The notes beneath the pieces are model-generated. The model was not told where the DNA came from, searched no databases, and was given only the letters and a program-made list of their open reading frames with translations. A stretch of DNA of 64,000 nt from Gammaproteobacteria bacterium. GTDB taxonomy: Bacteria; Pseudomonadota; Gammaproteobacteria; JACCYU01. A program made the translations under genes and the position numbers. Positions 1 to 64,000 of the stretch are shown here, piece after piece. Location of the stretch: contig JACCZW010000062.1 of assembly GCA_013695765.1 (NCBI GenBank), positions 6,665-70,664 on the forward strand, read 5' to 3'. How positions within the stretch are numbered: position 1 is the first letter of the stretch; the number at the start of each line of letters is the position of its first letter.

Positions 1-180
1 GGGTGGTGCGCAACTCGTCGTCCTGGGCATTATCTGTGGGACGCGCTGAATCAGGGTGTCGCGGATTTTCTCGCCGGCATCAGCCTTGCCGATCTGATGA
101 CGCGGGAACATGTGTTCGGCGCCCTTCCGCGCGCGAGCAAACCCAGGCTGCGCGCCGTGCCCAGCCCGGCATTGAAATGA
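1..180 (+). CDS. 3' end of an upstream gene, product unknown (frame 1 reads protein-like ...WDALNQGVADFLAGISLADLMTREHVFGALP..., stop at 178-180)
   Basis: Open protein-like frame entering from the left edge. No start codon inside the window and no family recognised. Confidence 0.25.
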   Translation, partial: GWCATRRPGHYLWDALNQGVADFLAGISLADLMTREHVFGALPRASKPRLRAVPSPALK

Positions 181-340
181 CAGTGTCCACGAGTGCCAGG
201 CATCGTGCGCGATCGTTCCTGAAACCAGTGGCGCCGGCAAATGTCCATATAAACCTGAATATTGCGAGTTCATTAAGTGGCTTGGAACCATAAGCCCTGC
301 ATGCACGGCCAGCAGGCGCATTAACTGAGGTATCGAAACG

Positions 341-664
341 ATGGCGATTACACTTACCGAAGCGGCGGCCAGCCGTGTCAGACGTTATATCGAGAAGCGG
401 GGAAAAGGCGTGGGCTTGCGAGTTGGCGTCAAGAAAACCGGCTGCTCGGGCCTTGCCTACGTAGTCGATTACGCGGACGACGTGCGAGCGGGCGATACGG
501 TGTTCGAAGACAAGGGCATCAAGGTGGTCATCAATCCTGATAGTGTGAGCTACCTCGAGGGAGCGGTCGTGGATTTCGCACGGGAAGGTTTCAACGAGAG
601 CTTCAGGTTTACGAATCCAAACGAAAAAGATCGATGCGGCTGCGGCGAAAGCTTTCACGTCTGA
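341..664 (+). CDS. erpA: Iron-sulfur cluster insertion protein, HesB/IscA/ErpA family
   Basis: 107 aa, ends with the CGCGESFxV motif typical of A-type Fe-S carriers. Stand-alone (not in an isc operon), which favours ErpA. Confidence 0.8.
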   Translation: MAITLTEAAASRVRRYIEKRGKGVGLRVGVKKTGCSGLAYVVDYADDVRAGDTVFEDKGIKVVINPDSVSYLEGAVVDFAREGFNESFRFTNPNEKDRCGCGESFHV

Positions 665-927
665 TCCCGCGAGCCGGCGCTACTGGCTAAAGATAACCGG
701 TCGCGCGATAAAGTCAAAAACGCCCGTAAGCGACCGAGCATGCGCCCGCGCGCCGGTTACAACGTCGGCGCAAAACTAAAGATAAGGATTCGCTGCGGGA
801 GCGCGTACGGGCGTTCTCTATAAACTTCTTGCAAGATTAGCGTTTGTACGATAAGACCCCGTTGTAACAATAAAAAACTCGCTTAAAACTATCGTTTTCA
901 CACCGCTGGATTCCGTGGAGTCAATGC

Positions 928-1356
928 ATGTCCGAACAAACCCTTTCCATCATCAAGCCCGACGCCATCGCCGCCAATGCAATCGGTGAAATTTACAGCC
1001 GCTTCGAACGCGCCGGTCTGCGCGTGGTCGCGGCCAGAATGCTGCACCTGGGTCGCGAACAGGCCGAAGGTTTTTATGCGGTCCACAGCAGGCGACCGTT
1101 TTTTAAGGACCTGGTGGACTTCATGACGTCGGGGCCGGTGATGGTACAGGTGCTGGAAGGGAATAACGCGGTTGCCAAACATCGCGAAGTGATGGGGGCC
1201 ACCAATCCGAAGGACGCCGCGCCTGGCACCATCCGCGCGGACTTGGCTAACAGCATCGAAGAAAATGCGGTGCATGGATCGGACGCCGCGGATACCGCAC
1301 GCACGGAGATCGATTTCTTCTTCGATCAAGCGGATATATGCCGGCGCACGCGGTGA
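928..1356 (+). CDS. ndk: Nucleoside diphosphate kinase
   Basis: Full-length Ndk signature (SIIKPDA..., NAVHGSD, C-terminal ...EIDFFF...CRRTR comparable to the E. coli ...CPRTR tail). Confidence 0.95.
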
Positions 1357-2510
1357 GCCCTTTCGTGGACCTCTTGGCAGACAAACCGCAGGTCAGCAAG
1401 CTGAACCTGCTGGGCCTGCCACGCGCGCGCCTGGAAGAATTTTTTAAGCGATTTAACGAACCAGCGTTTCGGGCCACACAGCTCGTCAAGTGGGTGCATC
1501 GCCAGGGCGTGACCGACTTTGACGCCATGACGGACCTGAGCTTGAAGCTTCGCGCGCAGCTGCGTGAAACAGGGGAGATCGTGACCCCCGCATGCGTCAC
1601 CGAGCAGGCGTCCGCCGATGGCACCATCAAATGGCTGCTGCGGCTCGATGACGCGAACGCGATCGAGACTGTGTTTATTCCCGAACCCGGCCGTGGCACC
1701 TTGTGCATCTCGTCGCAGGTCGGTTGCGCGCTGGATTGCACATTCTGTTCGACTGCGCGCCAAGGCTTCAATCGCAATTTAAGCGCCGCCGAAATCGTCG
1801 GCCAGTTGTGGTTCGCCCGGCGAGCATTGCAGGGGCGGCCGGGGTACGAGGCCGGCGTGACTAATATCGTATTGATGGGCATGGGCGAGCCGCTGCTCAA
1901 CCTGGATAACGTGGTCGACGCGATGCACCTGATGATTGACGACCACGCCTACGGTCTGGGCAAACGCAAGGTCACCTTGAGCACCTCGGGCGTGGTGCCC
2001 GCGCTGGACAAATTAAAGGACCGCATCGACGTGAGCCTGGCCGTGTCGCTGCACGCGCCGGAAGATGCGCTGCGCGATCGGCTGGTGCCGCTAAACCGCA
2101 AATATCCGATTCATACGTTGCTGGCGGCCTGTCGGCGATACATCAAAGATAAAGACCGCAAAGCGGTCGTGACTTTCGAATACGTGATGCTGGACGGCAT
2201 CAACGATTCGCAAACGCAGGCCGGGCAGTTGGCGCGCCTGTTGCGCGATATCCCGGCCAAGGTCAATCTCATTCCGTTCAATCCTTTTCCCGCCGCACTT
2301 TACCGGCGTTCCGGTGACGCCGCCATCGATCGTTTTCGTGATGTGCTTCAACGCCACGGTATAGTGACCGTCACGCGCCGCACGCGCGGCGGCGACATCG
2401 ACGCAGCTTGCGGACAACTAGCCGGCCGTGTCCAGGATCGCAGCCATCGACAACAACATTTCATCCGGCTGGCTGCGCGGATCGGCCGCGAGCAGGGCGC
2501 GACCGCATGA
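1338..2510 (+). CDS. rlmN: 23S rRNA m2A2503 / tRNA m2A37 methyltransferase RlmN (radical SAM)
   Basis: Collinear match to RlmN including [10 protein letters not shown] radical-SAM cysteines, GMGEPLLN and [11 protein letters not shown]. Overlaps the ndk 3' end, as in Pseudomonas. Confidence 0.95.
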
Positions 2511-3280
2511 TGCATGTGGTGGGCGCGGTAGTGTTGGCGGCGGCGGTGCTGGTGATCGGCGCCTGCGCCTCCACGGGCTCCGGGTCAGACGACGACGTGG
2601 AGCCCAACGAGGAGACGGCCCCCATCAATGTAAGCCTCGGCGCGCAGTATCTGAGCCAGGGTGAACTCAACATCGCCAACATGAAACTTCAGCGCGCGCT
2701 GGAACAGGACCCCAATCTCGCCACCGCGCACTGGACGTATGCGCTGTTGCAGATGCGCCTTAACCGCGCCGACCTGGCGGAGCAGCACTTTATTCGCGCG
2801 CTTGCCCTCGATCCGAAAGATTCCCTGGCGCATAACGCCTACGGTACTTTTCTGTGCGACAGGGGCCGGCTGCCGGAAGCGCAGGCGGAGTTCGACAAGG
2901 CGCTGGACGATCCGCTCTACGAGCAGCCGGAGACCGCGCTCACCAACGTCGGCGTTTGCGCGCTTAAAGGCTCGGATGAAAAACAGGCCGAAGACGCCTT
3001 TCGCCGGGCGCTGGCCAGAAATGCCACGTTCATCCCCGCGCTCTACGAGATGGTGCGGTTGACCTACGACCAGCAGCGCTATGCGCAGACCCGGCAATTC
3101 CTCGACCGGTACGCGCAGACGGCCGGCCACACCGCGCATACGCTGTTGCTCGCGGTACGGACCGAGACCGGACTGGGCAACCGCGATGCCGCCCGCGCCT
3201 ATGCGGCACGTCTGCAACAGGATTATCCAGAGTCCCGGCAAGCCGCCCGCGTGGCCAAGATGCAACGACATGGCATCTGA
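2507..3280 (+). CDS. pilF: Type IV pilus biogenesis/stability TPR lipoprotein PilF (PilW)
   Basis: Signal peptide with lipobox (VIGAC), TPR repeats. Conserved position between rlmN and rodZ. ATGA overlap with the rlmN stop. Confidence 0.8.
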
Positions 3281-4408
3281 GCCGGCGCCAACCCCGAGCG
3301 ATACGAAAATAGTCGCGCTTCGGCCCGCCGGCGCGGGTGAGACGCTCAAGGCGGCGCGCGAGCGCCTTGGCATGAGCTTGGAGCACGCGACCAAATTGTT
3401 ATGCCTGCGGAAACAGATCGTCGTCGCGCTGGAAGAAGAGGATCACGAGGCACTGCCGGCGCCTGCGTACGTCAAGGGCTATCTGCGCATTTATGCCCGC
3501 GTGCTGGAGATCGACGAGCAAAAGATCATCGAAAAATACCAGGCGCTCGGTGTCCGCGACCACGATCTGAGCGTGGTCGAACCGGTCCACGAAGGTGCGC
3601 CGAATACCAATTCCGTGGGGCTTAGCGCCACCGCAGTCGCACTGGTGTCCGTGGTACTGTCCGCGCTGTGGTGGGGCACGCAGCAGCGTGAAATTGCAAG
3701 AGAGGCGAGCATCGACCACGCGGCGCTGGCCGCGCGCGAATCGCGAGCGATGAGTCGCGCCGGGACTCGTGAGCGGTCGGCGTCGGCAGGGCCGCGCCAA
3801 TTCGGGCGCGATCCGGTGGCGGGCAATCGCGCCGCGGACGAGACCCGTATGGCTGGAAGTCGGTTTAGAGGTCAGCACCAGAATCGCACTGTCGCTGGTA
3901 AGAATAAGCTCAGCGGCGATCGGCAAATGACTATCGGCCGCAATGCCGCCCTGCCGCGTGAATTATATGCCGCGAGTCTGGAATCGCCCGCGGCGTTGCC
4001 TGGTCCGGATACCGGATTGAGCGGTAACCAGGCAATACCGGATTCAGCCAGGCCGCGGGCACCTGCCTCCGCCGGGGCTACGACGGCCGCCGCCACCCAG
4101 ACAACAACGCAGCGCCGACGGATGAAGGCGCGGATACCCGTACCGCCGATGCGGGTGATCGTCTCGCCCTGCACTATCTAGACGACTCCTGGACGGAAGT
4201 CAGGGACGCCAGTGGCAAACAGCTTATGTACGGCATGGTTTTGGCCGGCGAGTCGCACAGCGTGGCCGGCGAGGCGCCGTTCGAAGTGCTGCTGGGTCGT
4301 GCTCCGAGCGTACAGGTCACTATCAACGACGAAGCGTTCGACGCGTCGCCTTATGTGCGCCCCAACGAGACAGCGCGGTTTACCGTCGATACCCGCGCCG
4401 GCCAGTAA
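3270..4408 (+). pseudogene. rodZ: RodZ-like cytoskeleton protein (HTH, TM helix, linker, C-terminal DUF4115) with an interrupted frame. The N-terminal 3270..4181 is in frame 0; the C-terminal DUF4115 domain is in frame +2, open from 4028 to 4408.
   Basis: N-terminal XRE-type HTH (LGMSLEHATKLLCLRKQIVVALE), TM segment (AVALVSVVLSALWWG), and a C-terminal ...[60 protein letters not shown]... DUF4115 signature in a different frame. Total length is not a multiple of 3. Confidence 0.7.
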
Positions 4409-4461
4409 GCTCTGAGCCCGTAAACCTCGAGCCACTAACCCTAGCCATTAAACTACAGGGC

Positions 4462-5751
4462 ATGCCCAAACGCATTCAGTCGATCCGCGGCATGCACGAT
4501 ATTCTGCCCGCGCGCAGCCGCGCCTGGCAGCATCTTGACGCCACCTTCGGGCAATGTTTCGCGGCGTATGGTTATCACGAGATTCGGCTGCCGATCGTGG
4601 AACCCACCGAACTGTTCGCGCGTTCCATCGGCGAGGTCACTGACATCGTCGAAAAGGAGATGTACACCTTCGAGGATCGCAATGGCGACAGCCTGACCTT
4701 GCGGCCCGAAGGTACGGCCAGTTGTGCGCGCGCCGGTATCGAACACGGGTTGCTGCACAACCAGCAGCAGCGCCTTTGGTATGCAGGCCCCATGTTCCGG
4801 CACGAGCGCCCGCAGAAAGGGCGTTATCGTCAGTTTCATCAGGCCGGCGCGGAGACCTTCGGCATGGCGGGGCCGGACATCGACGCCGAACTCATCGTGA
4901 TGAGCGCGCGTCTGTGGCGCCGCCTGGGTCTTGAGAATCTGCGTCTGGAGATCAACTCGCTGGGCAGCAGCGCGGCGCGCGCGGCGTATCGCGAGCATCT
5001 GGTCGAATATCTTTCGGCTCACGAGCCACGGCTGGACACCGAATCCAGACGCCGGCTGGATGAAAATCCGTTACGTGTGCTGGACAGCAAGAACCCGGAG
5101 TTGCGCGAGATAATCGCCGGCGCGCCCAGTCTGCTGAATGCGCTGGATGACGAGTCCGCCGCGCATTTCGAACAGTTGCGCGACTTGCTAGATGGCGTTG
5201 GCATCGTTTATAAGACAAACCCGCGGCTGGTGCGTGGACTGGATTATTATTCGCGCACGGTGTTCGAATGGATATCCGACGATCTGGGCGCGCAAGGTAC
5301 CGTGTGCGCGGGCGGACGTTACGATGGCCTGGTCGAGCAGTTGGGCGGCCGCGCGACACCTGCGGCCGGCTTCGCCATGGGTCTGGAGCGTATTCTCGAT
5401 CTCATGGATACGCAGTCTCTCGCGCCCGAAATGCCGGATGTTTACTTCTGTGTGGTCGGGTCGGCGGCGGCGCGTGCGGGTCTGGCGCTGGCCGAACGGC
5501 TGCGTGACGAGTTGCCGGATATGCGGCTGATCGTCAATGCCGGCGACGCAAGCCTGAGAGCGCAGCTCAGGCGCGCCGACAAGGCTGGCGCGCGGCTGGC
5601 GTTGATTCTCGGCGAAGACGAAATGGCCGCGAACACCGTGGCGGTCAAGTATCTGCGGGAAAATCAGGCGCAGCAGTCAGTGGCGCTTGGCGAATCACCG
5701 GGTGTGCTACGGCACGCGCTCGCAAGCGCTGTGCCTCTCATTAAACAATAG
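4462..5751 (+). CDS. hisS: Histidine--tRNA ligase
   Basis: Class II aaRS motifs ([30 protein letters not shown]), 429 aa. Confidence 0.95.
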
Positions 5752-5773
5752 AATTAGCGTTCAGGAGCAATCG

Positions 5774-6412
5774 TTGGCTTCATATCATGGCGATGAGGAA
5801 CAGGTCGAAGCGCTGAAGCGCTGGTGGAGTGAAAACGGGCGTTCGGTCGTGGCCGGCGTCATCATCGGCGTCGGCGCGCTTGTCGGCTGGCGTAGCTGGA
5901 TCGCGTATCAGGACGGCCAGGCCAATGCGGCATCCGTACATTACGCGCAGTTGCGCGCGGCTGTGCTAGGCGACGACGCGCAGGCGATCGAGACGACCAC
6001 CAGGGTTCTGCAGGAGACTTATCCTTCCACGCCATACGCCGCACTGGCGGCGCTATCGCTGGCCAAGGTCAAAGCCGAGGCCGGCGATCTGGATGCTTCT
6101 GCCGCGCAGTTGCGCTGGGCGGCCGAGCACAGTTCCCAGGAAGTGGTTCAGACCATCGCTAACCTGAGGCTCGCGCGGGTGCGGGTGGCGCAAGGCGATA
6201 ACGACGCCGCACTGACCCTCGTCAAGGGCGACTTCCCGGCCCCGTATACATCGCTGGTCGAAGAGATTCGCGGCGATGCTTATGTAGCCAAAGGCGACCT
6301 CGACGCGGCCAGAGAAGCGTACGATCGCGCGCTGGCGGCGGCGGCCGGCGATACCGAATACCTGCGCATGAAGCGCACGAATCTGGGTCAGGCGCCGGAG
6401 TCCGCGTCATGA
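5774..6412 (+). CDS. yfgM: YfgM-family TPR membrane protein (ancillary SecYEG/periplasmic chaperone partner)
   Basis: DEEQVEALKRWWSENG followed by a TM helix, as at the E. coli YfgM N-terminus. Probable TTG start at 5774 after AGGAGC. Conserved hisS-yfgM-bamB-der order. Confidence 0.8.
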   Translation: MASYHGDEEQVEALKRWWSENGRSVVAGVIIGVGALVGWRSWIAYQDGQANAASVHYAQLRAAVLGDDAQAIETTTRVLQETYPSTPYAALAALSLAKVKAEAGDLDASAAQLRWAAEHSSQEVVQTIANLRLARVRVAQGDNDAALTLVKGDFPAPYTSLVEEIRGDAYVAKGDLDAAREAYDRALAAAAGDTEYLRMKRTNLGQAPESAS

Positions 6413-7680
6413 CTGGCGGTAAGGGATTGCGGTGGCTTCAGTGCGCGCCACGCCGCGCGACCTTGCTGTCCATCATCCTCGCCACCGCCTGCGGCACGGT
6501 GGAAGAGACGCGCGTGCCCGCCGAACTCGGCCAAGTAAATTCCACGCTATCTGTCGAAGACAAGTGGTATCAATCGGCCGGCGGCGGTGTGGACGAGCGT
6601 TATCTGAAGCTCCAGCCCGCGCTGGCGCGCGACAGGATATACGTCGTCGACGCGAAAGGAACGGTGACCGCCTTGCGCGTCGGCGATGGCGAGCCGATCT
6701 GGGAAGTAGCCTCGGACGACGGCGTTATAGCGGGTCTGCAACACGGCGACGGGCTGCTGTTTCTGGGCACCGAAGATGGTGCTGCGATCGCGCTGCGGCA
6801 GCGCGGCGGCACGGAGGTCTGGCGCAAACAGCTAGGCGCCGAGGTCATGGCGCTGTCCGAACCCGATCTGGGCGTCATCGTGGTGCGCACCGCTGACAGC
6901 CGTCTGCACGGTCTGGACGTCGCCAGTGGCGAGATACTCTGGCAGACCGGGCGCACGACGCCGGTGCTGAATCTGCGTGGCGTCAGCCGCCCGTCGATGG
7001 ACAGCGGCCGCGTGGTGGTGGGATTCGATGACGGCAAGCTCGTGGCGGTGTCGGCCGATCGCGGCAACGTGCTGTGGACGACAACCATATCCAATCCCAC
7101 CGGCAGCTCCGAGTTGGAGCGGCTGACGGACATCGACGGCGAGATCAAGGTGCTCGACGGCATCGTGTATGTTGCGAGCTTTCAGGGTAGAGTCGCGGCG
7201 GTAACTTTGAGCGAGGGGCGCACCCTGTGGTCTCGCGAGATCTCGTCGCACATGGGCCTGGACGTGGATGCGGAGAATGTTTACATCACGGATGCGGACA
7301 GTTATATCTGGGCGCTGGACCGCATCAGCGGCGCGACCTTGTGGAAGCAGGACAATCTGGAATACCGGGAGGTGACCGCGCCGGTCGCCATCGACGACTA
7401 TCTGCTGGTCGGCGATCTCGAAGGCTATGTGCACTGGCTGTCCAGATACGACGGCCGCTTCGTCGCGCGCACCCCGATCGCCAGTGCGGGCATCCTGTCC
7501 ACACCGCTCGTACACAACGAGACCGCCTACGTGCTGGACCGCGGCGGGCTGGTTGCAGCGCTGCAAATTGCGCAACAGCAACAGCAGACGGCAGCCGATA
7601 AGTCTCGAGGTGAAAACGACGATCTGGAATCGCTTGAGCTGGAGCCGTTCCCTAAGGACGGCGCGTCATCGCCGCCGTAA
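6409..7680 (+). CDS. bamB: Outer membrane protein assembly factor BamB (PQQ-repeat beta-propeller lipoprotein)
   Basis: Lipobox (LATAC), repeated PQQ-like beta-propeller blades, conserved position. ATGA overlap with yfgM. Confidence 0.9.
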   Translation: MTGGKGLRWLQCAPRRATLLSIILATACGTVEETRVPAELGQVNSTLSVEDKWYQSAGGGVDERYLKLQPALARDRIYVVDAKGTVTALRVGDGEPIWEVASDDGVIAGLQHGDGLLFLGTEDGAAIALRQRGGTEVWRKQLGAEVMALSEPDLGVIVVRTADSRLHGLDVASGEILWQTGRTTPVLNLRGVSRPSMDSGRVVVGFDDGKLVAVSADRGNVLWTTTISNPTGSSELERLTDIDGEIKVLDGIVYVASFQGRVAAVTLSEGRTLWSREISSHMGLDVDAENVYITDADSYIWALDRISGATLWKQDNLEYREVTAPVAIDDYLLVGDLEGYVHWLSRYDGRFVARTPIASAGILSTPLVHNETAYVLDRGGLVAALQIAQQQQQTAADKSRGENDDLESLELEPFPKDGASSPP

Positions 7681-7749
7681 TCGCGGCGCACCGCGAAGCA
7701 GGGGGCCGATGACGGCGGGGCCGCGTGATACAAGCAACGGAGCGCGGTC

Positions 7750-9168
7750 ATGAGACCCCCACACATCAGACCCACGGTCGCACTGGTCGGGCGTCCGAAC
7801 GTCGGCAAGTCAACCCTGTTCAACCAGCTTACGCGCACGCGCGACGCCCTGGTGGCGGATGCGCCCGGCCTCACGCGTGATCGCAATTATGGTCTCGCGT
7901 CGCTGGGTTCGCGCCAATGCTGGTTGATCGATACCGGCGGACTCGAAGGCGAACGCGAGGCGCTGGATAAAGCCGTCACGGAACAAACGCTGCTAGCGGT
8001 GAAAGCGGCGGATGCGGTGGTGCTGCTGGTGGACGCGCGGGCGGGGCTGACGGCCGCCGACGAAAACATCGCCAGCCAGCTTAAAAAAACGGGCCGCCCG
8101 TTGCTGATCGCGGTCAACAAGGTCGATGGTCTGGACGCCGCACAGGTCAGCGCTGAATTTCACCGTCTCGGCATCGCGCCGCTGATCGCGATCGCGGCAG
8201 TCCACCGGCATGGTCTGGCGATGCTGACGGCGGCCATTCTCGCGAATTTCGCGCTCGGTGAGGATGACGATGACGCGCAGCGCGTGGATGGGGCCTATGA
8301 CGGTCTGCGCATCGCGCTGATCGGCAGACCCAACGTGGGCAAGTCCACCCTGGTCAACCGCCTGCTCGGCGAACAGCGGGTGCTGACCTCGCCGGAGCCC
8401 GGCACCACGCGCGACAGCATCGCGATCCCGTTCGAGCGCGGTGGTCAGCGCTACGTGCTGGCCGATACGGCGGGTGTGCGCCGCCGCAGCCGCATCGAGG
8501 AAACGATCGAGAAGTTCAGCGTGATGAAATCGCTGCAAGCCATTGACTCCGCTCAGGTAGTCGTGGCCGTGCTGGACGCAGAGCAGGGTGTGGCCGAACA
8601 GGACGCGAGCCTGCTGGGGCTGGTTCTGGAATCAGGGCGCGCGCTGGTGATCGCCGTCAACAAATGGGACAGCGTGGATCAGGACGAGCAGCGCTGGGTA
8701 CGGCGCGAGCTGGATCGAAGGCTTAGCTTCGTGGACTTCGCCGACCGTGTCATGATTTCCGCCCTGCACGGCAGCGGGGTGGCTAAATTGATGAATGCCG
8801 TACGGCGCGCGCATGCGTCGGCAATGATCGATGTATCGACCCCGGTCCTGACGCGCCTGCTGGAACAGGCGACCTCAAGCCATCAGCCGCCGCTGGTCGC
8901 GGGCCGACGAATCCGGCTGCGCTACGCTCATCAGGGCGGCAACAATCCGCTGACGCTGGTTATTCACGGCAACCAGACGGGCAAGCTGCCGGGTGCGTAC
9001 AAGCGCTATCTGATGAATTACTTTCGCGAGGCGTTGCGTTTGACCGGCACGCCGGTGCGGCTGGTGTTCAAGACGGGCGAGAATCCCTACGCCGGACGCG
9101 CCGCGGGCGCCCGGGCGCATGATAAAAGCCACGGCCGGCGCTCCGGACGCACCGTAAAACGTGGATAA
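7750..9168 (+). CDS. der: Ribosome-associated GTPase Der (EngA), double GTPase domain
   Basis: Two G-domains each with GRPNVGKST and DTAG motifs, plus a KH-like C-terminal domain. Confidence 0.95.
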   Translation: MRPPHIRPTVALVGRPNVGKSTLFNQLTRTRDALVADAPGLTRDRNYGLASLGSRQCWLIDTGGLEGEREALDKAVTEQTLLAVKAADAVVLLVDARAGLTAADENIASQLKKTGRPLLIAVNKVDGLDAAQVSAEFHRLGIAPLIAIAAVHRHGLAMLTAAILANFALGEDDDDAQRVDGAYDGLRIALIGRPNVGKSTLVNRLLGEQRVLTSPEPGTTRDSIAIPFERGGQRYVLADTAGVRRRSRIEETIEKFSVMKSLQAIDSAQVVVAVLDAEQGVAEQDASLLGLVLESGRALVIAVNKWDSVDQDEQRWVRRELDRRLSFVDFADRVMISALHGSGVAKLMNAVRRAHASAMIDVSTPVLTRLLEQATSSHQPPLVAGRRIRLRYAHQGGNNPLTLVIHGNQTGKLPGAYKRYLMNYFREALRLTGTPVRLVFKTGENPYAGRAAGARAHDKSHGRRSGRTVKRG

Positions 9169-9191
9169 AACCGTAAAACGCGGATAAAAAA

Positions 9192-9215
9192 GGGCCCGCG
9201 AGCGATCGCGGGCCC
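9192..9215. terminator. Bidirectional rho-independent terminator between convergent der and the LamG-SGNH gene
   Basis: Perfect 10-bp GC-rich stem GGGCCCGCGA/TCGCGGGCCC with a GCGA (GNRA) loop. A6 run upstream (a T6 tail on the minus strand) and ttttctt downstream on the plus strand. Confidence 0.55.
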
Positions 9216-9245
9216 GGTGAATTTTCTTGCCTTAACGGTATTTGC

Positions 9246-10798
9246 TTAGTTAAGAATCCCGCTGCCCGCTAGCGACTGGAACCATAGATCGGCCATCGCC
9301 TTATAACCCGCCCCATTAGGGTGGATGTTGTCAGTGAGCTGGCCGGGGTTCTGTTTGAAATAGTTATAAAAATCCGGCGGGGTCACGGTGATGCCATTCG
9401 CCGCTACCAGTTCGTCGATCACCAGGTTGTAATCCTGGATCAGCCGGTCCTGCGACACCGGCGCGTTGACGATGAACGGCACCTTGGCAAGTATCGGAAT
9501 CTTGTTCGACTGCTTGAGGCTGGTGATGATGCGCTGCATGCTGTCCTTGAACGAGCCGCTGTAGCCGCTGGCGCCGGGCAGCAAACCTATGCCGCTGCGA
9601 ATCGGGCGCTTGGAATCGTTGGTGCCGAACATGATCAGCCAGTATTGCGATTCGGTTTGACGCAACTTGGTGGAGTTGATCCGTGAAGCGCCGCCCGCGC
9701 CCCCGGTGCCCGACGTGGTGCCGCCCTGACCTTCGTTTAAAACCGTTACCGGCAGCCCGAGCTGCGCGGTAAGCAGATCGTTGAGGATGGGGGTGAAACC
9801 GTGGCTCACGTTGCGACCATCGGACGAGGCGTCATCGCCGGGGACGTCGTCATTCGTGCCCACCGTAATGCTGTCGCCCATGGCGACGAAATACCGGCCT
9901 CTCGCGCCCACCACCGTATTCGCGTCCTGCGCCAGCGGTGACGGTATGGGGAGGCCGGAGGCATCGACGATAACGGCGCTTACGATGTGATCGCCGGCAG
10001 CGACAGCAGTGAATTTACCCCCGTAAGGCGAGGTCTTGTCGGTGAACGAGAGGCCGTTGTCCAGAGTAAACCGCAGGCCGCCACCGGCGGGTGTACCCTT
10101 GGCGACCGCCGCGACATCAAGTGTGCCGCTGGTTTCCACCGAATAGAAACGGGTCTGGAAACAACCAGTGCAGACGTGGCGCTGGTGGTGTTTACCACGA
10201 CATCGTCGAATACCGCCTGGCCTTGCGAGAACAGGCCCACCGTGCCGGTGGTCAGGCTCGTGTCCTGTGCGCTGAACAGCGCCTCACCGTCAAGGTAAAC
10301 CAGGATACTGCTGCTGCGGACATCGATCTTGACCACGTGCGGCTGGCTGAAATCCGGGCCGCGACCGTCGAAGGCCAGGGTCGTGAATTTGCCGTTAACC
10401 CGCTTCTCCAGTCGGCTGAAGCCCTGATTGCGGTTGATGGTGAAGCGATAGTAATTCTTGTTGTTCGTGTATCTGAACATCACGCCGACGCTGTTGGTGC
10501 TGACCGGCGCCAGACGCACGGTGACTTCGTAATCCGTGAAGTTCAGGCCGTTCTGATTGAACGCGTAACTGCCGCTGTGAAAACTCTGCACGTACCCGCG
10601 TACGTCGTTCGCCTGTCGATAGCCGCCGTTGGCGACCTGCCAGGCCGGCGCGCCAGTGGAGTCATCTACCACCGTCCAGCCATTGGCGTTGCCATCGCTG
10701 AAATTATCGGACAGCAGCGTGGCGCCGTGCGCCGCCAGGCTCGTGAACAGCAAGAAAAAGCCGGCCAGTTTGCCGGTTACATGAAATGTAAAACGCAT
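9246..10798 (-). pseudogene. Secreted LamG/concanavalin-like domain fused to an SGNH/GDSL hydrolase (lipase/esterase), split by a frameshift near 10140-10165
   Basis: ORF 9980..10798 has a signal peptide (LLFTSLAAHGA) and a lectin/glucanase-like beta-sandwich domain, but its last ~60 aa are out-of-frame noise. ORF 9246..10139 carries the GDSL block (FVAMGDSITVG...GQGGTTSG) with no signal peptide of its own. The two overlap by 160 nt in different frames. Confidence 0.6.
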
Positions 10799-11023
10799 GA
10801 GTTACCTCGTGAGTGTCCTTAGTAGTCGATTGTCGGCGTCGGCCTTGCAGGCGCACGGATTTGCCGATCTGATGCCTTCCGTAGCCTGAATCACCCCTTT
10901 CGTCGGGCAATTATAACCGCAAATTCCGCGTGAACTGTGCCGGAATTCACAAATTACTCGCGACAACGCTCGGAAATGGATGCCTTGAAGTTGAATGCAG
11001 TCTGACGCGGCCGCCAAGTCCCG

Positions 11024-11848
11024 TTATGGCGGCGTTTCTTGCAGGAACAATGTGGGATCGACGGGCGTGCCGTTCAGATAAACGCCCCAGTGCAGATGCG
11101 GGCCGGTGACGCGCCCGGTCTGGCCGATGGTCCCGATGACTTCGCCCTGGTCCACGTGCTGGCCCTTCTCGACCTTGATTTCGGTCATATGCGCGTACAT
11201 GGTGGTGAGGCCCTGCCCGTGGCCCAGGTACACGACGTTGCCGCTGAAAAAGAACTCGCCCGTATGCATCACGGTCGCGCCCGCCGGCGCCCGGATCGGC
11301 GTGCCCTTGGCGGCGGCGATGTCCAGGCCGCTATGCGGGCTGCGCGGCTGATTGTTGTAAAACCGACGCAAGCCGTACACGCTGCTGATCGGCCCCTCGA
11401 CCGGGCGCGAAAATGCAAAATCGGGCGGCTGTGGCGTCCAGGTTGCCAGCACTTCCTCAGTAATGGCCATTTCCTTGTAAATGCGATCCAGATCCTCGGC
11501 CAGAGGCTCGACTTTACGTTCATCGGTAATCGTAAGGTACTGAGTTTTGTAATCTTTAGGCCCGACCGTAAAGCTCTGGCGCGCGTGCACGTCGTCCGGC
11601 CATTGCATATCCAGCCATTGTTCGCCAGGCTGCGTATCGAGCGGTACGCCGACCACCGCGATTAACTCTTCACCGTCTTCGACCACGGCGACGCGCCCGT
11701 CAGCAAAGCTCATCTCAGGCAGCGCGCCGTCGCGCGCCTCGACCCGTTCCAGCGCGACGCCGCCCGGCACGTTGAGCGCTTCTGGCAGGTTCGCGGCCGG
11801 TAAAGTAAATGGAATGACCAGCAGGGATAACAGTAGTACGTGGCGCAT
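11024..11848 (-). CDS. M23 family metallo-endopeptidase (peptidoglycan DD-endopeptidase-like)
   Basis: Signal peptide, HxxxD and HxH zinc-ligand motifs (SPHSGLDIAA ... GPHLHWGVY). Start taken at MRHVLLL. Confidence 0.85.
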   Translation of the reverse strand: MRHVLLLSLLVIPFTLPAANLPEALNVPGGVALERVEARDGALPEMSFADGRVAVVEDGEELIAVVGVPLDTQPGEQWLDMQWPDDVHARQSFTVGPKDYKTQYLTITDERKVEPLAEDLDRIYKEMAITEEVLATWTPQPPDFAFSRPVEGPISSVYGLRRFYNNQPRSPHSGLDIAAAKGTPIRAPAGATVMHTGEFFFSGNVVYLGHGQGLTTMYAHMTEIKVEKGQHVDQGEVIGTIGQTGRVTGPHLHWGVYLNGTPVDPTLFLQETPP

Positions 11849-11952
11849 GAGGATGTACATGAGAGTCTATAAGGGTTGATGTTTCAGCTTCGCCGCCTGG
11901 AGCAGTTCGCGCAGGGGCGTTGATGTTTTGCATGGAATGCTAACATAAGCGC

Positions 11953-13197
11953 ATGTCTTCGTACCCCGCGCCCGGCGCCAGCGTGGCGCTAAGAATGCGC
12001 CACATCCGTCCCTTTCACGTGATGCAGTTGCTGGCGCGCGCGCAGGCGCTGGAGGCGGCGGGCAAATCTATCATCCACATGGAGATCGGCGAGCCGGATT
12101 TCCCCACCGCCCGGCCTATCGTCCAAGCCGGCGTGCGGGCGCTGCACAACGGTCACACGCACTACACGCCGGCCGCCGGCCTGCCTGCGTTGCGCGAGGC
12201 GGTCGCGCGATTCTACAAGCAGCGTTATGGATGCGATATCGCGCCACAGCGCGTGGTAATTACCACCGGCGCATCGGCGGCGTTGCAATTAATCTGCGGT
12301 GTGCTGATAGATCCCGGCGCTCGGGTGCTCATGACCGATCCCGGTTATCCCTGCAATGCCAACTTCGTGCGCCTGTTTGGCGGCGAACCAGTTTGCATCC
12401 CCGTCGATGCGGCTAGCGATTACCAGTTGAACACGTCCTTGCTACGAAAACACTGGGGCAGGGCGGTGGCCGGCGCATGGCTGGGATCGCCTTCGAATCC
12501 GACCGGCACCTTGATCGCCGAGCCCGAGTTGCGCGCGATGATCGATTACTGCCGTGAGAAAAGCGGCTTCGTGATCGTCGACGAGATCTACCACGGGCTG
12601 ACCTACGAAACGTCGCCCGTGAGCGCGGCCGCGATAACGGATGACGTGTTTGTCATCAACAGCTTCTCCAAATATTTCGGCATGACCGGTTGGCGCCTGG
12701 GTTGGCTGATCGCACCCGAACGATTCGTGCCCGAAATCGAGAAACTCGCGCAGAATATTTATCTGGCGCCGCCGACACCCGCGCAACACGCCGCGCTCAC
12801 CGCGCTGGAACCCGCCACCATCGATATTCTGGAGAACCACCGTGACGCCTTTAAGCGCCGCCGCGACTTTCTTTTGCCAGCATTGCGCGAACTCGGCTTC
12901 GATATACCGGTGCAACCGCAGGGCGCGTTTTATATTTATGCCAACTGCGCACGCCTGACCGACGACAGCCATGCCTTCACCCTGCGGCTGCTGGAAGATT
13001 ACGGCGTCGCCATCGCCCCCGGTATCGACTTCGGGAGCCATCGCACCGAAGAACACGTGCGCTTCGCGTACACCACTTCGATGAAAAAACTGCAACAGGG
13101 CGTAGCGCGCCTGGCAAAGGCGTTGACGAATTCGCCCAACAACTTTGATGCGCCCGGCGCACAGGCGCCTCTACCTAACGGTCGGCTTGTTAAGTAA
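11953..13197 (+). CDS. Pyridoxal-phosphate-dependent aminotransferase, class I/II
   Basis: Fold-type I aminotransferase blocks (GSPSNPTG, SFSKYFGMTGWRLGW with the PLP lysine). True start may be the internal MRHIRPF (11995). Confidence 0.85.
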   Translation: MSSYPAPGASVALRMRHIRPFHVMQLLARAQALEAAGKSIIHMEIGEPDFPTARPIVQAGVRALHNGHTHYTPAAGLPALREAVARFYKQRYGCDIAPQRVVITTGASAALQLICGVLIDPGARVLMTDPGYPCNANFVRLFGGEPVCIPVDAASDYQLNTSLLRKHWGRAVAGAWLGSPSNPTGTLIAEPELRAMIDYCREKSGFVIVDEIYHGLTYETSPVSAAAITDDVFVINSFSKYFGMTGWRLGWLIAPERFVPEIEKLAQNIYLAPPTPAQHAALTALEPATIDILENHRDAFKRRRDFLLPALRELGFDIPVQPQGAFYIYANCARLTDDSHAFTLRLLEDYGVAIAPGIDFGSHRTEEHVRFAYTTSMKKLQQGVARLAKALTNSPNNFDAPGAQAPLPNGRLVK

Positions 13198-13660
13198 AAT
13201 AATACATCCGTTGTGAACTCGCGTCAGCGCGAATCGGTCTGTAAATACCTTTACGATCTCAGCAAGGGTATTCTGCTGGCGGGCGTGATTAGCTACGTTG
13301 CCGGCGACGCGGCATTATGGGCGCTGCTGCTTGATTTTGCCGTTGCCGCACAGACGTTTTAGATTGCCCACGAGGTGGAGGGTAAACGTGAACGCATACG
13401 AACGGCTTAGTGTGATACTCGCGTCAATTTCGACGCCAGTTTTTTTGTGGTTGTTATGGCATCAAGATCGGCACAAACGCCGATGATCTTTTAAGCCGGC
13501 GCGATCGATGGCGGTAAACTAAAGAACAACCTCGAATCACCGCTCCGGGGCCAAGTATCGCTGCCGCCGCTCCATACGCGCTGCACATGTGTCTTGAAGC
13601 TGATGCCGGCGGCAATCGATTTTGTAGTTCGGTAATCCCTGGCCGACGAGCGGTCGGTGG

Positions 13661-14365
13661 TCAAGCCTTAACGTACTTTGCCAGAAACTCGTCCGTGCGA
13701 CGCCAGGCGAGCTTCGTGGCTTCCGGGTCGTAGTGGTCCGCGAGTTTATGCACGTTAGGATTACCTGGTTTCAATGTTTCATTGCCGAAGCCGTGATGGG
13801 CGTCGTACCAATGAAATTCGTATTTTACCCGCGCGTCTTTGAGTTTTTTCTCGGCCGCGCTCACTTCGTTCGCCGGGAAAAACTCGTCGTGCTCAGCGAA
13901 ATGGCCTTGCAAGGGAATCGCAATCGTGGTCACGTCGGCTGCGTCTTCGGATGGCATGCCGTACCAGCAGACCGCGGCGTCGGCTTCCTTTACATGCACC
14001 GCAGCTAATATCGTCAGCGCGCCGCCCATGCAGAAGCCCATCACGGCGACTTTCGGGCTCGACTCTTTTAAATATTGCACCGCGCCGCGCACGTCCTGCG
14101 TGGCCGCATCGGCGAAATCGAGATCGCCCATCAGATGCTCGGCCTCAGCCTCTTCGGCCGTGACCTTACCCTTGTACAGATCCGGCACCAGCACACGATA
14201 GCCCTGGCTTGCCAAGCGGTCGGCCACACCTTTGATTTGATCGTTGAGGCCCCACCATTCCTGGATCACCACCACGCCGGGCGCGTGCTCGCCAGCGCCC
14301 GCTTCGACGTAGTAACCCGCGGTCTGCTTGCCGTCCGGCCGCTCGAATGTAATCTTCTTGCTCAT
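13661..14365 (-). CDS. Dienelactone hydrolase family protein (carboxymethylenebutenolidase-like)
   Basis: alpha/beta-hydrolase with GFCMGG nucleophile elbow. Start at MSKKITF supported by an upstream GAGGAG. Confidence 0.85.
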   Translation of the reverse strand: MSKKITFERPDGKQTAGYYVEAGAGEHAPGVVVIQEWWGLNDQIKGVADRLASQGYRVLVPDLYKGKVTAEEAEAEHLMGDLDFADAATQDVRGAVQYLKESSPKVAVMGFCMGGALTILAAVHVKEADAAVCWYGMPSEDAADVTTIAIPLQGHFAEHDEFFPANEVSAAEKKLKDARVKYEFHWYDAHHGFGNETLKPGNPNVHKLADHYDPEATKLAWRRTDEFLAKYVKA

Positions 14366-14551
14366 GGGTCGCTCCTCGTCATGGTGTGGATTTGTTTGAC
14401 TAAGGCGATGGCAGCAATGCGCGTGCCAATCGGCCAGGCATAATGGATGAACCATGTGGGTTATACCGGTGACGAAGGTGCGAGAAAAGTCTGACGAATC
14501 ACCGTTTCAGAATACGCGAGAGATTAAGTACCTAACGTCAAAAGCTATTCT

Positions 14552-15196
14552 ATGAGTGATCATCTTTACCCGAATCTCGACATGTTTGCTGATGCTGGTG
14601 CCACCCCGTCGGGACATGCGTTCAAACGCGTCGAGATGCCGGATGCCGACGTTATTCTTTTCAAATGCTTTTTTGATGTATCCACGGGCGACGCCTATTT
14701 CAAAGAACTAAATGAAAATGCGGCCTGGAAGCAAGAAAAGATCAAGCTGTACGGGCGGCGCATTGATTTACCCCGACTAACTGCCTGGTATGGCGATAAA
14801 GGCAAGTCGTACAGGTATTCGGGCATTACTGTCAGCCCGGAGCCTTGGACGCCGATTTTGCTAGCTATTAAGCAAGCGATTGAAGCCGTGAGTGGAATAC
14901 GGTTCAACAGCGTGCTTTTGAACAAGTATCGGACCGAGCGCGACAGCGTTGCGTGGCACAGCGATGATGAGCTCGAGTTGGGACGAAACCCCGTCATCGG
15001 CTCGGTCAGCTTTGGAGAAGCCCGCGCCTTTCAGTTCAAACACAAGACGAGAGGTTTACGTGAACAAATCATCTTGTCGCACGGAAGCTATCTGATTATG
15101 CGGGGAACCACCCAACATCATTGGTTGCATCAAATCCCCAAACAAACCGCGTTACGCGGTGCAAGGATTAATCTGACGTTCAGGGTAATACAGTGA
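14552..15196 (+). CDS. alkB: AlkB-family Fe(II)/2-oxoglutarate-dependent dioxygenase (alkylated DNA/RNA repair)
   Basis: 2OG-oxygenase HxD...H...R core (WHSDDE, HHWLH, RINLTFR). About 50% GC against a ~65% background. Confidence 0.85.
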   Translation: MSDHLYPNLDMFADAGATPSGHAFKRVEMPDADVILFKCFFDVSTGDAYFKELNENAAWKQEKIKLYGRRIDLPRLTAWYGDKGKSYRYSGITVSPEPWTPILLAIKQAIEAVSGIRFNSVLLNKYRTERDSVAWHSDDELELGRNPVIGSVSFGEARAFQFKHKTRGLREQIILSHGSYLIMRGTTQHHWLHQIPKQTALRGARINLTFRVIQ

Positions 15197-15224
15197 TTTC
15201 AGGAAAAATGAATTAGGGAGGAAT

Positions 15225-15308
15225 ATGTACGACGCTATTCTTGAGGGGTTGTATTTATTAAACGCATGTTCTACTGAAGCAAATAAGCGTGCTATCTGGA
15301 GGGACTGA
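15225..15308 (+). CDS. Hypothetical 27-aa small protein (MYDAILEGLYLLNACSTEANKRAIWRD)
   Basis: Strong Shine-Dalgarno AGGGAGGA 5 nt upstream of the ATG, inside the low-GC island. No homology assessable. Confidence 0.2.
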   Translation: MYDAILEGLYLLNACSTEANKRAIWRD

Positions 15309-15369
15309 AACTAGCCGCCGCGGCATTATGGCGAACTTACCAAAATCAGCAAGTAAACGCTGCTTATTA

Positions 15370-15560
15370 CGCGCGGGATACACTGCGGCGGTCGCGCAAA
15401 GCCAGGGTCATGATTGCTCATAAGCGCGTAAGTACAATCCAGCGCCAGCATCCACGCGCTGAAGGTTGTCTTGGCAACGGCGCGATTACATTCAATTCGC
15501 GCCAGAGTGGCGAAGAGTGGATTAACCGGCCAGGCGGATCACGCAGTTAAGCCTTGAGAT
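15370..15560 (-). pseudogene. Degraded remnant of a cysZ-like sulfate transporter gene
   Basis: About 140-190 bp with roughly 80-85% nucleotide identity to nt 16850-16990 of the intact cysZ in the same orientation (aagccagg(g)tcatgattgc...ccagcgccagcatccac(a/g)cgctgaa...acattcaat). It translates to ...AWMLALDCTYALMSNHD... with a frameshift. Confidence 0.5.
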
Positions 15561-15682
15561 TGCATCCACCCACGTCTCACGCCGTTTTTTGATGTATCGA
15601 GCGTTTTTCATACGACTTACTTCCGGACATCAGCTTAATTACTGGCCGATACGCGCCGTGGTTCATGCGCGGCGGACTCAAA

Positions 15683-16438
15683 CTAGTAACCGAACAGTTC
15701 TATGTCTTTTCGATACGCTCGCGCGACAATTTCCCGCGTCTCTTCAGTGTAGTAATGGCTGTAGCCGAGCCGCTTGGACTTGTTCAGGTGGTTCATATCC
15801 GTGCCGATATTACCCAGCTTTTGCCGCACCTGCGTGTAATCGACGGCCCGATTTTCATGGTAGCCCACGAAATCGACCGCCAGCGTGCCCGCCTCATCGC
15901 ATAAATACTCATGTTGCGGTACCAGGATTTGGTGCTCATAGATCGATTCCGGGGTGATAAAGCCGCTCACAAATGACTCGAAATCCTGATACTGGCTTAA
16001 GTGCTTGGCTCCCCAGCGCTGAAACTGGGCTTTGATGCAGCCGTTTCGGTGGAAGTGATAAATCGAAACCAGGCGGTCCCACGGGTTACGCACGAAAATA
16101 AACTTGAAATAGTCTTTGAAGGCGCGCTCACCAAAGATCTGCTTGTATTCGGCGACGGTGCAATCTCTGCCCGTGCATGAGCCAAACAGGGATGTGCTGA
16201 TCGACTGGCCGCCCGTCTTCGGCACGTGCACATAGATACAGCGATGCCGATCGAATGGCCTCAGCGTTCGCACATTTTTTCCGTGGATGTCCTGCTGGAT
16301 GCTATGGCTGAAGGTACGGAGTTCTTGCCAATAACGTATGGTATCGCCGTTCATACTTTTCAGGCGGGCGATTCGGTATCCCCGGTAGCATTCTTTGGCC
16401 ACCAGCTTAGCGTATTTCAGCGAAAATCGATTGATCAT
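15683..16438 (-). CDS. Sulfotransferase family protein (PAPS-dependent)
   Basis: 5'-PSB motif IYVHVPKTGGQS and 3'-PB motif FVRNPWDRLVSIY. About 50% GC. Start at MINRFSLKY; the first 79 codons of the listed ORF are GC-driven extension. Confidence 0.8.
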   Translation of the reverse strand: MINRFSLKYAKLVAKECYRGYRIARLKSMNGDTIRYWQELRTFSHSIQQDIHGKNVRTLRPFDRHRCIYVHVPKTGGQSISTSLFGSCTGRDCTVAEYKQIFGERAFKDYFKFIFVRNPWDRLVSIYHFHRNGCIKAQFQRWGAKHLSQYQDFESFVSGFITPESIYEHQILVPQHEYLCDEAGTLAVDFVGYHENRAVDYTQVRQKLGNIGTDMNHLNKSKRLGYSHYYTEETREIVARAYRKDIELFGY

Positions 16439-16676
16439 GCGTTCCTCGTCTATGGTTGTTGACCAACGGTGTAGCGAACTACAGCGAGGTGGCGTCGCCC
16501 TTTTGAACACGCATAACGCTAAACCAGTAAAAACCGGCGTGTGACATAACCCTCCCCTTGTAGTAGTCCCCTCTTTTCCCGGGCCTATACCTTGACGCCG
16601 ATCGTTTGTCAACCTCAGTTGGCTGCAATGAATCGCCGCGAGGGCCTCCGTCAAAAGCTGGCCACCCAGTCGCAAT

Positions 16677-17444
16677 CTATTGATTGAACCGATTCCGGGC
16701 CTCGCGGATGGCGCCGGCGCCCGCGTCGCCGCGCAGCCGCTCTACCCACATCGCGGTGGCGCCCGCCACGCCCACCGGCATCGCGAAGAAATTCAGCACA
16801 GGAACACTGGTCATCAACAGCACCGCGCTGCCGAAACCCAGCGCCAGCGGTTTGTTTTGACCCAGCAGTCTGCGGCCATCGCGGAAAGCCAGGTCATGAT
16901 TGCCCATGGGCGCGTCGGCATACTCCAGCGCCAGCATCCACACGCTGAACACCAGCCACGCAAACGGTGCGAATACATTCAATCCGGGGATCAGGAACAG
17001 GATCAGCAGCGGGACGGTGCGAACGACGAGATAGCGAAGCTTGCGCAGCTCGTTGACAACGGCGGTGATGCCTGCCCGAAAAATGTGGCTCCAGCTCTGC
17101 GCGGGCAACGTCTGGCCGGTCAGTCGCGCCTCCAGCTTTTCCGCCAGCAGCCCGTTGAACGGCGCGCTCACGAGATTGGCGATTAAGGTAAATGTGTAGA
17201 ACACGACCAGCAGCGCGGTTACCGCGAACAGCGGCCACAGCATCCAGCGCGCCCACTCCAGCCATGCGGGCAACAGCCAGTCGAGGAACGCTTCGAACCG
17301 GCTGGCGCCGAACCAGATGGCGCCGCCGAATAACGTAAAGTTGATCAGCAACGGAATGATCACGTAGCGGCGGATGCCACGCTCCGTAATCAGACCGAAA
17401 CCGCGCGTCACGTAGCGTGCGCCGCTGGTGAATTGGCCGATCAT
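16677..17444 (-). CDS. cysZ: Sulfate transporter CysZ
   Basis: Four-TM CysZ-family topology and conserved blocks (GLITERGIRRYVIIPLLINF..., EYADAPMGNH). Confidence 0.85.
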   Translation of the reverse strand: MIGQFTSGARYVTRGFGLITERGIRRYVIIPLLINFTLFGGAIWFGASRFEAFLDWLLPAWLEWARWMLWPLFAVTALLVVFYTFTLIANLVSAPFNGLLAEKLEARLTGQTLPAQSWSHIFRAGITAVVNELRKLRYLVVRTVPLLILFLIPGLNVFAPFAWLVFSVWMLALEYADAPMGNHDLAFRDGRRLLGQNKPLALGFGSAVLLMTSVPVLNFFAMPVGVAGATAMWVERLRGDAGAGAIREARNRFNQ

Positions 17445-17496
17445 GTTTACGTTTTTCCTGGGTTTGTCTTGGTAGCGCCGCCGCGCGCCAGGTACG

Positions 17497-17886
17497 TTAC
17501 GGCAATTCGACCCTGGGCGGCGCTTCCCACTCCGGCTTGCGATGCTCGACGATTACGCTGGTATAGATTCCGCCGCGCACGTTGAAATCCGCGGTGATGC
17601 GCATGAAGCGCGGCGCGATGGCGGCCACCAGATCGGCCAGAATTTGGTTGGTCACGGCTTCGTGGAACGCGCCCACGTCGCGGTAGGACCACACGTAAGC
17701 TTTAAGCGCCTTGAGCTCTACGCAGCGCTGATCCGGGACGTATTCGATCAGCATCTCCGCGAAATCGGGTTGTCCCGTCTTGGGGCACAGACAGGTGAAT
17801 TCCGGCGCGCGGATACGAATCGTATAATCGCGCGCGGGTTGCGGATTGTCGAAAGTCTCCAGCGTGGTTTGCGGCTGGCCTGGCAT
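17497..17886 (-). CDS. queF: NADPH-dependent 7-cyano-7-deazaguanine reductase QueF (unimodular type)
   Basis: QueF motifs [14 protein letters not shown] and the C-terminal ...IEHRKPEW. Confidence 0.9.
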
Positions 17887-17968
17887 CGTTTACACTCCGG
17901 TCACATAACAGAACTCTGCGTTACAGAGTCGCGAAAATCATTTCGTATTCTACCGAAGGAACGCGTCC

Positions 17969-20900
17969 ATGCGCCTGAGCCGGGTCAAGATGGCGGGATT
18001 CAAATCGTTCGTCGATCCGACGACGATCAGTTTCCCGAGCGACCTGGTGGGCGTGGTAGGTCCGAACGGCTGCGGCAAATCCAATATCATCGACGCCGTG
18101 CGCTGGGTAATGGGCGAAAGCTCGCGGCACCTGCGCGGCGACACCATGGACGACGTGATCTTCAACGGCTCCACCGCGCGCAAGCCCGTGGGGCAGGCGA
18201 CGATCGAACTGGTGTTCGACAATCACGATGGGCAGGCCGGCGGTCAATACGCGCAATACAGCGAGATCGCCCTGCGACGCACGCTCGCGCGCGACGGCCA
18301 GTCCAGATATTTCCTGAATGGCGGCGCCTGCCGGCGACGCGACGTGACCGATATTTTTCTCGGCACGGGACTGGGGCCACGCAGCTACGCGATCATCGAG
18401 CAGGGCATGATCTCGCGTCTGATCGAGGCGCGCCCCGAGGACCTGCGTGTGTATCTCGAAGAGGCTGCGGGCATCTCGAAGTACAAGGAACGCCGCCGCG
18501 AAACGGAACTCCGCATCCGTCACGCACGCGATAACGTCAACCGGCTGAATGACCTTCGTGAGGAAATCGACAAGCAGATCAGCCACCTTCAGCGTCAGGC
18601 GAAAGCGGCGGAGAAGTATCAGGCGCTAAAAAGCGAGGAACGGCGCGCGAAGGCGGCCTTGCTGGCGCTGCGCTGGCGGCGGCAGTCGCGGGACGCCCTG
18701 GATGCAGAAAAGGAAGTCAACGCGCACCAGACCCGGCACGAACAGGCCGTGGCGGAATTGCGCCGCATCGGGGCCGACATCGAGCAGTTGCGCGTGCGCC
18801 ATATCGAAGCCAACAACACCTTCAACGATGTGCAGGGGGATTACTATCGGCTAGGTGGCGATATATCCAGGATCGAACAGTCGATCACGCATCATAAGGA
18901 GTTGAGCGAGCGGCACGCGCTGGAACTCGATCAGGTCCGCCAGGCGTGGGAAACATCGGACGCCGAACTGAATCGCGATCGCGAGCGCTGCGTGCAACTG
19001 GCGCGAGATATCGCCGTCGCCGAACCCGAGTACGCGCGTGGCGAGACGGCGCTTGACGGCCATGCCCGAGTACTCGCCGACGCCGAGCTGGCCATGCAGA
19101 ACTGGCAGAGGCAGTGGGAAGACCTGACTCAACGCAGCCGCGCGCCGGAACAGGCAGCAGAGGTCGAGCGTGCCCGCATGGAGTACCTGGCGCGTCAGCT
19201 CGCGCAGCTCGATCAGCGGCATCAGCGGCTGGCGCGGGAAAACGAACAGATCGATCCGGCCGCGCTGAAAACCGCAATCGAACAACTGCGCGGGCAGGCC
19301 GCGCAGGGCGGCGCGCAGCTGGACGAGCAACAACAAGCGTTGAACGCGGCGCTGGCGGCTATCACGCGGCAGCGGGACCACGACAAAATCTTAAGCCAGC
19401 AGCTCGACGAGATTGCCAAGCGCGCGCAGCAGGCGAGTGGTCGGCTGACCTCCATGGAAGTTCTGCAGGAAGCCGCGCTGGGCAAACAGGCCAGGGGCAA
19501 GCAGGCGCGGGGCGTTGTGGAGTGGCTCAAGACAAACGGTCTGGGGGATGCGCCGCGGCTGGCTCAGTGCGTGCGCGCCGCGCCTGGCTGGGAGCACGCG
19601 CTGGAAACCGTGCTGGGACCCAGTCTCGAAGCGGTGTGTGTGGATACGCTGGAGGCGGCGGCGGCGAGTGTTCAGGAATTACAGGCCGGGCCGCTACACC
19701 TGCTGGCAACGGACGGCAGCGCGAATGACACTCGTGTCGAAACCCGGGCCGAAACCGGGACCTTGCTGAGCCATGTCGATGCCCCCGCCGCACTGGATGA
19801 AATGCTTGCCCGGATTTACGTGGCGGACGATCTGGGACAGGCGTTTACGCGCCGCCAGACTCTCACCGCCGGCCAGTCGGTGGTGACGGCGGATGGCATC
19901 TGGCTGGGTCGCGACTGGCTGCGCGTGACCCGAGGTTCGACCGGACATGATGGCGTGCTCGCGCGCGAGACCGAAATCAAGACATTGCGGAAAGAGCTGG
20001 CGGCGCTCAATGAGTGCGTTGAGGCGCTGCAGACCGAGCGGAGCGCGAGTGAACAACGGTTGCAGACGCTGGAGCAATCGCGTGAGCTCGCGCAGGCGCA
20101 AGCCAATCGTGCGCATCGCGCGCAGATCGAAGCGCACAGTCGGCTCAATCGTGAACAGCAACGGTTGCAGCAATTGAGGTCGCGCGCGGCGCATATCGCG
20201 CGCGAATTGCATGAGATCGACGCACAGGTCAAGCAGGATCAGGCAGAACTCGCGGCCTGCGAGTCGCGCGCCGCGCAGGCCACGTCCGCGATCAAGGTGC
20301 TGGGCCGAGAACGTCAATCGCTAGTCGAGCAGCGCGATGTGCTACAGGCGGCTGTGGCGGGCGCGCGCGAACTCACACGGCAGCAGCAGGAGCAGTCGCA
20401 TCGGCTCGCCTTGCGCCTGGAGGCGATGCGCGCCGCCCAGACCTCGACCAGCGAGGGTCTGGCGCGTCTGCAGGCTCAGCTCCGCGAACAAGCGCAGCGC
20501 CGTGACGCCCTGTGCGCGACTATTGCGAAGACTGAGGAACCTCGGCAGAAACAGGCTAAGGAACTGAAGTTGCTGCTTGCGCAACGTTTGGAAGTCGAGC
20601 AGGCGCTCAATGCGGCGCGCGTTGGCATGCATAATATCGAGACGGCATTGCGCGAACAGGCGGCTCAACGCCTGGCGGCGGAACGTCGCTGCGAGACCTT
20701 GCAAGAGGAACTCGAGGTGCGGCGCATGACCTGGCGCGACTTAAGCGTCCGTTGCCAGAGCATAAACGAGCAGTTTGCCGAAAGCGGATTTCAGCTCGAC
20801 ACCCTGCTAGACGAAATCGACAGCGCTGCCACTATCGAGCCCGCGGTTGAAGCCACGGTTGAACAATGCGAAGCGCAGGTAGAAAATCTCATCCGACGTA

Positions 20901-21523
20901 TCGAACGGCTGGGCGCGATCAATCTGGCGGCCATCGACGAATTTCGGGAACAAAGTGAGCGCAAGGCGTATCTGGACAGTCAGCACGCGGATCTCGCGCA
21001 GGCGCTCGAGACTCTGGAAAGCGCGATCTACAAGATTGATCGCGAGACCCGGCATCGCTTCAGGGAGACTTATGACAAGGTCAACGTGCGCCTGGGAGAG
21101 ATGTTCCCCCGTTTGTTCGGGGGCGGTCAGGCGCATCTGGAGATGACGGGCGACGATCTGCTGAGCACCGGCATTGCGTTAATGGCCCGCCCGCCCGGCA
21201 AACGGCTGTCGACCATCCATCTCATGTCGGGCGGCGAGAAGGCGCTGACCGCGGTGGCGCTGATCTTCGCGATTTTTGAATTGAATCCGGCACCGTTCTG
21301 TCTGCTGGACGAGGTCGACGCGCCGCTGGACGATGTCAACGTGGGCCGTTTCTGCGAACTGGTGAGCGAGATGTCGAAGCGCGTGCAGTTCATATTTATT
21401 ACGCACAACAAGACCACCATGGAGTACGCGCGGCAACTGGTGGGCGTGACCATGCACGAGCCGGGCGTGTCGCGTCTGGTGGCGGTCGATGTCGATGAAG
21501 CCGTGCGAATGGCCACCGGATAA
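17969..21523 (+). CDS. smc: Chromosome partition protein Smc
   Basis: 1184 aa. N-terminal Walker A GPNGCGKSN, long coiled-coils with a hinge, C-terminal LSGGEKALTAVALIFAIF signature motif plus Walker B DEVDAPLD. Confidence 0.95.
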   Translation: MRLSRVKMAGFKSFVDPTTISFPSDLVGVVGPNGCGKSNIIDAVRWVMGESSRHLRGDTMDDVIFNGSTARKPVGQATIELVFDNHDGQAGGQYAQYSEIALRRTLARDGQSRYFLNGGACRRRDVTDIFLGTGLGPRSYAIIEQGMISRLIEARPEDLRVYLEEAAGISKYKERRRETELRIRHARDNVNRLNDLREEIDKQISHLQRQAKAAEKYQALKSEERRAKAALLALRWRRQSRDALDAEKEVNAHQTRHEQAVAELRRIGADIEQLRVRHIEANNTFNDVQGDYYRLGGDISRIEQSITHHKELSERHALELDQVRQAWETSDAELNRDRERCVQLARDIAVAEPEYARGETALDGHARVLADAELAMQNWQRQWEDLTQRSRAPEQAAEVERARMEYLARQLAQLDQRHQRLARENEQIDPAALKTAIEQLRGQAAQGGAQLDEQQQALNAALAAITRQRDHDKILSQQLDEIAKRAQQASGRLTSMEVLQEAALGKQARGKQARGVVEWLKTNGLGDAPRLAQCVRAAPGWEHALETVLGPSLEAVCVDTLEAAAASVQELQAGPLHLLATDGSANDTRVETRAETGTLLSHVDAPAALDEMLARIYVADDLGQAFTRRQTLTAGQSVVTADGIWLGRDWLRVTRGSTGHDGVLARETEIKTLRKELAALNECVEALQTERSASEQRLQTLEQSRELAQAQANRAHRAQIEAHSRLNREQQRLQQLRSRAAHIARELHEIDAQVKQDQAELAACESRAAQATSAIKVLGRERQSLVEQRDVLQAAVAGARELTRQQQEQSHRLALRLEAMRAAQTSTSEGLARLQAQLREQAQRRDALCATIAKTEEPRQKQAKELKLLLAQRLEVEQALNAARVGMHNIETALREQAAQRLAAERRCETLQEELEVRRMTWRDLSVRCQSINEQFAESGFQLDTLLDEIDSAATIEPAVEATVEQCEAQVENLIRRIERLGAINLAAIDEFREQSERKAYLDSQHADLAQALETLESAIYKIDRETRHRFRETYDKVNVRLGEMFPRLFGGGQAHLEMTGDDLLSTGIALMARPPGKRLSTIHLMSGGEKALTAVALIFAIFELNPAPFCLLDEVDAPLDDVNVGRFCELVSEMSKRVQFIFITHNKTTMEYARQLVGVTMHEPGVSRLVAVDVDEAVRMATG

Positions 21524-21575
21524 TGCCCGTGTCATGATTTTCCGCGGGGAGCCTGTCTGAAAATGGATTATTACC

Positions 21576-24567
<2,992 letters not shown>

Positions 24568-24664
24568 GCCGGCCTTGGTAAGCGACTAGTATTCTCGTGG
24601 CCCCTCAATCTACCGGCAGCGGCTTGATTATGCGCGCTGGCCAACCTACAACCTGGAGGTATGC

Positions 24665-25276
24665 ATGGATTCTTCAGACACGTTTAACAATTGGCGCCCG
24701 CATCCCTGGCATGGCCTGGAGACAGGTTCCAACCCGCCAAAGCTGGTCAACGCGTATATCGAGATCACGCAGTTCGATCTGGTGAAATACGAAATCGACA
24801 AGACCACTGGCTATATGCACGTGGATCGTCCGCAGCAGACGTCGTCCCACCCGCCGACCTTGTACGGCTTTATCCCGCGCACCTATTGCAGCCGGCGCGT
24901 GACGGCCCTGTGCGACAAGGCCGAGCGCGGCGACGAGGATCCACTGGATGTCTGCGTCGTCAGCGAGCGCCAGATTACCCGTTCAGAGGTGATTCTGCAT
25001 TCACGGGTGCTTGGCGGCATCCAGATGCTCGACGGCGGCGATGCTGACGACAAGATCATCGCCGTGCTGGAGAACGACAACTTCTGGGGCGAGGCGCAGG
25101 ACATCGGCGATTTGCCTGAAAAGCTCATCGAGCGCCTGAGTCACTATTTCGCGACCTACAAGATGGTGCCGAACAAACCCAACAAGATATCCATCGAAGG
25201 TGTGTATGGCTGCGACCACGCCATGAAAGTCGTCGAAGCGGCGATGGCGGATTACGAGGAGGAATTCGGGCGCTGA
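24665..25276 (+). CDS. ppa: Soluble inorganic pyrophosphatase (family I)
   Basis: HPWHGLE, EIxxxxxVKYE, DGDPLDV-type acidic cluster ([10 protein letters not shown]), AVLEND. Confidence 0.85.
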
Positions 25277-25467
25277 CGATAACGTTGGCAAAGGATTGCC
25301 GATCTACAGACGCAGTGTCAGTCGCCCATGTGCTGTCGTAAATCGTAGGGGCTGGTTGATCTGTGTGTAACCCGGCATCCTCAGTGCCGGGGACTCGCAA
25401 GCTTATCAACCAGCGCGGGCTCGGCTCGATTCACACGTTATGCGCAAATTCTACAATGGAGCAATCG

Positions 25468-25999
25468 ATGAAATTCTTACCTCACACTTCGATTAAGATT
25501 CAGAGACAGAGCAATGGACTTATTGCGGCAGACAAGGAGTTTTTGTTGGCCTTTTGGTCCCGGGTCGATGGTGAGATAGAAGATGGACTATCTGGCGCAA
25601 TTGGTTGCTACATATTTTCCATTCGAGCGGGCAAGGGTTCATTGCCTTGGTACGTTGGACTCGCTGAAAAACAGTCATTTCGCAAGGAGTGCTTTACGAG
25701 TCACAAACTTAAACACTACAACAATGCAATTGCGAAAAAAAAAGGGCACCCCCATATTAACCTTGATCGCCAAGTACACCCCGGGCAATAAACGTGTCAA
25801 CCCTACTGGAAATAAACATCGTGACATTCAGTTTCTTGAAACCATGCTTATTTCTAAGTGTGTGGCCAGAAACGACGAGCTATACAATGTCAGAGACACT
25901 AAGCTGCTGCGGGAAATGCAAGTGCCTGGCTTATTAAATACACCTCAAGGCAAGCTCGCATCATCGGTTTCAGAATTCAGAGGCCTAATTGGCAAATAA
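25468..25999 (+). pseudogene. Hypothetical protein with an N-terminal GIY-YIG-like nuclease motif, interrupted at an A9 homopolymer (frames 1 then 2). Low-GC island cargo.
   Basis: GCYIFSIRAGKGSLPWYVGLAEKQSFRKECFTSH resembles GIY-x(10-12)-YVG-x-A-x(4)-R-x(3)-H. ORFs 25363..25791 and 25583..25999 overlap and switch frame exactly at the aaaaaaaaa run (about 25738-25746). GGAG lies 7 nt before the ATG at 25468. Confidence 0.5.
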
Positions 26000-26188
26000 G
26001 CCCGCGTGGGGCGGAAGCCTCTCCTGGGCATAAGCGAAAGCCCCGTTTAAGTTGAGTGAACTGCGCGAACTCCAACATTCATTCAGCCTCCTCGACCTGC
26101 AAGTCATCTACCTGCAGTGCCCGTTTTGCGCCAGAAGACGGCGCGCTCCGGCTTCCTGCAAGGGCGCCTGTCTGCTAAATTGCAGCGC

Positions 26189-26410
26189 ATGAAGGTCGAA
26201 CAACTCAAAGGCATCGTTCATGCTGATCCGGACATTATGGGCGGGACGCCTGTCTTTGTCGGCACGCGTGTGCCGCTGCAGAACCTCATCGATTATCTGG
26301 AGGGCGGGGAGTCAATCGAGGACTTCCTGGATGCCTTCCCTACCGTGCAGCGCGACCAGGTCATCGGCGTCATCGAAGCCGGCAAGCTGACGATTCTCGA
26401 CACCGTCTGA
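26189..26410 (+). CDS. DUF433-domain protein (putative antitoxin of a DUF433/DUF5615 type II TA pair)
   Basis: DPDIMGGTPVFVGTRVPLQNLIDYLEGGESIEDFLDAFPTVQRDQV matches the DUF433 consensus (GGkPvi.GTRi.v..il..l..G.s.eeil..yP.l....i). Confidence 0.75.
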   Translation: MKVEQLKGIVHADPDIMGGTPVFVGTRVPLQNLIDYLEGGESIEDFLDAFPTVQRDQVIGVIEAGKLTILDTV

Positions 26411-26733
26411 GTGGTGCGCATTCTGATCGACGAGTGCCTCAACTGGCGGCTATCTCGCGCGCTCACCGCCCACTACGCAGTATCCGTCCAGAAATGGGCT
26501 GGGGCCGACTTAAGAATGGCGCATTGTTCACCAAGGCTGAAAAAGAGTTTGACGCCTTCCTGACCGGTGACCGCAATCTGAGCTTCCAGCAGAACTCGAC
26601 GAGGTATAACCTCGCCGTTGTGGTCCTTCATGCCGAGAGCACCCAATTGCATCAGACGCTGCCGCTGATCCGTAACGTTCTGGACCTCCTCCCGACACTG
26701 AAGCCTGGACAGGTTTTGGATGTGTATCCGTAA
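26411..26733 (+). pseudogene. DUF5615-family PIN-like toxin, frameshifted near 26485-26495
   Basis: GTG-start frame gives VVRILIDECLNWRLSRALTAHYAVSVQ (typical DUF5615 N-terminus, start overlapping the antitoxin stop). The rest (...EMGWGRLKNGALFTKAEKEFDAFLTGDRNLSFQQN...VVVLHAES...) is in ORF 26434..26733, a different frame. Confidence 0.6.
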
Positions 26734-26917
26734 TCCTGAAACCAACTAAAGGTTCGGGACAAACCGGGACATACGCTTCTAAGATCAGCAACGGCCACCA
26801 CGAGGGATGACCGCGGCCTTTGATCCCACTTCGTGCGGATTCTTGGGGTTCGCGCGTGCCTCCCGACTACGTCACTTGCGCCAGTGAAAAGGCCGCGCCA
26901 GCAGCGCTCAGTCACTT

Positions 26918-28945
26918 CTACAACATCGGCACGATCAGCAGCGCCACGATGTTCATGATCTTGATGAGCGGGTTGACCGCGGGGCCGGCGGTGTCCTTGT
27001 AGGGATCGCCCACGGTATCTCCGGTCACTGCGGCTTTGTGCGCCTCCGAGCCCTTGCCGCCGTGCGCGCCGTCTTCGATGTATTTCTTGGCGTTGTCCCA
27101 GGCGCCACCGCCGGTGGTCATTGAGATCGCGACGAACAGGCCGGTGACGATCGAACCCATCAACATGCCGCCCAGCGCTTTGGGCCCCAGCAACAGCCCG
27201 ACCACGACCGGCACCAGCACGGGCAGCAACGAGGGCAGGATCATTTCCTTGATCGCGGCTCTGGTGAGCAGGTCGACCGCGCGCGAATAGTCCGGCTTCG
27301 CGGTGCCTTCCATGATGCCCTTGATCTCGCGGAACTGGCGGCGCACTTCGATTACCACCGATGCCGCCGCGCGACCTACGGCTTCCATCGCCACCGCGGC
27401 GAAGAGATAGGGCACGAGTCCGCCGATAAACAGACCGATGATCACCATGGGATCGGAAAGATCGAAACGCAGTGCCGCGCCGGCGTGGTCCAGCGCATGC
27501 GTGTAGTCGGCGAAGAGCACGAGTGCGGCCAGTCCCGCCGAGCCGATCGCATAGCCTTTGGTGACCGCTTTGGTGGTGTTGCCCACGGCGTCCAGGGGAT
27601 CGGTAATCGCGCGCACCGATGCGGGCATGTCCGCCATCTCGGCGATGCCGCCGGCGTTGTCCGTGATCGGGCCGTACGCATCGAGTGCTACGATAATTCC
27701 AGTCATGGACAGCATCGCGGTCGCGGCGATGGCGATGCCGTACAGGCCGGCGAACGCATACGACACGAAAATCGCGGCGCATACCGCGATGACCGGCAGT
27801 GCGGTTGATTTCATGGAGACGCCGAGTCCCGCGATGATGTTGGTCGCGTGTCCGGTGGTGGAAGCCTCAGCTACGTGGCGCACCGGAGAGTATTCGGTGG
27901 CGGTGTAGTACTCGGTGATCAGCACGAGCAGCGCGGTCAGCACCAGCCCGACGACTCCGGATGCCCACAGGGCGGCGACGCTGTGGTATTCATTGCCACC
28001 CATGAGCCACGCCGTGACCGGATAAAAGGCTACCAGCGATATCAATGCCGAGACGATCACGCCCTTGTACAGCGCGTTCATGATCTTGGCGCCGGGGCTG
28101 GTTTTCACGAAGTAGCAGCCGATAATCGAGCCGATGATCGAAACGCCGCCCAGCACCAGCGGATAGACGACCGCATCGAGCCCCGCGGTCGGCATCAGCA
28201 GCGCGCCCAGAAGCATCGTGGCAATGATGGTGACGGCGTAGGTTTCGAACAGATCCGCCGCCATGCCGGCGCAATCGCCGACGTTGTCGCCGACGTTGTC
28301 AGCGATGACCGCGGGATTGCGTGGATCGTCTTCGGGAATGCCTGCTTTGACCTTGCCGACCAGATCCGCGCCTACATCCGCACCTTTGGTGAAAATACCG
28401 CCGCCCAGTCGCGCGAAGATCGAAATGAGCGAGCCGCCGAAAGCGAGACCGATCAGGGGCTGCAAAATCTGCGTCAGATTGGCCGCATCTTCCGCAAGCG
28501 CCAGGAGAATCGAGAAGTAGCCGGCGACGCCGAGCAGTCCCAGACCCACCACCAGCATGCCGGTGATCGCGCCGCCGCGAAAGGCGACCGAGAGCGCTTC
28601 GTTCAAGCCGGTGCGCGCGGCTTCAGCGGTGCGCACATTGCAGCGCACCGACACGTTCATGCCGATGTAGCCCGTCGCACCCGATAGCACCGCGCCGATG
28701 GCGAACCCCCACGCCGTCGCCCATGACAAGAAAAAACCGATGACGAAAAAGAGCACGATGCCAACGATGCCGATCGTCGTATATTGTCGATTCAAATAGG
28801 CCATCGCGCCTACCTGCACCGCGGCGGCGATCTCTCGCATGCGGTCGTTGCCGTCGGGACGGCTTAAGACTTCTTTGGTGGAAACCGCGCCGTAAACGAT
28901 CGCGATGACCGCGCAGATGAGCGCGAACAATAGACCCACTGACAT
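26918..28945 (-). CDS. hppA: K+-insensitive H+-translocating membrane pyrophosphatase
   Basis: 675 aa, 15-16 TM helices. Conserved V-PPase blocks ([19 protein letters not shown]..., [19 protein letters not shown]). Confidence 0.95.
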
Positions 28946-29221
28946 GAATGCTTACTCCCTTTTATTGGTTGTGCGGATAAAACTCGCGCGGATTATACAG
29001 ATAAGGCTCTGGCGTTGGTGAAATCACCGGGACATCGAGCACCAACAGGTAAAAAAAGTCTGGTGACAGCTGACCGTACTATTCGTAGTTCGCGAGATAA
29101 TGCGGCTGGGGCAGGCGGAGTTGAGCTGAGCGTACCCCGGCATTGGGGGTCATCCGGTCGACCGACGATTCGCGCGCCTCTCCCTCTGCACTAGCAACGC
29201 GGGCCGTCGCCTGCCCGCGAT

Positions 29222-30073
29222 CTAGCTCCCGGGATTCTGAGCCTGCGTATTCAGCTTGATGTTGACCTCGGCCTCCTCGCGCAACGACTTTATGTAGTCC
29301 TGCAAGGCCCGGTCGCTCAGTATGCCCGACAGCCGCTCCTCGACCTCCGCGTACGTCGGCGGCTCCAGCTCGCGGGTGTCCTCGAGCATAATGACATGCC
29401 AACCAAACTGCGTTTGCACCGGCTGTTTGGTGTACGTGCCTTTTTCCATCCGCGTTATTGCTTGCGCGAATGGCGGCACCATCGCCTCGGGAGCGAACCA
29501 GCCCAGATCACCGCCCTGCGGCGCGGAGGGGTCGGTGGATTCCTGTTTGGAGACGGTGGCGAAGTCCGCCCCGCCATCCAGCTTCTTGATGGCGGCCTGC
29601 GCTTCTTCTTCCGTTGCGGTGAGAATGTGTCTCGCTTTGTATTCGCGACTCGAAAGTTGCGCAAGTTGCTTTTTGTATTCGGCTTTAAGCTCCTTTGTCG
29701 AGAACGACATATCGCTCATGCGTTCCTGCATCATCGTGTTCACCAACAGGTTGGTGCGCTGCCAGCCCAGTTCGGCCTGCACCGCCGGGCGCTTGTCGAT
29801 ACCTTGCTGTTCGGCTGCCTGCTCGATGAGTTTTAATTTGACCAAATCGTTGAGCGCCGTCTCCGGTTCGGCTACAACGCCGGGTTGTGCGGCCTGCATG
29901 CCTTGCAGGTAGGCATCGAGGTCGCTACGGGTCACGTCGCTACCGTTCACGGTGGCGACCACTTCGGCCGCTTGCGCGGGTGCTGCCGGTTCGCTGTTAT
30001 TCTGATCGCAGCCCGCGAGGAGCATAGCGCCCAGCAGCAGAGTTGACGTCAATCGAGCAGTCGCGAGATTCAT
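29222..30073 (-). CDS. Parvulin-type peptidyl-prolyl cis-trans isomerase lipoprotein (PpiC/PrsA-like)
   Basis: Lipobox LLAGC, central rotamase domain (ARHILTATEEEA...GGDLGWFAPEAMVPPFAQA). Confidence 0.8.
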   Translation of the reverse strand: MNLATARLTSTLLLGAMLLAGCDQNNSEPAAPAQAAEVVATVNGSDVTRSDLDAYLQGMQAAQPGVVAEPETALNDLVKLKLIEQAAEQQGIDKRPAVQAELGWQRTNLLVNTMMQERMSDMSFSTKELKAEYKKQLAQLSSREYKARHILTATEEEAQAAIKKLDGGADFATVSKQESTDPSAPQGGDLGWFAPEAMVPPFAQAITRMEKGTYTKQPVQTQFGWHVIMLEDTRELEPPTYAEVEERLSGILSDRALQDYIKSLREEAEVNIKLNTQAQNPGS

Positions 30074-30178
30074 AATTTTTTATCCTGATAATTAAAATTG
30101 TGTCCGGAATATACGCGGTGCGATGGGCGTGACGCGTCCGCGCAGTATTTTGGACCGTGAAAACGTGGAAACTAAACG

Positions 30179-30484
30179 TCAGGGCAGAACTTTTTTGAAT
30201 GGTTTGACCGTCACGCGCTGATAAACACGCGCGGCGACGTAAGGGTCTTCATCGGCCCAGACCTGCGCCGCTTCGAGCGAATCGAACTCCGCCACAACCA
30301 GGCTGCCGGTAAAGCCGGCCGGGCCTGGCTCCGCAGCGTCGATGGCCGGATGCGGACCGGCCAGGATCAGGCGGCCGCGTTCCTTGAGCGCCACCAGTCG
30401 CCCGATATGCGCCTCGCGCGCGGCTTTGCGCTGGTCCGCGCTGCCTTCGGCGTCCTCACTGATGACCGCGTATAACATTGACAT
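30179..30484 (-). CDS. yciI: YciI-like protein (Dabb-fold)
   Basis: About 100 aa, collinear with E. coli YciI (MLYAV...HIGRL..L.ERG.LILAGP...SLVVAEFDSLEAAQVWADEDPYV). Adjacent to yciB, as in enterics. Confidence 0.8.
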   Translation of the reverse strand: MSMLYAVISEDAEGSADQRKAAREAHIGRLVALKERGRLILAGPHPAIDAAEPGPAGFTGSLVVAEFDSLEAAQVWADEDPYVAARVYQRVTVKPFKKVLP

Positions 30485-30513
30485 CTTTCCGGAGCCGTTA
30501 ACTTTCCTGGGCC

Positions 30514-31143
30514 TCAGCTTTGCCGAGTCTCATTCTCGGCGGGCTCCGTGTAACGGGACAGATAAAGCGCCTGAGCGAACACAAATGCCAGGGTCATTCC
30601 CATTAGCCCGAACAGCTTGAAGTCTACCCAGGTTTCTTCGCTGAAATTATAGGCCACGTAAATATTGGCGAGCCCCGCGATCAGAAAAAAACTGACCCAG
30701 CCCAGGTTAACCCGCCGCCAGATGCCTGCGCGCACCGTAACCGCGTGTTCCATCATGCGTTCGATGAGCGTCTTGTTGCCGACGAACTGGCTGGTTAAGA
30801 ACGCCGCGGCAAACAGCCAGTTGAGGATGGTCGGCTTCCATTTGATGAACAGCGGATCGTGCAGCGCCAGGGTCGCGCCGCCGAATACCGTGATGACCGC
30901 CAGGGAGATCAGGTGAGACTTTTCAAAGCGGCGAAAACGCAGATAATAAAGCGATACCTGCAGCATTGACGCCAGGATGGCCACCGCCGTGGCGAGATAA
31001 ATGGCGTGTTCCGCATTGCCGGGTGTCAGCGCAAGCAGCGGCAAAGAGTCGAACGCATTCACGACGCCTGGCGGTATGACGCCATAAAACTTGTAGACGA
31101 CAAAAAACAGCAGAACCGGAAAAAAATCGTACAGAAACTTCAT
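30514..31143 (-). CDS. yciB: Intracellular septation protein A (YciB/IspZ)
   Basis: MKFLYDFFPVLLFFVVYK N-terminus and five TM segments. The ORF-track start at 31242 is an upstream extension. Confidence 0.9.
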   Translation of the reverse strand: MKFLYDFFPVLLFFVVYKFYGVIPPGVVNAFDSLPLLALTPGNAEHAIYLATAVAILASMLQVSLYYLRFRRFEKSHLISLAVITVFGGATLALHDPLFIKWKPTILNWLFAAAFLTSQFVGNKTLIERMMEHAVTVRAGIWRRVNLGWVSFFLIAGLANIYVAYNFSEETWVDFKLFGLMGMTLAFVFAQALYLSRYTEPAENETRQS

Positions 31144-31301
31144 TGTGCGTGTAAGTGATGAGCCGTGCTGACTTGAGCTTATGGTAGCGCATGCGCCGCG
31201 CCCTGAACACGTTTTGGTCATGCACGCCCGCCATTGGTTCACCTCCCAAGGCGGGGTAGAATCGACGCCTAGTTCCCTTTGGCCCGAAAAGAGGCGCTGC
31301 C

Positions 31302-31928
31302 GTGAGCCAGTTTTTCGCGATTCATCCCGACAATCCTCAAGCCAGGCTGGTGCAAAAGTCCGTTGATATACTCAATGGCGGTGGACTGATCGTGTACCCC
31401 ACCGATTCGTGCTACGCGCTGGGTTGTCTGATCGGCAACAAGGCCGCTATGGAGCGCATGCGCCGCATCAGAGACGTGGACGACAAGCATCATTTCACCC
31501 TGGTGTGCCGGGATCTGTCCGAGATCGCAACCTACGCCAAGGTGGATAACACCGCGTACCGGCTGCTCAAGGCGCGCACACCGGGGCCTTATACGTTTCT
31601 GCTCAAAGCAACCCACGAGGTGCCGCGCCGGCTGCAAACGCCCAGGCGCAATACCATCGGCATTCGGGTGCCGGATCATGCGGTGACGCAAGCGCTGCTG
31701 GCGCTGCTCGACCAGCCGCTGATGAGCAGCACCTTGCTGATGCCGGGCTCCGAACTGCCGATGACCGAACCTGATGAGATGCGCGAACAACTGGAGCATC
31801 AGGTGGATCTGATTATCGACGGCGGCTTCTGCGGTATCGAGCCGACCACCGTGATCGACCTGATCGACGGCACGCCGACAATCATCCGTCAGGGCCGGGG
31901 CGAGGTCGATGATCTGGCGGGGTATTGA
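31302..31928 (+). CDS. yciO: L-threonylcarbamoyladenylate synthase-like YrdC/Sua5-domain protein (YciO)
   Basis: YrdC fold blocks (IVYPTDSCYALGC, RIRDVDDKHHFTLVC, TTVIDL). Confidence 0.85.
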   Translation: MSQFFAIHPDNPQARLVQKSVDILNGGGLIVYPTDSCYALGCLIGNKAAMERMRRIRDVDDKHHFTLVCRDLSEIATYAKVDNTAYRLLKARTPGPYTFLLKATHEVPRRLQTPRRNTIGIRVPDHAVTQALLALLDQPLMSSTLLMPGSELPMTEPDEMREQLEHQVDLIIDGGFCGIEPTTVIDLIDGTPTIIRQGRGEVDDLAGY

Positions 31929-32008
31929 TTCGATGCTCCGCGCCGTCAACGCCTCGTGATGCGCGCGTACCCGAACCGTTTTAACTAATAGCCAATTCAG
32001 GGCTGCCC

Positions 32009-33226
32009 TTGAGTTCCTTGTCAAGTCAAAACCGGCGCGTCCTGTCCGGCATGCGGCCCACGGGACGCCTGCACCTGGGTCATTATCACGGCGTTCTCAA
32101 AAACTGGATCGAGCTGCAGCGCACGCACGAGTGCTTTTTCTTCGTCGCCGACTGGCACGCGCTGACCACGCATTACGAAGACCCGCGGGTGATCGGCGGC
32201 AGCGTGTGGGAAATGGTCATCGACTGGCTGGCGGCCGGGCTGGACCCGCGGGCCGCGACCGTGTTCATTCAGTCGCACGTACCCGAACACGCGGAACTGC
32301 ATGTCCTGCTGTCGATGCTGACTCCGCTTTCCTGGCTGGAACGCGTGCCCAGCTTCAAGGATCAGCAGGCGCAACTCAAGGAGCGCGATCTGGCAACCTA
32401 TGGCTTTCTGGGCTACCCGCTGCTGCAAAGCGCCGATATCCTCATCTACAGGGCCGGGCACGTGCCGGTGGGCGAGGATCAGGTGCCGCACGTGGAGTTC
32501 ACCCGCGAAATCGCGCGCCGCTTCAATTATTTGTACGGGCGCGAGCCGGATTTTGCCGCAAAGTCCGAAGATGCGGTCCGCAGGCTTGGCAAGAAATCGG
32601 CCATGGAATTTCAAGACTTTTGCCGGGCGTATCAGGAGCAGGGCGAGCCGCAGGCGCTTGAGCGTGCACGCGCGCTGCTGGAGGAGAGCGTCAATCTCTC
32701 GATCGCGGATCGAGAGCGCCTGCTGGGATTCATCGAAGGCACCGGCAAGATGATCCTGCCCGAACCGCTGCCGCTCTTGACCAAAGCCTCGAAGATGCCG
32801 GGGCTGGATGGCCGCAAGATGTCAAAGTCCTACGGCAACACCATCGAACTGCGCGAACCGCCGGAACACGTCGAACGGAAGTTGCGCACCATGCCCACCG
32901 ATCCGGCGCGCGTGCGCCGCATCGATCCCGGCGAGCCGGAGAAGTGCCCGGTGTGGCCGCTGCATCAACAGTACTCCGGCGACGAGATACAGGCGTGGGT
33001 GCAGCACGGCTGTCGCACCGCCGGCATCGGTTGCCTGGACTGCAAACAGCCGGTGATCGACGCGATAAAGGCGGAGCTCGCGCCGATCCAGGAACGTGCA
33101 AAGGAATACGAGCGCGATGTGGATACGGTGCGTGACATCGTGGCCCAGGGTTGCAGGACGGCGCGCGACATCGCCCGCGAAACGCTAACGGAAGTGCGAC
33201 GGGTGATGGGGTTGGGGTATCGCTAG
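32009..33226 (+). CDS. trpS: Tryptophan--tRNA ligase (long form with an internal insertion of about 70 aa)
   Basis: HIGH-like motif (TGRLHLGHYHG) and KMSKS (KMSKSYGN). About 405 aa, against about 330 for canonical TrpS. Confidence 0.95.
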   Translation: MSSLSSQNRRVLSGMRPTGRLHLGHYHGVLKNWIELQRTHECFFFVADWHALTTHYEDPRVIGGSVWEMVIDWLAAGLDPRAATVFIQSHVPEHAELHVLLSMLTPLSWLERVPSFKDQQAQLKERDLATYGFLGYPLLQSADILIYRAGHVPVGEDQVPHVEFTREIARRFNYLYGREPDFAAKSEDAVRRLGKKSAMEFQDFCRAYQEQGEPQALERARALLEESVNLSIADRERLLGFIEGTGKMILPEPLPLLTKASKMPGLDGRKMSKSYGNTIELREPPEHVERKLRTMPTDPARVRRIDPGEPEKCPVWPLHQQYSGDEIQAWVQHGCRTAGIGCLDCKQPVIDAIKAELAPIQERAKEYERDVDTVRDIVAQGCRTARDIARETLTEVRRVMGLGYR

Positions 33227-34114
33227 ATGGGGACCACGCCTCGTTTGCATGTGGTAAACAACGATGACGGCGCGGAAGATGCGCCCGCGCAGCGTCCGTT
33301 GGCCTTACATGGTCCGGCGCCACTGGCGATGGTGCGCGGGGCGGCCGTTACCGAACTGCCGGTCGATCTATATATTCCGCCTGATGCGCTGCGGGTTTTC
33401 CTCGAAGCCTTCGAAGGGCCGCTGGATCTGCTGATCTATCTGATCAAGCGCCATAATCTGGACATCCTCGACATCCCCATCGCCGACATCACCCGTCAGT
33501 ACATGGAATATGTCGAGATAATGAAGGACTTGCACCTGGATCTCGCGGCGGAGTATCTGGTCACGGCCGCGATGCTGGCCGAAATCAAGTCGCGCATGCT
33601 GCTGCCACGGCCGGTGGAGATCGACGACGAGGTCGATCCGCGCGCGGAGTTGGTGCGCCGTCTGCAGGAATACGAACTCGTCCGCCAGGCGGCCGGGGAC
33701 ATCGATGCATTGCCCCGGCTGGAGCGCGATACCTTCACCGTCGCGGCGCTGCCGCCCGCGATCAGCGCGCCGCGGTTGCTGCCCGAAGTCACCCTCAAGG
33801 ACATGCTGGCCGCGTTCAGGGACATTTTGCAGCGCGCGGAGATGTTCTCGCATCACCACATCCCGCGTGAATCGCTGTCGGTGCGCGAACGCATGTCCAG
33901 CGTGCTGAACCTTTTGGACGGCGAGCAATTCACGGCGTTTTCCGCCTGTTTTACGCGCCAGGAGAGCCGCGCCGGCGTTACCGTGACGTTGCTGGCCGTG
34001 CTGGAGCTGATTCGAGAACGCCTGATAGAACTGGTGCAGACCGAACCATTCGCGCCGATTTACCTGCGAACCGCCACATTCGAATCTGGATCGATAAGCA
34101 CAAGCGCCGAGTAA
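33227..34114 (+). CDS. scpA: Segregation and condensation protein A
   Basis: ScpA N-terminal block FEGPLDLLIYLIKRHNLDILDIPIADIT. Follows trpS, as in Pseudomonas. Confidence 0.9.
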   Translation: MGTTPRLHVVNNDDGAEDAPAQRPLALHGPAPLAMVRGAAVTELPVDLYIPPDALRVFLEAFEGPLDLLIYLIKRHNLDILDIPIADITRQYMEYVEIMKDLHLDLAAEYLVTAAMLAEIKSRMLLPRPVEIDDEVDPRAELVRRLQEYELVRQAAGDIDALPRLERDTFTVAALPPAISAPRLLPEVTLKDMLAAFRDILQRAEMFSHHHIPRESLSVRERMSSVLNLLDGEQFTAFSACFTRQESRAGVTVTLLAVLELIRERLIELVQTEPFAPIYLRTATFESGSISTSAE

Positions 34115-34737
34115 TGGAAATGCGCAAAGTCAAAAATATTATCGAGGCCGCGTTGCTGGCGGCCGATCGCCCGCTGAACGTCGAACAGCTCGCGCAACTG
34201 GTCGTCGACGGCCAGGGGCAATACAGCCGCGACGCCATTCGCGAGGCGCTCGACATGCTGGAGGCGGATTGCGCCGACCGCGGCGTGGAACTCAAACATG
34301 TCGCCAGCGGTTACCGTTATCAGGTGCGTCAGGAATTGAGCCTCTGGATCGCGCGATTATGGGAAGAAAGGCCGCCACGCTATTCGCGCGCGCTACTGGA
34401 GACGCTCGCGCTGATCGCGTATCGTCAGCCCATCACGCGCGGCGATATCGAGGCCATACGCGGGGTGGCCGTCAGCACCGGCATCGTGAAAACCTTACAG
34501 GAGCGCGAGTGGATACGGGTGGTGGGGCACCGGGACGTGCCGGGCCGGCCGGCCATGTACGGCACCACGCGGCAGTTTCTCGATTATTTTAATCTTGGCT
34601 CGCTGGACGAACTGCCGGCGCTGGCCGAATTGGTGGGCTTGGACAAGGTCCCGCCGCAGCTTGATCTGGTTGATTCGGATATTCCGCGCGACGCGGGATT
34701 GCGGACAAAGTCAGCCGAACCCGCAGAGCGCACATAA
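34114..34737 (+). CDS. scpB: Segregation and condensation protein B
   Basis: Winged-helix ScpB blocks (IIEAALLAADRPL, ALIAYRQPITRGDIEAIRGV). Confidence 0.9.
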   Translation: MEMRKVKNIIEAALLAADRPLNVEQLAQLVVDGQGQYSRDAIREALDMLEADCADRGVELKHVASGYRYQVRQELSLWIARLWEERPPRYSRALLETLALIAYRQPITRGDIEAIRGVAVSTGIVKTLQEREWIRVVGHRDVPGRPAMYGTTRQFLDYFNLGSLDELPALAELVGLDKVPPQLDLVDSDIPRDAGLRTKSAEPAERT

Positions 34738-34782
34738 GTCGGTCAAGGTGAGTAAGTGCCATAGCACTGGAATGAAGGCGTG

Positions 34783-35223
34783 TTATCGCCCGGATGGGTG
34801 CTCTTTTTCCGACTCTGATTTGTTGCCTTTCCTGCCGCTGAAGGATGCGCGCGCGTCCGTGTATTTCTGTTTGAACTTGTGCAGCAGAGAACGCGCCCAG
34901 TCGAATTCAATCGACAGAATGCCTAAGCCCACGGCGATTCCAACCAGCCCCGGACCGGGCGTGACCAGCATGACGACACCCGCCAGCAGCACCACACCGC
35001 CCACGATCAGCACCGCGATGCGCCTCACCTGGCGCAGCCCGATAGCGAACAGTCCGTCGCCCGGGGCTGTCTGTGCCTGGTGCGCCGTCGTCCGTGGCTT
35101 AAGCGCCGGTTGCGCTTCGGCGGGGCGTGCGTTGTCTGTATCCTGTGGTTTGTACATTGGGCTTCCCGGTGCATATTCCGTGTGAGTTCGTCGAGAAATT
35201 TCCGATGCTGGATGTTCCAGCAC
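34783..35223 (-). CDS. PGPGW-motif small transmembrane protein
   Basis: Contains LVTPGPGLVGIAVGLGILSIEF (PGPGW-type TM motif). Start uncertain; possibly the internal MYKPQD. Confidence 0.55.
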   Translation of the reverse strand: MLEHPASEISRRTHTEYAPGSPMYKPQDTDNARPAEAQPALKPRTTAHQAQTAPGDGLFAIGLRQVRRIAVLIVGGVVLLAGVVMLVTPGPGLVGIAVGLGILSIEFDWARSLLHKFKQKYTDARASFSGRKGNKSESEKEHPSGR

Positions 35224-35335
35224 TGAGTGCTTTGATGCGCGGCTATTAAAACAGGTTCCACCTGCGTGATACAGCGCGCACCGATATCCGTGCCACCGCT
35301 GCCCGCTCCTGATCCGGTATTGTTAACAGATTTCA

Positions 35336-36139
35336 GTGAAAGAACGCTTACAAAAGCTGCTGGCGCGCGAGGGTCTGGGCTCACGCCGCGAAATCGAGGG
35401 CTGGATCGCGGCAGGGCAGGTCAAGGTCAACGGCCACGTCGCGCAGCTGGGCGATCAGGCCGGAGACGGTGACCGGGTGCGCGTACGTGGCAAACCCGTG
35501 CGCCTCTCCAGGCACGTGCGCCCGCGGGTGATCGCGTATCACAAGCCGCAGGGCGAATTGACCACGCGCCAGGACCCGGAAGGACGTCCGACGGTATTCG
35601 CGCGGCTGCCGTATCTGCACGCGGGACGCTGGATCGCGGTGGGCCGTCTGGATGCGAGCACGTCGGGTCTGCTGTTGTTCACTACCGATGGCGCGTTGGC
35701 TAACCTGCTCATGCACCCGTCGTGCGGGGTCGAGCGCGAATATGCCGCGCGCGTGCGCGGCGAGATCAGCGCGGAGGTGCTCGCCCGACTGCAACTGGGT
35801 GTGCTGCTGGACGATGGCCCCGCGCGCTTCGAGACCATTTTAGAGGCCGGTGGCGGCGGCGCCAACCGCTGGTACCACGTGATGCTGCGCGAGGGGCGCA
35901 ACCGCGAAGTGAGGCGGCTGTGGGACAGTCAGAACGTGACGGTCAGCCGGCTGATCCGCATTCGTTATGGTTCGCTGACCCTGGGTCGATGGTTGCGGCC
36001 CGGGCACTGGCGCGAACTGGAGGCGGACGAACTGCGGACGTTATACGGGCAGGCCGGGTTGGACGCTCACGGATGCGCGCCCGGGCCGCACGCTGGAAGG
36101 CGTTCGATCCCGGCGCGCACAAGGCAACGGCCGCGGTGA
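35336..36139 (+). CDS. rluB: 23S rRNA pseudouridine(2605) synthase RluB
   Basis: S4 domain (RLQKLLAREGLGSRRE) and RsuA-family catalytic block (GRLDASTSGLLLFTTDG), with a basic C-terminal tail. Confidence 0.9.
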   Translation: MKERLQKLLAREGLGSRREIEGWIAAGQVKVNGHVAQLGDQAGDGDRVRVRGKPVRLSRHVRPRVIAYHKPQGELTTRQDPEGRPTVFARLPYLHAGRWIAVGRLDASTSGLLLFTTDGALANLLMHPSCGVEREYAARVRGEISAEVLARLQLGVLLDDGPARFETILEAGGGGANRWYHVMLREGRNREVRRLWDSQNVTVSRLIRIRYGSLTLGRWLRPGHWRELEADELRTLYGQAGLDAHGCAPGPHAGRRSIPARTRQRPR

Positions 36140-36185
36140 TTCGCCAGGAGTTACAGCTAGCGGTTAATCCCTCGAAAGAGGAGGG

Positions 36186-36929
36186 TCACCGCGCCCACCT
36201 GAAATTCTGTCCGGTAGTGCCCTTGCTGTCCGGGCCCATGAAGTACAGGTAAGGCGCGATCACGTCGTCCGGCATGGGCAGCGTGGCCGCGTCTTCGCCC
36301 GGGTAGTTCTGCGTCCGCAGATTCGTGCGCACGGGCCCGGGGTCGATGCCGTTCACCCGGACTGGCCGGTCGGTGTCCAGTTCGTCCGCCAGGATATTCA
36401 GTAGCGCCTCCTGGCCGTGTTTCGCCACGCCGTAGGCGCCCCAGTGCGCGCGCGTGCAGTGATCAGTCGAAAACACGATGGCTGAATCCGCGCCCTGTTT
36501 CAGGAGCGGTATGCACACTTGGCAGATGAGAAACGGCGCGTTGAGATTGACGTTGATGATCCGCGCCCACAGTCCGATGTCGTAGTGCTGGATGGGAGTC
36601 AGGCCGCCGACCTGCGCCGCGTTGTTGAGCAGGCCGTCGAGGCGCCCAAATTCGTTCTTGATGTTGTCGCCCAGATCGTCGTAGTCCTTGGGCGTGGCGG
36701 TCTCCAGGTTCAGGGGGAAAATCGCGGGTTGGGGATGGCCGGCGGATTCGATTTCGTCGTAGACCTGTTCCAGTTTTTTGATCGTGCGTCCAAGCAATAT
36801 TACTGTGGCGCCATGTGCGGCATAGGCCTTCGCGACCGTCCGGCCGATACCACCGCTCGCGCCGGTGACCAGAATAACGCGCTCATGGAGGAGATGCGGC
36901 GGGGCGACGTAATTTCGAGGGTCGTTCAT
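36186..36929 (-). CDS. yciK: YciK-family short-chain dehydrogenase/reductase
   Basis: Collinear with E. coli YciK (ILVTGASGGIGR..., NAA...G, WGAYGVAK, INPG). Confidence 0.85.
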   Translation of the reverse strand: MNDPRNYVAPPHLLHERVILVTGASGGIGRTVAKAYAAHGATVILLGRTIKKLEQVYDEIESAGHPQPAIFPLNLETATPKDYDDLGDNIKNEFGRLDGLLNNAAQVGGLTPIQHYDIGLWARIINVNLNAPFLICQVCIPLLKQGADSAIVFSTDHCTRAHWGAYGVAKHGQEALLNILADELDTDRPVRVNGIDPGPVRTNLRTQNYPGEDAATLPMPDDVIAPYLYFMGPDSKGTTGQNFRWAR

Positions 36930-37087
36930 AACAGTGTTGTTGCGGATACATAAAATGCGTACACAGTTGACCCCGACAGATCAGGTTCAAGCCGCGCAGC
37001 AATCCGCCAGGACGATAGCAGTTGCCGTGCAACAGGTTGTGGTTTAGCGGTCATTATTCCTGCACTCGCCGGGAGGTCTGCACTGGT

Positions 37088-37945
37088 TTAGAGGTCAAGC
37101 CATGCGCCGAGATCCTGGTGAATCAAGTCCTGTAGCTTCAGAATATCTTCGCGGTAGTAATTGATCAGTCCAGCTCGCTCGTCCGTCGAAATTTCCGCTT
37201 TCTCAAATTTGCTGGAACCAATGTTGGCGAGGCGCCGACGGATTCCTGACGGTACTATCGACTGCACAGCCCGAGTCATGCCCAGGCTCTTGCGATACTG
37301 TAAGCGGAAGTACTGTATACCTCTTGCTTTTTTGATAGTGCCAGTGTTGTGACGCGTCGATACGTTTGCACGGAAGGTATCGTCAACCTCCAGGTAGCGG
37401 TAAGTCTCGCGCATGACGGAAATGGCGTCTTTTTCCAGGTCGTCAAATAACAAAATTTTCAGTCTGTCTTTCCCGAAGAGATCCAGATAATACTTCACGT
37501 GATTGTAGTACAGGCTGCTCCGCAATATGTCCTCGTCACCATCCAGTATATTCTCCCAACTGTGCGTTTCGTTGCCGACGCGGACGCGCATATTGTAGCC
37601 CGAAATCGTCTTGTCTATAGGATTTCGGAGAATGGCAATTAACTTCGCATCCGGAATGTGAGTGCGGATTGCGTGCGCCGCAAATCTACTGTGCAGGTAG
37701 TTGGGTGAAGCTTCACCCACGGCTTTCTCGGTGGTGACCCCGTTAAACAGAGCAATGTAATCCGCCATGGATCTGACGGGGAATGCGTCCGCTGCACGAT
37801 GCTTTGGATTGGTTTCGTCGTAGGCAAAAAAGCGAGGCTCTTTCAGCCAGCTCATATGGACGTGCGGGTGCTCTTTGAGATAGTAGTAAAGCGATGTCGT
37901 ACCGGCTTTTGCAACACCGATGACTAAGAAATTAGGTAGTTGCAT
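37088..37945 (-). CDS. Sulfotransferase-domain protein (PAPS-dependent; different family from the 15683-16438 enzyme)
   Basis: 5'-PSB FLVIGVAKAGTTSL and 3'-PB ILRNPIDKTISGY. About 48% GC. The ATG at 37945 has a GGAGG Shine-Dalgarno; the ORF-track start at 37975 is a TTG extension. Confidence 0.8.
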   Translation of the reverse strand: MQLPNFLVIGVAKAGTTSLYYYLKEHPHVHMSWLKEPRFFAYDETNPKHRAADAFPVRSMADYIALFNGVTTEKAVGEASPNYLHSRFAAHAIRTHIPDAKLIAILRNPIDKTISGYNMRVRVGNETHSWENILDGDEDILRSSLYYNHVKYYLDLFGKDRLKILLFDDLEKDAISVMRETYRYLEVDDTFRANVSTRHNTGTIKKARGIQYFRLQYRKSLGMTRAVQSIVPSGIRRRLANIGSSKFEKAEISTDERAGLINYYREDILKLQDLIHQDLGAWLDL

Positions 37946-38197
37946 CGAGCCTCCTGTCATTGTCCGCGGTTTCAAGGGGAATAGTGTGCAAAAGCCGATG
38001 AAAGCAGATCGTTACCCTATGCCGCCTGCATACGGTCTTCCGCAGCTGTTACTCGCGCGAGAAAGCCCACTTAACCAGTCCAGAAAGTGAGTCCGCGGCG
38101 CGCTTCGCCGAAAAACTAGACATTGATTGTATCGTACCCATTACTCTACCGGTAAACTCGGAGCTACTGGTAAGCTTCGACGCCCGAGCCGCCTCGA

Positions 38198-39469
38198 CTA
38201 ATCTTTCCGGGCGGGTACCCGCGTGGTTCTGTCCAGCTGCTCTGTAGCACTAAGTTGTTTGGCTGGATTGATGCCTAGCTCGGTGAACCTGCGTGCGCCC
38301 GGCAGCAGTTGCCGCTCCAGCGAACCGACCGCCTTGTTGTACTGATCGACGCTGCTGCTTAAGGATTTGCCCAGACCCGTCAGGTGTTCGGTGAACGTAT
38401 AGACGCGCTTGTAGAGTTCCTCGCCCAGTGCGCGAATCTTCTCGGCGTTTTCGTTGACCGCCTGCTGCCGCCAGCCGTAGGCAATGATGCGCAGCAGCGC
38501 GATGAGGCTGGTCGGTGTGGCCAGGATCACCTTGTCGCGCAGCGCGTCCTCGAGCAGTGCCGGGTCGTGTTGCAGCGCGCTGGACAGAAATTGATCGCCG
38601 GGAATGAACAGCACCACGAAATCCGGCGAGTCCTTGAACTGCGTCCAGTATTGCTTGCTGGCGAGCGCCTTGACCCGCTCGCGCATGCCGCGCGCGTGAC
38701 GCTTTAGATGTTGAGTACGCTGTTGATCGTCCACCGCCTCGACGGCGCTTAAATAAGCATCGAGTGGCGTCTTGGCGTCGATCACGATCTCGCGCCGTTC
38801 GGGCATGCGTAAAATAAGGTCCGGTCGCATGCCACCCTCGGCGGTGGCGTGATGAACTTGTTCGTAGAAATCGCAGTATTCGACCATACCGGCCAGCTCG
38901 GCCAGACGCCGTAAGGTGAGTTCGCCCCACTGCCCGCGCACCTCCGGCCGGCGCAGGGCCTGCACCAGATTTCTCGTCTCCAATTGTAACTGCACCTGGG
39001 ATACGGCCATCAGATTGAGATGCTGAGTGAGCGACCCGTGCGCCGTGGCGCGGTCTTTTTCCATCGCCTGCATTTGTTGCTCGTTTTTTTCCATCGCCTC
39101 GCGAATAGGCTTGACCAGCGTTTCGACCGCTTTCTCCTTGCGTTGCAACTCGGCCTCAGCCTGCACTTGAAACTGCGTCAGGTTCTCCCGCGCCAGGCGT
39201 AGGAATGCCTCGTTATTCTCCTTTAGCGCCCGGCTGGAAAGTGCCGCAAAACTGTCCTTGAGCTGTTGGCGTGCCTCGTCCAGCGCCGCATCGCGTTCGA
39301 CATAGCGCTGTTGCTCGGCTGCAAGTTGCGCGGTCAGTTGTGCATTGTCCCGCTGCTGGCGCTCAAGCTCCGTATGCTTGCGGCCAGCGGCGAACCATGC
39401 GTCGAGCAAAATGCCCGCAATGAACGCGCCGACGAGCGCCGCGATCAATTGCACGTTGAACATCGTCAT
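38198..39469 (-). CDS. rmuC: DNA recombination protein RmuC
   Basis: N-terminal TM helix, long coiled-coil, C-terminal RmuC nuclease-like domain (VVLFIPGDQFLSSAL...ILATPTSL). Confidence 0.9.
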   Translation of the reverse strand: MTMFNVQLIAALVGAFIAGILLDAWFAAGRKHTELERQQRDNAQLTAQLAAEQQRYVERDAALDEARQQLKDSFAALSSRALKENNEAFLRLARENLTQFQVQAEAELQRKEKAVETLVKPIREAMEKNEQQMQAMEKDRATAHGSLTQHLNLMAVSQVQLQLETRNLVQALRRPEVRGQWGELTLRRLAELAGMVEYCDFYEQVHHATAEGGMRPDLILRMPERREIVIDAKTPLDAYLSAVEAVDDQQRTQHLKRHARGMRERVKALASKQYWTQFKDSPDFVVLFIPGDQFLSSALQHDPALLEDALRDKVILATPTSLIALLRIIAYGWRQQAVNENAEKIRALGEELYKRVYTFTEHLTGLGKSLSSSVDQYNKAVGSLERQLLPGARRFTELGINPAKQLSATEQLDRTTRVPARKD

Positions 39470-40146
39470 CGCAGCCTGCCTGCGCCGTTGCGGCTCCGCA
39501 GCCACGCGGACAGTTGGGCGATGTCTTCGAGCACACCGTCGGCGCCCCAGGCGTGCGGATTTTCTGCATCGCTAATGTAGCCATATAACGCGACCAGAGT
39601 GGTCATGCCGGCCGCCTCGCCGGCCCGGATGTCGCGCGGATCGTCGCCGATGTAAACGCAGCGCGCGGCGTCGCTGGCGCAGCACGTGCACGCGTGCAGC
39701 AACGGTTTGGGATGTGGCTTGCGCTGATCGGTGGTGTCGCCGCTGACCACACACGCGGCGCCCGTGGTCAGTCCCAGTGCGTCGATCAGCCGGTCGGTCA
39801 GCCAGGCCGGCTTGTTGATGACCACGCCCCACTTGCGGCCGGAGTCTTCGATGTGCGCCAGCGTCGCGGCCATGTTCGGGAACAGCCGCGTGTCGACGCA
39901 AAGTGCGTCTGCGTAGATCTGCAAAAAGCGCACGCGCAGGCGCTCGAATTCGTCATCCGCAATCTCCTCGCCATACGCCAGGCGCAGCAGACCGACCGCT
40001 CCGCGCGACACGCAGCTTCGGGCGACCGTCGGGTCCACAGGCCGACGATTCTCCTCGCGCAGCAATGAACTCAGTGCGGCGAGCATGTCCGGTGCGGTAT
40101 CGGCCAGGGTTCCGTCGAGGTCGAACAGCACGGTCTCGATATTCAC
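39466..40146 (-). CDS. gph: HAD-superfamily phosphoglycolate phosphatase
   Basis: HAD motif I VLFDLDGTLADT, motif III K, motif IV GDDPRD. Conserved ubiG-gph pairing. Confidence 0.85.
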   Translation of the reverse strand: MNIETVLFDLDGTLADTAPDMLAALSSLLREENRRPVDPTVARSCVSRGAVGLLRLAYGEEIADDEFERLRVRFLQIYADALCVDTRLFPNMAATLAHIEDSGRKWGVVINKPAWLTDRLIDALGLTTGAACVVSGDTTDQRKPHPKPLLHACTCCASDAARCVYIGDDPRDIRAGEAAGMTTLVALYGYISDAENPHAWGADGVLEDIAQLSAWLRSRNGAGRLR

Positions 40147-40168
40147 GTGCGGCGCGCGCGTTCCAAGT

Positions 40169-40876
40169 TCAAGCCTTGCGCGTGTGCATCAGGTAATTGA
40201 CGGTGACATCATCCGAGAGCGCATAACCGCGCGTGATGGGATTGTAGACCAGGCCGGTGATATCGGCCGGTTGCAGCCCGGCGTCGCGCGCCCGGCGGCC
40301 CAGCTCCGAGGGACGGATAAACCGCGCGAACTCGTGCGTGCCTTTGGGGATCAGGTTCAAGACATACTCCGCTCCGACAATCGCGAACAGGAACGATTTG
40401 GGGTTGCGGTTGAGCGTGGAGAAAAATACGTGACCTTCCGGTTTCGCCAGGCGAGCACAGGCGTTCACGGTCGCGCCGGGGTCCGGCACGTGCTCCAGCA
40501 TTTCCAGACAGGTGACGATGTCGAAGGTGCCGGGATGTTCGTCGGCGAGTTGTTCGACGGCGACATTCCGATAATTGATTTGCAGCCCGCTCTGCGCGGC
40601 ATGCGTGCTTGCCGCGCGTAGCGATGCATCGGCCAGATCGATGCCGGTCACCAGCGCGCCACGTTTCGCCATCGCTTCGGTCAGAATCCCGCCGCCGCAA
40701 CCCACGTCCAGAACCTGCCTGCCGGTGAGCCGCGCGCGGCCGTCGATATAGTCCAGACGCAGCGGGTTTATGTCGTGCAGGGCCTTGAACTGACCTTGAC
40801 GGTTCCACCACTGGTCCGCCAGAAGTTCAAATTTGGCAATTTCGGCGGCATCGAAGTTTGGTCGCAGGGGAGCCAT
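40169..40876 (-). CDS. ubiG: Bifunctional 3-demethylubiquinone 3-O-methyltransferase / 2-polyprenyl-6-hydroxyphenol methylase
   Basis: UbiG N-terminal EIAKFELLADQWWN and SAM motif VLDVGCGGGIL. Confidence 0.9.
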   Translation of the reverse strand: MAPLRPNFDAAEIAKFELLADQWWNRQGQFKALHDINPLRLDYIDGRARLTGRQVLDVGCGGGILTEAMAKRGALVTGIDLADASLRAASTHAAQSGLQINYRNVAVEQLADEHPGTFDIVTCLEMLEHVPDPGATVNACARLAKPEGHVFFSTLNRNPKSFLFAIVGAEYVLNLIPKGTHEFARFIRPSELGRRARDAGLQPADITGLVYNPITRGYALSDDVTVNYLMHTRKA

Positions 40877-40939
40877 GAGCTTAGCGTCTGTGGTCGGTGG
40901 AAAAGCAGGCTCGTATTAATGCGAACAGGCGCCGCGCCA

Positions 40940-42262
40940 TCAGCCCTGCAACTCGCGTATGCGCGTGCTCCACTCACACGCTTTGGCACGGATCTCCGCT
41001 TCGTCGAGGTTAGTCAGGCGGCGTCCTTGCAAGACTTGCTGACCGGCCACCCAGACATCCGTGACCTGATTGCGCCCCGTCGCGTAGATCAGTTGCGAGA
41101 CCGGATCGTAGAGTGGTGTGGCTTCGATCCTGTCGAGCTCGACGGCGACGATATCCGCCGATTTGCCGGCGATCAGTGAACCGGTCTGTTCGCCGAGTCC
41201 CAGCGCGATGGCGCCGTTCAAGGTCGCCATGCGCAGCGCGGCGGCGGCGGGCAGCGTCGTGGCGTCACCCGCGACCGCCTTGGCGAGCAGGGCCGCCGTG
41301 CGCATCTCCGCGAACATGTCCAGATCGTTGTTGCTGGCCGCGCCATCCGTTCCCAGCGCGACGTTGACGCCGGCGCGCATGAGCTGGTGCACGGGACAGA
41401 AACCGCTGGCGAGTTTCAGATTCGATTCCGGGCAATGCAGCACGTGCGCGCCGCCGCCGGCGACCTGTTCGATATCGGCGTCAGTCAGTTGCGTCATGTG
41501 CACCGCCAGCAACGAGGGCGACACGAGCCCGAGGCCGGCCAGGCGTTGCAGCGGCCGCCCGCCATGAGTGGCGATGCTCTGGCCGATTTCGTCGGCGGTT
41601 TCGTGCACATGCATGTGCACAGGGATATCCAGTTCGTCCGCGAAGGTGCGCACGCGCCTTAGCGCATCGTCCGACACGGTGTAAGGCGCGTGCGGCGCGA
41701 ACGCGGTGGTGATCAGCGCATCGCCTTTATATTCATCGTGCACCGTCAGCGCGCGGCTGATGTATTCGTCCGCGTTGCTCGCGTAGACCGTGGGGAAATC
41801 GATGACGATGAGGCCCACGCAGGCGCGCATGCCGGCGGTGACCGCGGCGCGCGCGGCGACTTCGGGAAAGAAATACATGTCGTTGAAGCAGGTAACGCCG
41901 CCGCGCAACATCTCCGCTGCCGCGAGCGCCGTGCCGTCGTAAACAAAGGTTTCGTTCACCCAGCGGTTCTCGGCCGGCCAGATGTGTTCCTTGAGCCAGG
42001 TCATCAACGGCAGGTCATCGGCCAGGCCGCGAAACAGACTCATGGCGGCATGCGTATGGGCATTGATCAGACCGGGGATCAGCGCGTGGCTGTCAAAGTG
42101 ATGCGTGGATCGCGCCTGATAACGGCGCTCGGCATCGACGCAGGGCAGAATATCGACGATCCTTCCCTGATCGATCGCTACGGCGTGATGTTCCAGCACC
42201 GTGTCCGGCGGCTCCACCGGCACTACCCAGCGCGCATTGATTAAGGTATCGATCATTCGCAT
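40940..42262 (-). CDS. mtaD: TRZ/ATZ-family amidohydrolase, 5-methylthioadenosine/S-adenosylhomocysteine deaminase-like
   Basis: Amidohydrolase metal ligands (INAHTH, HMHVHET, GTDGAASNN). Conserved position next to ubiG. Confidence 0.8.
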   Translation of the reverse strand: MRMIDTLINARWVVPVEPPDTVLEHHAVAIDQGRIVDILPCVDAERRYQARSTHHFDSHALIPGLINAHTHAAMSLFRGLADDLPLMTWLKEHIWPAENRWVNETFVYDGTALAAAEMLRGGVTCFNDMYFFPEVAARAAVTAGMRACVGLIVIDFPTVYASNADEYISRALTVHDEYKGDALITTAFAPHAPYTVSDDALRRVRTFADELDIPVHMHVHETADEIGQSIATHGGRPLQRLAGLGLVSPSLLAVHMTQLTDADIEQVAGGGAHVLHCPESNLKLASGFCPVHQLMRAGVNVALGTDGAASNNDLDMFAEMRTAALLAKAVAGDATTLPAAAALRMATLNGAIALGLGEQTGSLIAGKSADIVAVELDRIEATPLYDPVSQLIYATGRNQVTDVWVAGQQVLQGRRLTNLDEAEIRAKACEWSTRIRELQG

Positions 42263-42514
42263 GCGCGCTTGATTATTACACCACTATTTTCCGGCTGTTA
42301 AGTATCGGCTGGTAACTTGCGTGAGAGCTGGCGGGGTGCAGTGCCCTTTGATCTGCGGCGAGTCGCCGTTGGTAGCCGCCGGCAGGAAATGGCGTCTGGA
42401 ACGTAAAATTGTGCGTGGTAACAATTTATAGGCGTCAGGTAGCGCGGGCGCAAAGCTGCGCGGACAACAGGCACGCCCACGACCCTGCGAGCAGAATCGT
42501 GGGCGTGTCGGGAT

Positions 42515-43141
42515 TTACCGCATGACCTTTTTGGTGCCGGTCACGGAGACATCCACCCGCCGGTTGGTGGCGCGGCCTTCGCTGGTGTCGTTGCTGGTCA
42601 GCGGCGCGGTCTCGCCATAACCTCGGGTTGTAATGATAGCGGGGTCGATGCCCTCGTCGACTAATGCCGCCTTGGCACTTGCCGCGCGTTCCTCGGACAA
42701 ACCCTGATTATAGGACTCGGTGCCGACACTATCCGTATGCCCGGCGATATCGATGCTCAGGGCTTTTACATTTCGCACGCGGCCCGCCATCTCGCGAATG
42801 GCTTCGGCACCCTCGGGTTTGAGTTCGGCGCTATCGAAAGCAAAGTTGGCGTCCGCGCTCATGCTGACTTCCTCGATTACGGCGGTCGGCTGCGGTGCGG
42901 GCGCCGGTTTGGCGACAGGTTTGGGCTTGGGCTTTGGTTTGGGCACCAGATCGGGGTCGCACTCCCTGGTCGCATCGGCCTCGGTCCAGTCCGGTTTTTT
43001 CCAGCATTCGCCGTCGGCATTCTTGTACGCCTCCCCTTCGGGATTGCTCCAGTAGGCGCCTTCGTCGCCCTGAGCGTAGACTGCCGGGGTGCACAACAAG
43101 CCGCAGGCGATCGCGGCAATCGCTTGGTGTTTGATTCTCAT
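42515..43141 (-). CDS. OmpA-family peptidoglycan-associated protein
   Basis: Signal peptide, Pro-rich PKPKPKPKP linker, C-terminal OmpA domain (NQGLSEERAASAKAAL, NRRVDV). Start at MRIKHQ with a GGGAG Shine-Dalgarno. Confidence 0.85.
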   Translation of the reverse strand: MRIKHQAIAAIACGLLCTPAVYAQGDEGAYWSNPEGEAYKNADGECWKKPDWTEADATRECDPDLVPKPKPKPKPVAKPAPAPQPTAVIEEVSMSADANFAFDSAELKPEGAEAIREMAGRVRNVKALSIDIAGHTDSVGTESYNQGLSEERAASAKAALVDEGIDPAIITTRGYGETAPLTSNDTSEGRATNRRVDVSVTGTKKVMR

Positions 43142-43345
43142 CGAGGACTCCCTGATTATCATTGGGAACAAAAAGTATACAACCGGTGGAACGCATTTTC
43201 GTTTTAGTAAAACAGTCATCATGGAAAGGGTTGTTCCTGTCAGACTTTAAGGATAATGATTTGAACTTAACGCTACGTCAAGGCAACTGTGGCAATTTGA
43301 CCGAAGTTTTTGACGATTCCGCAACGCGGTAATAATGAGACCGCA

Positions 43346-44419
43346 ATGACGATGGGCGCGCACGACAAAATCAGAGCGATTCGGTGGCATGAAAACCGCG
43401 TGCGTCTGCTGGATCAGCGCCATTTGCCGGACACGGTTGCGTATCTCGATCTCGAGCGTAGCGATGACGTGGCGCAGGCCATCACCGACATGGTGGTGCG
43501 TGGCGCGCCTGCCATCGGCATCGCGGCCGCCTACGGCGTGGTGCTGGCCGCGCGCGCGACGCGGTTTACGTCGGACTGGCGGCAAGCCATCGAGCCCGCC
43601 ATTCAGCGGCTGGCCGCCGCGCGTCCAACCGCAGTCAATCTGCACTGGGCGATTGCGCGCATGCGCGCAGCCATCGCTATGCTAAGCCTCGATCCGGCAA
43701 CGTCTGATTCGACAATGCCCGACCCTGCGATGGCCCACCCTGGGCGCGAACTGCTCGCCGAGGCACGGCGCATTCACGAGGAGGACATCGCGGCGAATTA
43801 CCGCATGGGTGAACTGGGCGCCGCATTGCTGGACGGCAAGTCGGTCCTGACCCACTGCAATACAGGCTCGCTGGCCACCGGCGGTTACGGCACCGCACTG
43901 GGCGTGATCCGCAGCGGATTCCACACCGGACTGATCGCCAGGGTGTATGCGGGCGAGACGCGGCCCTGGCTGCAGGGCGCGCGGCTGACCGCGTGGGAAC
44001 TGGTGCAGGATCGCATCCCGGTCACCCTGCTGTGCGATGCTGCGGCGGCCAGCCTGCTACGCCAGGGTGATGTCGGCTGGGTCATCGTAGGCGCTGACCG
44101 GGTCGCCGCCAACGGCGATGTCGCCAACAAGATCGGCACCTATAATCTCGCGATAAACGCCCGTCATCACGGCGTGAAATTCATGGTAGTGGCGCCGACC
44201 AGCACCATTGATCTTGCCACGGCGAATGGTGACGATATTGACATCGAATATCGCGACGCGGGCGAGATGCTGTCGTCACTCGCGCTGAGGGAGTGTGGCG
44301 CCACGGTGTGGAATCCCGTGTTCGATGTAACGCCCGCGGAACTTGTCGACGCGCTGGTCACCGAGCGTGGCGTGGTACATCGGCCTGATGGGGCCAAACT
44401 GGCGGCACTGCTGCGCTAA
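43346..44419 (+). CDS. mtnA: S-methyl-5-thioribose-1-phosphate isomerase (methionine salvage)
   Basis: eIF-2B alpha/beta/delta-like family blocks ([38 protein letters not shown]). Confidence 0.9.
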
Positions 44420-44475
44420 CGAAAAAAAACGGCGCCATCAGGGCGCCGTTCTAATAGCACTTTCGACCGATTCAC

Positions 44476-44844
44476 TTAGTCGGTGGGTCTGTTCGGATTT
44501 TCCATCGATCCGCCGGCTTGACCGCCGCCAGCCGGTTTTCCGCCCATTGGTGTTTTGGCGCCCATGCTTTTAGCGCCGCTCATTGCCTTATCTGCTGACT
44601 TTTTAGCGCCCTGCATGGCGTCCTTCCCCGTCTTTTTGGCGCCTTGCATGGCCTCCTTGCCAGTCTGTTTGGCTTTCTCCATGCCCTTTTCCGCCATGCC
44701 GCTTGCGCCTTCCTGCGGCGCATCCTGCTGCCCACAGGCGCTCATCGCCAGCGCGATCAGCAGTGCGCTGGCGGCCGTCATGAGTCGTGGCTTCAAGGTT
44801 GTCGAGGCGTGTGAGGCTTGCTTCGGATCGTTGATCTGATTCAT
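44476..44844 (-). CDS. Small lipoprotein with tandem GK(E/D)AMQGAKK(T/S)(G/A)-type repeats
   Basis: Lipobox ALAMSAC. About 12-aa periodic repeats, visible as near-identical ~36-nt DNA repeats at 44590-44700. AGGAG Shine-Dalgarno before the ATG at 44844. Confidence 0.6.
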   Translation of the reverse strand: MNQINDPKQASHASTTLKPRLMTAASALLIALAMSACGQQDAPQEGASGMAEKGMEKAKQTGKEAMQGAKKTGKDAMQGAKKSADKAMSGAKSMGAKTPMGGKPAGGGQAGGSMENPNRPTD

Positions 44845-45040
44845 AGGCTTAACTCCTGATTGAAATGTAACGTAACGCCGCAGGCTGCGTGGTTCGTGAC
44901 CAAAGTGCAAGTCCACGATACCCGCACGACATCGGCACGGTGGGTCTAGCGGGTGTGTCGCGCGCGTCCTCTCCGCGCCTGACCACGGCGCTCACCACCA
45001 GATTAATGATTGCGCGCGGCAGCATTTCGTTCAAGTTATC

Positions 45041-45278
45041 TTACTTCTCGATGACGCGATATATCCACAGCAGCAGGATCGCGCCCAGTACGGCGATCAC
45101 GAAACTGCCGAGTTTGAAGCCATCCACTCGCCCGAAGCCAAGCGCCGACCCGATGAACCGCCGACCAGCGCGCCCGGGATAGCGAGCAGAATAGTGATGA
45201 TAAACCAGCCGGATCCTTGCCGGGCAAGATGAGCTTGGCGATCACCCCGGCGATCAGGCCGAAGATGATCCAGGCCAG
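45041..45278 (-). pseudogene. YeaQ/YmgE (GlsB) family small membrane protein with three 1-nt indels at homopolymers
   Basis: Pieces of the family consensus (GILAWIIFGLIAGVIAKLILPGKDPAGL / FIITILLAIPGALVGG / FIGSALGFGRVDGFKLGSFVIAVLGAILLLWIYRVIEK) lie in three different frames. The switches sit at a GGGG run (atgggg), a TTT run and a TT run. Confidence 0.6.
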
Positions 45279-45469
45279 AATACCCCATTAAATTTTCTCC
45301 ATGTTTTTGCATTAACATACACGGATACCGACCCGCGTGCTTGATGGAATAGGTGTAATGTGCCGGAGTGTAAACGGGGGAACATGTTACAATCTACCCC
45401 TTTTTCGATGAACCCCGTAACGATTAATAAGCGTCTTCGAAAGGCGCGCGCCCATTAAGTCAATATGTA

Positions 45470-48082
45470 ATGGCTGAATTCGCCAAAGAAATCCTGTCGG
45501 TCAATCTCGAAGACGAAATGCGGCAGTCGTACCTCGACTACGCCATGAGCGTAATCGTGGGGCGCGCGCTGCCGGACGTTCGGGATGGTCTCAAACCCGT
45601 GCATCGTCGCGTCCTGTACGCCATGAGCGTGCTGGGCGTCGATTGGAACAAGGGTTACAAGAAGTCGGCCCGCGTGGTCGGCGACGTCATCGGTAAATAT
45701 CATCCGCACGGCGAGTCCGCTGTTTACGACGCCATCGTGCGTATGGCGCAGCTGTTTTCCATGCGCTACATGCTGATAGACGGGCAGGGTAACTTCGGCT
45801 CGGTGGACGGCGACGCGCCCGCCGCCATGCGCTACACCGAGGTTCGCATGGCGCGCATCGCGGCCGAGATCCTGGCGGATCTGGACAAGGAAACGGTCGA
45901 TTTCGTCCCCAATTACGACGAGACCGAGCGCGAGCCGCGGGTATTGCCCGCTCGCGTCCCCAACCTGCTGATCAACGGTTCGTCCGGCATCGCCGTGGGC
46001 ATGGCGACCAACATTCCGCCGCACAATATTACCGAAGTCATCAACGCCTGCGTGGCGCTGATCGATAACCCGGAAACCGAGATCGCGGAACTGATGGCGT
46101 ATGTGCCGGGCCCGGATTTCCCCACCGCCGGCATCATCAATGGCACGCGAGGCATTGTCGAGGCCTATCTGACGGGCCGCGGCCGCATCTACGTGCGCGC
46201 GCGCAACCACATCGAGACGGAAGACAACGGCAAACAGCGGATCGTCGTCACCGAGCTGCCATATCAGGTCAACAAGGCGCGGCTGCTGGAAAAGATCGCG
46301 GAGTTGGTCAAGGACAAGCGCGTCGAGGGCATCACCGAGTTGCGCGACGAGTCCGACAAGGACGGCATGCGCATGGTCATCGAGTTGCGCCGCGGCGAGG
46401 TGGCGGAGGTCATTCTCAATAATCTGTACCAGCACACCCAGATGCAGAACGTATTCGGCATCAACATGGTGGCACTGGTGGATGGCCAGCCCCGGCTGGT
46501 GAATCTCAAAGAAATTTTGCAGTCGTTCGTACGTCACCGGCGCGAAGTAGTCACGCGGCGCACGATTTACGATCTGCGTAAGGCCCGCGAACGCGCGCAC
46601 GTGCTGGAGGGTCAGGCCGTGGCGCTGGCGAATATCGGTGCCGTGATTGAGTTGATCAAGGCCAGCTCGAATCCCGCCGAGGCCAAAAGCGCGATGATGG
46701 CGGGCGTCTGGGCGCCGGGTGTAGTAACGGAACTATTGGCGCGCAGCGGTGCTGAGGATACCCGGCCGGACGGGCTTGCGCCGCAGTTCGGTATGAACGA
46801 GAACGGCTATCGCTTATCCGACCTGCAGGCGCAGGCGATCCTGGATTTGCGTCTGCAGCGGCTCACAGCACTTGAGCAGGACAAAATCGTCAAGGACTAC
46901 GGCGAACTGCTCGCCAGCATTGGCGAATACTTGCAGATTCTGCGCGAGCCGGAGCGCCTGCTGCAAGTTATTCGCGACGAACTGGTGGCCGCGCGCGAAC
47001 AGTTCGGCGATGCGCGGCGCAGCGAGATTCTTGAGAATCAGCTCGACCTGACCCTCGAAGATCTGATTCCCTCGGAAGAAGTAGTGGTGACCCTGTCGCA
47101 CTCCGGTTACGCCAAGTCGCAGCCCGTTGACGTGTACCGTGCGCAACGGCGCGGCGGTCGTGGCAAGGCGGCTACCTCGTTCAAGGCCGAGGACTTTATT
47201 GACAAATTATTCGTTGCCAATACGCACGACACTATTCTGTGCTTCTCCAGCCGTGGCAAGGTTTACTGGCTCAAGGTTTACCAGCTGCCGCAGGGAGGGC
47301 GCGGCGCGCGTGGCAAGCCCATGGTGAATCTGCTGCCACTTGAAGAGGGCGAACGCATCAGCGCCGTGCGGCCCGTTCGGGAGTTCACCGCTGACTGTTT
47401 TGTGCTGATGGCGACCAGCGCCGGCACCATCAAGAAAACGCCGTTGGTGGAGTTCTCCAGACCGCGCACCAACGGCATCATCGCCATCGACCTGCACGAT
47501 AACGATGCGTTGATCAGCGTTTGTATAACCGATGGTTTCGCGGACATCATCCTGGTCAGCAATGCGGGCAAGGCGGTGCGTTTCAAGGAATCCGAGGTGC
47601 GTTCCATGGGCCGCACCGCGTCCGGCGTGCGCGGCATCCGGCTGCGTCGGGACCAACGGGTCATATCCCTGATGACTGTAGATGCGACCGCCAGCGGCAA
47701 CACGGTGCTGGTCGCGACCGAACTGGGCTTTGGCAAACGCACGCCGATCGCCGATTTTCCGCTGCACGGCCGCGGCGGCCAGGGTGTCATCGCCATCCAG
47801 TCCAGTCCGCGCAACGGCGCTGTGATCGGCGCCGAGCTGGTCAGCGACGACGACGAGATCATGCTCATCACGGACAGTGGCAATCTGGTGCGGACCACGG
47901 TTGCCGGGGTGTCGTTGCTGAGTCGCAACACGCAGGGCGTAACCCTCATCCGCCTGGGCGAGGGGGAGCGTCTGGTGGAAGTCGAGCGCATCGAAGGGCT
48001 GAACGGTGACGCCGATGACGCTGGCGAGCCGCTGACAGACGACGCACCGCTGACAGACCCGCGAATAGACGACGGGGTGTGA
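45470..48082 (+). CDS. gyrA: DNA gyrase subunit A
   Basis: 870 aa. Active-site region (AAMRYTE), [21 protein letters not shown], six GyrA-box beta-pinwheel repeats, acidic C-tail. Confidence 0.97.
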
Positions 48083-48129
48083 AGCGCCACGCGGTAAAAG
48101 TCAAAACCAGATTATTCACGGGAGACAAT

Positions 48130-49212
48130 GTGTCGAGAATATTCAATTTCGGCGCCGGGCCCGCCATGCTGCCGGCGGAGGTCATGCAGACAGCCAGCGA
48201 AGAGCTGCTGGACTGGCGCGGCAGTGGCATGTCGGTGATGGAGATGAGCCATCGCGGCGACGAGTTCATGTCGATCGCGCGCGAGGCCGAAGCCGACCTG
48301 CGCGCGCTGCTGGCTATACCGGACCGCTACAAGGTGCTGTTTTTGCAGGGTGGGGCGAGCAGCCAGTTCGCGATGGTCCCGCTGAATCTGTTGCGCGGCA
48401 ATCCTAGCGCGGATTACATCAACACCGGTTATTGGTCCAAACAGGCCATTGCCGAAGCGAAGCGTTTTTGTAAAGTGAATGTCGCCGCCTCGGATGAAGA
48501 CGATCGTTTCACGAAGATCCCGCCAGTTGCGTCGTGGTCGCTGGATTCGACGTCGGCGTACGTGCATTACACGCCGAACGAGACCATCGGCGGCGTGGAG
48601 TTTCTTTGGGTGCCGGACATCGGTGGGGTGCCGCTGGTCGCGGACCTGTCGTCCACCATTCTGTCGCGTCCGTTCGACGTGGAGAAACACGCCGTGATTT
48701 ATGCCGGCGCGCAGAAGAACATCGGACCGGCGGGGCTGACCGTCGTCATCGTGCGTGATGACTTGATCGGCGAACTCGCCGCCGGCACACCGGGCATGTT
48801 CAGCTATCGCAACCACGCGGACGCGCAGTCGATGTATAACACCCCACCGGCGTTTGCGTGGTATGTGGCCGGACTGGTGTTCAAATGGCTCAAACAGCAG
48901 GGTGGCCTGGCAGCGATGGAAGCGCGCAACAGCGCCAAGGCGGAAAAACTCTACGCCGCCATCGATGCTTCGGATTTTTATCGTAATCCGGTACAGCGCG
49001 ACTGCCGTTCGCGGATGAACGTGCCATTTACCCTGGCCGATGCGTCGCTTGACGATTTGTTTCTGTCGCAGGCGGCCGACCAGGGCCTGCACGCGCTCAA
49101 GGGTCATCGCTCGGTCGGCGGCATGCGCGCCAGCATTTACAACGCCATGCCGGAGGCGGGGGTGGACGCGTTGATCGAATTCATGCGCGATTTTGCCCGC
49201 GCGCAGGGGTGA
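48130..49212 (+). CDS. serC: Phosphoserine aminotransferase
   Basis: [12 protein letters not shown]-terminus, PLP-lysine region. GTG start at 48130 after GGGAGA. gyrA-serC adjacency as in Pseudomonas. Confidence 0.9.
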
Positions 49213-49238
49213 CCTTGATTTAACGGCTAGGCATTGAA

Positions 49239-50402
49239 ATGTACAAGATTCTGACCCTGAACAATATTTCCGCGAAAGGTATAGAACAGCTACCCCGCGA
49301 GCTCTATCAAGTCGCCGCGGAGGTAGAACATCCGGATGCGATCATGGTGCGCTCGCATAACATGCACGGCATGACGTTTCCGCACGCGTTACAAGCCGTG
49401 GCGCGGGCGGGCGCTGGTGTTAACAACATCCCGGTCGATGCGTTGAGCCGACAGGGAATCGCGGTGTTCAATACGCCCGGCGCGAACGCCAACGCAGTCA
49501 AGGAACTGGTGCTGGCCGGCATGCTCATCGCATGCCGCAACATCTGCCAGGCGTGGGACTACGCGCGGGGGTTGAGCGGCGACGACGCCGCGCTCAACAA
49601 GGTTATTGAGGGCGAGAAGAAACAGTTCGCGGGTTACGAATTGCCCGGTCGCACTCTGGGTGTGTTCGGCCTGGGCGCGATCGGGGTACAGGTGGCGAAC
49701 GCCGCGCGGGGCTTGGGCATGCACGTCGTGGGCTACGATCCCCGCATCACCGTCACGCGCGCTTGGCAGCTTTCGGCGGACGTGGAGCGCGCGCACAGCA
49801 TCGACGACCTGCTCTCCAAAGTCGATTTCGTAACCTTTCATGTGCCGCTGATGAAAGAGACGCAAGGCATGATCGACGCGAAGCGCCTGGGGATGATGCG
49901 CGACGGCGTGGTGATCCTCAATTTCGCGCGCAGCGGCATCGTCGACGACGACGCCGTTTGCGAAGCCATAGACGCCGGCAAGGTCTATGCGTACGTATGT
50001 GATTTTCCGTCCCGGCGGTTGCAGGCGCAGCCGCGCGTGATCGCGCTGCCGCACCTGGGTGCGTCCACGCGCGAAGCGGAGGATAACTGCGCGGTGATGG
50101 CCGCGCTGCAGATCAAGGAATACCTGGAGCAGGGCACCATCAGAAATTCGGTCAATTTCCCGGAAGTGACCTTGCCGCGCAAGGGCCACATGCGGCTCGC
50201 GATCGCCAACCAAAACGTGCCCGACATGGTGGCGCGGATTTCTCACTTCCTGGGCCGCGAGCAGGTTAACATCGTGCACATGGTCAACGAATCCAACGGC
50301 GCGCTGGCGTATACCTTGCTCGATACCGCCACTGCCGTGTCGGATGACATCATCGCTCGCATCGCCGCGACCGAGGGCGTGTTACGGGTGCGCGCCGTTT
50401 GA
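49239..50402 (+). CDS. D-isomer-specific 2-hydroxyacid dehydrogenase with a C-terminal ACT domain (SerA-like phosphoglycerate dehydrogenase)
   Basis: NAD-binding GLGAIGVQVA, catalytic R/E/H (ARSGIVDDDA ... PHLGAST), C-terminal regulatory ACT-like domain. Confidence 0.8.
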   Translation: MYKILTLNNISAKGIEQLPRELYQVAAEVEHPDAIMVRSHNMHGMTFPHALQAVARAGAGVNNIPVDALSRQGIAVFNTPGANANAVKELVLAGMLIACRNICQAWDYARGLSGDDAALNKVIEGEKKQFAGYELPGRTLGVFGLGAIGVQVANAARGLGMHVVGYDPRITVTRAWQLSADVERAHSIDDLLSKVDFVTFHVPLMKETQGMIDAKRLGMMRDGVVILNFARSGIVDDDAVCEAIDAGKVYAYVCDFPSRRLQAQPRVIALPHLGASTREAEDNCAVMAALQIKEYLEQGTIRNSVNFPEVTLPRKGHMRLAIANQNVPDMVARISHFLGREQVNIVHMVNESNGALAYTLLDTATAVSDDIIARIAATEGVLRVRAV

Positions 50403-50414
50403 AAAGGTAAGGAC

Positions 50415-51500
50415 ATGAACGACCGCGCTGCACTGGACGTCGCCCGCGAGCAAATCGACGAGTTGGATGCGCAAATCCTGCGCCTCATCAGCGAGCGCGC
50501 GGAGGTGGCGCTTAAGGTCGCGCGGATCAAGCGCCAGACCGATGCGGATGCGCCGTGCTACCGGCCCGAGCGCGAGGCCGAAGTGTTACGCCGGGTGCTG
50601 GCGCGCAATCAGGGGCCGTTGAGCGAAGAGGAGATGGCGCGCCTGTTTCGCGAGATCATGTCCGCATGCCTGGCGCTGGAGCAACCGCTGAAGGTGGCAT
50701 TTCTCGGGCCGGAGGGCACCTTCACGCAGGAAGCGGTGCTCAAGCATTTCGGTCATTCGGTGAAAGCTATCGCGCAGGGCGCCATCGACCAGGTGTTTCG
50801 CGAGGTAGACTCCGGCGCGGCCCATTACGGCGTGGTGCCGATCGAAAATTCTACCGAGGGCGTGGTCAATCACACGCTGGACATGTTTTTGCAGTCGTCG
50901 CTAAAGATTAATGGCGAAGTCGAATTGAGCATCCATCATCATCTGCTTTCGAACCTGGACGACGCCGCGCGCATTGAACGCGTGTATTCGCATCAGCAAT
51001 CTCTGGCGCAGTGTCGTAGCTGGCTGGATTCGAATCTGCCACAAGCCGAGCGCATCGCGGTCAGTAGTAATGCCGAGGGCGCCCGCCGTGCGCGAGGCGA
51101 AGGCAATGCGGCCGCCATCGCTGGCGCCGCCGCGGCGCGCGCCTATCGCCTGCACGCCCTGCGCAACAACATCGAGGACAATCCGAACAACATCACGCGC
51201 TTTTTGATCATTGGCCGTCATCGGGTGCCGCCCAGCGGTTTCGACAAGACCAGCCTGGTGGTGTCGGGACGTAACAAGCCCGGGTTACTGTGCCGGTTGC
51301 TGGCGCCGCTGGCGCAAAACGGGGTAAGCATGACGCGCATTGCCTCGCGCCCGTCGCAACTGGTGAACTGGGAATACGTATTCTTTCTGGATGTGGAAGG
51401 TCACATGGACGACGGGAAACTCAAGCCGGCGCTGGATGACCTGGAGAAACTCGGCGACCTGTTCAAGGTGCTGGGTTCGTACCCGCGCGCCGTTCTTTAG
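50415..51500 (+). CDS. pheA: Bifunctional chorismate mutase / prephenate dehydratase (P-protein)
   Basis: CM domain (ELDAQILRLISERAEVALKVARIK), PDT domain (FLGPEGTFTQEA, TRF) and an ACT domain. Confidence 0.9.
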   Translation: MNDRAALDVAREQIDELDAQILRLISERAEVALKVARIKRQTDADAPCYRPEREAEVLRRVLARNQGPLSEEEMARLFREIMSACLALEQPLKVAFLGPEGTFTQEAVLKHFGHSVKAIAQGAIDQVFREVDSGAAHYGVVPIENSTEGVVNHTLDMFLQSSLKINGEVELSIHHHLLSNLDDAARIERVYSHQQSLAQCRSWLDSNLPQAERIAVSSNAEGARRARGEGNAAAIAGAAAARAYRLHALRNNIEDNPNNITRFLIIGRHRVPPSGFDKTSLVVSGRNKPGLLCRLLAPLAQNGVSMTRIASRPSQLVNWEYVFFLDVEGHMDDGKLKPALDDLEKLGDLFKVLGSYPRAVL

Positions 51501-52648
51501 TGTTCGCTAATGCCCCGATCATTTACATGAGTTGTGATTTTTTGAGGTTGGCGGTCGACGGTGTGCGGCGGCTGCAACCGTACGAACCGGGCAAGCCGAT
51601 CGAGACGCTGGAGCGCGAGCTCGGTATCCGCGATTCGCTCAAACTCGCATCCAATGAAAATCCGCTGGGGCCCAGCCCGTTGGCGATGGCCGCCATGCAG
51701 CGGGAACTCGGCAGGGTTTCCGTTTATCCCGACGGTAATGGGTTCGCGCTCAAGGGGGCGTTGGCTGACTATCACCAGGTGGCGCGCGACTGCGTTACCT
51801 TGGGCAACGGCTCTAACGAAATTCTAGAGTTGGTTGCGCGCGCCTTCCTGCGACCCGGGCTGAACGCGGTGTTCTCGCGGCACGCATTTGCCGTGTACCC
51901 GATCGTGGTGCAGGCCGTGGGCGCTACAGCGGGGGTGGCGCAACCTAACGCGCCGGATCATGTCATGCCTTACGGGCATGATCTGACCGCACTCGCAAAC
52001 CTTGTCGATGGCGAGACAAGGGTGGTGTTCGTCGCCAATCCGAACAACCCCACCGGCACCTGGATCGATGGTGCGCGGCTGCGGCAGTTCATACGCGGTT
52101 TACCCGCCATCACTCTGGTCGTGGTCGACGAAGCCTATTTCGAGTACGTACAGGCGCCGGACTATCCCAACGCGGTGGCGTGGCTGGCGGAATGTCCTAA
52201 CCTTATCGTAACCCGCACGTTTTCCAAGGTTTACGGGCTCGCTGGCCTGCGCATCGGTTACGGACTTTCGCATCCCGCCGTCGCCGACCTGCTGAATCGT
52301 GTACGTCAGCCGTTCAACACCAGCAGTGTCGCGCAGGCCGCGGCGCTGGCGGCGCTGGATGACACCGGGCACGTGGCGGAAAGCCGCGAGATGAACAATG
52401 CTGGGCTGGCACAGTTCGCGGACGCGTTCGAGGCGCGGGGCTTGCGCATCATCCCCTCGGTGGGCAATTTTATTTGCGTCAACGTTGGCCGCGACGCTTT
52501 CGCGGTGTACCAGGCGTTGCTGCGCGAGGGCGTGATTGTGCGTCCCGTTGCGAGTTACGAACTGCCGGAGTATCTGCGCATCACCATCGGACGCGAGGCT
52601 CAGAACCGGCGTGTCGTCGACGCGCTGGACAAGGTGCTGAGCACTTGA
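51500..52648 (+). CDS. hisC: Histidinol-phosphate aminotransferase
   Basis: LQPYEPGKPIE, SNENPLGPSP, NPNNPTG, and TFSKVYGLAGLRIGY carrying the PLP lysine. True start may be the internal MSCDFL at 51527. Confidence 0.9.
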   Translation: MFANAPIIYMSCDFLRLAVDGVRRLQPYEPGKPIETLERELGIRDSLKLASNENPLGPSPLAMAAMQRELGRVSVYPDGNGFALKGALADYHQVARDCVTLGNGSNEILELVARAFLRPGLNAVFSRHAFAVYPIVVQAVGATAGVAQPNAPDHVMPYGHDLTALANLVDGETRVVFVANPNNPTGTWIDGARLRQFIRGLPAITLVVVDEAYFEYVQAPDYPNAVAWLAECPNLIVTRTFSKVYGLAGLRIGYGLSHPAVADLLNRVRQPFNTSSVAQAAALAALDDTGHVAESREMNNAGLAQFADAFEARGLRIIPSVGNFICVNVGRDAFAVYQALLREGVIVRPVASYELPEYLRITIGREAQNRRVVDALDKVLST

Positions 52649-53508
52649 TCCGGCGATTATGCGTGATCGGCGTGGGCCTGATCGGCGGCTCGCTGACGCT
52701 GGCGTTGCGTCGTGCCGGCGCGGTAGATGAGATCGTCGGCGCGGGGCGGGACGAATCGCATCTGCGCCGTGCTGTGGAACTCGGCGTGATCGATCGATTC
52801 GAGATCGACGCCGGCCGCGCGGTGGTCGGCGCGGACCTGACGGTTGTCGCCGTGCCGCTGGGCGCCATGCGCGCGGTGTTCGCCGCCCTCAAGGATCATC
52901 TGGCGCAAGACGCGGTGCTCACCGATGTCGGCAGCGCGAAGCACTCGGTAATCGAGGCCGCGCGAAACGTGTTCGGCGAATTGCCGACGTTTTTTGTTCC
53001 GGGTCATCCCATCGCGGGTACCGAGCACAGCGGCGTCGAGGCTGCTTTTGCCGAGCTTTATCGGGGCCGCAAGGTGATCCTGACACCGGTTGTGAATACC
53101 GATCGCAAGGCTATGCAAACCGTTAAATCCATGTGGGCGCAGGCGGGCGCAACTGTTGAGGAAATGGACGTCGAATATCACGATCGCGTGCTGGCCGCGA
53201 CCAGTCACTTGCCGCACGTGCTCGCGTATGCGCTGGTCGAGAGCTTATCGCGGCTGGATGACCGCGACGAGATTTTCCGCCATGCTGCTGGGGGTTTTAA
53301 GGATTTCACGCGTATCGCCTCCAGCGACCCCGTGATGTGGCGCGATATCCTGCTGGCGAACGGCGATGCGATCCGCTCGCTGATCGGCCGCTATCGCGAT
53401 GATCTGGCGCGCATCGAAGACGCCATCCTGAGAGAGGACGGGCCGAGCCTGCAGGCCCTGTTTGCGCGCGCCAAGCAGGCGCGCGACGGGCTCGCGATCG
53501 GTGACTGA
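52645..53508 (+). CDS. tyrA: Prephenate dehydrogenase
   Basis: Rossmann motif VIGVGLIGGSL plus a prephenate dehydrogenase C-terminal domain. The ORF-track start at 52474 is an upstream extension overlapping hisC; a TTG at 52645 or GTG at 52663 is more likely. Confidence 0.85.
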   Translation: MIRRLCVIGVGLIGGSLTLALRRAGAVDEIVGAGRDESHLRRAVELGVIDRFEIDAGRAVVGADLTVVAVPLGAMRAVFAALKDHLAQDAVLTDVGSAKHSVIEAARNVFGELPTFFVPGHPIAGTEHSGVEAAFAELYRGRKVILTPVVNTDRKAMQTVKSMWAQAGATVEEMDVEYHDRVLAATSHLPHVLAYALVESLSRLDDRDEIFRHAAGGFKDFTRIASSDPVMWRDILLANGDAIRSLIGRYRDDLARIEDAILREDGPSLQALFARAKQARDGLAIGD

Positions 53509-53558
53509 TCCCGAGAATGATCGTGGCGTGTGAGCCGTCCGGCGACTCCAATCCGACC

Positions 53559-54887
53559 ATGCGCGGGACACAACGTCAGTTAAGCTTTTGTACGCGACCG
53601 GGCGGCAGCCTCAACGGTATATTACGGGTGCCAGGCGACAAGTCCATCTCGCACCGCGCGCTCATGTTCGGGGCGATTGCGGAAGGGACGACGCGCGTCG
53701 CGGGCTTTTTGCATGCACAGGACTGTCTGGCCACGGCGCGTGCGTTCCGTGCCATGGCCGTGCGGATCGACTTCGCCGAAGACAGCGGCGTGACAATCGA
53801 AGGCGTGGGTCTGCACGGGCTCAAACCGCCGTCCACGGCCCTGGATATGGGCAATTCCGGCACTTCGATGCGGCTACTGGCGGGGCTGCTGTGTGGGCAA
53901 ACGTTCGCATCGAAACTCGTCGGCGACGCTTCGCTGATGCGCCGTCCCATGAGCCGTATTGCCGAGCCCTTGACGTGCATGGGTGCGGCTATCCACACCA
54001 GCGCGCAAGGCACCGCACCGCTGATTATCGAGAGCAGCGGCGAGCTGTGGGGCATCGCGTATAACATGCCGGTGGCGAGCGCACAGGTCAAATCCTGTCT
54101 ATTGCTGGCCGGCGTTTATGCGCGGGGCGTAACGTCTATCACCGAGCCCGCCGTGACCCGCGACCATACGGAGCGGATGTTGCGTGCGTTTGGCTACCCG
54201 CTGCGGGTGGCAGGCGATACCGTAAGTGTCCGTGGCGGCGGCAGGCTTATCGCGTGCGACATCGAAGTACCCGCGGACATTTCCTCCGCGGCGTTTTTCA
54301 TGGTCGGCGCCAGCATCGCGCCGGGGTCGGATGTGATGCTGGCGCAGGTTGGCGTCAATCCCACTCGTCGCGGCGTGATCGACATCCTGCGACTGATGGG
54401 TGCGGATATCGAATTGGTCGATGAGCGCACCGTCGGCGGTGAGCCGGTGGCGGATCTGCGCGTACGGTACGCGCCGCTTACCGGCATCGAAATTCCGCCT
54501 GCACTGGTGCCGCTGGCGATCGACGAGTTTCCCGCGATTCTCATCGCAGCGGCATGCGCAACGGGGGAAACGGTGTTGACCGATGCCAAGGAACTGCGGG
54601 TCAAGGAGAGTGATCGCATCCAGGTGATGGCCGCGGGATTGCAGGTTTGCGGGATCGGCGCCACGCCTGCCGACGATGGTATGCGCGTGCGCGGCGGGCG
54701 GCTGCGCGGCGGCGTGATAGAAAGCCACGGCGATCATCGCATCGCCATGGCGTTCGCGATTGCCGGAGCGGTGGCGGACGGTGAGATTGTCATTAATAAT
54801 TGTGAGAACGTCGCGACGTCATTCCCGGGCTTTGCCGCGCTGGCCACGGGCGCGGGCTTGAGTATTTCAGAGCAGTTTTGCGCGTGA
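53559..54887 (+). CDS. aroA: 3-phosphoshikimate 1-carboxyvinyltransferase (EPSP synthase)
   Basis: LRVPGDKSISHRALMF, LDMGNSGTSMRLLAG, and KESDRI near the C-terminus. Confidence 0.9.
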   Translation: MRGTQRQLSFCTRPGGSLNGILRVPGDKSISHRALMFGAIAEGTTRVAGFLHAQDCLATARAFRAMAVRIDFAEDSGVTIEGVGLHGLKPPSTALDMGNSGTSMRLLAGLLCGQTFASKLVGDASLMRRPMSRIAEPLTCMGAAIHTSAQGTAPLIIESSGELWGIAYNMPVASAQVKSCLLLAGVYARGVTSITEPAVTRDHTERMLRAFGYPLRVAGDTVSVRGGGRLIACDIEVPADISSAAFFMVGASIAPGSDVMLAQVGVNPTRRGVIDILRLMGADIELVDERTVGGEPVADLRVRYAPLTGIEIPPALVPLAIDEFPAILIAAACATGETVLTDAKELRVKESDRIQVMAAGLQVCGIGATPADDGMRVRGGRLRGGVIESHGDHRIAMAFAIAGAVADGEIVINNCENVATSFPGFAALATGAGLSISEQFCA

Positions 54888-55576
54888 CAGGCGCGGCGCC
54901 GGTGATCACCATCGATGGCCCCGGCGGCGCCGGCAAGGGCGCGGTCAGCAGCCGCCTTGCGAGTCATCTGAGATACGGCCTGCTCGATAGCGGCGCGCTT
55001 TATCGCGCGCTGGCGCTAGCGGCGCGGCGGCACGGCATTTCTCTGGATGCGGTTTCCGATCTGGCAGGTCTGGCGACTGGCTTCAACGTTGTATTCAGCA
55101 CCGAACCGGGCGCCGGACGCCGCGCATGGCTGGATGGCGAGGATCGTACCGAAGCGTTGCGCTCGGAGAGCTGCGGTGACATGGCGTCCCGACTGGCGTC
55201 CATCCCGGCGGTGCGCGAGGCGCTTGTGTTTCGTCAGCGCGCGTTTCGAAAAGGGCCTGGGCTGGTCGCCGAGGGCCGCGATATGGGTACGGTGATATTC
55301 CCCGACGCCACGCTCAAGATATACCTGACGGCGAGCCTCGAAGAACGTGCCCACAGGCGTCATAAGCAGTTGATGGCGCTAGGGATTGGTGCTAAGCTCG
55401 CCGACCTTCTGGAAGAATTGAGCGCCCGTGACCAGCGGGATATGCAACGCAAGGCCGCACCGCTCGCACCCGCGGTGGATGCGGTTATCGTTGATTCTAC
55501 GGGAAGAAATATCGATCAGGTGTTTGCAGGCGTCGTGCGCCTTGTGAACGAACGTCAACCAACCTCGAGGGATTGA
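54878..55576 (+). CDS. cmk: Cytidylate kinase
   Basis: P-loop ITIDGPGGAGKG plus NMP-binding blocks. Overlaps the aroA 3' end, as in other aroA-cmk-rpsA operons. Confidence 0.9.
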   Translation: MRVTGAAPVITIDGPGGAGKGAVSSRLASHLRYGLLDSGALYRALALAARRHGISLDAVSDLAGLATGFNVVFSTEPGAGRRAWLDGEDRTEALRSESCGDMASRLASIPAVREALVFRQRAFRKGPGLVAEGRDMGTVIFPDATLKIYLTASLEERAHRRHKQLMALGIGAKLADLLEELSARDQRDMQRKAAPLAPAVDAVIVDSTGRNIDQVFAGVVRLVNERQPTSRD

Positions 55577-55614
55577 TTGCAGTAATCCCTTAAGTCTATG
55601 AGTCCAGTCAATCC

Positions 55615-57288
55615 ATGAGTGAAAGCTTTGCGCAGCTGTTCGAAGAGAGCCTGAACAATATTCAAATGCGACCCGGCACCATTATCAATGGTACCGTCAT
55701 CGACATCCGCAACGACACCGTAATCGTCAACGCCGGTCTCAAGTCCGAAGGTGTTATCCCCATCGATCAGTTTCGCAGCGAACGCGGCGAGCTTAATGTG
55801 CATGTCGGCGATATCGTGGAAGTCGCGCTGGATGCGGTCGAAGACGGCTTCGGCGAGACCAAGTTATCGCGCGAAAAGGCGCGGCGCGCGCGGTCTTGGG
55901 CGGTGCTGGAACAGGCTTTCGAAGCAGGCGAGGCTATAACGGGCAGCATTACGGGCAAGGTCAAGGGTGGTTTCACCGTAGAGGTGGGCGACATCCGCGC
56001 CTTCCTGCCGGGTTCGCTGGTCGATGTGCGCCCCGTACGCGACACGACTTATCTCGAAGGCAAGGAGCTTGAATTCAAGGTGATCAAGCTGGACCAGCGA
56101 CGCAACAACGTGGTGGTTTCACGCCGCGCGATCGTTGAGTCCGAATACAGCGCCGAGCGCGAGGCGCTGCTGGAGAATCTTCGCGAAGGACACGTGGTCA
56201 AGGGCATCGTCAAGAATCTTACCGATTACGGCGCGTTTCTGGATCTCGGCGGCGTAGACGGGCTGCTGCACATCACCGACATGGCGTGGAAGCGCGTCAA
56301 GCACCCTTCGGAAGTCGTGAATATAGGCGATGAAATCGACGTGAAAGTTCTCAAGTTCGACCGGGAACGCAGCCGCGTGTCGCTGGGCTTGAAGCAGCTC
56401 GGCGAGGATCCGTGGGTGGACATTTCGCGGCGTTACCCCGAGCGCACCCGTCTGTTCGGCAAGGTAACGAACATTGCCGACTACGGCTGTTTCGTGGAAG
56501 TCGAGGAAGGCGTGGAAGGGTTGGTGCACGTGTCCGAGATGGACTGGACCAACAAGAACGTCAATCCGTCCAAGATGGTTTCTCTGGGCGATGAGGTCGA
56601 GGTTATGATTCTCGACATCGATGAAGATCGGCGTCGCATCTCGCTCGGCATGAAACAGTGCCTGCCGAATCCGTGGGACGATTTCGCCGCTTTGCATAAC
56701 AAGGGCGACAAGGTTTCAGGCGTCATCAAGTCAATTACCGATTTTGGCATATTTGTCGGTCTGGACGGCGGCATCGACGGGCTGGTACACCTGTCCGACA
56801 TCTCCTGGAACGTACCGGGTGAAGAGGCAGTGCGCAATTATAGAAAGGGCGAAGAGGTCGATGCGGTGGTGTTGTCCGTCGATTCCAGTCGCGAGCGTAT
56901 TTCGCTGGGCGTCAAGCAGCTAGATCGGGATCCATTTTCGAGTTTTGTTGCGGATAACCCCAAGGGCAGTGTCGTCAAGGGTGTGGTCAAGGAAGTCGAC
57001 GCCAAGGCAGCGATTATCAGTCTTGGCGACGGTGTCGAGGGTACGCTGCGCGCATCCGAGCTTGCGCGTGACCGGGTAGGGGACGTGCGCACCGTGCTGA
57101 ACGCGGGCGACGAAGTGCAGGCCAAATTCGTGGGTGTGGATCGCAAGAACCGCACAATAACGTTGTCGATCAAAGCCAAGGACTACGCCGAAGAAGCCGA
57201 AGCCCTGCAGGACTACAGTCATACCGGCGCTGCAACCACGTCGCTTGGCGATATTTTGAAGGAACAGATGGAAAACAAGGACAGGTAG
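55615..57288 (+). CDS. rpsA: 30S ribosomal protein S1
   Basis: Six S1 domains, 557 aa. Confidence 0.97.
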
Positions 57289-57367
57289 CGGGTGTCACCA
57301 GGCTCCACCAACTCGTGTCTTTCAGTGTGACGCACCCGATTGCCTTCTTCACATGCGCGGGCAAGCG

Positions 57368-57664
57368 ATGACCAAATCCGAATTAATTGAGAAGATTGCG
57401 CAGCAGCAAAGTCATCTTGCCTATCGGGACGTCGAGTTCTCGGTTAAGAGCCTGCTTGAGCAGATGAGTCGCGCGCTTTCGACCGGCAAACGTATCGAGA
57501 TTCGTGGCTTTGGAAGTTTCTCGCTTCATTTCCGCCCGCCTCGCACCGGCAGAAACCCAAAGACCGGGGACCCGGTATATTTGCCCGGCAAGCACGTCCC
57601 GCATTTCAAGCCAGGCAAGGCGTTGAGACAGCGGGTCAACGATTCACTCGTCGAGTCGGATTGA
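57368..57664 (+). CDS. ihfB: Integration host factor subunit beta
   Basis: MTKSELIE..., [22 protein letters not shown] (HU/IHF arm). Confidence 0.9.
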
Positions 57665-57852
57665 TCGCAACGTCGGGTGGCTCCGCGATCGGATGGTATA
57701 AATTTTCTGCGTGCGTCGCCACCGTGACCAGTGGCGGTAGCGTTTGACCGTCGGCCGCCTTCCACATCACGCCCGGGGGCACCCATGCGTCCAGCCGACC
57801 ACCTGTTTTTTCTGCATCGCCGGCACGCAAACCCCGCATGAAGACCGGCTGA

Positions 57853-59073
57853 ATGATTGATCTGCTCTGGCTGTTGGTGCCCGCCGCGGCTCTATCGGGG
57901 TGGTACACGGCCGGCCACTCGATAAGGAATCGGGCCGAACGGCCTGCCGTCCAGTTCCCCGATGACTACATCAAGGGCCTAAACTTCCTGCTCAACGAGC
58001 AGCCGGACAAGGCGCTCGAAGTGTTCATGCGCATCGACGAGGTCGATTCGGACACGGTCGAGACGCACATCGCACTTGGCAATCTTTTCAGACGTCGGGG
58101 CGAAGTCGAGCGCGCCATTCGCATTCATCAGAATCTGATTGCCAGAGACAACCTGCATCCGGACCACCGCGCGGATGCGCTGCTGGAATTGGCCAAAGAT
58201 TATTTGCGGGCGGGACTGCTGGATCGCGCGGAGGACCTTTTCAAGGAAGTTATAAATATCGGCGGGCAGGTGCCGCAAGCCTATAAGCATCTGCGTGAAA
58301 TTTACGAACAGGAGAAAGACTGGCAGCAGGCGATCGATGCCGCCGTACGCTGGCAGCGGGAATGTGGCGTGTCACAGGGTGAGGTGATCGCGCATTATCA
58401 TTGCGAACTGGCCGATGCCGGTATGATCGACAGTCAGCACGGCAGCGCGCTGCGACACGCGCGACAGGCGCTGGTTCACGACCCGGATTGCGTACGCGCG
58501 AGCATTCTGCTCGGCGACCTGGCTTTTGCGCAGGCGGATTACTGTATCGCCATTAAATTTTATAGCGATGTGCATCGCCAGAAACCGGATTTCATCCCGC
58601 TGGTGCTGCCAAAGCTTAAAGAGGCTTTCGCGCGACGCGGCGATTTCGTTGGCCATCAAAAATTATTGCGGCACATGCGGGATCAGCATGGAGGCCTCTC
58701 GGTCACTCTGGACGTAGTCGACAGCCTGAAACAGTTTAAGGGACCTGGGGCTGACACTGTTTTGTCCGAAGAGATGGCCCGGCCTTTGGTGTCCTTAAGG
58801 ATGATCACGGAGTTTATCCGGCTGAAAACGGGGAATGGGCCGAACCATGAACCCGTTTTGCGCGCGATCGGCAATGCGCTGGATGCGCATGTGCGGCGTC
58901 AGGCCTCGCATTTGTGCTATCGCTGCGGACTGGAGACCAGAGCCTTGTACTGGCAATGCCCGGGCTGCCATGGCTGGGGGACGGTGAAGCCCATCGATCC
59001 CCCTGGCAATGCGCTAAAATCGGCGCCACAACCTGCGCCGGCCAGACAGTGGCGCGCGTCCGCCGGCAAATAA
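57853..59073 (+). CDS. lapB: Lipopolysaccharide assembly protein B (LapB/YciM), TPR plus rubredoxin-like metal-binding C-terminus
   Basis: Collinear with E. coli LapB from the TM N-terminus (LLWLLVPAAALSGWY) through GNLFRRRGEVERAIRIHQ to CYRCGLETRALYWQCPGCHGWGTVKPI. Confidence 0.9.
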   Translation: MIDLLWLLVPAAALSGWYTAGHSIRNRAERPAVQFPDDYIKGLNFLLNEQPDKALEVFMRIDEVDSDTVETHIALGNLFRRRGEVERAIRIHQNLIARDNLHPDHRADALLELAKDYLRAGLLDRAEDLFKEVINIGGQVPQAYKHLREIYEQEKDWQQAIDAAVRWQRECGVSQGEVIAHYHCELADAGMIDSQHGSALRHARQALVHDPDCVRASILLGDLAFAQADYCIAIKFYSDVHRQKPDFIPLVLPKLKEAFARRGDFVGHQKLLRHMRDQHGGLSVTLDVVDSLKQFKGPGADTVLSEEMARPLVSLRMITEFIRLKTGNGPNHEPVLRAIGNALDAHVRRQASHLCYRCGLETRALYWQCPGCHGWGTVKPIDPPGNALKSAPQPAPARQWRASAGK

Positions 59074-59291
59074 ACGGCGCCGGCAGATTTACGTACGCGC
59101 CCGTTCGATCAGCATCACCACAGCCCTGACAAGGATCGATGTTTGAGTTACCCTGCGAGATACTGAACGCTCCGTTGCAAGTACGTTGTGTACTTAGATA
59201 AAAGTGTGCCTTTAAGGTAAATATTGCTTGTCGCGGCTTTCTAGCAGGGGCTGCTTAATTATGAACTTCAACACTCCAGGCGCAGCGCATT

Positions 59292-60188
59292 TTGAACAAG
59301 AAGATTCGTAAGGCGGTTTTTCCGGTCGCGGGGCTCGGCACACGCTTTCTTCCCGCGACCAAAGCCAATCCCAAGGAAATGTTGCCCGTGGTCGACAAGC
59401 CGCTCATTCAATATGCGGCGGAGGAAGCGGTCGCGGCCGGCATCGATGTATTGATCTTTATCACGGGCCGCAGCAAGCGTTCCATACCGGATCATTTTGA
59501 CAAGGCGTATGAACTTGAGGTTGAGCTCAAGGCGCATAAGAAAGACAGCATGCTGGCGCTGGTGCAGGAAATAGTGCCCCCGCAAGTTACCTGCGTATAC
59601 ATCCGTCAGGCGGAAGCGCTGGGGCTGGGACATGCCGTGCTCTGCGCGCGGCACGTAGTCGGCGACGAGCCGTTCGCGGTGATCTTGGCCGACGATCTGA
59701 TATCCAGTGATAGTGGCGGCTGTCTCAGCCAGATGGTGGACATTTACAATCAGCGGCAAAGCGGGCTAATCGGCGTACAGCAGGTGCCGCGAGAAGACGT
59801 GCATAGTTATGGCATCGTCGAGGGCGAGTCGGTCGATGAGCGCCTGTGGAAGATCAATAGTATGGTGGAAAAGCCCAAGCCCGAGGAGACGTCTTCTAAT
59901 ATCGCGATCGTTGGCCGCTATATACTGACGCCATCGATCTTTGACTGCCTGACTCGCGTGAAGCGCGGCGCTGGCAACGAAATCCAGTTAACCGATGCAA
60001 TCGCCGGTCAGCTCGAGCGCGAAGCAGTTTTCGCCTATGAATTCGAGGGCAAGCGGTACGACTGCGGCAACAAACTTGGCTATCTGGAGGCGACCGTGGA
60101 ATACGCGCTCAAGCATCCCGAGTTGCACACACGGTTTCGTGATTATCTCAAAGCGCTCGATGTGGAGTCGATCGGACCGCCAAAGTAA
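59292..60188 (+). CDS. galU: UTP--glucose-1-phosphate uridylyltransferase
   Basis: [39 protein letters not shown] start. Confidence 0.9.
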
Positions 60189-60210
60189 TTTTCCAACTTC
60201 CACCACGACC

Positions 60211-60813
60211 TTATTCGAATCTGAAGACGTATTCCTGCGTATTGTTTTGCAGTAAATAGGTGCGTTCAGTCACAAACCCCGTCATTTTTCTTTGCAGCGT
60301 CGGCATGCTGTAAGGCGAGTGTGGGCGCGGCTCGCCATCATTCGATGCATATTGCAGACAATCCTCGGTTAGCACCGTAAAGCGCGAGGGGGTGCCGGGC
60401 ATCTGCTTGCCGTTGTACATTATAGCGAACAGCAATGTTCCTCGTTTGCTGAACTCATGCAGGCGCGCAACCAGCGTGTCCAGACCGTCAGGCGTCAGGT
60501 AATTCAGCAGATCCCATGCAAGCAACACGTCGAACTGACACTGTCCGGCGTCCGATAGAATCCGTTTGGCGGCCCTGGACGCACCCGGATTTGTTCCCTC
60601 ACGCGGCGCATTGATTTCACCGAGCATCAACGCCAGATGCTCGACATAGACCTTGCAATGAAGGCTTGAGAGGAACTCGATATTGCGTGTAATCGCGGTG
60701 CCCAGATCTAGCGCCCATTGCCGCTTTCCCGTGCGTAGATGATGCGCAATCAGGTTGAAGCCAGGTGAATGGATGCCTTGCGCGCTTGCTTGAGCGTGTT
60801 GGTTGCGGCGCAT
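60211..60813 (-). CDS. Class I SAM-dependent methyltransferase-like protein (hypothetical)
   Basis: Motif I-like ALDLGTA and a post-I acidic pocket (VLLAWDLLNYL). No confident family assignment. Confidence 0.5.
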   Translation of the reverse strand: MRRNQHAQASAQGIHSPGFNLIAHHLRTGKRQWALDLGTAITRNIEFLSSLHCKVYVEHLALMLGEINAPREGTNPGASRAAKRILSDAGQCQFDVLLAWDLLNYLTPDGLDTLVARLHEFSKRGTLLFAIMYNGKQMPGTPSRFTVLTEDCLQYASNDGEPRPHSPYSMPTLQRKMTGFVTERTYLLQNNTQEYVFRFE

Positions 60814-60975
60814 TGAAGCCTAAAAAACTCTGTCGTGAGCAATGGAAAAAATGGTAACGGCGCACCCGGAGTCATGCCGCCTTAAACACTGCTTGACCAG
60901 TATGCCTGACGCATTTTGATTATCCAGCAGAGACTATACCGACTTGACGTGCGGCCCGCTGACCAGCGAATTTTC

Positions 60976-61500
60976 CTAGCCGTTTTTTGCGGTACCGCCA
61001 TGCGCGATCGCCTCAGAAACCCTCTCTTGACTCGCGCCACTCTTTGCACTCTTGGGTTCCATATCGATGCTGCCCTTGAATTTGGCGCCGTCTTCGAGGC
61101 TGACGCGGGGCGCGACGATGTTGCCGCGGACATCTCCGGATTGCTTGATAACGATGCGCTCGTCACCATACAGATCGCCTTCGACCTTGCCTTCCACCGT
61201 GATAATTCTTGCACGGCAATTGGCCTTGAACGACCCTTGCGCGCCTACCGTCAGATTGTTCTTTTTCAGCTCGATGGAGCCTTCGACGTGTCCCTGTATG
61301 ATCAGGTCCTCATCGCCGAAAAGTTCGCCCTTGATGCGGATGCTGGCACCGATAACGGCCGGCAGCGTCCGCCGGTCAGCGCCAGCGTATTTTGAAGAAG
61401 GGGTCTCGGTGGTCACCGGTTCGGTAATATTCTGCTTTGATTCGCCGTTATCTGGCAATGTCGAACCAAAATTAACGGTATTATCGGATCTCTTGAACAT
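60976..61500 (-). CDS. Bactofilin-family cytoskeletal protein
   Basis: DUF583/bactofilin beta-helical repeats (VIGASIRIKGELFGDEDLIIQGHVEGSI ... VEGKVEGDLYGDERIVI ... VRGNIVAPRVSLEDGAKFKGSIDM) with disordered termini. Confidence 0.8.
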   Translation of the reverse strand: MFKRSDNTVNFGSTLPDNGESKQNITEPVTTETPSSKYAGADRRTLPAVIGASIRIKGELFGDEDLIIQGHVEGSIELKKNNLTVGAQGSFKANCRARIITVEGKVEGDLYGDERIVIKQSGDVRGNIVAPRVSLEDGAKFKGSIDMEPKSAKSGASQERVSEAIAHGGTAKNG

Positions 61501-61982
61501 CGGGGTTGCTCCTTTAAACGTTAGGAAAAAGACCGGATACAGGTCAAACGCGCATCAAATGGGCTGATGTACGTAAAGTTCCTACCGCAGCGCCCGAAAT
61601 AAGCGCCCTCGAGCAGTAAAAGCATGGCGTTTGTGCGGCAGGACTACCTGCAAACCGTTTATAGAGTATGGCAAAGCAACCGACCGAAGTCTGGGAGCCG
61701 AACCCGGCGGGGGTGCGAGCGGTAGTAAAAGACCGACTGGCTTGCCCTAAAGGTCGATGATCTGGCGAAATCCGCATTCGTGCGTGCCGCACTTGCGAGA
61801 GGAACAGCGGCATTAGATTTTTCTGCGCGCTTATGGCCCGTACACCCGAGAATGGCTCGTTTTTGAACGCTCGGCGCCTTTGGGCGCGTGGTTTTAACGG
61901 CGCCTATTGACCGACCGGCGGTGTAGGCGAACGCGCATGGCTCGCGCTATAACCAGTGTTGGTTCTACCAAACGAGAGAAAA

Positions 61983-62727
61983 ATGAACCCGTTGGTTGCC
62001 GCATTTGAAGCCTATTTCCGCGTGATTGACGCCGATACGCCGGCGCTGCTGCGCGAAGTTTGCCGTCTTCGCTATCAGGTTTACTGCGAGGACACGCATC
62101 TGGCCGACGGGGAGTTGTTTCCCGAGCGCATTGAGAGCGATACATACAATAAGCGTGCGACTCATATACTTTTGCAGCATCATCCATCCGGCAACTTTGT
62201 CGGCACCATGCGCATTGTGTGCTGCCCGATCGCACTGACCCGCTCGGGCTGTTTCCTATTGAGGAACTCGCCCGTTTCGACACCCGGTTTCCAGGTGTGC
62301 CCGCGCCCCCCTCAGAGCCCATGTGGCGGAGATATCTCGTTTCGCGGTGTTACAACGATTTCCTCATCACAAGCCGCGACGTGTGGAGCGGACGCTTGAA
62401 TCCGAAATGGCAGATGACGGGAAGGCCAGCACCCGCCTGCGATTTCGCCACCCGATGCTCGCGCTGGTGTGTGGCCTTGTGCGTACGAGTGCACACAACG
62501 ACATCACTCACTGGTACGCGCTCATGACACCCAGCGTCCACCGCCTGTTAAGCCACTTTGGTCTGGAGCTGCAAGTCATTGGCCCGTCGTTTGAACATCA
62601 CGGCGAGCGGCGCCCTCATTTTGACAGTATCAGGAATGTAATGGATCGAGCACATCGCCAGCGGCGGGATGTATGGGAATTAGTTACGGACTACGGCAGG
62701 CTGTCGGTGGCGCCGTGCTTCCGATAA
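61983..62727 (+). pseudogene. PEP-CTERM/exosortase system-associated acyltransferase (TIGR03694-like GNAT N-acyl amino acid synthase), split across three frames
   Basis: N-terminus MNPLVAAFEAYFRVIDADTPALLREVCRLRYQVYC (family hallmark) in frame 0; LPDRTDPLGLFPIEELARFD...PSEP in frame 2; (V)AEISRFAV...HPMLAL...NDITHWYALMTP... in frame 1. The second switch coincides with a C6 run (cgcccccctc). Confidence 0.6.
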
Positions 62728-62787
62728 TGGAGTGCCGCCGCCTGCGGCAGAGTAACGCGTGTTTAAATGCTAAGCCGCGCGGCGTGA

Positions 62788-63558
62788 TCATTGCGAAACA
62801 ATGTCTATGATCGGGTCCGCCATCCGCATGCTGGTGAGCGCGACGCGCTGAATGCGGTCGCACAAGTCCAGCGCGATCGCCGCGGCTTCGCGCGCCGCAA
62901 TTTCCAGCTTGCGGTTGTCGATCATGTTGATTACCGGTACGACGGTCGCGTCATCCACGTCTTTGAGCGCGCCATCCGCGCTTGCCAGCAGGCGGGCTAC
63001 GTGCATGGGAGTAATCAGGTCGCCGGGACGAGCGCCGGTGATGGCGGTGATGTGAGCGACGCGATGTGCGATGCGTTCGGACAGTCGTTTGCCGACCGCG
63101 CGCGCGGATACTATCGGGATAACCGTGGCCGCGCTGGCCGGTATCACGGGCTCTTCCGGGCCAGGGGCCTTGATCAACCGTCCGCGCGCACCGTCGCACT
63201 TGACCAGAGTGACATCGAAATGAGCGGCGGCGTGGATATGCGTGATACGGGCAGCCGCAACGGCGCCCAGGCGCTCAGGTTTAACCATCGGCAAAGCGTA
63301 GGCGACCGTGCGCTCGCGGCGTGCCGATTCGATTACGGCCGGCGTGAGGCGGCTTTCCTCCGCGATTACACGAGCGCCTGTGAACGTGTCGGGAAACGGC
63401 GGTATAACGACCGTGGAAGTAATGCCTACGCGGCCCTCGTGTTCCGCCGCCAGCCGATACATTGTGCTCTTCTTACCGCCGGCACCGACGACACAGATGA
63501 TCCCGCGTGTCGCGCAAAGCGCCTCGACCAGATTGAAATGCGGCCGGTGTGGGATCAT
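62788..63558 (-). CDS. YqeC-like putative selenium-dependent molybdenum hydroxylase maturation protein (P-loop like)
   Basis: N-terminal ICVVGAGGKKSTMYRLA P-loop-like block and overall size/architecture of the YqeC family. Assignment from memory of the family pattern only. Confidence 0.5.
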   Translation of the reverse strand: MIPHRPHFNLVEALCATRGIICVVGAGGKKSTMYRLAAEHEGRVGITSTVVIPPFPDTFTGARVIAEESRLTPAVIESARRERTVAYALPMVKPERLGAVAAARITHIHAAAHFDVTLVKCDGARGRLIKAPGPEEPVIPASAATVIPIVSARAVGKRLSERIAHRVAHITAITGARPGDLITPMHVARLLASADGALKDVDDATVVPVINMIDNRKLEIAAREAAAIALDLCDRIQRVALTSMRMADPIIDIVSQ

Positions 63559-63634
63559 CCCGGTTTATGTTTCTTCGGTTCATGGGGTGCGCCAGGTCTT
63601 GATGACCATAAGCGTTTCCTCGGCACGGAATTGA

Positions 63635-64000
63635 CTAAACGCCGCGCGCCGGGCGCGCGGGTCTTGGCGGTGGCATCGCGTCGAACCGAATTGACTCGTG
63701 CCCGTTGAAGATCAGAAAGTGTTTGCCTTTGGCGCGCCCGATCATGATCACGCCCGTCTTGTGCGCCAGGTCCAGACCCATCCGCGTGATGCCGGAGCGC
63801 GACAGCAGCACCGGTATGCCCATCTGCGCGACCTTGATGACCATCTCGGAAGTCAGCCGCCCGGTGGTATAGAAAATCTTGTCGCCGCCGTCGATCCCGT
63901 CCAGCCACATCATGCCCGCGATCGCATCCACCGCGTTGTGGCGGCCAACATCCTCCACGAATTTCAGAATCCCGGTCTCCGAACAAAGCGCGCAACCGTG
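63635..64000 (-). CDS. fdhD: FdhD-family sulfurtransferase / formate dehydrogenase accessory protein, C-terminal part (N-terminus beyond the window edge)
   Basis: EDVGRHNAVDAIAGMMWLDG...TTGRLTSEMVIKVAQMGIPVLLSRSGITRMGLDLAHKTGVIMIGRAKG matches the FdhD C-terminal consensus (EDVGRHNA.DK..G......TSGR.S.EMV.K.A..GIP...S.SAPT). Confidence 0.65.
   Translation of the reverse strand, partial: HGCALCSETGILKFVEDVGRHNAVDAIAGMMWLDGIDGGDKIFYTTGRLTSEMVIKVAQMGIPVLLSRSGITRMGLDLAHKTGVIMIGRAKGKHFLIFNGHESIRFDAMPPPRPARPARGV

Follow-up and report, generated by a model that had tools for sequence, protein, structure and literature searches.

The joining of DNA by homology at one end and illegitimately at the other (homology-facilitated illegitimate recombination, HFIR) is known from Acinetobacter, Pseudomonas stutzeri, Streptococcus pneumoniae and E. 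coli, with 1-kb insertions and microhomologies of 3–10 bp as its typical products; single-crossover duplications of 109–950 bp were also recorded in that study (PMC3240628). The same logic has been applied to the T6SS loci of Vibrio cholerae and to Rhs loci, where 3' gene ends and orphan genes are found displaced (PMC5361080). We have analyzed a 64,000-nucleotide stretch of DNA (the window) from an uncultured soil Gammaproteobacterium, in which a relic of cysZ lies 1.4 kb from the resident, intact gene. Quite probably, what survives is a non-functional stretch from the 3' portion of a second cysZ, left where two related chromosomes, each with its own version of the locus, were joined illegitimately during recombination. 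Such an event would share with HFIR products one homology-anchored and one illegitimate end and segments of about 1 kb, and both parental arrangements are present in close relatives; unlike those products, which come from the systems named above, it is reconstructed here from natural sequences only. As in the effector-immunity arrays of the V. cholerae T6SS and in Rhs loci, the 3' piece of an earlier copy persists beside newly joined DNA as a historical marker (PMC5361080), although our locus lacks toxin and immunity genes as well as a serial array, and its fragment has been trimmed by a deletion with the marks of microhomology and is frameshifted. Campbell-type single-crossover integration also leaves direct repeats of a gene segment flanking the inserted DNA (PMC3240628); in the window, however, the upstream copy is complete and the downstream copy is joined to native neighbours, and a splice of two architectures fits better than the integration of a circle. 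Finally, there is no essential difference from ordinary pseudogene fragments that arise by deletion between short repeats, with which the relic shares its TGCGGC/TGCGAC joint, neutral decay, frameshifts and drift toward A+T. The relic is thus a new instance of a well-known, ordinary genomic scar. It leaves the current understanding of sulfate transport and of recombination unchanged and is useful chiefly for annotation and for the history of the locus, which offers a clean natural example, from uncultured soil Gammaproteobacteria, of two gene orders that appear to have been spliced one-sidedly and then trimmed by a microhomology deletion.

A decayed fragment of cysZ

Read along the minus strand, the locus consists of queF (17497–17886), the conserved left neighbour of cysZ in most of the related loci examined, the intact cysZ (16677–17444; 255 aa; Pfam EI24/CysZ family, E 5e-51), a sulfotransferase gene (15683–16438; Pfam Sulfotransfer_2, 251 aa), the relic (15383–15499), an alkB-like 2OG-Fe(II) oxygenase gene on the plus strand (14552–15196) and, again on the minus strand, a gene of the dienelactone hydrolase family (DLH; 13661–14365). 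The initial annotation had proposed that 15385–15500 resembles the intact cysZ, had named a pairwise alignment as the way to check this, and would have given the proposal up for want of significant similarity or if a common short repeat explained the match. When 15200–15700 was compared with 16600–17500 by blastn, the sole strong match paired 15383–15499 with 16870–16986 on the same strand, with 92/118 identities (78%), two gaps of 1 nt and an E value of 2e-22, in agreement with the proposal. The 117 nt correspond to nt 459–575 of cysZ, that is, to codons 153–191 only of the 255, and include neither a start codon nor the 3' end of the gene, of which the intact cysZ is the functional paralogue. 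The same limits (nt 459–575, E 2.7e-21) were returned by an nhmmer profile built from three cysZ genes. The frameshifted peptide read earlier from the minus strand was likewise reproduced, by tblastn, as FSAWMLALDCTYALMSNHDPGF against FSVWMLALEYADAPMGNHDLAF of CysZ (13/22 identical). The weaker similarity that had been reported for about 50 nt on either side has to be withdrawn: while the relic itself reaches z scores of 17–29 against shuffled sequences, both flanks score as shuffled sequence does (z −1.05 to +0.94), so that the match stops sharply. Alignment of the flanks found no homology past the 117 nt, and the profile envelope adds only some 20 nt per side.

When the relic was searched against the whole window, cysZ was recovered with an E value of 2e-21 and the next best match had an E value of 0.32. 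There is no third copy in the 64 kb, whereas a dispersed (REP- or MITE-like) repeat would be expected in multiple copies, and the relic is therefore not such a repeat; the common short repeat invoked above as grounds for rejection is not seen. An independent repeat search recovered the same pair as families D1, D6 and D7, with a spacing of 1486–1487. Nor is the relic an artefact of assembly, because four independent assemblies from the one species (L001, L002, L003 and L005) agree at 100% identity over the 486-nt intergenic region that contains it; a fifth, L004, matches over 267 nt up to the end of its contig, which covers most of the relic.

The 24 substitutions that separate the relic from the resident gene are spread evenly over the first, second and third codon positions (8, 7 and 9, respectively), and 13/71 sites that are invariant across six functional cysZ genes are altered; on both counts the relic is non-coding. 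Relative to the cysZ frame it has suffered a 1-nt deletion and a 1-nt insertion, its translation runs into an in-frame stop, and 12 changes run from G/C to A/T against 6 in the opposite direction. To judge from these changes, the relic is a cysZ pseudogene fragment under relaxed selection, and probably a dead one. The earlier description of a degraded, frameshifted partial copy is thus borne out by the truncation, by the two frameshifts and by the altered invariant sites. Annotation should call the fragment a pseudogene remnant, not a gene.

Two gene orders and two joints

Related loci, retrieved via CysZ, the sulfotransferase and AlkB, show two arrangements of the interval. In the first, represented by a sister lineage (L053–55), the order is queF-cysZ-sulfotransferase-DLH with neither alkB nor the relic, and CysZ and the sulfotransferase are 93–94% and 86% identical, respectively, to those of the window. 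A frameshifted sulfotransferase gene (17–1015, called as two ORFs) is directly followed by DLH in L063, and L065 has cysZ followed by the sulfotransferase gene. The sister lineage comes from the samples JGI 3300025721 and 3300006792 and from ENA ERZ27294418, and L063 from SRR33880244. Compared with the sister contig L053, the window is 87–95% identical over the larger part of the coding sequences (smc, queF, cysZ and the sulfotransferase gene); identity dips to about 68–82% in the spacers on either side of cysZ and at both ends of cysZ itself, and to 83–84% at the 5' end of the sulfotransferase gene. Similarity declines from about 15663. The 3' flank of the sulfotransferase gene (15519–15682, minus strand) retains 74% identity with the sister lineage, in which this flank runs on into DLH; in the window, alignable homology stops at 15519, 20 nt short of the relic. 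There is thus an abrupt switch in homology, sister-type DNA ending at 15519 and DNA of the second arrangement, cysZ piece included, starting at 15499. The 19 nt in between (15500–15518) could be assigned neither to cysZ nor to the 3' flank of the sister's sulfotransferase gene. The C-terminal tail of CysZ was also considered as a marker of the left junction and set aside, since the tails beyond WVERLR differ in all lineages.

In the second arrangement, found in L060, L061, L062 and L068 (the last from JGI 3300078401), DLH is followed by alkB, by a stub of a gene that we call X, and then by cysZ with its 3' end facing alkB. Positions 14547–15387 of the window form one block with 161–1002 of L068 (77.7% over 848 nt), which takes in alkB and the whole 186-nt spacer and ends 5 nt before the stop codon of the L068 cysZ. 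More broadly, alkB and its flanks (14300–15387) are syntenic with the relatives whose alkB points toward the 3' end of cysZ, and the identity of AlkB to that of the window (71–78% in these lineages) runs parallel to the identities of their CysZ and DLH. The G+C content of alkB is 49–51% in every lineage (window, L060, L061 and L062) against 55–63% for its neighbours, and alkB is therefore not the recent cargo of a low-G+C island. Low G+C is here an unreliable sign of an island, given that alkB has about 50% G+C in each lineage and is syntenic with its relatives; the trough at 14.4–16.6 kb is only partly a sign of import. The initial annotation had read the fragment as showing how an island was acquired. 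That part of the reading stands in which the fragment records the joining of foreign or rearranged DNA; but the supposed island is composite, and its alkB portion is syntenic with relatives.

The spacer between alkB and the relic (15197–15382, plus strand) is colinear with the spacer of L068 (125/180 identical) and holds the decayed 5' stub of gene X. The stub has an ATG with a strong SD at 15226 (start GGGAGGAATATG, residues MYDAILEGLY) and comprises, at 15226–15382 on the plus strand, about the first 57 codons, frameshifted, of a gene of 311 aa. Gene X is intact in L067 (1313–2245, minus strand), where it is convergent with cysZ; its product has a weak match to Pfam Methyltransf_34 that falls under the curated threshold. 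Stubs of X are also present in L061 (29 codons) and in L068. In the window, the stub is followed by cysZ nt 575, in place of the cysZ stop codon (nt 768) that follows it in the relatives with the second arrangement. At this joint the window has TGCGGC (15384–15389); in L068, TGCGAC closes the spacer immediately ahead of the cysZ stop, and cysZ itself has TGCGGC at nt ~570–575 (16871–16876 in the resident gene). This is the signature of a deletion of some 200 nt between short direct repeats, which would have removed nt ~576–768 of the second cysZ. Because the L068 spacer aligns with the window up to 15382–15387, the relic appears to be what remains of a cysZ that belonged beside alkB. A single deletion that took both codons 58–311 of X and the 3' end of cysZ was considered and ruled out, as the X stub of L068 already abuts an intact cysZ.

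The locus of the window would then be a left half of the sulfotransferase type spliced to a right half of the alkB type, with the relic at the joint. We propose that the sulfotransferase-type parent had the order queF-cysZ-sulfotransferase-DLH and the alkB-type parent queF-cysZ, a convergent X stub and alkB, and DLH. One side of the exchange would have been resolved by homologous recombination in the shared flanking genes. On the other, a point some 165–183 nt downstream of the sulfotransferase gene would have been joined illegitimately to nt ~459 of the alkB-type cysZ, leaving nt 459–768 of that gene attached to its native neighbours, the X stub and alkB; homology breaks off on both sides, and a single event may lie behind the two breaks. 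The deletion at the low end, where the microhomology and the colinearity are seen directly, would have come later, and the remainder would have decayed neutrally to its present state, with about 21% substitutions, two frameshifts and the bias from G/C to A/T. Overall, the history would be one of one-sided homologous plus illegitimate recombination of the HFIR type, followed by trimming and decay.

Alternative origins and a possible function

An origin in situ is the strongest of the alternatives, though we consider it unlikely. It corresponds to the reading of the initial annotation. The sulfotransferase cassette would have entered an alkB-type locus by single-crossover integration or tandem duplication, either of which would have doubled the 3' part of cysZ, and the sister lineage and L063 would later have lost the cysZ stub, the X stub and alkB. 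Single-crossover integration is known to duplicate segments of 109–950 bp (PMC3240628), and the relic has derived states in common with the resident and sister cysZ. Moreover, the Jukes–Cantor (JC) distance between the relic and the resident gene (0.24) is no smaller than the neutral distance between the resident and sister genes (0.21, at 4-fold sites and over two branches), so that the copy could predate their split. Against this, the sister lineage (contig L055 in this comparison) and L063 share the 59 nt immediately upstream of DLH, and their DLH has lost one codon, a derived state, and has the N-terminus MSEMI...P.A-E; the window has none of these. The window has the alkB-type tip MSKKITFERPDGKQTAGYYVEAGAGEH (MSKKITF..YYVEAGAGEH), as in L060, L062 and L066. 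The sulfotransferase sequences, however, place the window together with the sister and L063 outside (88.5% vs 84–85% identity), and loss of alkB in the sister and in L063 would therefore call for two identical deletions or for additional recombination. It would also be a coincidence for the homology with the sister to stop within 20 nt of the relic boundary if the deletion in the sister were unrelated. A better reading takes the junction between the sulfotransferase gene and DLH as the ancestral state of that type and regards the window as spliced from both types.

Far less probable is the duplication of an attachment site by an integrase-driven element that targeted cysZ, in the manner of e14 in the icd gene of E. 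coli. In its favour, part of the presumed target gene is repeated beyond the inserted DNA; yet no integrase, transposase, tRNA or terminal repeats were found at 13.6–17.5 kb, where the sizeable ORFs are all DLH, alkB, the sulfotransferase gene or cysZ, the piece is internal to cysZ after trimming, and it directly adjoins the genes that natively lie downstream of cysZ.

A function for the relic seems equally improbable. A plus-strand transcript from alkB and the X stub could carry the relic as an RNA antisense to the cysZ mRNA and so modulate its expression: the relic, with its 24/25-nt block (CCAGCGCCAGCATCCACGCGCTGAA), follows alkB at a distance of 186 nt on the strand that is complementary to the cysZ mRNA, and our promoter and terminator scan showed no convincing plus-strand terminator between the two. 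The related proposal, in which a co-opted relic on a read-through RNA from alkB, a gene of the alkylation-damage repair family, would tie the expression of alkB to a lowered uptake of sulfate, acting in trans, is given just as little credence. No supporting evidence was found for the antisense reading, and the relic region shows no within-species variation on which constraint could be tested. Rfam covariance models gave 0 matches at E ≤ 1 over 13000–18000, the substitutions are spread as in neutral decay and include sites that are invariant in functional cysZ genes, and the element is altogether absent from close relatives. We found nothing in favour of a chance match, of a short dispersed repeat or of a chimeric assembly, and all three can in practice be dismissed in view of the whole-window E value, the single match, the z scores and the agreement among assemblies described above.

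Direction of the proposed exchange, affinity of the relic and variation in the interval

Within the favoured reading, a splice between chromosomes of the two types, the exchange can be drawn in either direction. An alkB-type recipient may have taken up cysZ and the sulfotransferase gene with ~165–183 nt beyond it, the relic then being the recipient's own displaced cysZ, and this fits the data. Slightly favoured is the converse, in which a sulfotransferase-type recipient took up about 1.1 kb (the second cysZ from nt 459, the X stub, alkB and the DLH tip), with a crossover in the conserved 5' block of DLH. The preference comes from three observations: no breakpoint is visible between the window and the sister in the 3.1 kb of the left flank; the body and the tip of DLH differ in pattern; and an insert of ~1.1 kb matches the sizes reported for HFIR (PMC3240628). 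The comparison with the sister covers the left side of the locus, its contigs reaching 129 nt into DLH. The body of DLH has its best match in the sulfotransferase-type L063 (85% nt) and its 5' tip resembles the alkB type, alkB-type states being present at 5/9 informative sites in the tip vs 21/86 in the rest of the gene, a weak signal given so few sites. The homologous crossover of the same exchange may have fallen in the tip itself (14286–14365), again a weak signal from nine informative sites. The earlier suggestion that the sulfotransferase cassette recombined into, or was duplicated with, cysZ survives in part: uptake by an alkB-type recipient comes close to it, but the relic is contiguous with the alkB side and is not a by-product of a duplication event around the sulfotransferase.

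What speaks against the favoured reading is the affinity of the relic: its closest matches are the resident and sister cysZ (79%), vs 67–71% for every other sampled lineage, those of the alkB type included, and it carries 4/8 of the states specific to the resident-plus-sister pair. Since it is closer to this pair than to any sampled alkB-type cysZ, the alkB-type parent must, by this comparison, have been an unsampled close relative. At the five sites that split the resident from the sister gene, the relic agrees with the resident at three, with the sister at one, and has the ancestral state at one. An attempt to date the copy from these sites and from the two JC distances was dropped, the signal being too small and gene conversion possible; conversion between the two cysZ copies could have skewed how old the relic looks and to which genes it seems closest.

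Exchange within cysZ may also have taken place among the relatives. At nt ~420–630 (16815–17025 in the window), L011 pairs with L012 (86–88%) rather than with the window (81%), the opposite of the grouping in the rest of the gene, and the flip is also seen at third codon positions. The pattern suggests recombination among relatives inside cysZ. A mosaic resident cysZ, with a foreign segment at nt 420–630, was considered and rejected, because an exchange between L011 and L012 explains the pattern better.

Across the relatives, the queF-cysZ-DLH interval stands out as a hot spot for the gain and loss of genes: the sulfotransferase gene, alkB, gene X, a GNAT acetyltransferase or FGGY-type kinase gene and several stubs are found there. 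Between cysZ and DLH, L011 has the GNAT gene (8775–9272), and nothing is present in L012 or in L066; the FGGY-type kinase gene of L011 (6715–8004) lies between queF and cysZ. A 30-codon remnant of DLH is found in L061 (235–327).

As for the sulfotransferase, a metagenome scan with the protein returned a single distant locus, and tblastx of the spacers against the neighbours of sulfotransferase homologues elsewhere (L056 and L057) found no more relics. At those loci (L057 5796–7453, from the MAG of L012, and L056 2–1686) the homologues adjoin either a gene for an Inositol_P/CysQ-like phosphatase (53% identical homologue) or a response-regulator gene (69%). Linkage of the sulfotransferase to genes of sulfate and PAPS metabolism thus recurs, at differing loci. 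In L057, a partial second copy of the sulfotransferase gene (7761–8108) follows the first.

Follow-up and report, generated by a model that had tools for sequence, protein, structure and literature searches.

The gene at 37088..37945 on the minus strand of the window (the whole stretch of DNA analysed, 64 kb in length) encodes a protein that, as judged from sequence profiles and a structural model, is best explained as a soluble, cytoplasmic, PAPS-dependent sulfotransferase with a fold like that of the heparan-sulfate 3-O- and N-sulfotransferases. With moderate confidence, it is taken to be a carbohydrate-type enzyme acting on a glycan made elsewhere in the genome, its gene having been imported as a one-gene cassette into the slot between rmuC and yciK. 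The features of the locus and the second sulfotransferase of the window are as follows.

36186..36929, minus strand: yciK (YciK-family SDR oxidoreductase), downstream flank of the slot; NF006509, E 1.6e-84, 283 bits against a cut-off of 269
36930..37087, minus strand: spacer from sulfotransferase stop to yciK start, 158 bp, GC 53.8%
37088..37945, minus strand: sulfotransferase coding sequence, 285 aa, stop codon within the coordinates; Pfam above cut-off
37946..38197, minus strand: spacer from rmuC stop to sulfotransferase start, 252 bp, GC 54.8%
37950..37955, minus strand: Shine-Dalgarno sequence AGGAGG, 4 nt 5′ of the ATG at 37945, from sequence reading
38198..39469, minus strand: rmuC, upstream flank of the slot; PF02646, E 5.8e-99; 423 aa in public records, the ORF could reach 39505
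15683..16438, minus strand: other sulfotransferase (Sulfotransfer_2, E 4.5e-16; PKTGG, RNPWDR), directly downstream of cysZ

The longest form of the ORF covers 37088..37975 (-), and the ATG at 37945 is the start that agrees with all homologues (M-x-LPNF) and with public gene calls (285 aa). The 5′-phosphosulfate-binding (5′-PSB) loop is FLVIGVAKAGTTSL, with K13 and G15-T16-T17-S18 as key residues, the 3′-phosphate-binding (3′-PB) motif is LRNPIDKTIS (R-x3-D-x3-S; R107, D111 and S115), and E36 lies in KEPRFF. Among 119 homologues T16 and R107 were invariant, and G15, T17, E36 and S115 were conserved in at least 90%. The N-terminus consists of the first beta-strand and the PAPS loop, with no signal peptide apparent. 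An identical protein is labelled ‘sulfotransferase’ in the NCBI MAG GCA_020063985.1.

Two Pfam families matched the protein, Sulfotransfer_3 (PF13469; E 2.6e-14, 54.5 bits against a cut-off of 27) and Sulfotransfer_1 (PF00685; E 2.6e-13, 50.4 bits against a cut-off of 22); no NCBIfam model matched either this enzyme or the one at 15683-16438. The latter belongs to a different Pfam family, since it matches Sulfotransfer_2 and carries PKTGG and RNPWDR. The preliminary description, which had reported a sulfotransferase with these motifs and a Shine-Dalgarno sequence between yciK and rmuC, and of another family than the enzyme at 15683-16438, was thus right on both counts.

An initial AF2 model from a 9-sequence alignment (pLDDT 59.5) was discarded, and the run was repeated with 119 sequences, giving a pLDDT of 90.3. 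In sulfotransferases the 5′-phosphosulfate loop carries a catalytic Lys (or Arg) together with a Gly and has a strand-loop-helix arrangement (PMC11625862); the 3′-PB motif R-x3-D-x3-S sits on a strand-turn-helix. In the model G10-V-A-K13-A-G15-T-T-S18 comes after strand 6-9 and ahead of helix 16-24, and R107-N-P-I-D111-K-T-I-S115 comes after strand 101-106, where helix 109-122 begins. In the Foldseek search against PDB, which returned 63 matches at E ≤0.001, all of the 50 matches listed were sulfotransferases, in keeping with the alpha/beta fold and central parallel sheet of solved enzymes of this superfamily. Among these, 3-OST and NST structures reached TM scores of 0.64–0.69, whereas cytosolic SULTs and CurM reached 0.52 at best, and E-values with the family profile ranged from about 2e-23 to 1e-19 for NST/3-OST against about 4e-06 or weaker for SULTs. 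On profile scores and the predicted fold, the protein is nearer to NST/3-OST than to cytosolic SULT/TPST enzymes.

The top Foldseek match was 3RNL (E 3e-18, TM 0.72/0.83), a sulfotransferase of Alicyclobacillus acidocaldarius released in PDB in 2011, which is homologous over the full length (query 3-282; phmmer 7e-47, family profile 7.7e-92) and has in common the N-terminal PSB loop, K-E-x-x-F-F and R-N-P-x-D-R-x-x-S; it comes from a different genus (Alicyclobacillus) and is about 28% identical. As no substrate or function was found assigned to 3RNL, it informs on fold and not on function. The enzymes HS3ST1/3/5 and the N-sulfotransferase domain of NDST1 have the same fold (TM 0.64–0.69, Foldseek E about 1e-11; profile E 2.4e-23 for NDST1 and about 1e-19 to 5e-21 for HS3ST3/5/1) and share the PSB lysine and the PB serine, and Glu-x-x-Phe-Phe in the window protein resembles the loop bearing their catalytic glutamate (PMC11625862). 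They differ in being eukaryotic Golgi enzymes with heparan sulfate as substrate, with 17–21% identity, and the C-terminal 90 residues of the window protein are without counterpart in the HS3ST/NDST1 sequence alignments.

The preliminary description regarded the gene as an acquired insertion, and this view stood in part. In L010, the closest GTDB species representative (RmuC 82%, YciK 85%), rmuC and yciK are adjacent and the 83-bp spacer between them is empty; measured against this arrangement, the gene is an insert. As an acquisition it is neither private to the window genome nor recent: the slot is occupied in L085 (88% identity), L086 (59%) and L087/L173 (55%), giving four sampled lineages in one uncultured gammaproteobacterial clade, and the sulfotransferase is an accessory gene common to a small group instead of a private acquisition of the window genome. 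Empty slots were found in three lineages, L010 (83 bp), L174 (271 bp) and the P0138 contig (158 bp), and tblastn for sulfotransferase remnants gave no significant match in the L010 and L174 spacers. A scan of metagenome contigs with the alignment of slot sulfotransferases yielded no further slot loci, and the homologues it found were at most 52% identical. The slot sulfotransferases are mutual best matches, and among 5.8 billion proteins no homologue above 60% identity was found outside the slot clade that could mark a donor. Spacers of the window, L085, L086, L087 and L010 are too diverged for alignment to place common junctions.

GC content, given earlier as about 48%, was 51.4% for the interval 36930-38197 and 50.0% for the coding sequence, whereas the 7 kb to either side have 61.5–61.9%. 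Of the 58 ORFs of the window just one has a lower GC (z = -2.7, or -3.1 when the gene is compared with ORFs of at least 200 aa). At third codon positions the GC of the gene (GC3) is about 0.595 against an ORF mean of 0.71–0.73 (z = -1.7 to -2.2, the latter against ORFs of at least 200 aa). The reading of low GC as a foreign sign held only for part of the dip. About half of it comes from codon positions 1 and 2 and is also present in L087 despite the native GC3 there; this share is a family-typical amino-acid effect. The synonymous sites are nevertheless atypical for the genome, with GC3 of 0.594 in the window and 0.583 in L085 against 0.73–0.79 in the flanks (a gap of 0.14–0.20), whereas in L086 and L087 the sulfotransferase has the GC3 of its flanks. 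Relatives carrying the gene at the same GC, which would speak against foreignness, were accordingly found in part: the L085 gene has 50.1% GC. A sliding-window look at GC3 and identity in rmuC and yciK, made in search of recombination tracts, showed just a weak dip at the slot-proximal ends, where the protein termini are also less conserved.

Between the window and L085, dS was 0.42 for the sulfotransferase and 0.45 for yciK, with dN/dS of 0.31 and 0.10, respectively; the gene has been under purifying selection and has diverged together with yciK since the split of these two lineages. It is older than that split, because its synonymous divergence equals that of yciK and L085 carries the gene. 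Flank trees separated the window, L085 and L010 from L086, L087, L174 and others. In the neighbour-joining tree of sulfotransferases, P0001 and P0002 grouped with 100% support and P0003-P0006 with 98%. Monophyly of all slot sulfotransferases had a bootstrap value of only 59%, and P0006, which comes from a glycan-biosynthesis (EPS-type) cluster, grouped inside with P0005.

The preferred reading is a one-gene accessory cassette in a permissive rmuC/yciK slot, patchily present in one uncultured gammaproteobacterial clade. The tie between this sulfotransferase lineage and the slot would be old, but the allele of the window lineage, compositionally foreign at its synonymous sites, was probably imported or swapped in within the common ancestor of the window and L085 lineages after L010 had split off. 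Recombination via the conserved flanks, with an unsampled lower-GC relative as source, would be the most plausible route, followed by vertical inheritance under purifying selection.

The competing account that fares best is an ancient resident, which entered the slot once in the clade ancestor and was passed on vertically throughout, with three losses (L010, L174 and the P0138 lineage); its low GC3 in the window and L085 would then reflect a local mutational or expression effect and not a foreign origin. Both subclades use the same slot, their sulfotransferases are one another's best matches, the trees of the sulfotransferase and of the flanks broadly agree, sulfotransferase divergence divided by that of YciK gives fairly steady values (1.5 to 2.1), dS between the window and L085 is like that of yciK, and amino-acid composition, with an effect common to all alleles, accounts for about half of the GC deficit. 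This account is still considered unlikely: GC3 is at flank level in L086 and L087 yet 0.14–0.20 below it in the window and L085, differential amelioration over an equal time span and at similar genome GC is hard to explain, and the 83-bp spacer of the sister lineage L010 is empty and without remnant.

The locus showed no mobility signature, in line with the earlier statement that this is a single gene with no mobility genes. No integrase or transposase was found around the sulfotransferase, no tRNA in the whole 64-kb window and no Rfam family in 36000-39000. Direct and inverted flanking repeats, considered as insertion scars, were rejected, as just matches of 10–20 nt at chance level were present (for an exact 11-mer pair in 1.8 kb, our own estimate of the chance expectation is about 0.4). 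The 252-bp spacer (37946..38197) lacked a consensus promoter, a terminator and an Rfam match, no intrinsic terminator was found in the 158-bp spacer (36930..37087), and consensus scans for promoters and terminators gave no match on the sulfotransferase strand, with counts at shuffle level. The neighbours are rmuC, yciK, rluB, a gph-like gene and ubiG, and the remainder of the window consists of housekeeping genes. In more distant relatives the slot holds unrelated cargo (an SQS/PSY-like gene, a GGDEF regulator, an epimerase), and for this reason a functional tie between the sulfotransferase and YciK was set aside.

In the proposed mechanism, the K13/GTTS loop would hold the 5′-phosphosulfate of PAPS, and R107 and S115 its 3′-phosphate. 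The near-invariant E36 is probably the catalytic base, deprotonating a sugar hydroxyl (or amine) of the acceptor. In NST/3-OST enzymes the catalytic Glu lies in the loop after helix 1, as E642 in NDST1 and E90 in HS3ST1. Because HMMER gaps this loop and leaves E36 unaligned to the NDST1 residue, the assignment to E36 draws on conservation and on the resemblance of K-E-P-R-F-F to E-x-x-F-F.

Our best guess for the activity is that the enzyme sulfates a glycan whose genes lie elsewhere in the genome; the likeliest acceptor would be a glycan or glycolipid precursor, for instance a lipid-linked oligosaccharide repeat, that is produced by genes outside the window. Glycosyltransferase neighbourhoods surrounded all five of the more distant homologues examined (P0006, P0010, P0011, P0014 and P0079), accompanied, depending on the cluster, by Wzx/Wzy, heparinase II/III-like proteins, PIG-L, UDP-glucose dehydrogenase or further sulfotransferases. 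Unlike these five, the window gene is outside any polysaccharide biosynthesis cluster. The earlier suggestion of surface-polymer sulfation is therefore plausible from the homologue contexts, but the 64-kb window contains neither a glycan-biosynthesis cluster nor PAPS-synthesis genes, and the exosortase-associated acyltransferase cited in its favour is split over two reading frames.

A counterpart with a described biological role is XssA (sll5042) of the synechan cluster on pSYSM of Synechocystis 6803, a full-length but distant match (24% identity, E 5e-22) in which the three motifs recur; XssE matches only weakly. The xss cluster comprises sll5042-60, with xssA and xssE as its sulfotransferases, and deletion of xssA abolished synechan accumulation and bloom formation (PMC8205485). 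The xssA gene belongs to a Wzx/Wzy cluster that also encodes eight glycosyltransferases and is controlled by XssQ, whereas the gene of the window stands alone amid housekeeping genes. No homologue with a demonstrated substrate was found above 24% identity. Sulfated surface polysaccharides and sulfotransferases are already present in Gammaproteobacteria, as in the capsule loci of Vibrio sp. KMM 8419 (PMC11641403). The Vibrio sulfotransferases are in an 80-gene capsule locus with cysNDC for PAPS synthesis, and neither feature surrounds the window gene.

That the substrate is instead a small molecule or lipid (a sulfolipid, secondary metabolite or xenobiotic) seems rather improbable. The orphan gene lies in a housekeeping region away from polysaccharide genes, Sulfotransfer_1 and Sulfotransfer_3 also cover enzymes that act on glycolipids and small molecules, NodH and Stf0 among them (PMC11625862), and sulfotransferase domains of CurM and olefin synthases appear among the weaker fold matches. 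Against this, every one of the nearest structures of characterised enzymes is that of a polysaccharide sulfotransferase (TM 0.64–0.69, against at most 0.52 for SULTs and CurM among the matches listed), and each of the five homologue contexts examined was a glycan cluster.

An extension of the glycan reading, to which we give a similarly low likelihood, is that the gene is a clade-specific, strain-variable cassette, recombined via the conserved flanks among related uncultured Gammaproteobacteria, that might toggle surface-glycan sulfation in trans together with the cysZ-linked sulfotransferase. Such a cassette could be likened to serotype-converting modification genes, except that it has no phage or mobile element. 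Patchy presence with repeated absence, a dN/dS threefold that of yciK and the lack of partner genes nearby might suggest a non-functional passenger gene that is decaying in a permissive intergenic slot. This is very improbable in view of the intact ORF, which keeps every PAPS-binding motif and is preceded by a strong ribosome-binding site, a dN/dS of 0.31 that is well under 1, nucleotide-identical sequences in six contigs from different samples, and retention in four lineages at 55–88% identity.

Importance beyond annotation is little, as a public MAG already gives this protein the sulfotransferase label and the family has thousands of uncharacterised members. The locus is a clean case of a GC dip alone overstating foreignness, half of the dip being amino-acid composition and the gene being shared by a clade, and an example of one intergenic slot with cargo gained and lost among relatives. 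Sulfated polysaccharides are already documented in cyanobacteria and Vibrio; if it is true that this organism sulfates a surface glycan, a little-studied uncultured gammaproteobacterial group would join their producers.

The interval 36930-38197 holds a single minus-strand gene, the sulfotransferase, which is delimited as follows.

37088..37975, minus strand: open reading frame as called mechanically
37945, minus strand: ATG start of the sulfotransferase coding sequence (285 aa), in agreement with every homologue (M-x-L-P-N-F) and with public gene calls
37955-37950, minus strand: ribosome-binding AGGAGG, 4 nt before the ATG at 37945

The protein matched Pfam families Sulfotransfer_3 (2.6e-14, 54.5 bits, cut-off 27) and Sulfotransfer_1 (2.6e-13, 50.4 bits, cut-off 22). 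Its neighbours are yciK, encoding a YciK-family oxidoreductase (NF006509, above cut-off), and rmuC (PF02646, 5.8e-99), and the three share one strand with gph-like and ubiG genes farther upstream. NCBI already lists an identical protein under the name "MAG: sulfotransferase [Gammaproteobacteria bacterium]", and the exact protein is present on seven contigs of public assemblies; in the six that were compared, all from different samples, the gene is nucleotide-identical and has the same neighbours. The remainder of the 64-kb window is housekeeping (rlmN, hisS, bamB, der, smc, ligA, ppa, hppA, trpS, scpAB, rluB, ubiG, gyrA, serC, pheA, aroA, cmk, rpsA, lapB and a galU-like gene). Genes for synthesis of the sulfate donor PAPS were not found in the 64-kb window, and the sulfotransferase is an orphan gene.

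GC content is 50.0% in the coding sequence, 51.4% in the interval 36930-38197, and 54.8% and 53.8% in the two spacers, against 61.5-61.9% in the flanking 7 kb on either side. The dip noted in the preliminary description is real, its figure of 48% being slightly too low. The gene is second-lowest in GC among the 58 ORFs of the window (z = -2.7; -3.1 when compared with ORFs of 200 aa or more). By codon positions 1/2/3, GC is 0.54/0.37/0.59 in the sulfotransferase, 0.65/0.43/0.79 in yciK and 0.68/0.39/0.73 in rmuC. By estimate, positions 1 and 2, and with them the amino-acid composition of the protein, account for roughly half of the deficit, and the homologue at L087, a locus of a related genome, has the same low GC1 despite a fully host-like GC3. 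What remains is a true anomaly at synonymous sites. The lowest-GC ORF of the window (25363-25791, plus strand, 142 aa, 47.6% GC, GC3 0.51) is without a Pfam or NCBIfam match and lies between the soluble pyrophosphatase and H+-pyrophosphatase genes.

A scan for RmuC in one genome per GTDB species yielded 75 loci, in each of which UbiG, HAD phosphatase, RmuC, sulfotransferase, YciK and RluB were placed by tblastn. In the closest representative, L010 (RmuC 82%, YciK 85%), the rmuC-yciK site, or slot, is an 83-bp gap without a sulfotransferase, which supports the proposed insertion between the two genes. The picture from the nearest homologues of the enzyme itself differs: P0002, 88% identical to the window sulfotransferase, lies directly upstream of a 92%-identical YciK in locus L085; P0003 (59% identity) and P0005 (55%) lie between rmuC and yciK in L086 (RmuC 80%, YciK 80%) and L087 (RmuC 75%, YciK 77%), respectively. 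L173, of the same species as L087, also has a P0005-type sulfotransferase in the slot. Two clade members reached via YciK have empty slots, namely L174 (271-bp spacer, no remnant) and the contig of YciK homologue P0138 (158 bp). Flank-gene trees placed the window, YciK homologue P0122, L085 and L010 in one subclade, and L086, L087/L173, L174, the P0138 contig and others in a second; each mixes occupied and empty slots, and presence of the sulfotransferase is thus patchy within both.

In more distant relatives the same slot holds unrelated cargo, i.e. an SQS/PSY-like gene, a GGDEF response regulator or an epimerase, and in L033 and L046 it is without cargo. The rmuC-yciK slot is a permissive, variable site with recurrent gene-content variation. 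The loci with other cargo are L040, L041, L044, L045, L048, L071 and L022 (about 7100-8100 in most), L021 and L037 (7250-8270), and L043 (7182-8171); the cargo includes a 257-294 aa ORF, squalene/phytoene-synthase-like as judged from sequence alone, and the epimerase is NAD-dependent and on the opposite strand.

The neighbour-joining tree of sulfotransferases (200 bootstraps) joined P0001 with P0002 (100%) and P0003 with P0004, P0005 and P0006 (98%), all six together at 59%. P0006, from a glycan-biosynthesis (EPS-type) cluster on a contig of 54% GC, paired with P0005 at 100% support and 65% identity. GC3 of the slot sulfotransferase equals that of its flanks in L086 (0.726 vs 0.72-0.74) and L087 (0.803 vs 0.81-0.82), but is far lower in the window (0.594 vs 0.73-0.79) and L085 (0.583 vs 0.742). 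Between the window and L085, dS of the sulfotransferase (0.42) matches that of yciK (0.45); the gene, low GC3 included, therefore predates their split and was present and already GC3-low in their common ancestor. Since then it has been under purifying selection (dN/dS 0.31; yciK 0.10).

A single ancient insertion with vertical descent throughout and three losses, the main rival explanation, would account for everything but the GC3 contrast between slot alleles. We favour a reading meant to reconcile three facts: the empty slot of L010, the sister lineage; the host-like composition in L086 and L087; and the slot alleles being one another's nearest relatives. In it, the sulfotransferase lineage would have been tied to the slot for long in this clade, and the window/L085 allele would have come from a lower-GC source, through import or replacement. 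Most simply, that source would be a relative sharing this gene order, and the route recombination within conserved flanks. Over the final 40 codons of rmuC and the initial 60 of yciK, GC3 dips weakly and identity to L010 is lower, which is compatible with such recombination but also coincides with poorly conserved protein termini. No donor was found, nothing outside the slot clade exceeding 60% identity among 5.8 billion proteins. The low-GC sulfotransferase reported earlier is confirmed as an observation, and the interpretation given with it is partly supported.

The window encodes another sulfotransferase at 15683-16438 (minus strand), which belongs to a different family, as had been proposed (Sulfotransfer_2, 4.5e-16), and is moderately GC-low (52.8% in the 15683-16675 ORF). 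An exosortase-associated acyltransferase at 62 kb had been cited in favour of a sulfated surface polymer or lipid; its match to TIGR03694 holds but is split over two ORFs that lie in different frames, and it lends weak support. The features concerned are the following.

14552-15196, plus strand: AlkB-like 2OG-Fe(II) oxygenase, low in GC (50.5%), beside the Sulfotransfer_2 gene (region 14552-17444)
16677-17444, minus strand: sulfate transporter cysZ (NF003433, 8.8e-81), the Sulfotransfer_2 gene directly downstream
61956-62399, plus strand: acyltransferase ORF 1, TIGR03694 model positions 2-77, 79.5 bits (below the cut-off of 111.95)
62323-62727, plus strand: acyltransferase ORF 2, model positions 111-239, 110.5 bits (below the same cut-off)

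The Sulfotransfer_2 gene and the adjoining cysZ may be a functional pairing. The PEP-CTERM/exosortase-associated acyltransferase (61956-62727, plus strand) is frameshifted in this assembly, reflecting pseudogenization or else misassembly of the MAG. Farther on, a YqeC-type selenium cofactor biosynthesis gene (62788-63558, minus strand; TIGR03172, 1.2e-43) lies opposite a longer 305-aa ORF without a family match (62791-63708, plus strand), and is probably the real one of the pair.

The orphan gene encodes a genuine PAPS-superfamily sulfotransferase of the heparan-sulfate-type branch. Its protein has the defining features set out in PMC11625862, i.e. a strand-loop-helix with G-V-A-K13-A-G-T-T-S as the 5'-phosphosulfate-binding loop, and R107-N-P-I-D111-K-T-I-S115 as the R-x3-D-x3-S 3'-phosphate motif. 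Across 119 aligned homologues, T16 and R107 do not vary, and conservation of G15, T17, E36 and S115 is at least 90%. The PDB sequence search returned a full-length match to 3RNL (E 7e-47; family profile 7.7e-92), a sulfotransferase of Alicyclobacillus acidocaldarius that is the nearest solved relative and carries no function assignment, followed by the NDST1 N-sulfotransferase domain (2.4e-23) and heparan-sulfate 3-O-sulfotransferases 3, 5 and 1 (about 5e-21 to 2e-19), with cytosolic SULTs at about 4e-06 at best. Foldseek with the AlphaFold model (119-sequence alignment; pLDDT 90.3, pTM 0.84) likewise placed 3RNL on top (E 3e-18), then 3-OST and NST structures (TM 0.64-0.69), with TM of at most 0.52 for CurM and olefin-synthase sulfotransferase domains, TPSTs and cytosolic SULTs. 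On this ranking the modelled fold is that of carbohydrate (heparan-sulfate-type) sulfotransferases. In NDST1 and 3-OST, an E-x-x-F-F loop bears the catalytic glutamate. K-E36-P-R-F-F of the window protein resembles this loop, which HMMER gaps, leaving the two glutamates unaligned, and E36 is a lead as candidate catalytic base.

All five distant homologues whose surroundings were examined lie in glycan-biosynthesis clusters.

P0006 cluster: asparagine synthase, GT4, polysaccharide lyase, heparinase II/III-like
P0010 cluster: WecG, GT2, Wzy, Wzx, two methyltransferases, two further sulfotransferases
P0011 cluster: heparinase II/III-like, UDP-glucose dehydrogenase, GT4
P0014 cluster: PIG-L deacetylase, three GT4s, two further sulfotransferases, polysaccharide lyase
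P0079 cluster: GT4, another sulfotransferase

Homologues of 43% identity (L171, 5961-9156; L170, 4917-10557) adjoin a PIG-L-family deacetylase, heparinase II/III-like, UDP-glucose dehydrogenase and GT4s, a gene mix that recalls the N-deacetylase and N-sulfotransferase logic of heparan-sulfate synthesis; such a mix may mark bacterial clusters for glycosaminoglycan-like sulfated polymers.

XssA, the sulfotransferase encoded at the sll5042 end of the xss cluster in Synechocystis, also aligned with the window protein along the whole length (24% identity, E 5e-22); deletion of XssA abolishes the sulfated exopolysaccharide synechan (PMC8205485). XssA and the homologues are encoded in a polysaccharide cluster, whereas the window gene is not. 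Given the XssA alignment and the glycan-cluster homologues, the best-supported predicted function is transfer of sulfate from PAPS, in the cytoplasm, to a sugar of a glycan or glycolipid precursor. This prediction is not new in kind, since both cyanobacteria (PMC8205485) and the gammaproteobacterium Vibrio sp. KMM 8419 (PMC11641403) are already known to have sulfated polysaccharides with cluster-encoded sulfotransferases. JGI sample 3300041965 holds both the 73-kb P0138 contig with the empty slot and a 68-kb contig with P0006, the sulfotransferase closest to the slot allele of L087. If the two contigs belong to one organism, the gene would have changed location, from slot to polysaccharide cluster or the reverse.

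What the first reader, a model, noticed from the sequence alone, without database searches (positions are those of the whole stretch)
60211..62727. Methyltransferase - bactofilin <-> PEP-CTERM/exosortase-associated acyltransferase: a fragment of an exosortase-type surface system
The plus-strand gene at 61983-62727 has the hallmark N-terminus of TIGR03694 N-acyl amino acid synthases, which are found almost exclusively beside exosortase (EpsH/XrtA) PEP-CTERM loci. It is cut into three frames (switches at about 62215-62225 and at the C6 run about 62303-62308). Divergently transcribed across a 455-bp untranslated region are a bactofilin and an uncharacterised SAM-methyltransferase-like protein. 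Exosortase loci commonly also carry sulfotransferases, which would tie in with the two foreign sulfotransferases found in this window.
Basis: partly seen in the sequence, partly recalled or inferred. Interest (0 to 1): 0.55.

Follow-up and report, generated by a model that had tools for sequence, protein, structure and literature searches.

The report
Broken N-acyl amino acid synthase gene
A gene for a lipid-making enzyme that usually accompanies exosortase surface systems survives here only as a twice-frameshifted leftover that has lost its usual partner genes and lies among housekeeping and cell-shape genes, so it is an ordinary pseudogene and not part of a working surface system.

Summary
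The + strand gene at 61983-62727 runs through three frames. Once repaired it matches NCBIfam TIGR03694 (PEP-CTERM/exosortase system-associated acyltransferase) at 215 bits against a cutoff of 112, over nearly the full profile. The gene at 60976-61500 (-) is a bactofilin. The gene at 60211-60813 (-) has a methyltransferase-like fold.

Both frameshifts are real: eleven contigs checked, from about eight samples and four archives, are identical across the gene.

The gene lies in a core housekeeping block (gyrA ... rpsA-ihfB-lapB-galU). About 82 kb of the source contig shows no exosortase gene, and the 72.4 kb scanned for PEP-CTERM tails shows none.

In the closest intact relatives (63% and 57% identity) and in Nitrosomonas/Nitrosospira, the gene is followed by three partners: a small PstS-like periplasmic protein, a porin-like outer-membrane protein and a dCache_3-GGDEF(-EAL) sensor. 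All three are missing here; YqeC follows after 60 bp.

Bactofilin and the methyltransferase-like gene form their own conserved operon beside galU, with or without the acyltransferase next door. The two sulfotransferases lie 24 and 45 kb away.

Verdict: a recent, fixed pseudogene left over from a four-gene cassette. Low interest.

The parts
61983..62219 (+). Acyltransferase pseudogene, segment 1 (frame 0), residues 1-79 (MNPLVAAF...GTMRIV).
   Evidence: Translation. tblastn of intact relative P0001 residues 1-80 gives 76% identity. Public gene calls extend this frame to 62399 as a 138-aa 'GNAT family N-acetyltransferase' (P0047).
62216..62221 (+). Frameshift site 1: (TG)3. An extra TG (62220-62221) relative to GTG-CTN in relatives shifts frame 0 to frame 2.
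   Evidence: L007 reads ATGCGCCTGGTGCTTCCCGAT and L010 reads GCGCGCCTGGTGCTCGCCGAT, against ATGCGCATTGTGTGCTGCCCGAT in the window.
62222..62308 (+). Acyltransferase pseudogene, segment 2 (frame 2), residues 80-108 (LPDRTDPLGLFPIEELARFDTRFPGVPAP).
62306..62311 (+). Frameshift site 2: a C6 run. Either two extra C (from C4) or one missing C (from C7) shifts frame 2 to frame 1.
   Evidence: Alignment A1 shows the C7 repair is one residue longer than all 26 relatives, so C4->C6 fits the family length.
62311..62727 (+). Acyltransferase pseudogene, segment 3 (frame 1), including the E-I-S-R-F-A motif and the C-terminal half. The stop codon is at 62725-62727.
   Evidence: The motif aligns with ELSRFAI of LasI.
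62728..62787 (.). 60-bp junction where relatives carry three partner genes (PstS-like about 130 aa, porin-like about 400 aa, dCache_3-GGDEF sensor). All three are absent here.
   Evidence: Contexts. tblastn of the L007 copies of the partner genes finds nothing in the window or in L011.
61501..61982 (.). 482-bp divergent intergenic region. The bactofilin-proximal part holds a block conserved in three lineages (61652-61691, - strand). No Rfam family matches.
60976..61500 (-). Bactofilin, 174 aa. A neighbour, not part of the acyltransferase module.
   Evidence: PF04519, 78 bits. 75% identical to the L007 orthologue. Present without the acyltransferase in L099 and in the P0102 contig.
60211..60813 (-). 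200-aa protein with a class I methyltransferase-like fold, in an operon with bactofilin. A neighbour, not part of the module.
   Evidence: Invariant LDLGxA, VE, FD and WDLxNY motifs in 14 homologues.
62788..63558 (-). YqeC (selenium cofactor biosynthesis protein), convergent with the pseudogene. It marks the right edge of the deletion or rearrangement.
   Evidence: TIGR03172, 149 bits; PF19842.

Best explanation
[quoted passage not shown] This is a LuxI/FeeM-like enzyme; by the biochemistry reported for the family (cited in PMC4897644) it uses acyl carrier protein-bound fatty acids, which was not tested here.

In the ancestor it headed a four-gene cassette: the synthase, a small PstS-like periplasmic protein, a porin-like outer-membrane protein, and a dCache_3-PAS-GGDEF(-EAL) c-di-GMP sensor. 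In this species the three partner genes have been removed, and the synthase has acquired two frameshifts at short repeats, (TG)3 and C6. It can therefore only give a truncated 138-aa product with 79 native residues.

The lesions are fixed in the natural population and appear recent, because every family-invariant residue is still encoded.

The divergently transcribed bactofilin and methyltransferase-like genes are an unrelated conserved operon that happens to border the site where the cassette was inserted. Nothing here is an active part of an exosortase system.

Shown: family membership, the two frameshifts, their presence in independent assemblies, the missing partners, and the independence of the bactofilin operon. 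Inferred: the order and age of events, and the ancestral biochemical role.
For: Family: TIGR03694 at 215 bits against a cutoff of 112, nearly full length. The repaired protein keeps all 18 invariant columns of a 27-sequence family alignment, including E116/S118/R119. The family profile aligns this motif with LasI ELSRFAI.

Real lesions: eleven contigs checked (L001-L006, L011, L013, L016; L014/L015 duplicate L002/L003) from JGI, Logan, ENA and an NCBI MAG are identical across the gene. The few SNPs all lie outside it. The public index lists 17 contigs carrying the same 138-aa truncated product.

Relatives read straight through both sites.

Lost partners: the intact orthologues P0001 (63%) and P0004 (57%) are followed by a 126-132 aa PBP_like_2-like gene, a 407-408 aa gene with a weak Porin_O_P match, and a dCache_3-PAS-GGDEF(-EAL) gene. 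Nitrosomonas-type and JGI loci show the same, as do 8 loci of the genome scan. tblastn finds no trace of them in the window or 8.4 kb beyond it.

Context: gyrA-serC-pheA-hisC-tyrA-aroA-cmk-rpsA-ihfB-lapB-galU on one side and YqeC-FdhD on the other.

Mild decay: five departures from the >=85% consensus, including the otherwise invariant D56 (N here), against 1-3 in relatives.
Against: Relaxed selection is therefore not demonstrated on its own.

No reads were inspected directly.

The C-terminal tail of the family is variable, so the left breakpoint of the deletion cannot be located.

A second, intact copy or an exosortase locus elsewhere in the genome cannot be excluded. The species was not found among the 185,579 representative genomes, and only about 82 kb of its contig was seen.
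Confidence: 0.85

Rival explanations
1. The frameshifts are sequencing or assembly errors and the gene is intact and functional in the organism.
For: One site is a C homopolymer, a known error hotspot. The window comes from a metagenome assembly.
Against: Both lesions are identical in contigs assembled independently by different pipelines from about eight samples. Site 1 is a TG dinucleotide gain, not a homopolymer error. The three partner genes are also missing, and an indel error cannot cause that.
Confidence: 0.03
2. The two shifts are a regulatory device, either programmed ribosomal frameshifting or phase variation at simple repeats, and full-length enzyme is made conditionally.
For: Both sites are short repeats, and both need a shift in the same direction (frame 0->2->1).
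Against: Neither site is an X XXY YYZ slippery heptamer in the reading frame (read directly from the sequences). (TG)3 and C6 are shorter than typical contingency tracts (general knowledge). No length polymorphism was seen in any contig checked. Relatives have no repeat and no shift at either site. Two independent events would have to coincide.
Confidence: 0.03
3. One reading: methyltransferase, bactofilin and acyltransferase together form a fragment of an exosortase/PEP-CTERM surface system, linked to the window's sulfotransferases.
For: The TIGR03694 family is statistically linked to exosortase systems (Craig et al. 2011, as cited in PMC4897644 and PMC11072679). In Nitrosomonas-type loci the gene follows a PrsR-like regulator, an AMP-ligase, a decarboxylase and an AsnB-like gene, which by general knowledge of the exosortase A-associated families are typical companions. 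The trio is also adjacent in the nearest relative.
Against: No exosortase gene was found in about 82 kb and no PEP-CTERM tail in the 72.4 kb scanned. Bactofilin plus the 200-aa gene occurs without the acyltransferase in two other lineages, and lies next to it in only 1 of 79 loci. The sulfotransferases are 24 and 45 kb away among housekeeping genes. The gene itself is dead.
Confidence: 0.05
4. The truncated products (the 138-aa N-terminal piece and/or the 106-134-aa C-terminal ORF) retain some activity or act as a split enzyme.
For: Both ORFs are called as genes in public annotations. The C-terminal ORF has its own in-frame ATG and GTG.
Against: Only 79 of the 138 residues are native. Residues 80-108, which include invariant P91 and nearly invariant E93, are encoded in neither called product. 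No relative shows a split architecture.
Confidence: 0.03

Closest known systems
[quoted passage not shown]
   Same: Full-length HMM match well above the cutoff. Conserved residues and the E-x-S-R motif are retained. Closest homologues are annotated with this name.
   Different: The reading frame is broken twice. No exosortase-system gene lies within the about 82 kb seen. The three partner genes that follow it in its own subclade are missing.
FeeM-type N-acyl amino acid synthases (PF21926; structure 2G0B as cited in PMC4897644)
   Same: Same fold family by Pfam: Acetyltransf_5 at 45.5 bits, and FeeM at 25.6 bits, just under its 27-bit threshold.
   Different: The FeeM match is sub-threshold. 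FeeM belongs to a fatty-acid enol ester pathway, not to this cassette.
LuxI-type acyl-homoserine lactone synthases (LasI 1RO5, and others)
   Same: Distant profile match (E=4e-5) covering the N-terminal half and the E-x-S-R-F-A motif. Several homologues carry precomputed PF00765 hits.
   Different: Very low similarity. By the cited literature the family makes N-acyl amino acids, not AHLs. No LuxR-type partner is present; its relatives instead carry a periplasmic, porin and c-di-GMP sensor trio.
Bactofilin cytoskeletal proteins (PF04519)
   Same: The gene at 60976-61500 matches the full bactofilin domain.
   Different: It is paired with an uncharacterised methyltransferase-like protein. No functional tie to the acyltransferase was found.

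Membership tests
TIGR03694 exosortase-associated acyltransferase / N-acyl amino acid synthase | Whole-protein HMM score at or above the curated cutoff, with near full-length coverage | tested here: met
   215.4 bits against 111.95, profile positions 2-239 of 241, on the repaired protein.
TIGR03694 exosortase-associated acyltransferase / N-acyl amino acid synthase | Family-invariant residues, including the E-x-S-R motif shared with LuxI-type synthases | tested here: met
   All 18 invariant columns of A1 are retained and the motif aligns with LasI. However D56, which is Asp in all 26 other sequences, is Asn here.
TIGR03694 exosortase-associated acyltransferase / N-acyl amino acid synthase | An uninterrupted reading frame encoding the whole domain | tested here: not met
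   Two frameshifts, at 62216-62221 and 62306-62311, present in all independent assemblies checked. It is a pseudogene of the family, not a working member.
TIGR03694 exosortase-associated acyltransferase / N-acyl amino acid synthase | Location beside exosortase-system genes (XrtA/EpsH, PrsK/PrsR, PEP-CTERM proteins, associated ligase, decarboxylase and amidotransferase) | tested here: not met
   None found among the proteins scanned in the window or the contig's own gene.4 kb to the right and 8.7 kb to the left. No PEP-CTERM-like C-termini in 72.4 kb. Nitrosomonas-type loci do have the associated genes.
TIGR03694 exosortase-associated acyltransferase / N-acyl amino acid synthase | The genome encodes an exosortase and PEP-CTERM substrates somewhere | not testable with these tools
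   The species was not found among the representative genomes. Only one 93-kb contig and short contigs are available.
Synthase / PstS-like / porin-like / dCache_3-GGDEF cassette (subclade-specific, defined here) | The synthase is followed by the three partner genes | tested here: not met
   Present in L007-L010, L017-L019, L020-L024, L030, L047 and L093. Absent from the window and L011.
Bactofilin (PF04519) | Bactofilin domain above the gathering score | tested here: met
   78.1 bits against 27.9, profile positions 2-97 of 98.
Class I SAM-dependent methyltransferase (the 200-aa protein) | Rossmann-like methyltransferase fold | tested here: met
   AlphaFold model with pLDDT 86.7 and pTM 0.86. 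All top PDB matches are SAM methyltransferases, with E down to 1.8e-7 and TM about 0.5.
Class I SAM-dependent methyltransferase (the 200-aa protein) | Canonical SAM-binding motif I (E/DxGxGxG), and sequence-family membership | tested here: inconclusive
   Motif I reads LDLGxA, with only one Gly, and is invariant in 14 homologues. There is no Pfam hit and only TIGR03587 at E=0.004, far below its cutoff. SAM binding is unproven.

The most novel reading that the evidence does not exclude
The pseudogene may be the last trace of an uncharacterised signalling cassette. In its relatives the LuxI-like synthase would make a lipid signal (an N-acyl amino acid). The three invariably adjacent envelope proteins would perceive that signal: a porin-like outer-membrane protein, a half-size PstS-like periplasmic binder, and a dCache_3-GGDEF-EAL sensor. 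The output would be c-di-GMP, and in Nitrosomonas this would sit next to exosortase-system genes. On this reading the present species records the deliberate loss of that circuit. The cassette's co-occurrence is shown here; its function as a signal-and-receptor pair is speculation. [quoted passage not shown]
Probability: 0.3. Interest if true: 0.55.

Novelty: new member of a known kind. Interest (0 to 1): 0.17.

Why it matters
For this window it matters little. It corrects a public annotation, in which two ORFs are called 'GNAT family N-acetyltransferase' and 'hypothetical', to a single pseudogene of a known family. It also shows that the neighbouring bactofilin, methyltransferase-like and sulfotransferase genes should not be read as parts of an exosortase system.

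The useful by-product concerns the relatives. In this branch of the family, the most faithful neighbours of the synthase are not exosortase genes. They are a porin-like protein, a PstS-like protein and a dCache_3 c-di-GMP sensor. That gives a concrete, testable lead on what these enzymes' products are for, a question the cited literature still calls open (PMC4897644).

Tried and rejected
- Rfam on 59000-64000 at E<=1 gave nothing.
- The sigma-70 promoter and terminator scan of 60100-62900 found no more sites than in shuffled sequence.
- A search for a sigma-54 -24/-12 element upstream of the gene gave only weak matches (7-8 of 11), not conserved in position between loci.
- A PEP-CTERM C-terminal motif scan of all six-frame ORFs of the window and L011 gave no full matches.
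It was repeated with 7 close sequences.
- That scan did not recover the window's own species, so the exosortase content of the genome could not be checked.
- The primary paper (PMC3187218) is not held, so it is cited only through papers that cite it.
- A relative-rate comparison to detect relaxed selection gave only a small, inconclusive excess.
- No paper was found that mentions both this enzyme class and diguanylate cyclases.
Full report
WHAT IS THERE

ORF listing and three-frame translation show a + strand gene starting at ATG 61983. It reads in frame 0 to 62219, in frame 2 from 62222 to 62308, and in frame 1 from 62311 to the stop at 62725-62727. The first switch lies in a (TG)3 at 62216-62221. 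The second lies in a C6 run at 62306-62311.

Intact relatives read GTG-CTT or GTG-CTC where the window has GTG-TG-CTG, so site 1 is most simply a TG duplication. At site 2, removing two C restores exactly the length seen in all 26 aligned relatives. Adding one C gives a protein one residue longer. Either repair restores the frame.

The repaired protein scores 215.4 bits on NCBIfam TIGR03694 (cutoff 111.95) over profile positions 2-239 of 241. It also hits Pfam Acetyltransf_5 and, just under threshold, FeeM.

ARE THE FRAMESHIFTS REAL?

Exact-protein look-ups with the neighbouring YqeC and with the 138-aa truncated product returned contigs from JGI metagenomes, Logan assemblies of SRA runs, an ENA assembly and an NCBI MAG. 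Every contig checked is identical to the window across the whole gene, including both lesions. The handful of SNPs among them lie elsewhere (56187, 60464, 60539-40, 63580).

Independent pipelines and samples giving the same dinucleotide gain and the same C6 tract rules out sequencing error. It also gives no sign of tract-length switching. The window itself is 100% identical to ENA contig ERZ27252444 k141_375190 (93 kb).

CONTEXT IN THE WINDOW

HMM scans of most of the window's larger ORFs gave only core functions:
- ndk-rlmN ... hisS-bamB-der
- smc-zipA-ligA, two pyrophosphatases, trpS-scpA-scpB-rluB, rmuC, ubiG-like
- gyrA-serC-(serA-like)-pheA-hisC-tyrA-aroA-cmk-rpsA-ihfB-lapB-galU, running up to 60188

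To the right come YqeC and FdhD. Beyond the window lie a pterin-binding protein, a Sel1 protein, an autotransporter, and DUF4394, DUF5666 and DUF6502 proteins. To the left of the window lie IscR/IscA-like genes, a heptosyltransferase and others.

No exosortase or PEP-CTERM family appears in any of these tables. A pattern scan of all six-frame ORFs in the window and its right-hand extension found no PEP-CTERM-type C-terminus.

The two sulfotransferases are at 15683-16675 (next to CysZ) and 37088-37975. They lie about 45 and 24 kb away, separated from the finding by housekeeping operons.

WHAT THE GENE LOOKS LIKE WHEN INTACT

A search of the large protein collection gave 92 homologues. The nearest intact ones are 63% (P0001) and 57% (P0004) identical.

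P0001 comes from Gammaproteobacteria MAGs with the same tyrA ... lapB-galU | 201-aa gene, bactofilin <-> acyltransferase arrangement. There the acyltransferase is intact (260 aa) and is followed by three genes:
- a 126-aa protein with a weak PBP_like_2/PstS match
- a 408-aa protein with a weak Porin_O_P match and a beta-barrel-like C-terminus
- a convergent 909-aa dCache_3-PAS-GGDEF protein

P0004's locus has the same four genes but no bactofilin. Nitrosomonas-type loci and a JGI contig again have synthase + about 150 aa + about 400 aa + dCache_3-(PAS)-GGDEF-EAL. In the Nitrosomonas-type loci this set is preceded by a PrsR-like sigma-54 regulator, an AMP-ligase, a PLP-decarboxylase and an AsnB-like amidotransferase. 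By general knowledge of the exosortase A-associated families, these are that system's usual companions.

These include Nitrosospira. The trio was not found beside more distant family members.

tblastn with the partner genes finds nothing in the window or in the 8.4 kb beyond it. The pseudogene's stop is followed after 60 bp by the stop of convergent yqeC. The window therefore holds the first gene of a four-gene cassette, broken, with the other three removed.

HOW OLD IS THE DAMAGE?

The repaired protein keeps all 18 invariant columns of a 27-sequence alignment, including the E-I-S-R-F-A motif. A family profile aligns that motif with ELSRFAI of the AHL synthase LasI.

It departs from the >=85% consensus at five positions (D56N, R67H, L78I, P155R, L185V), against 1-3 in its closest relatives. 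It is only slightly further from outgroups. This fits recent inactivation but does not prove relaxed selection. The order of events (partner loss first or frameshifts first) cannot be resolved.

THE DIVERGENT NEIGHBOURS

The gene at 60976-61500 (-) is a bactofilin (PF04519, 78 bits).

The gene at 60211-60813 (-) belongs to a small family of 14 sequences with no Pfam model. Its AlphaFold model (pLDDT 86.7) matches only class I SAM-methyltransferases in the PDB (best E=1.8e-7, TM about 0.5). Motif I is a degenerate LDLGxA. 'Methyltransferase-like' is therefore fair at the level of fold, while SAM binding is unproven.

The bactofilin plus 200-aa pair sits convergent with galU in four lineages. 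In two of them (L099 and the P0102 contig) other genes occupy the place of the acyltransferase. Among the 79 acyltransferase loci, the pair is adjacent in only one, the nearest relative. The pair is therefore an independent operon. The acyltransferase cassette was inserted next to it in one sub-lineage.

A block at 61652-61691 (- strand) upstream of bactofilin is conserved in three lineages. It probably belongs to bactofilin's own promoter or leader. Rfam finds nothing in the region.

MECHANISM AND RIVALS

The best-supported reading (confidence about 0.85) is a fixed, recent pseudogene left from a partly deleted cassette. It can encode at most 79 native residues before the first shift.

- Sequencing error is excluded by the independent assemblies.
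- Programmed frameshifting or phase variation is unlikely. There is no slippery heptamer, the tracts are short, no polymorphism was seen, relatives have no such sites, and two events would be needed.
- A split enzyme is unlikely, because residues 80-108 are in neither called product.
One such gene is also needed for a polysaccharide phenotype in Methylomonas LW13 (PMC11072679).

COMPARISON WITH WHAT IS KNOWN, AND NOVELTY

By sequence this is a member of a described family, but a dead one, so it counts as a new (defunct) member of a known kind.

What may be new lies outside the window: the tight linkage, in this branch of the family, of the synthase with a porin-like protein, a PstS-like protein and a dCache_3 c-di-GMP sensor. 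I found no paper in the held library that mentions this enzyme class together with diguanylate cyclases. Fusions of the enzyme to a PilZ domain have been reported (PMC4897644), which independently ties these enzymes to c-di-GMP.

A signal-and-receptor reading of the cassette is attractive but untested. I give it about 0.3.

LIMITS

- No reads were examined.
- The species' genome was not found among the representative genomes, so the presence of an exosortase or a second cassette elsewhere is unknown.
- The primary paper on the family could not be read.

Noticed in passing
window 3270-4408 (+): rodZ appears to be split by a frameshift. A 303-aa product with the HTH_25 domain ends at 4181, and the RodZ_C domain is encoded in another frame (called as a 60-aa product at 4226-4408). 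The same split appears in the ENA contig and the NCBI MAG. This is a second broken gene in the window, and it is also a cell-shape gene.
   Followed up: partly
L007 10899-15234; L010 4108-9270; L017 10820-15458; L018 10963-15606; L019 10992-15452; L020-L024, L030, L047, L093: In the window's branch of the family the synthase is followed by a PstS-like protein of about 95-150 aa, a porin-like protein of about 400 aa, and a dCache_3-(PAS)-GGDEF(-EAL) protein. This four-gene cassette was not found described in the held literature.
   Followed up: partly
window 61652-61691 (- strand): A conserved block (GACTT..N13..GCTTTGCCATACT..CGGTTT) lies about 150-190 nt upstream of the bactofilin start. It is invariant in the window, L007 and L099, and is probably bactofilin's promoter or leader.
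   Followed up: partly
window 60464-60880: Two independent metagenome contigs end at exactly 60646 and a third ends at 60880. Three of the six variant positions seen among contigs fall at 60464 and 60539-60540, inside the methyltransferase-like gene. This points to local strain variation there.
   Followed up: no
window 60211-61500 (-); L007 7814-9282; L099 5282-6603: Bactofilin plus a 200-aa methyltransferase-fold protein forms a conserved two-gene operon convergent with galU in four lineages. The partner protein family has only 14 members and no Pfam model.
   Followed up: partly
L062 2536-3212; L073 1844-2490; L080 10001-10715: Three other genomes show frame changes inside their copy of the synthase gene and lack the three partner genes. 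They may be parallel pseudogenes, although two of the contigs are short. Many distant loci carry two tandem copies of the synthase.
   Followed up: no
window 14552-17444 and 37088-37975: There are two low-GC sulfotransferase genes. The Sulfotransfer_2 gene at 15683-16675 lies between a 2OG-Fe(II) oxygenase and CysZ. The Sulfotransfer_3/1 gene at 37088-37975 lies between an SDR and rmuC. Neither is near any polysaccharide or exosortase gene.
   Followed up: partly
window 25300-26900: The lowest-GC stretch of the window (about 50%) lies between the soluble and the membrane pyrophosphatase genes. It holds only a 142-aa ORF with no family hit.
   Followed up: no
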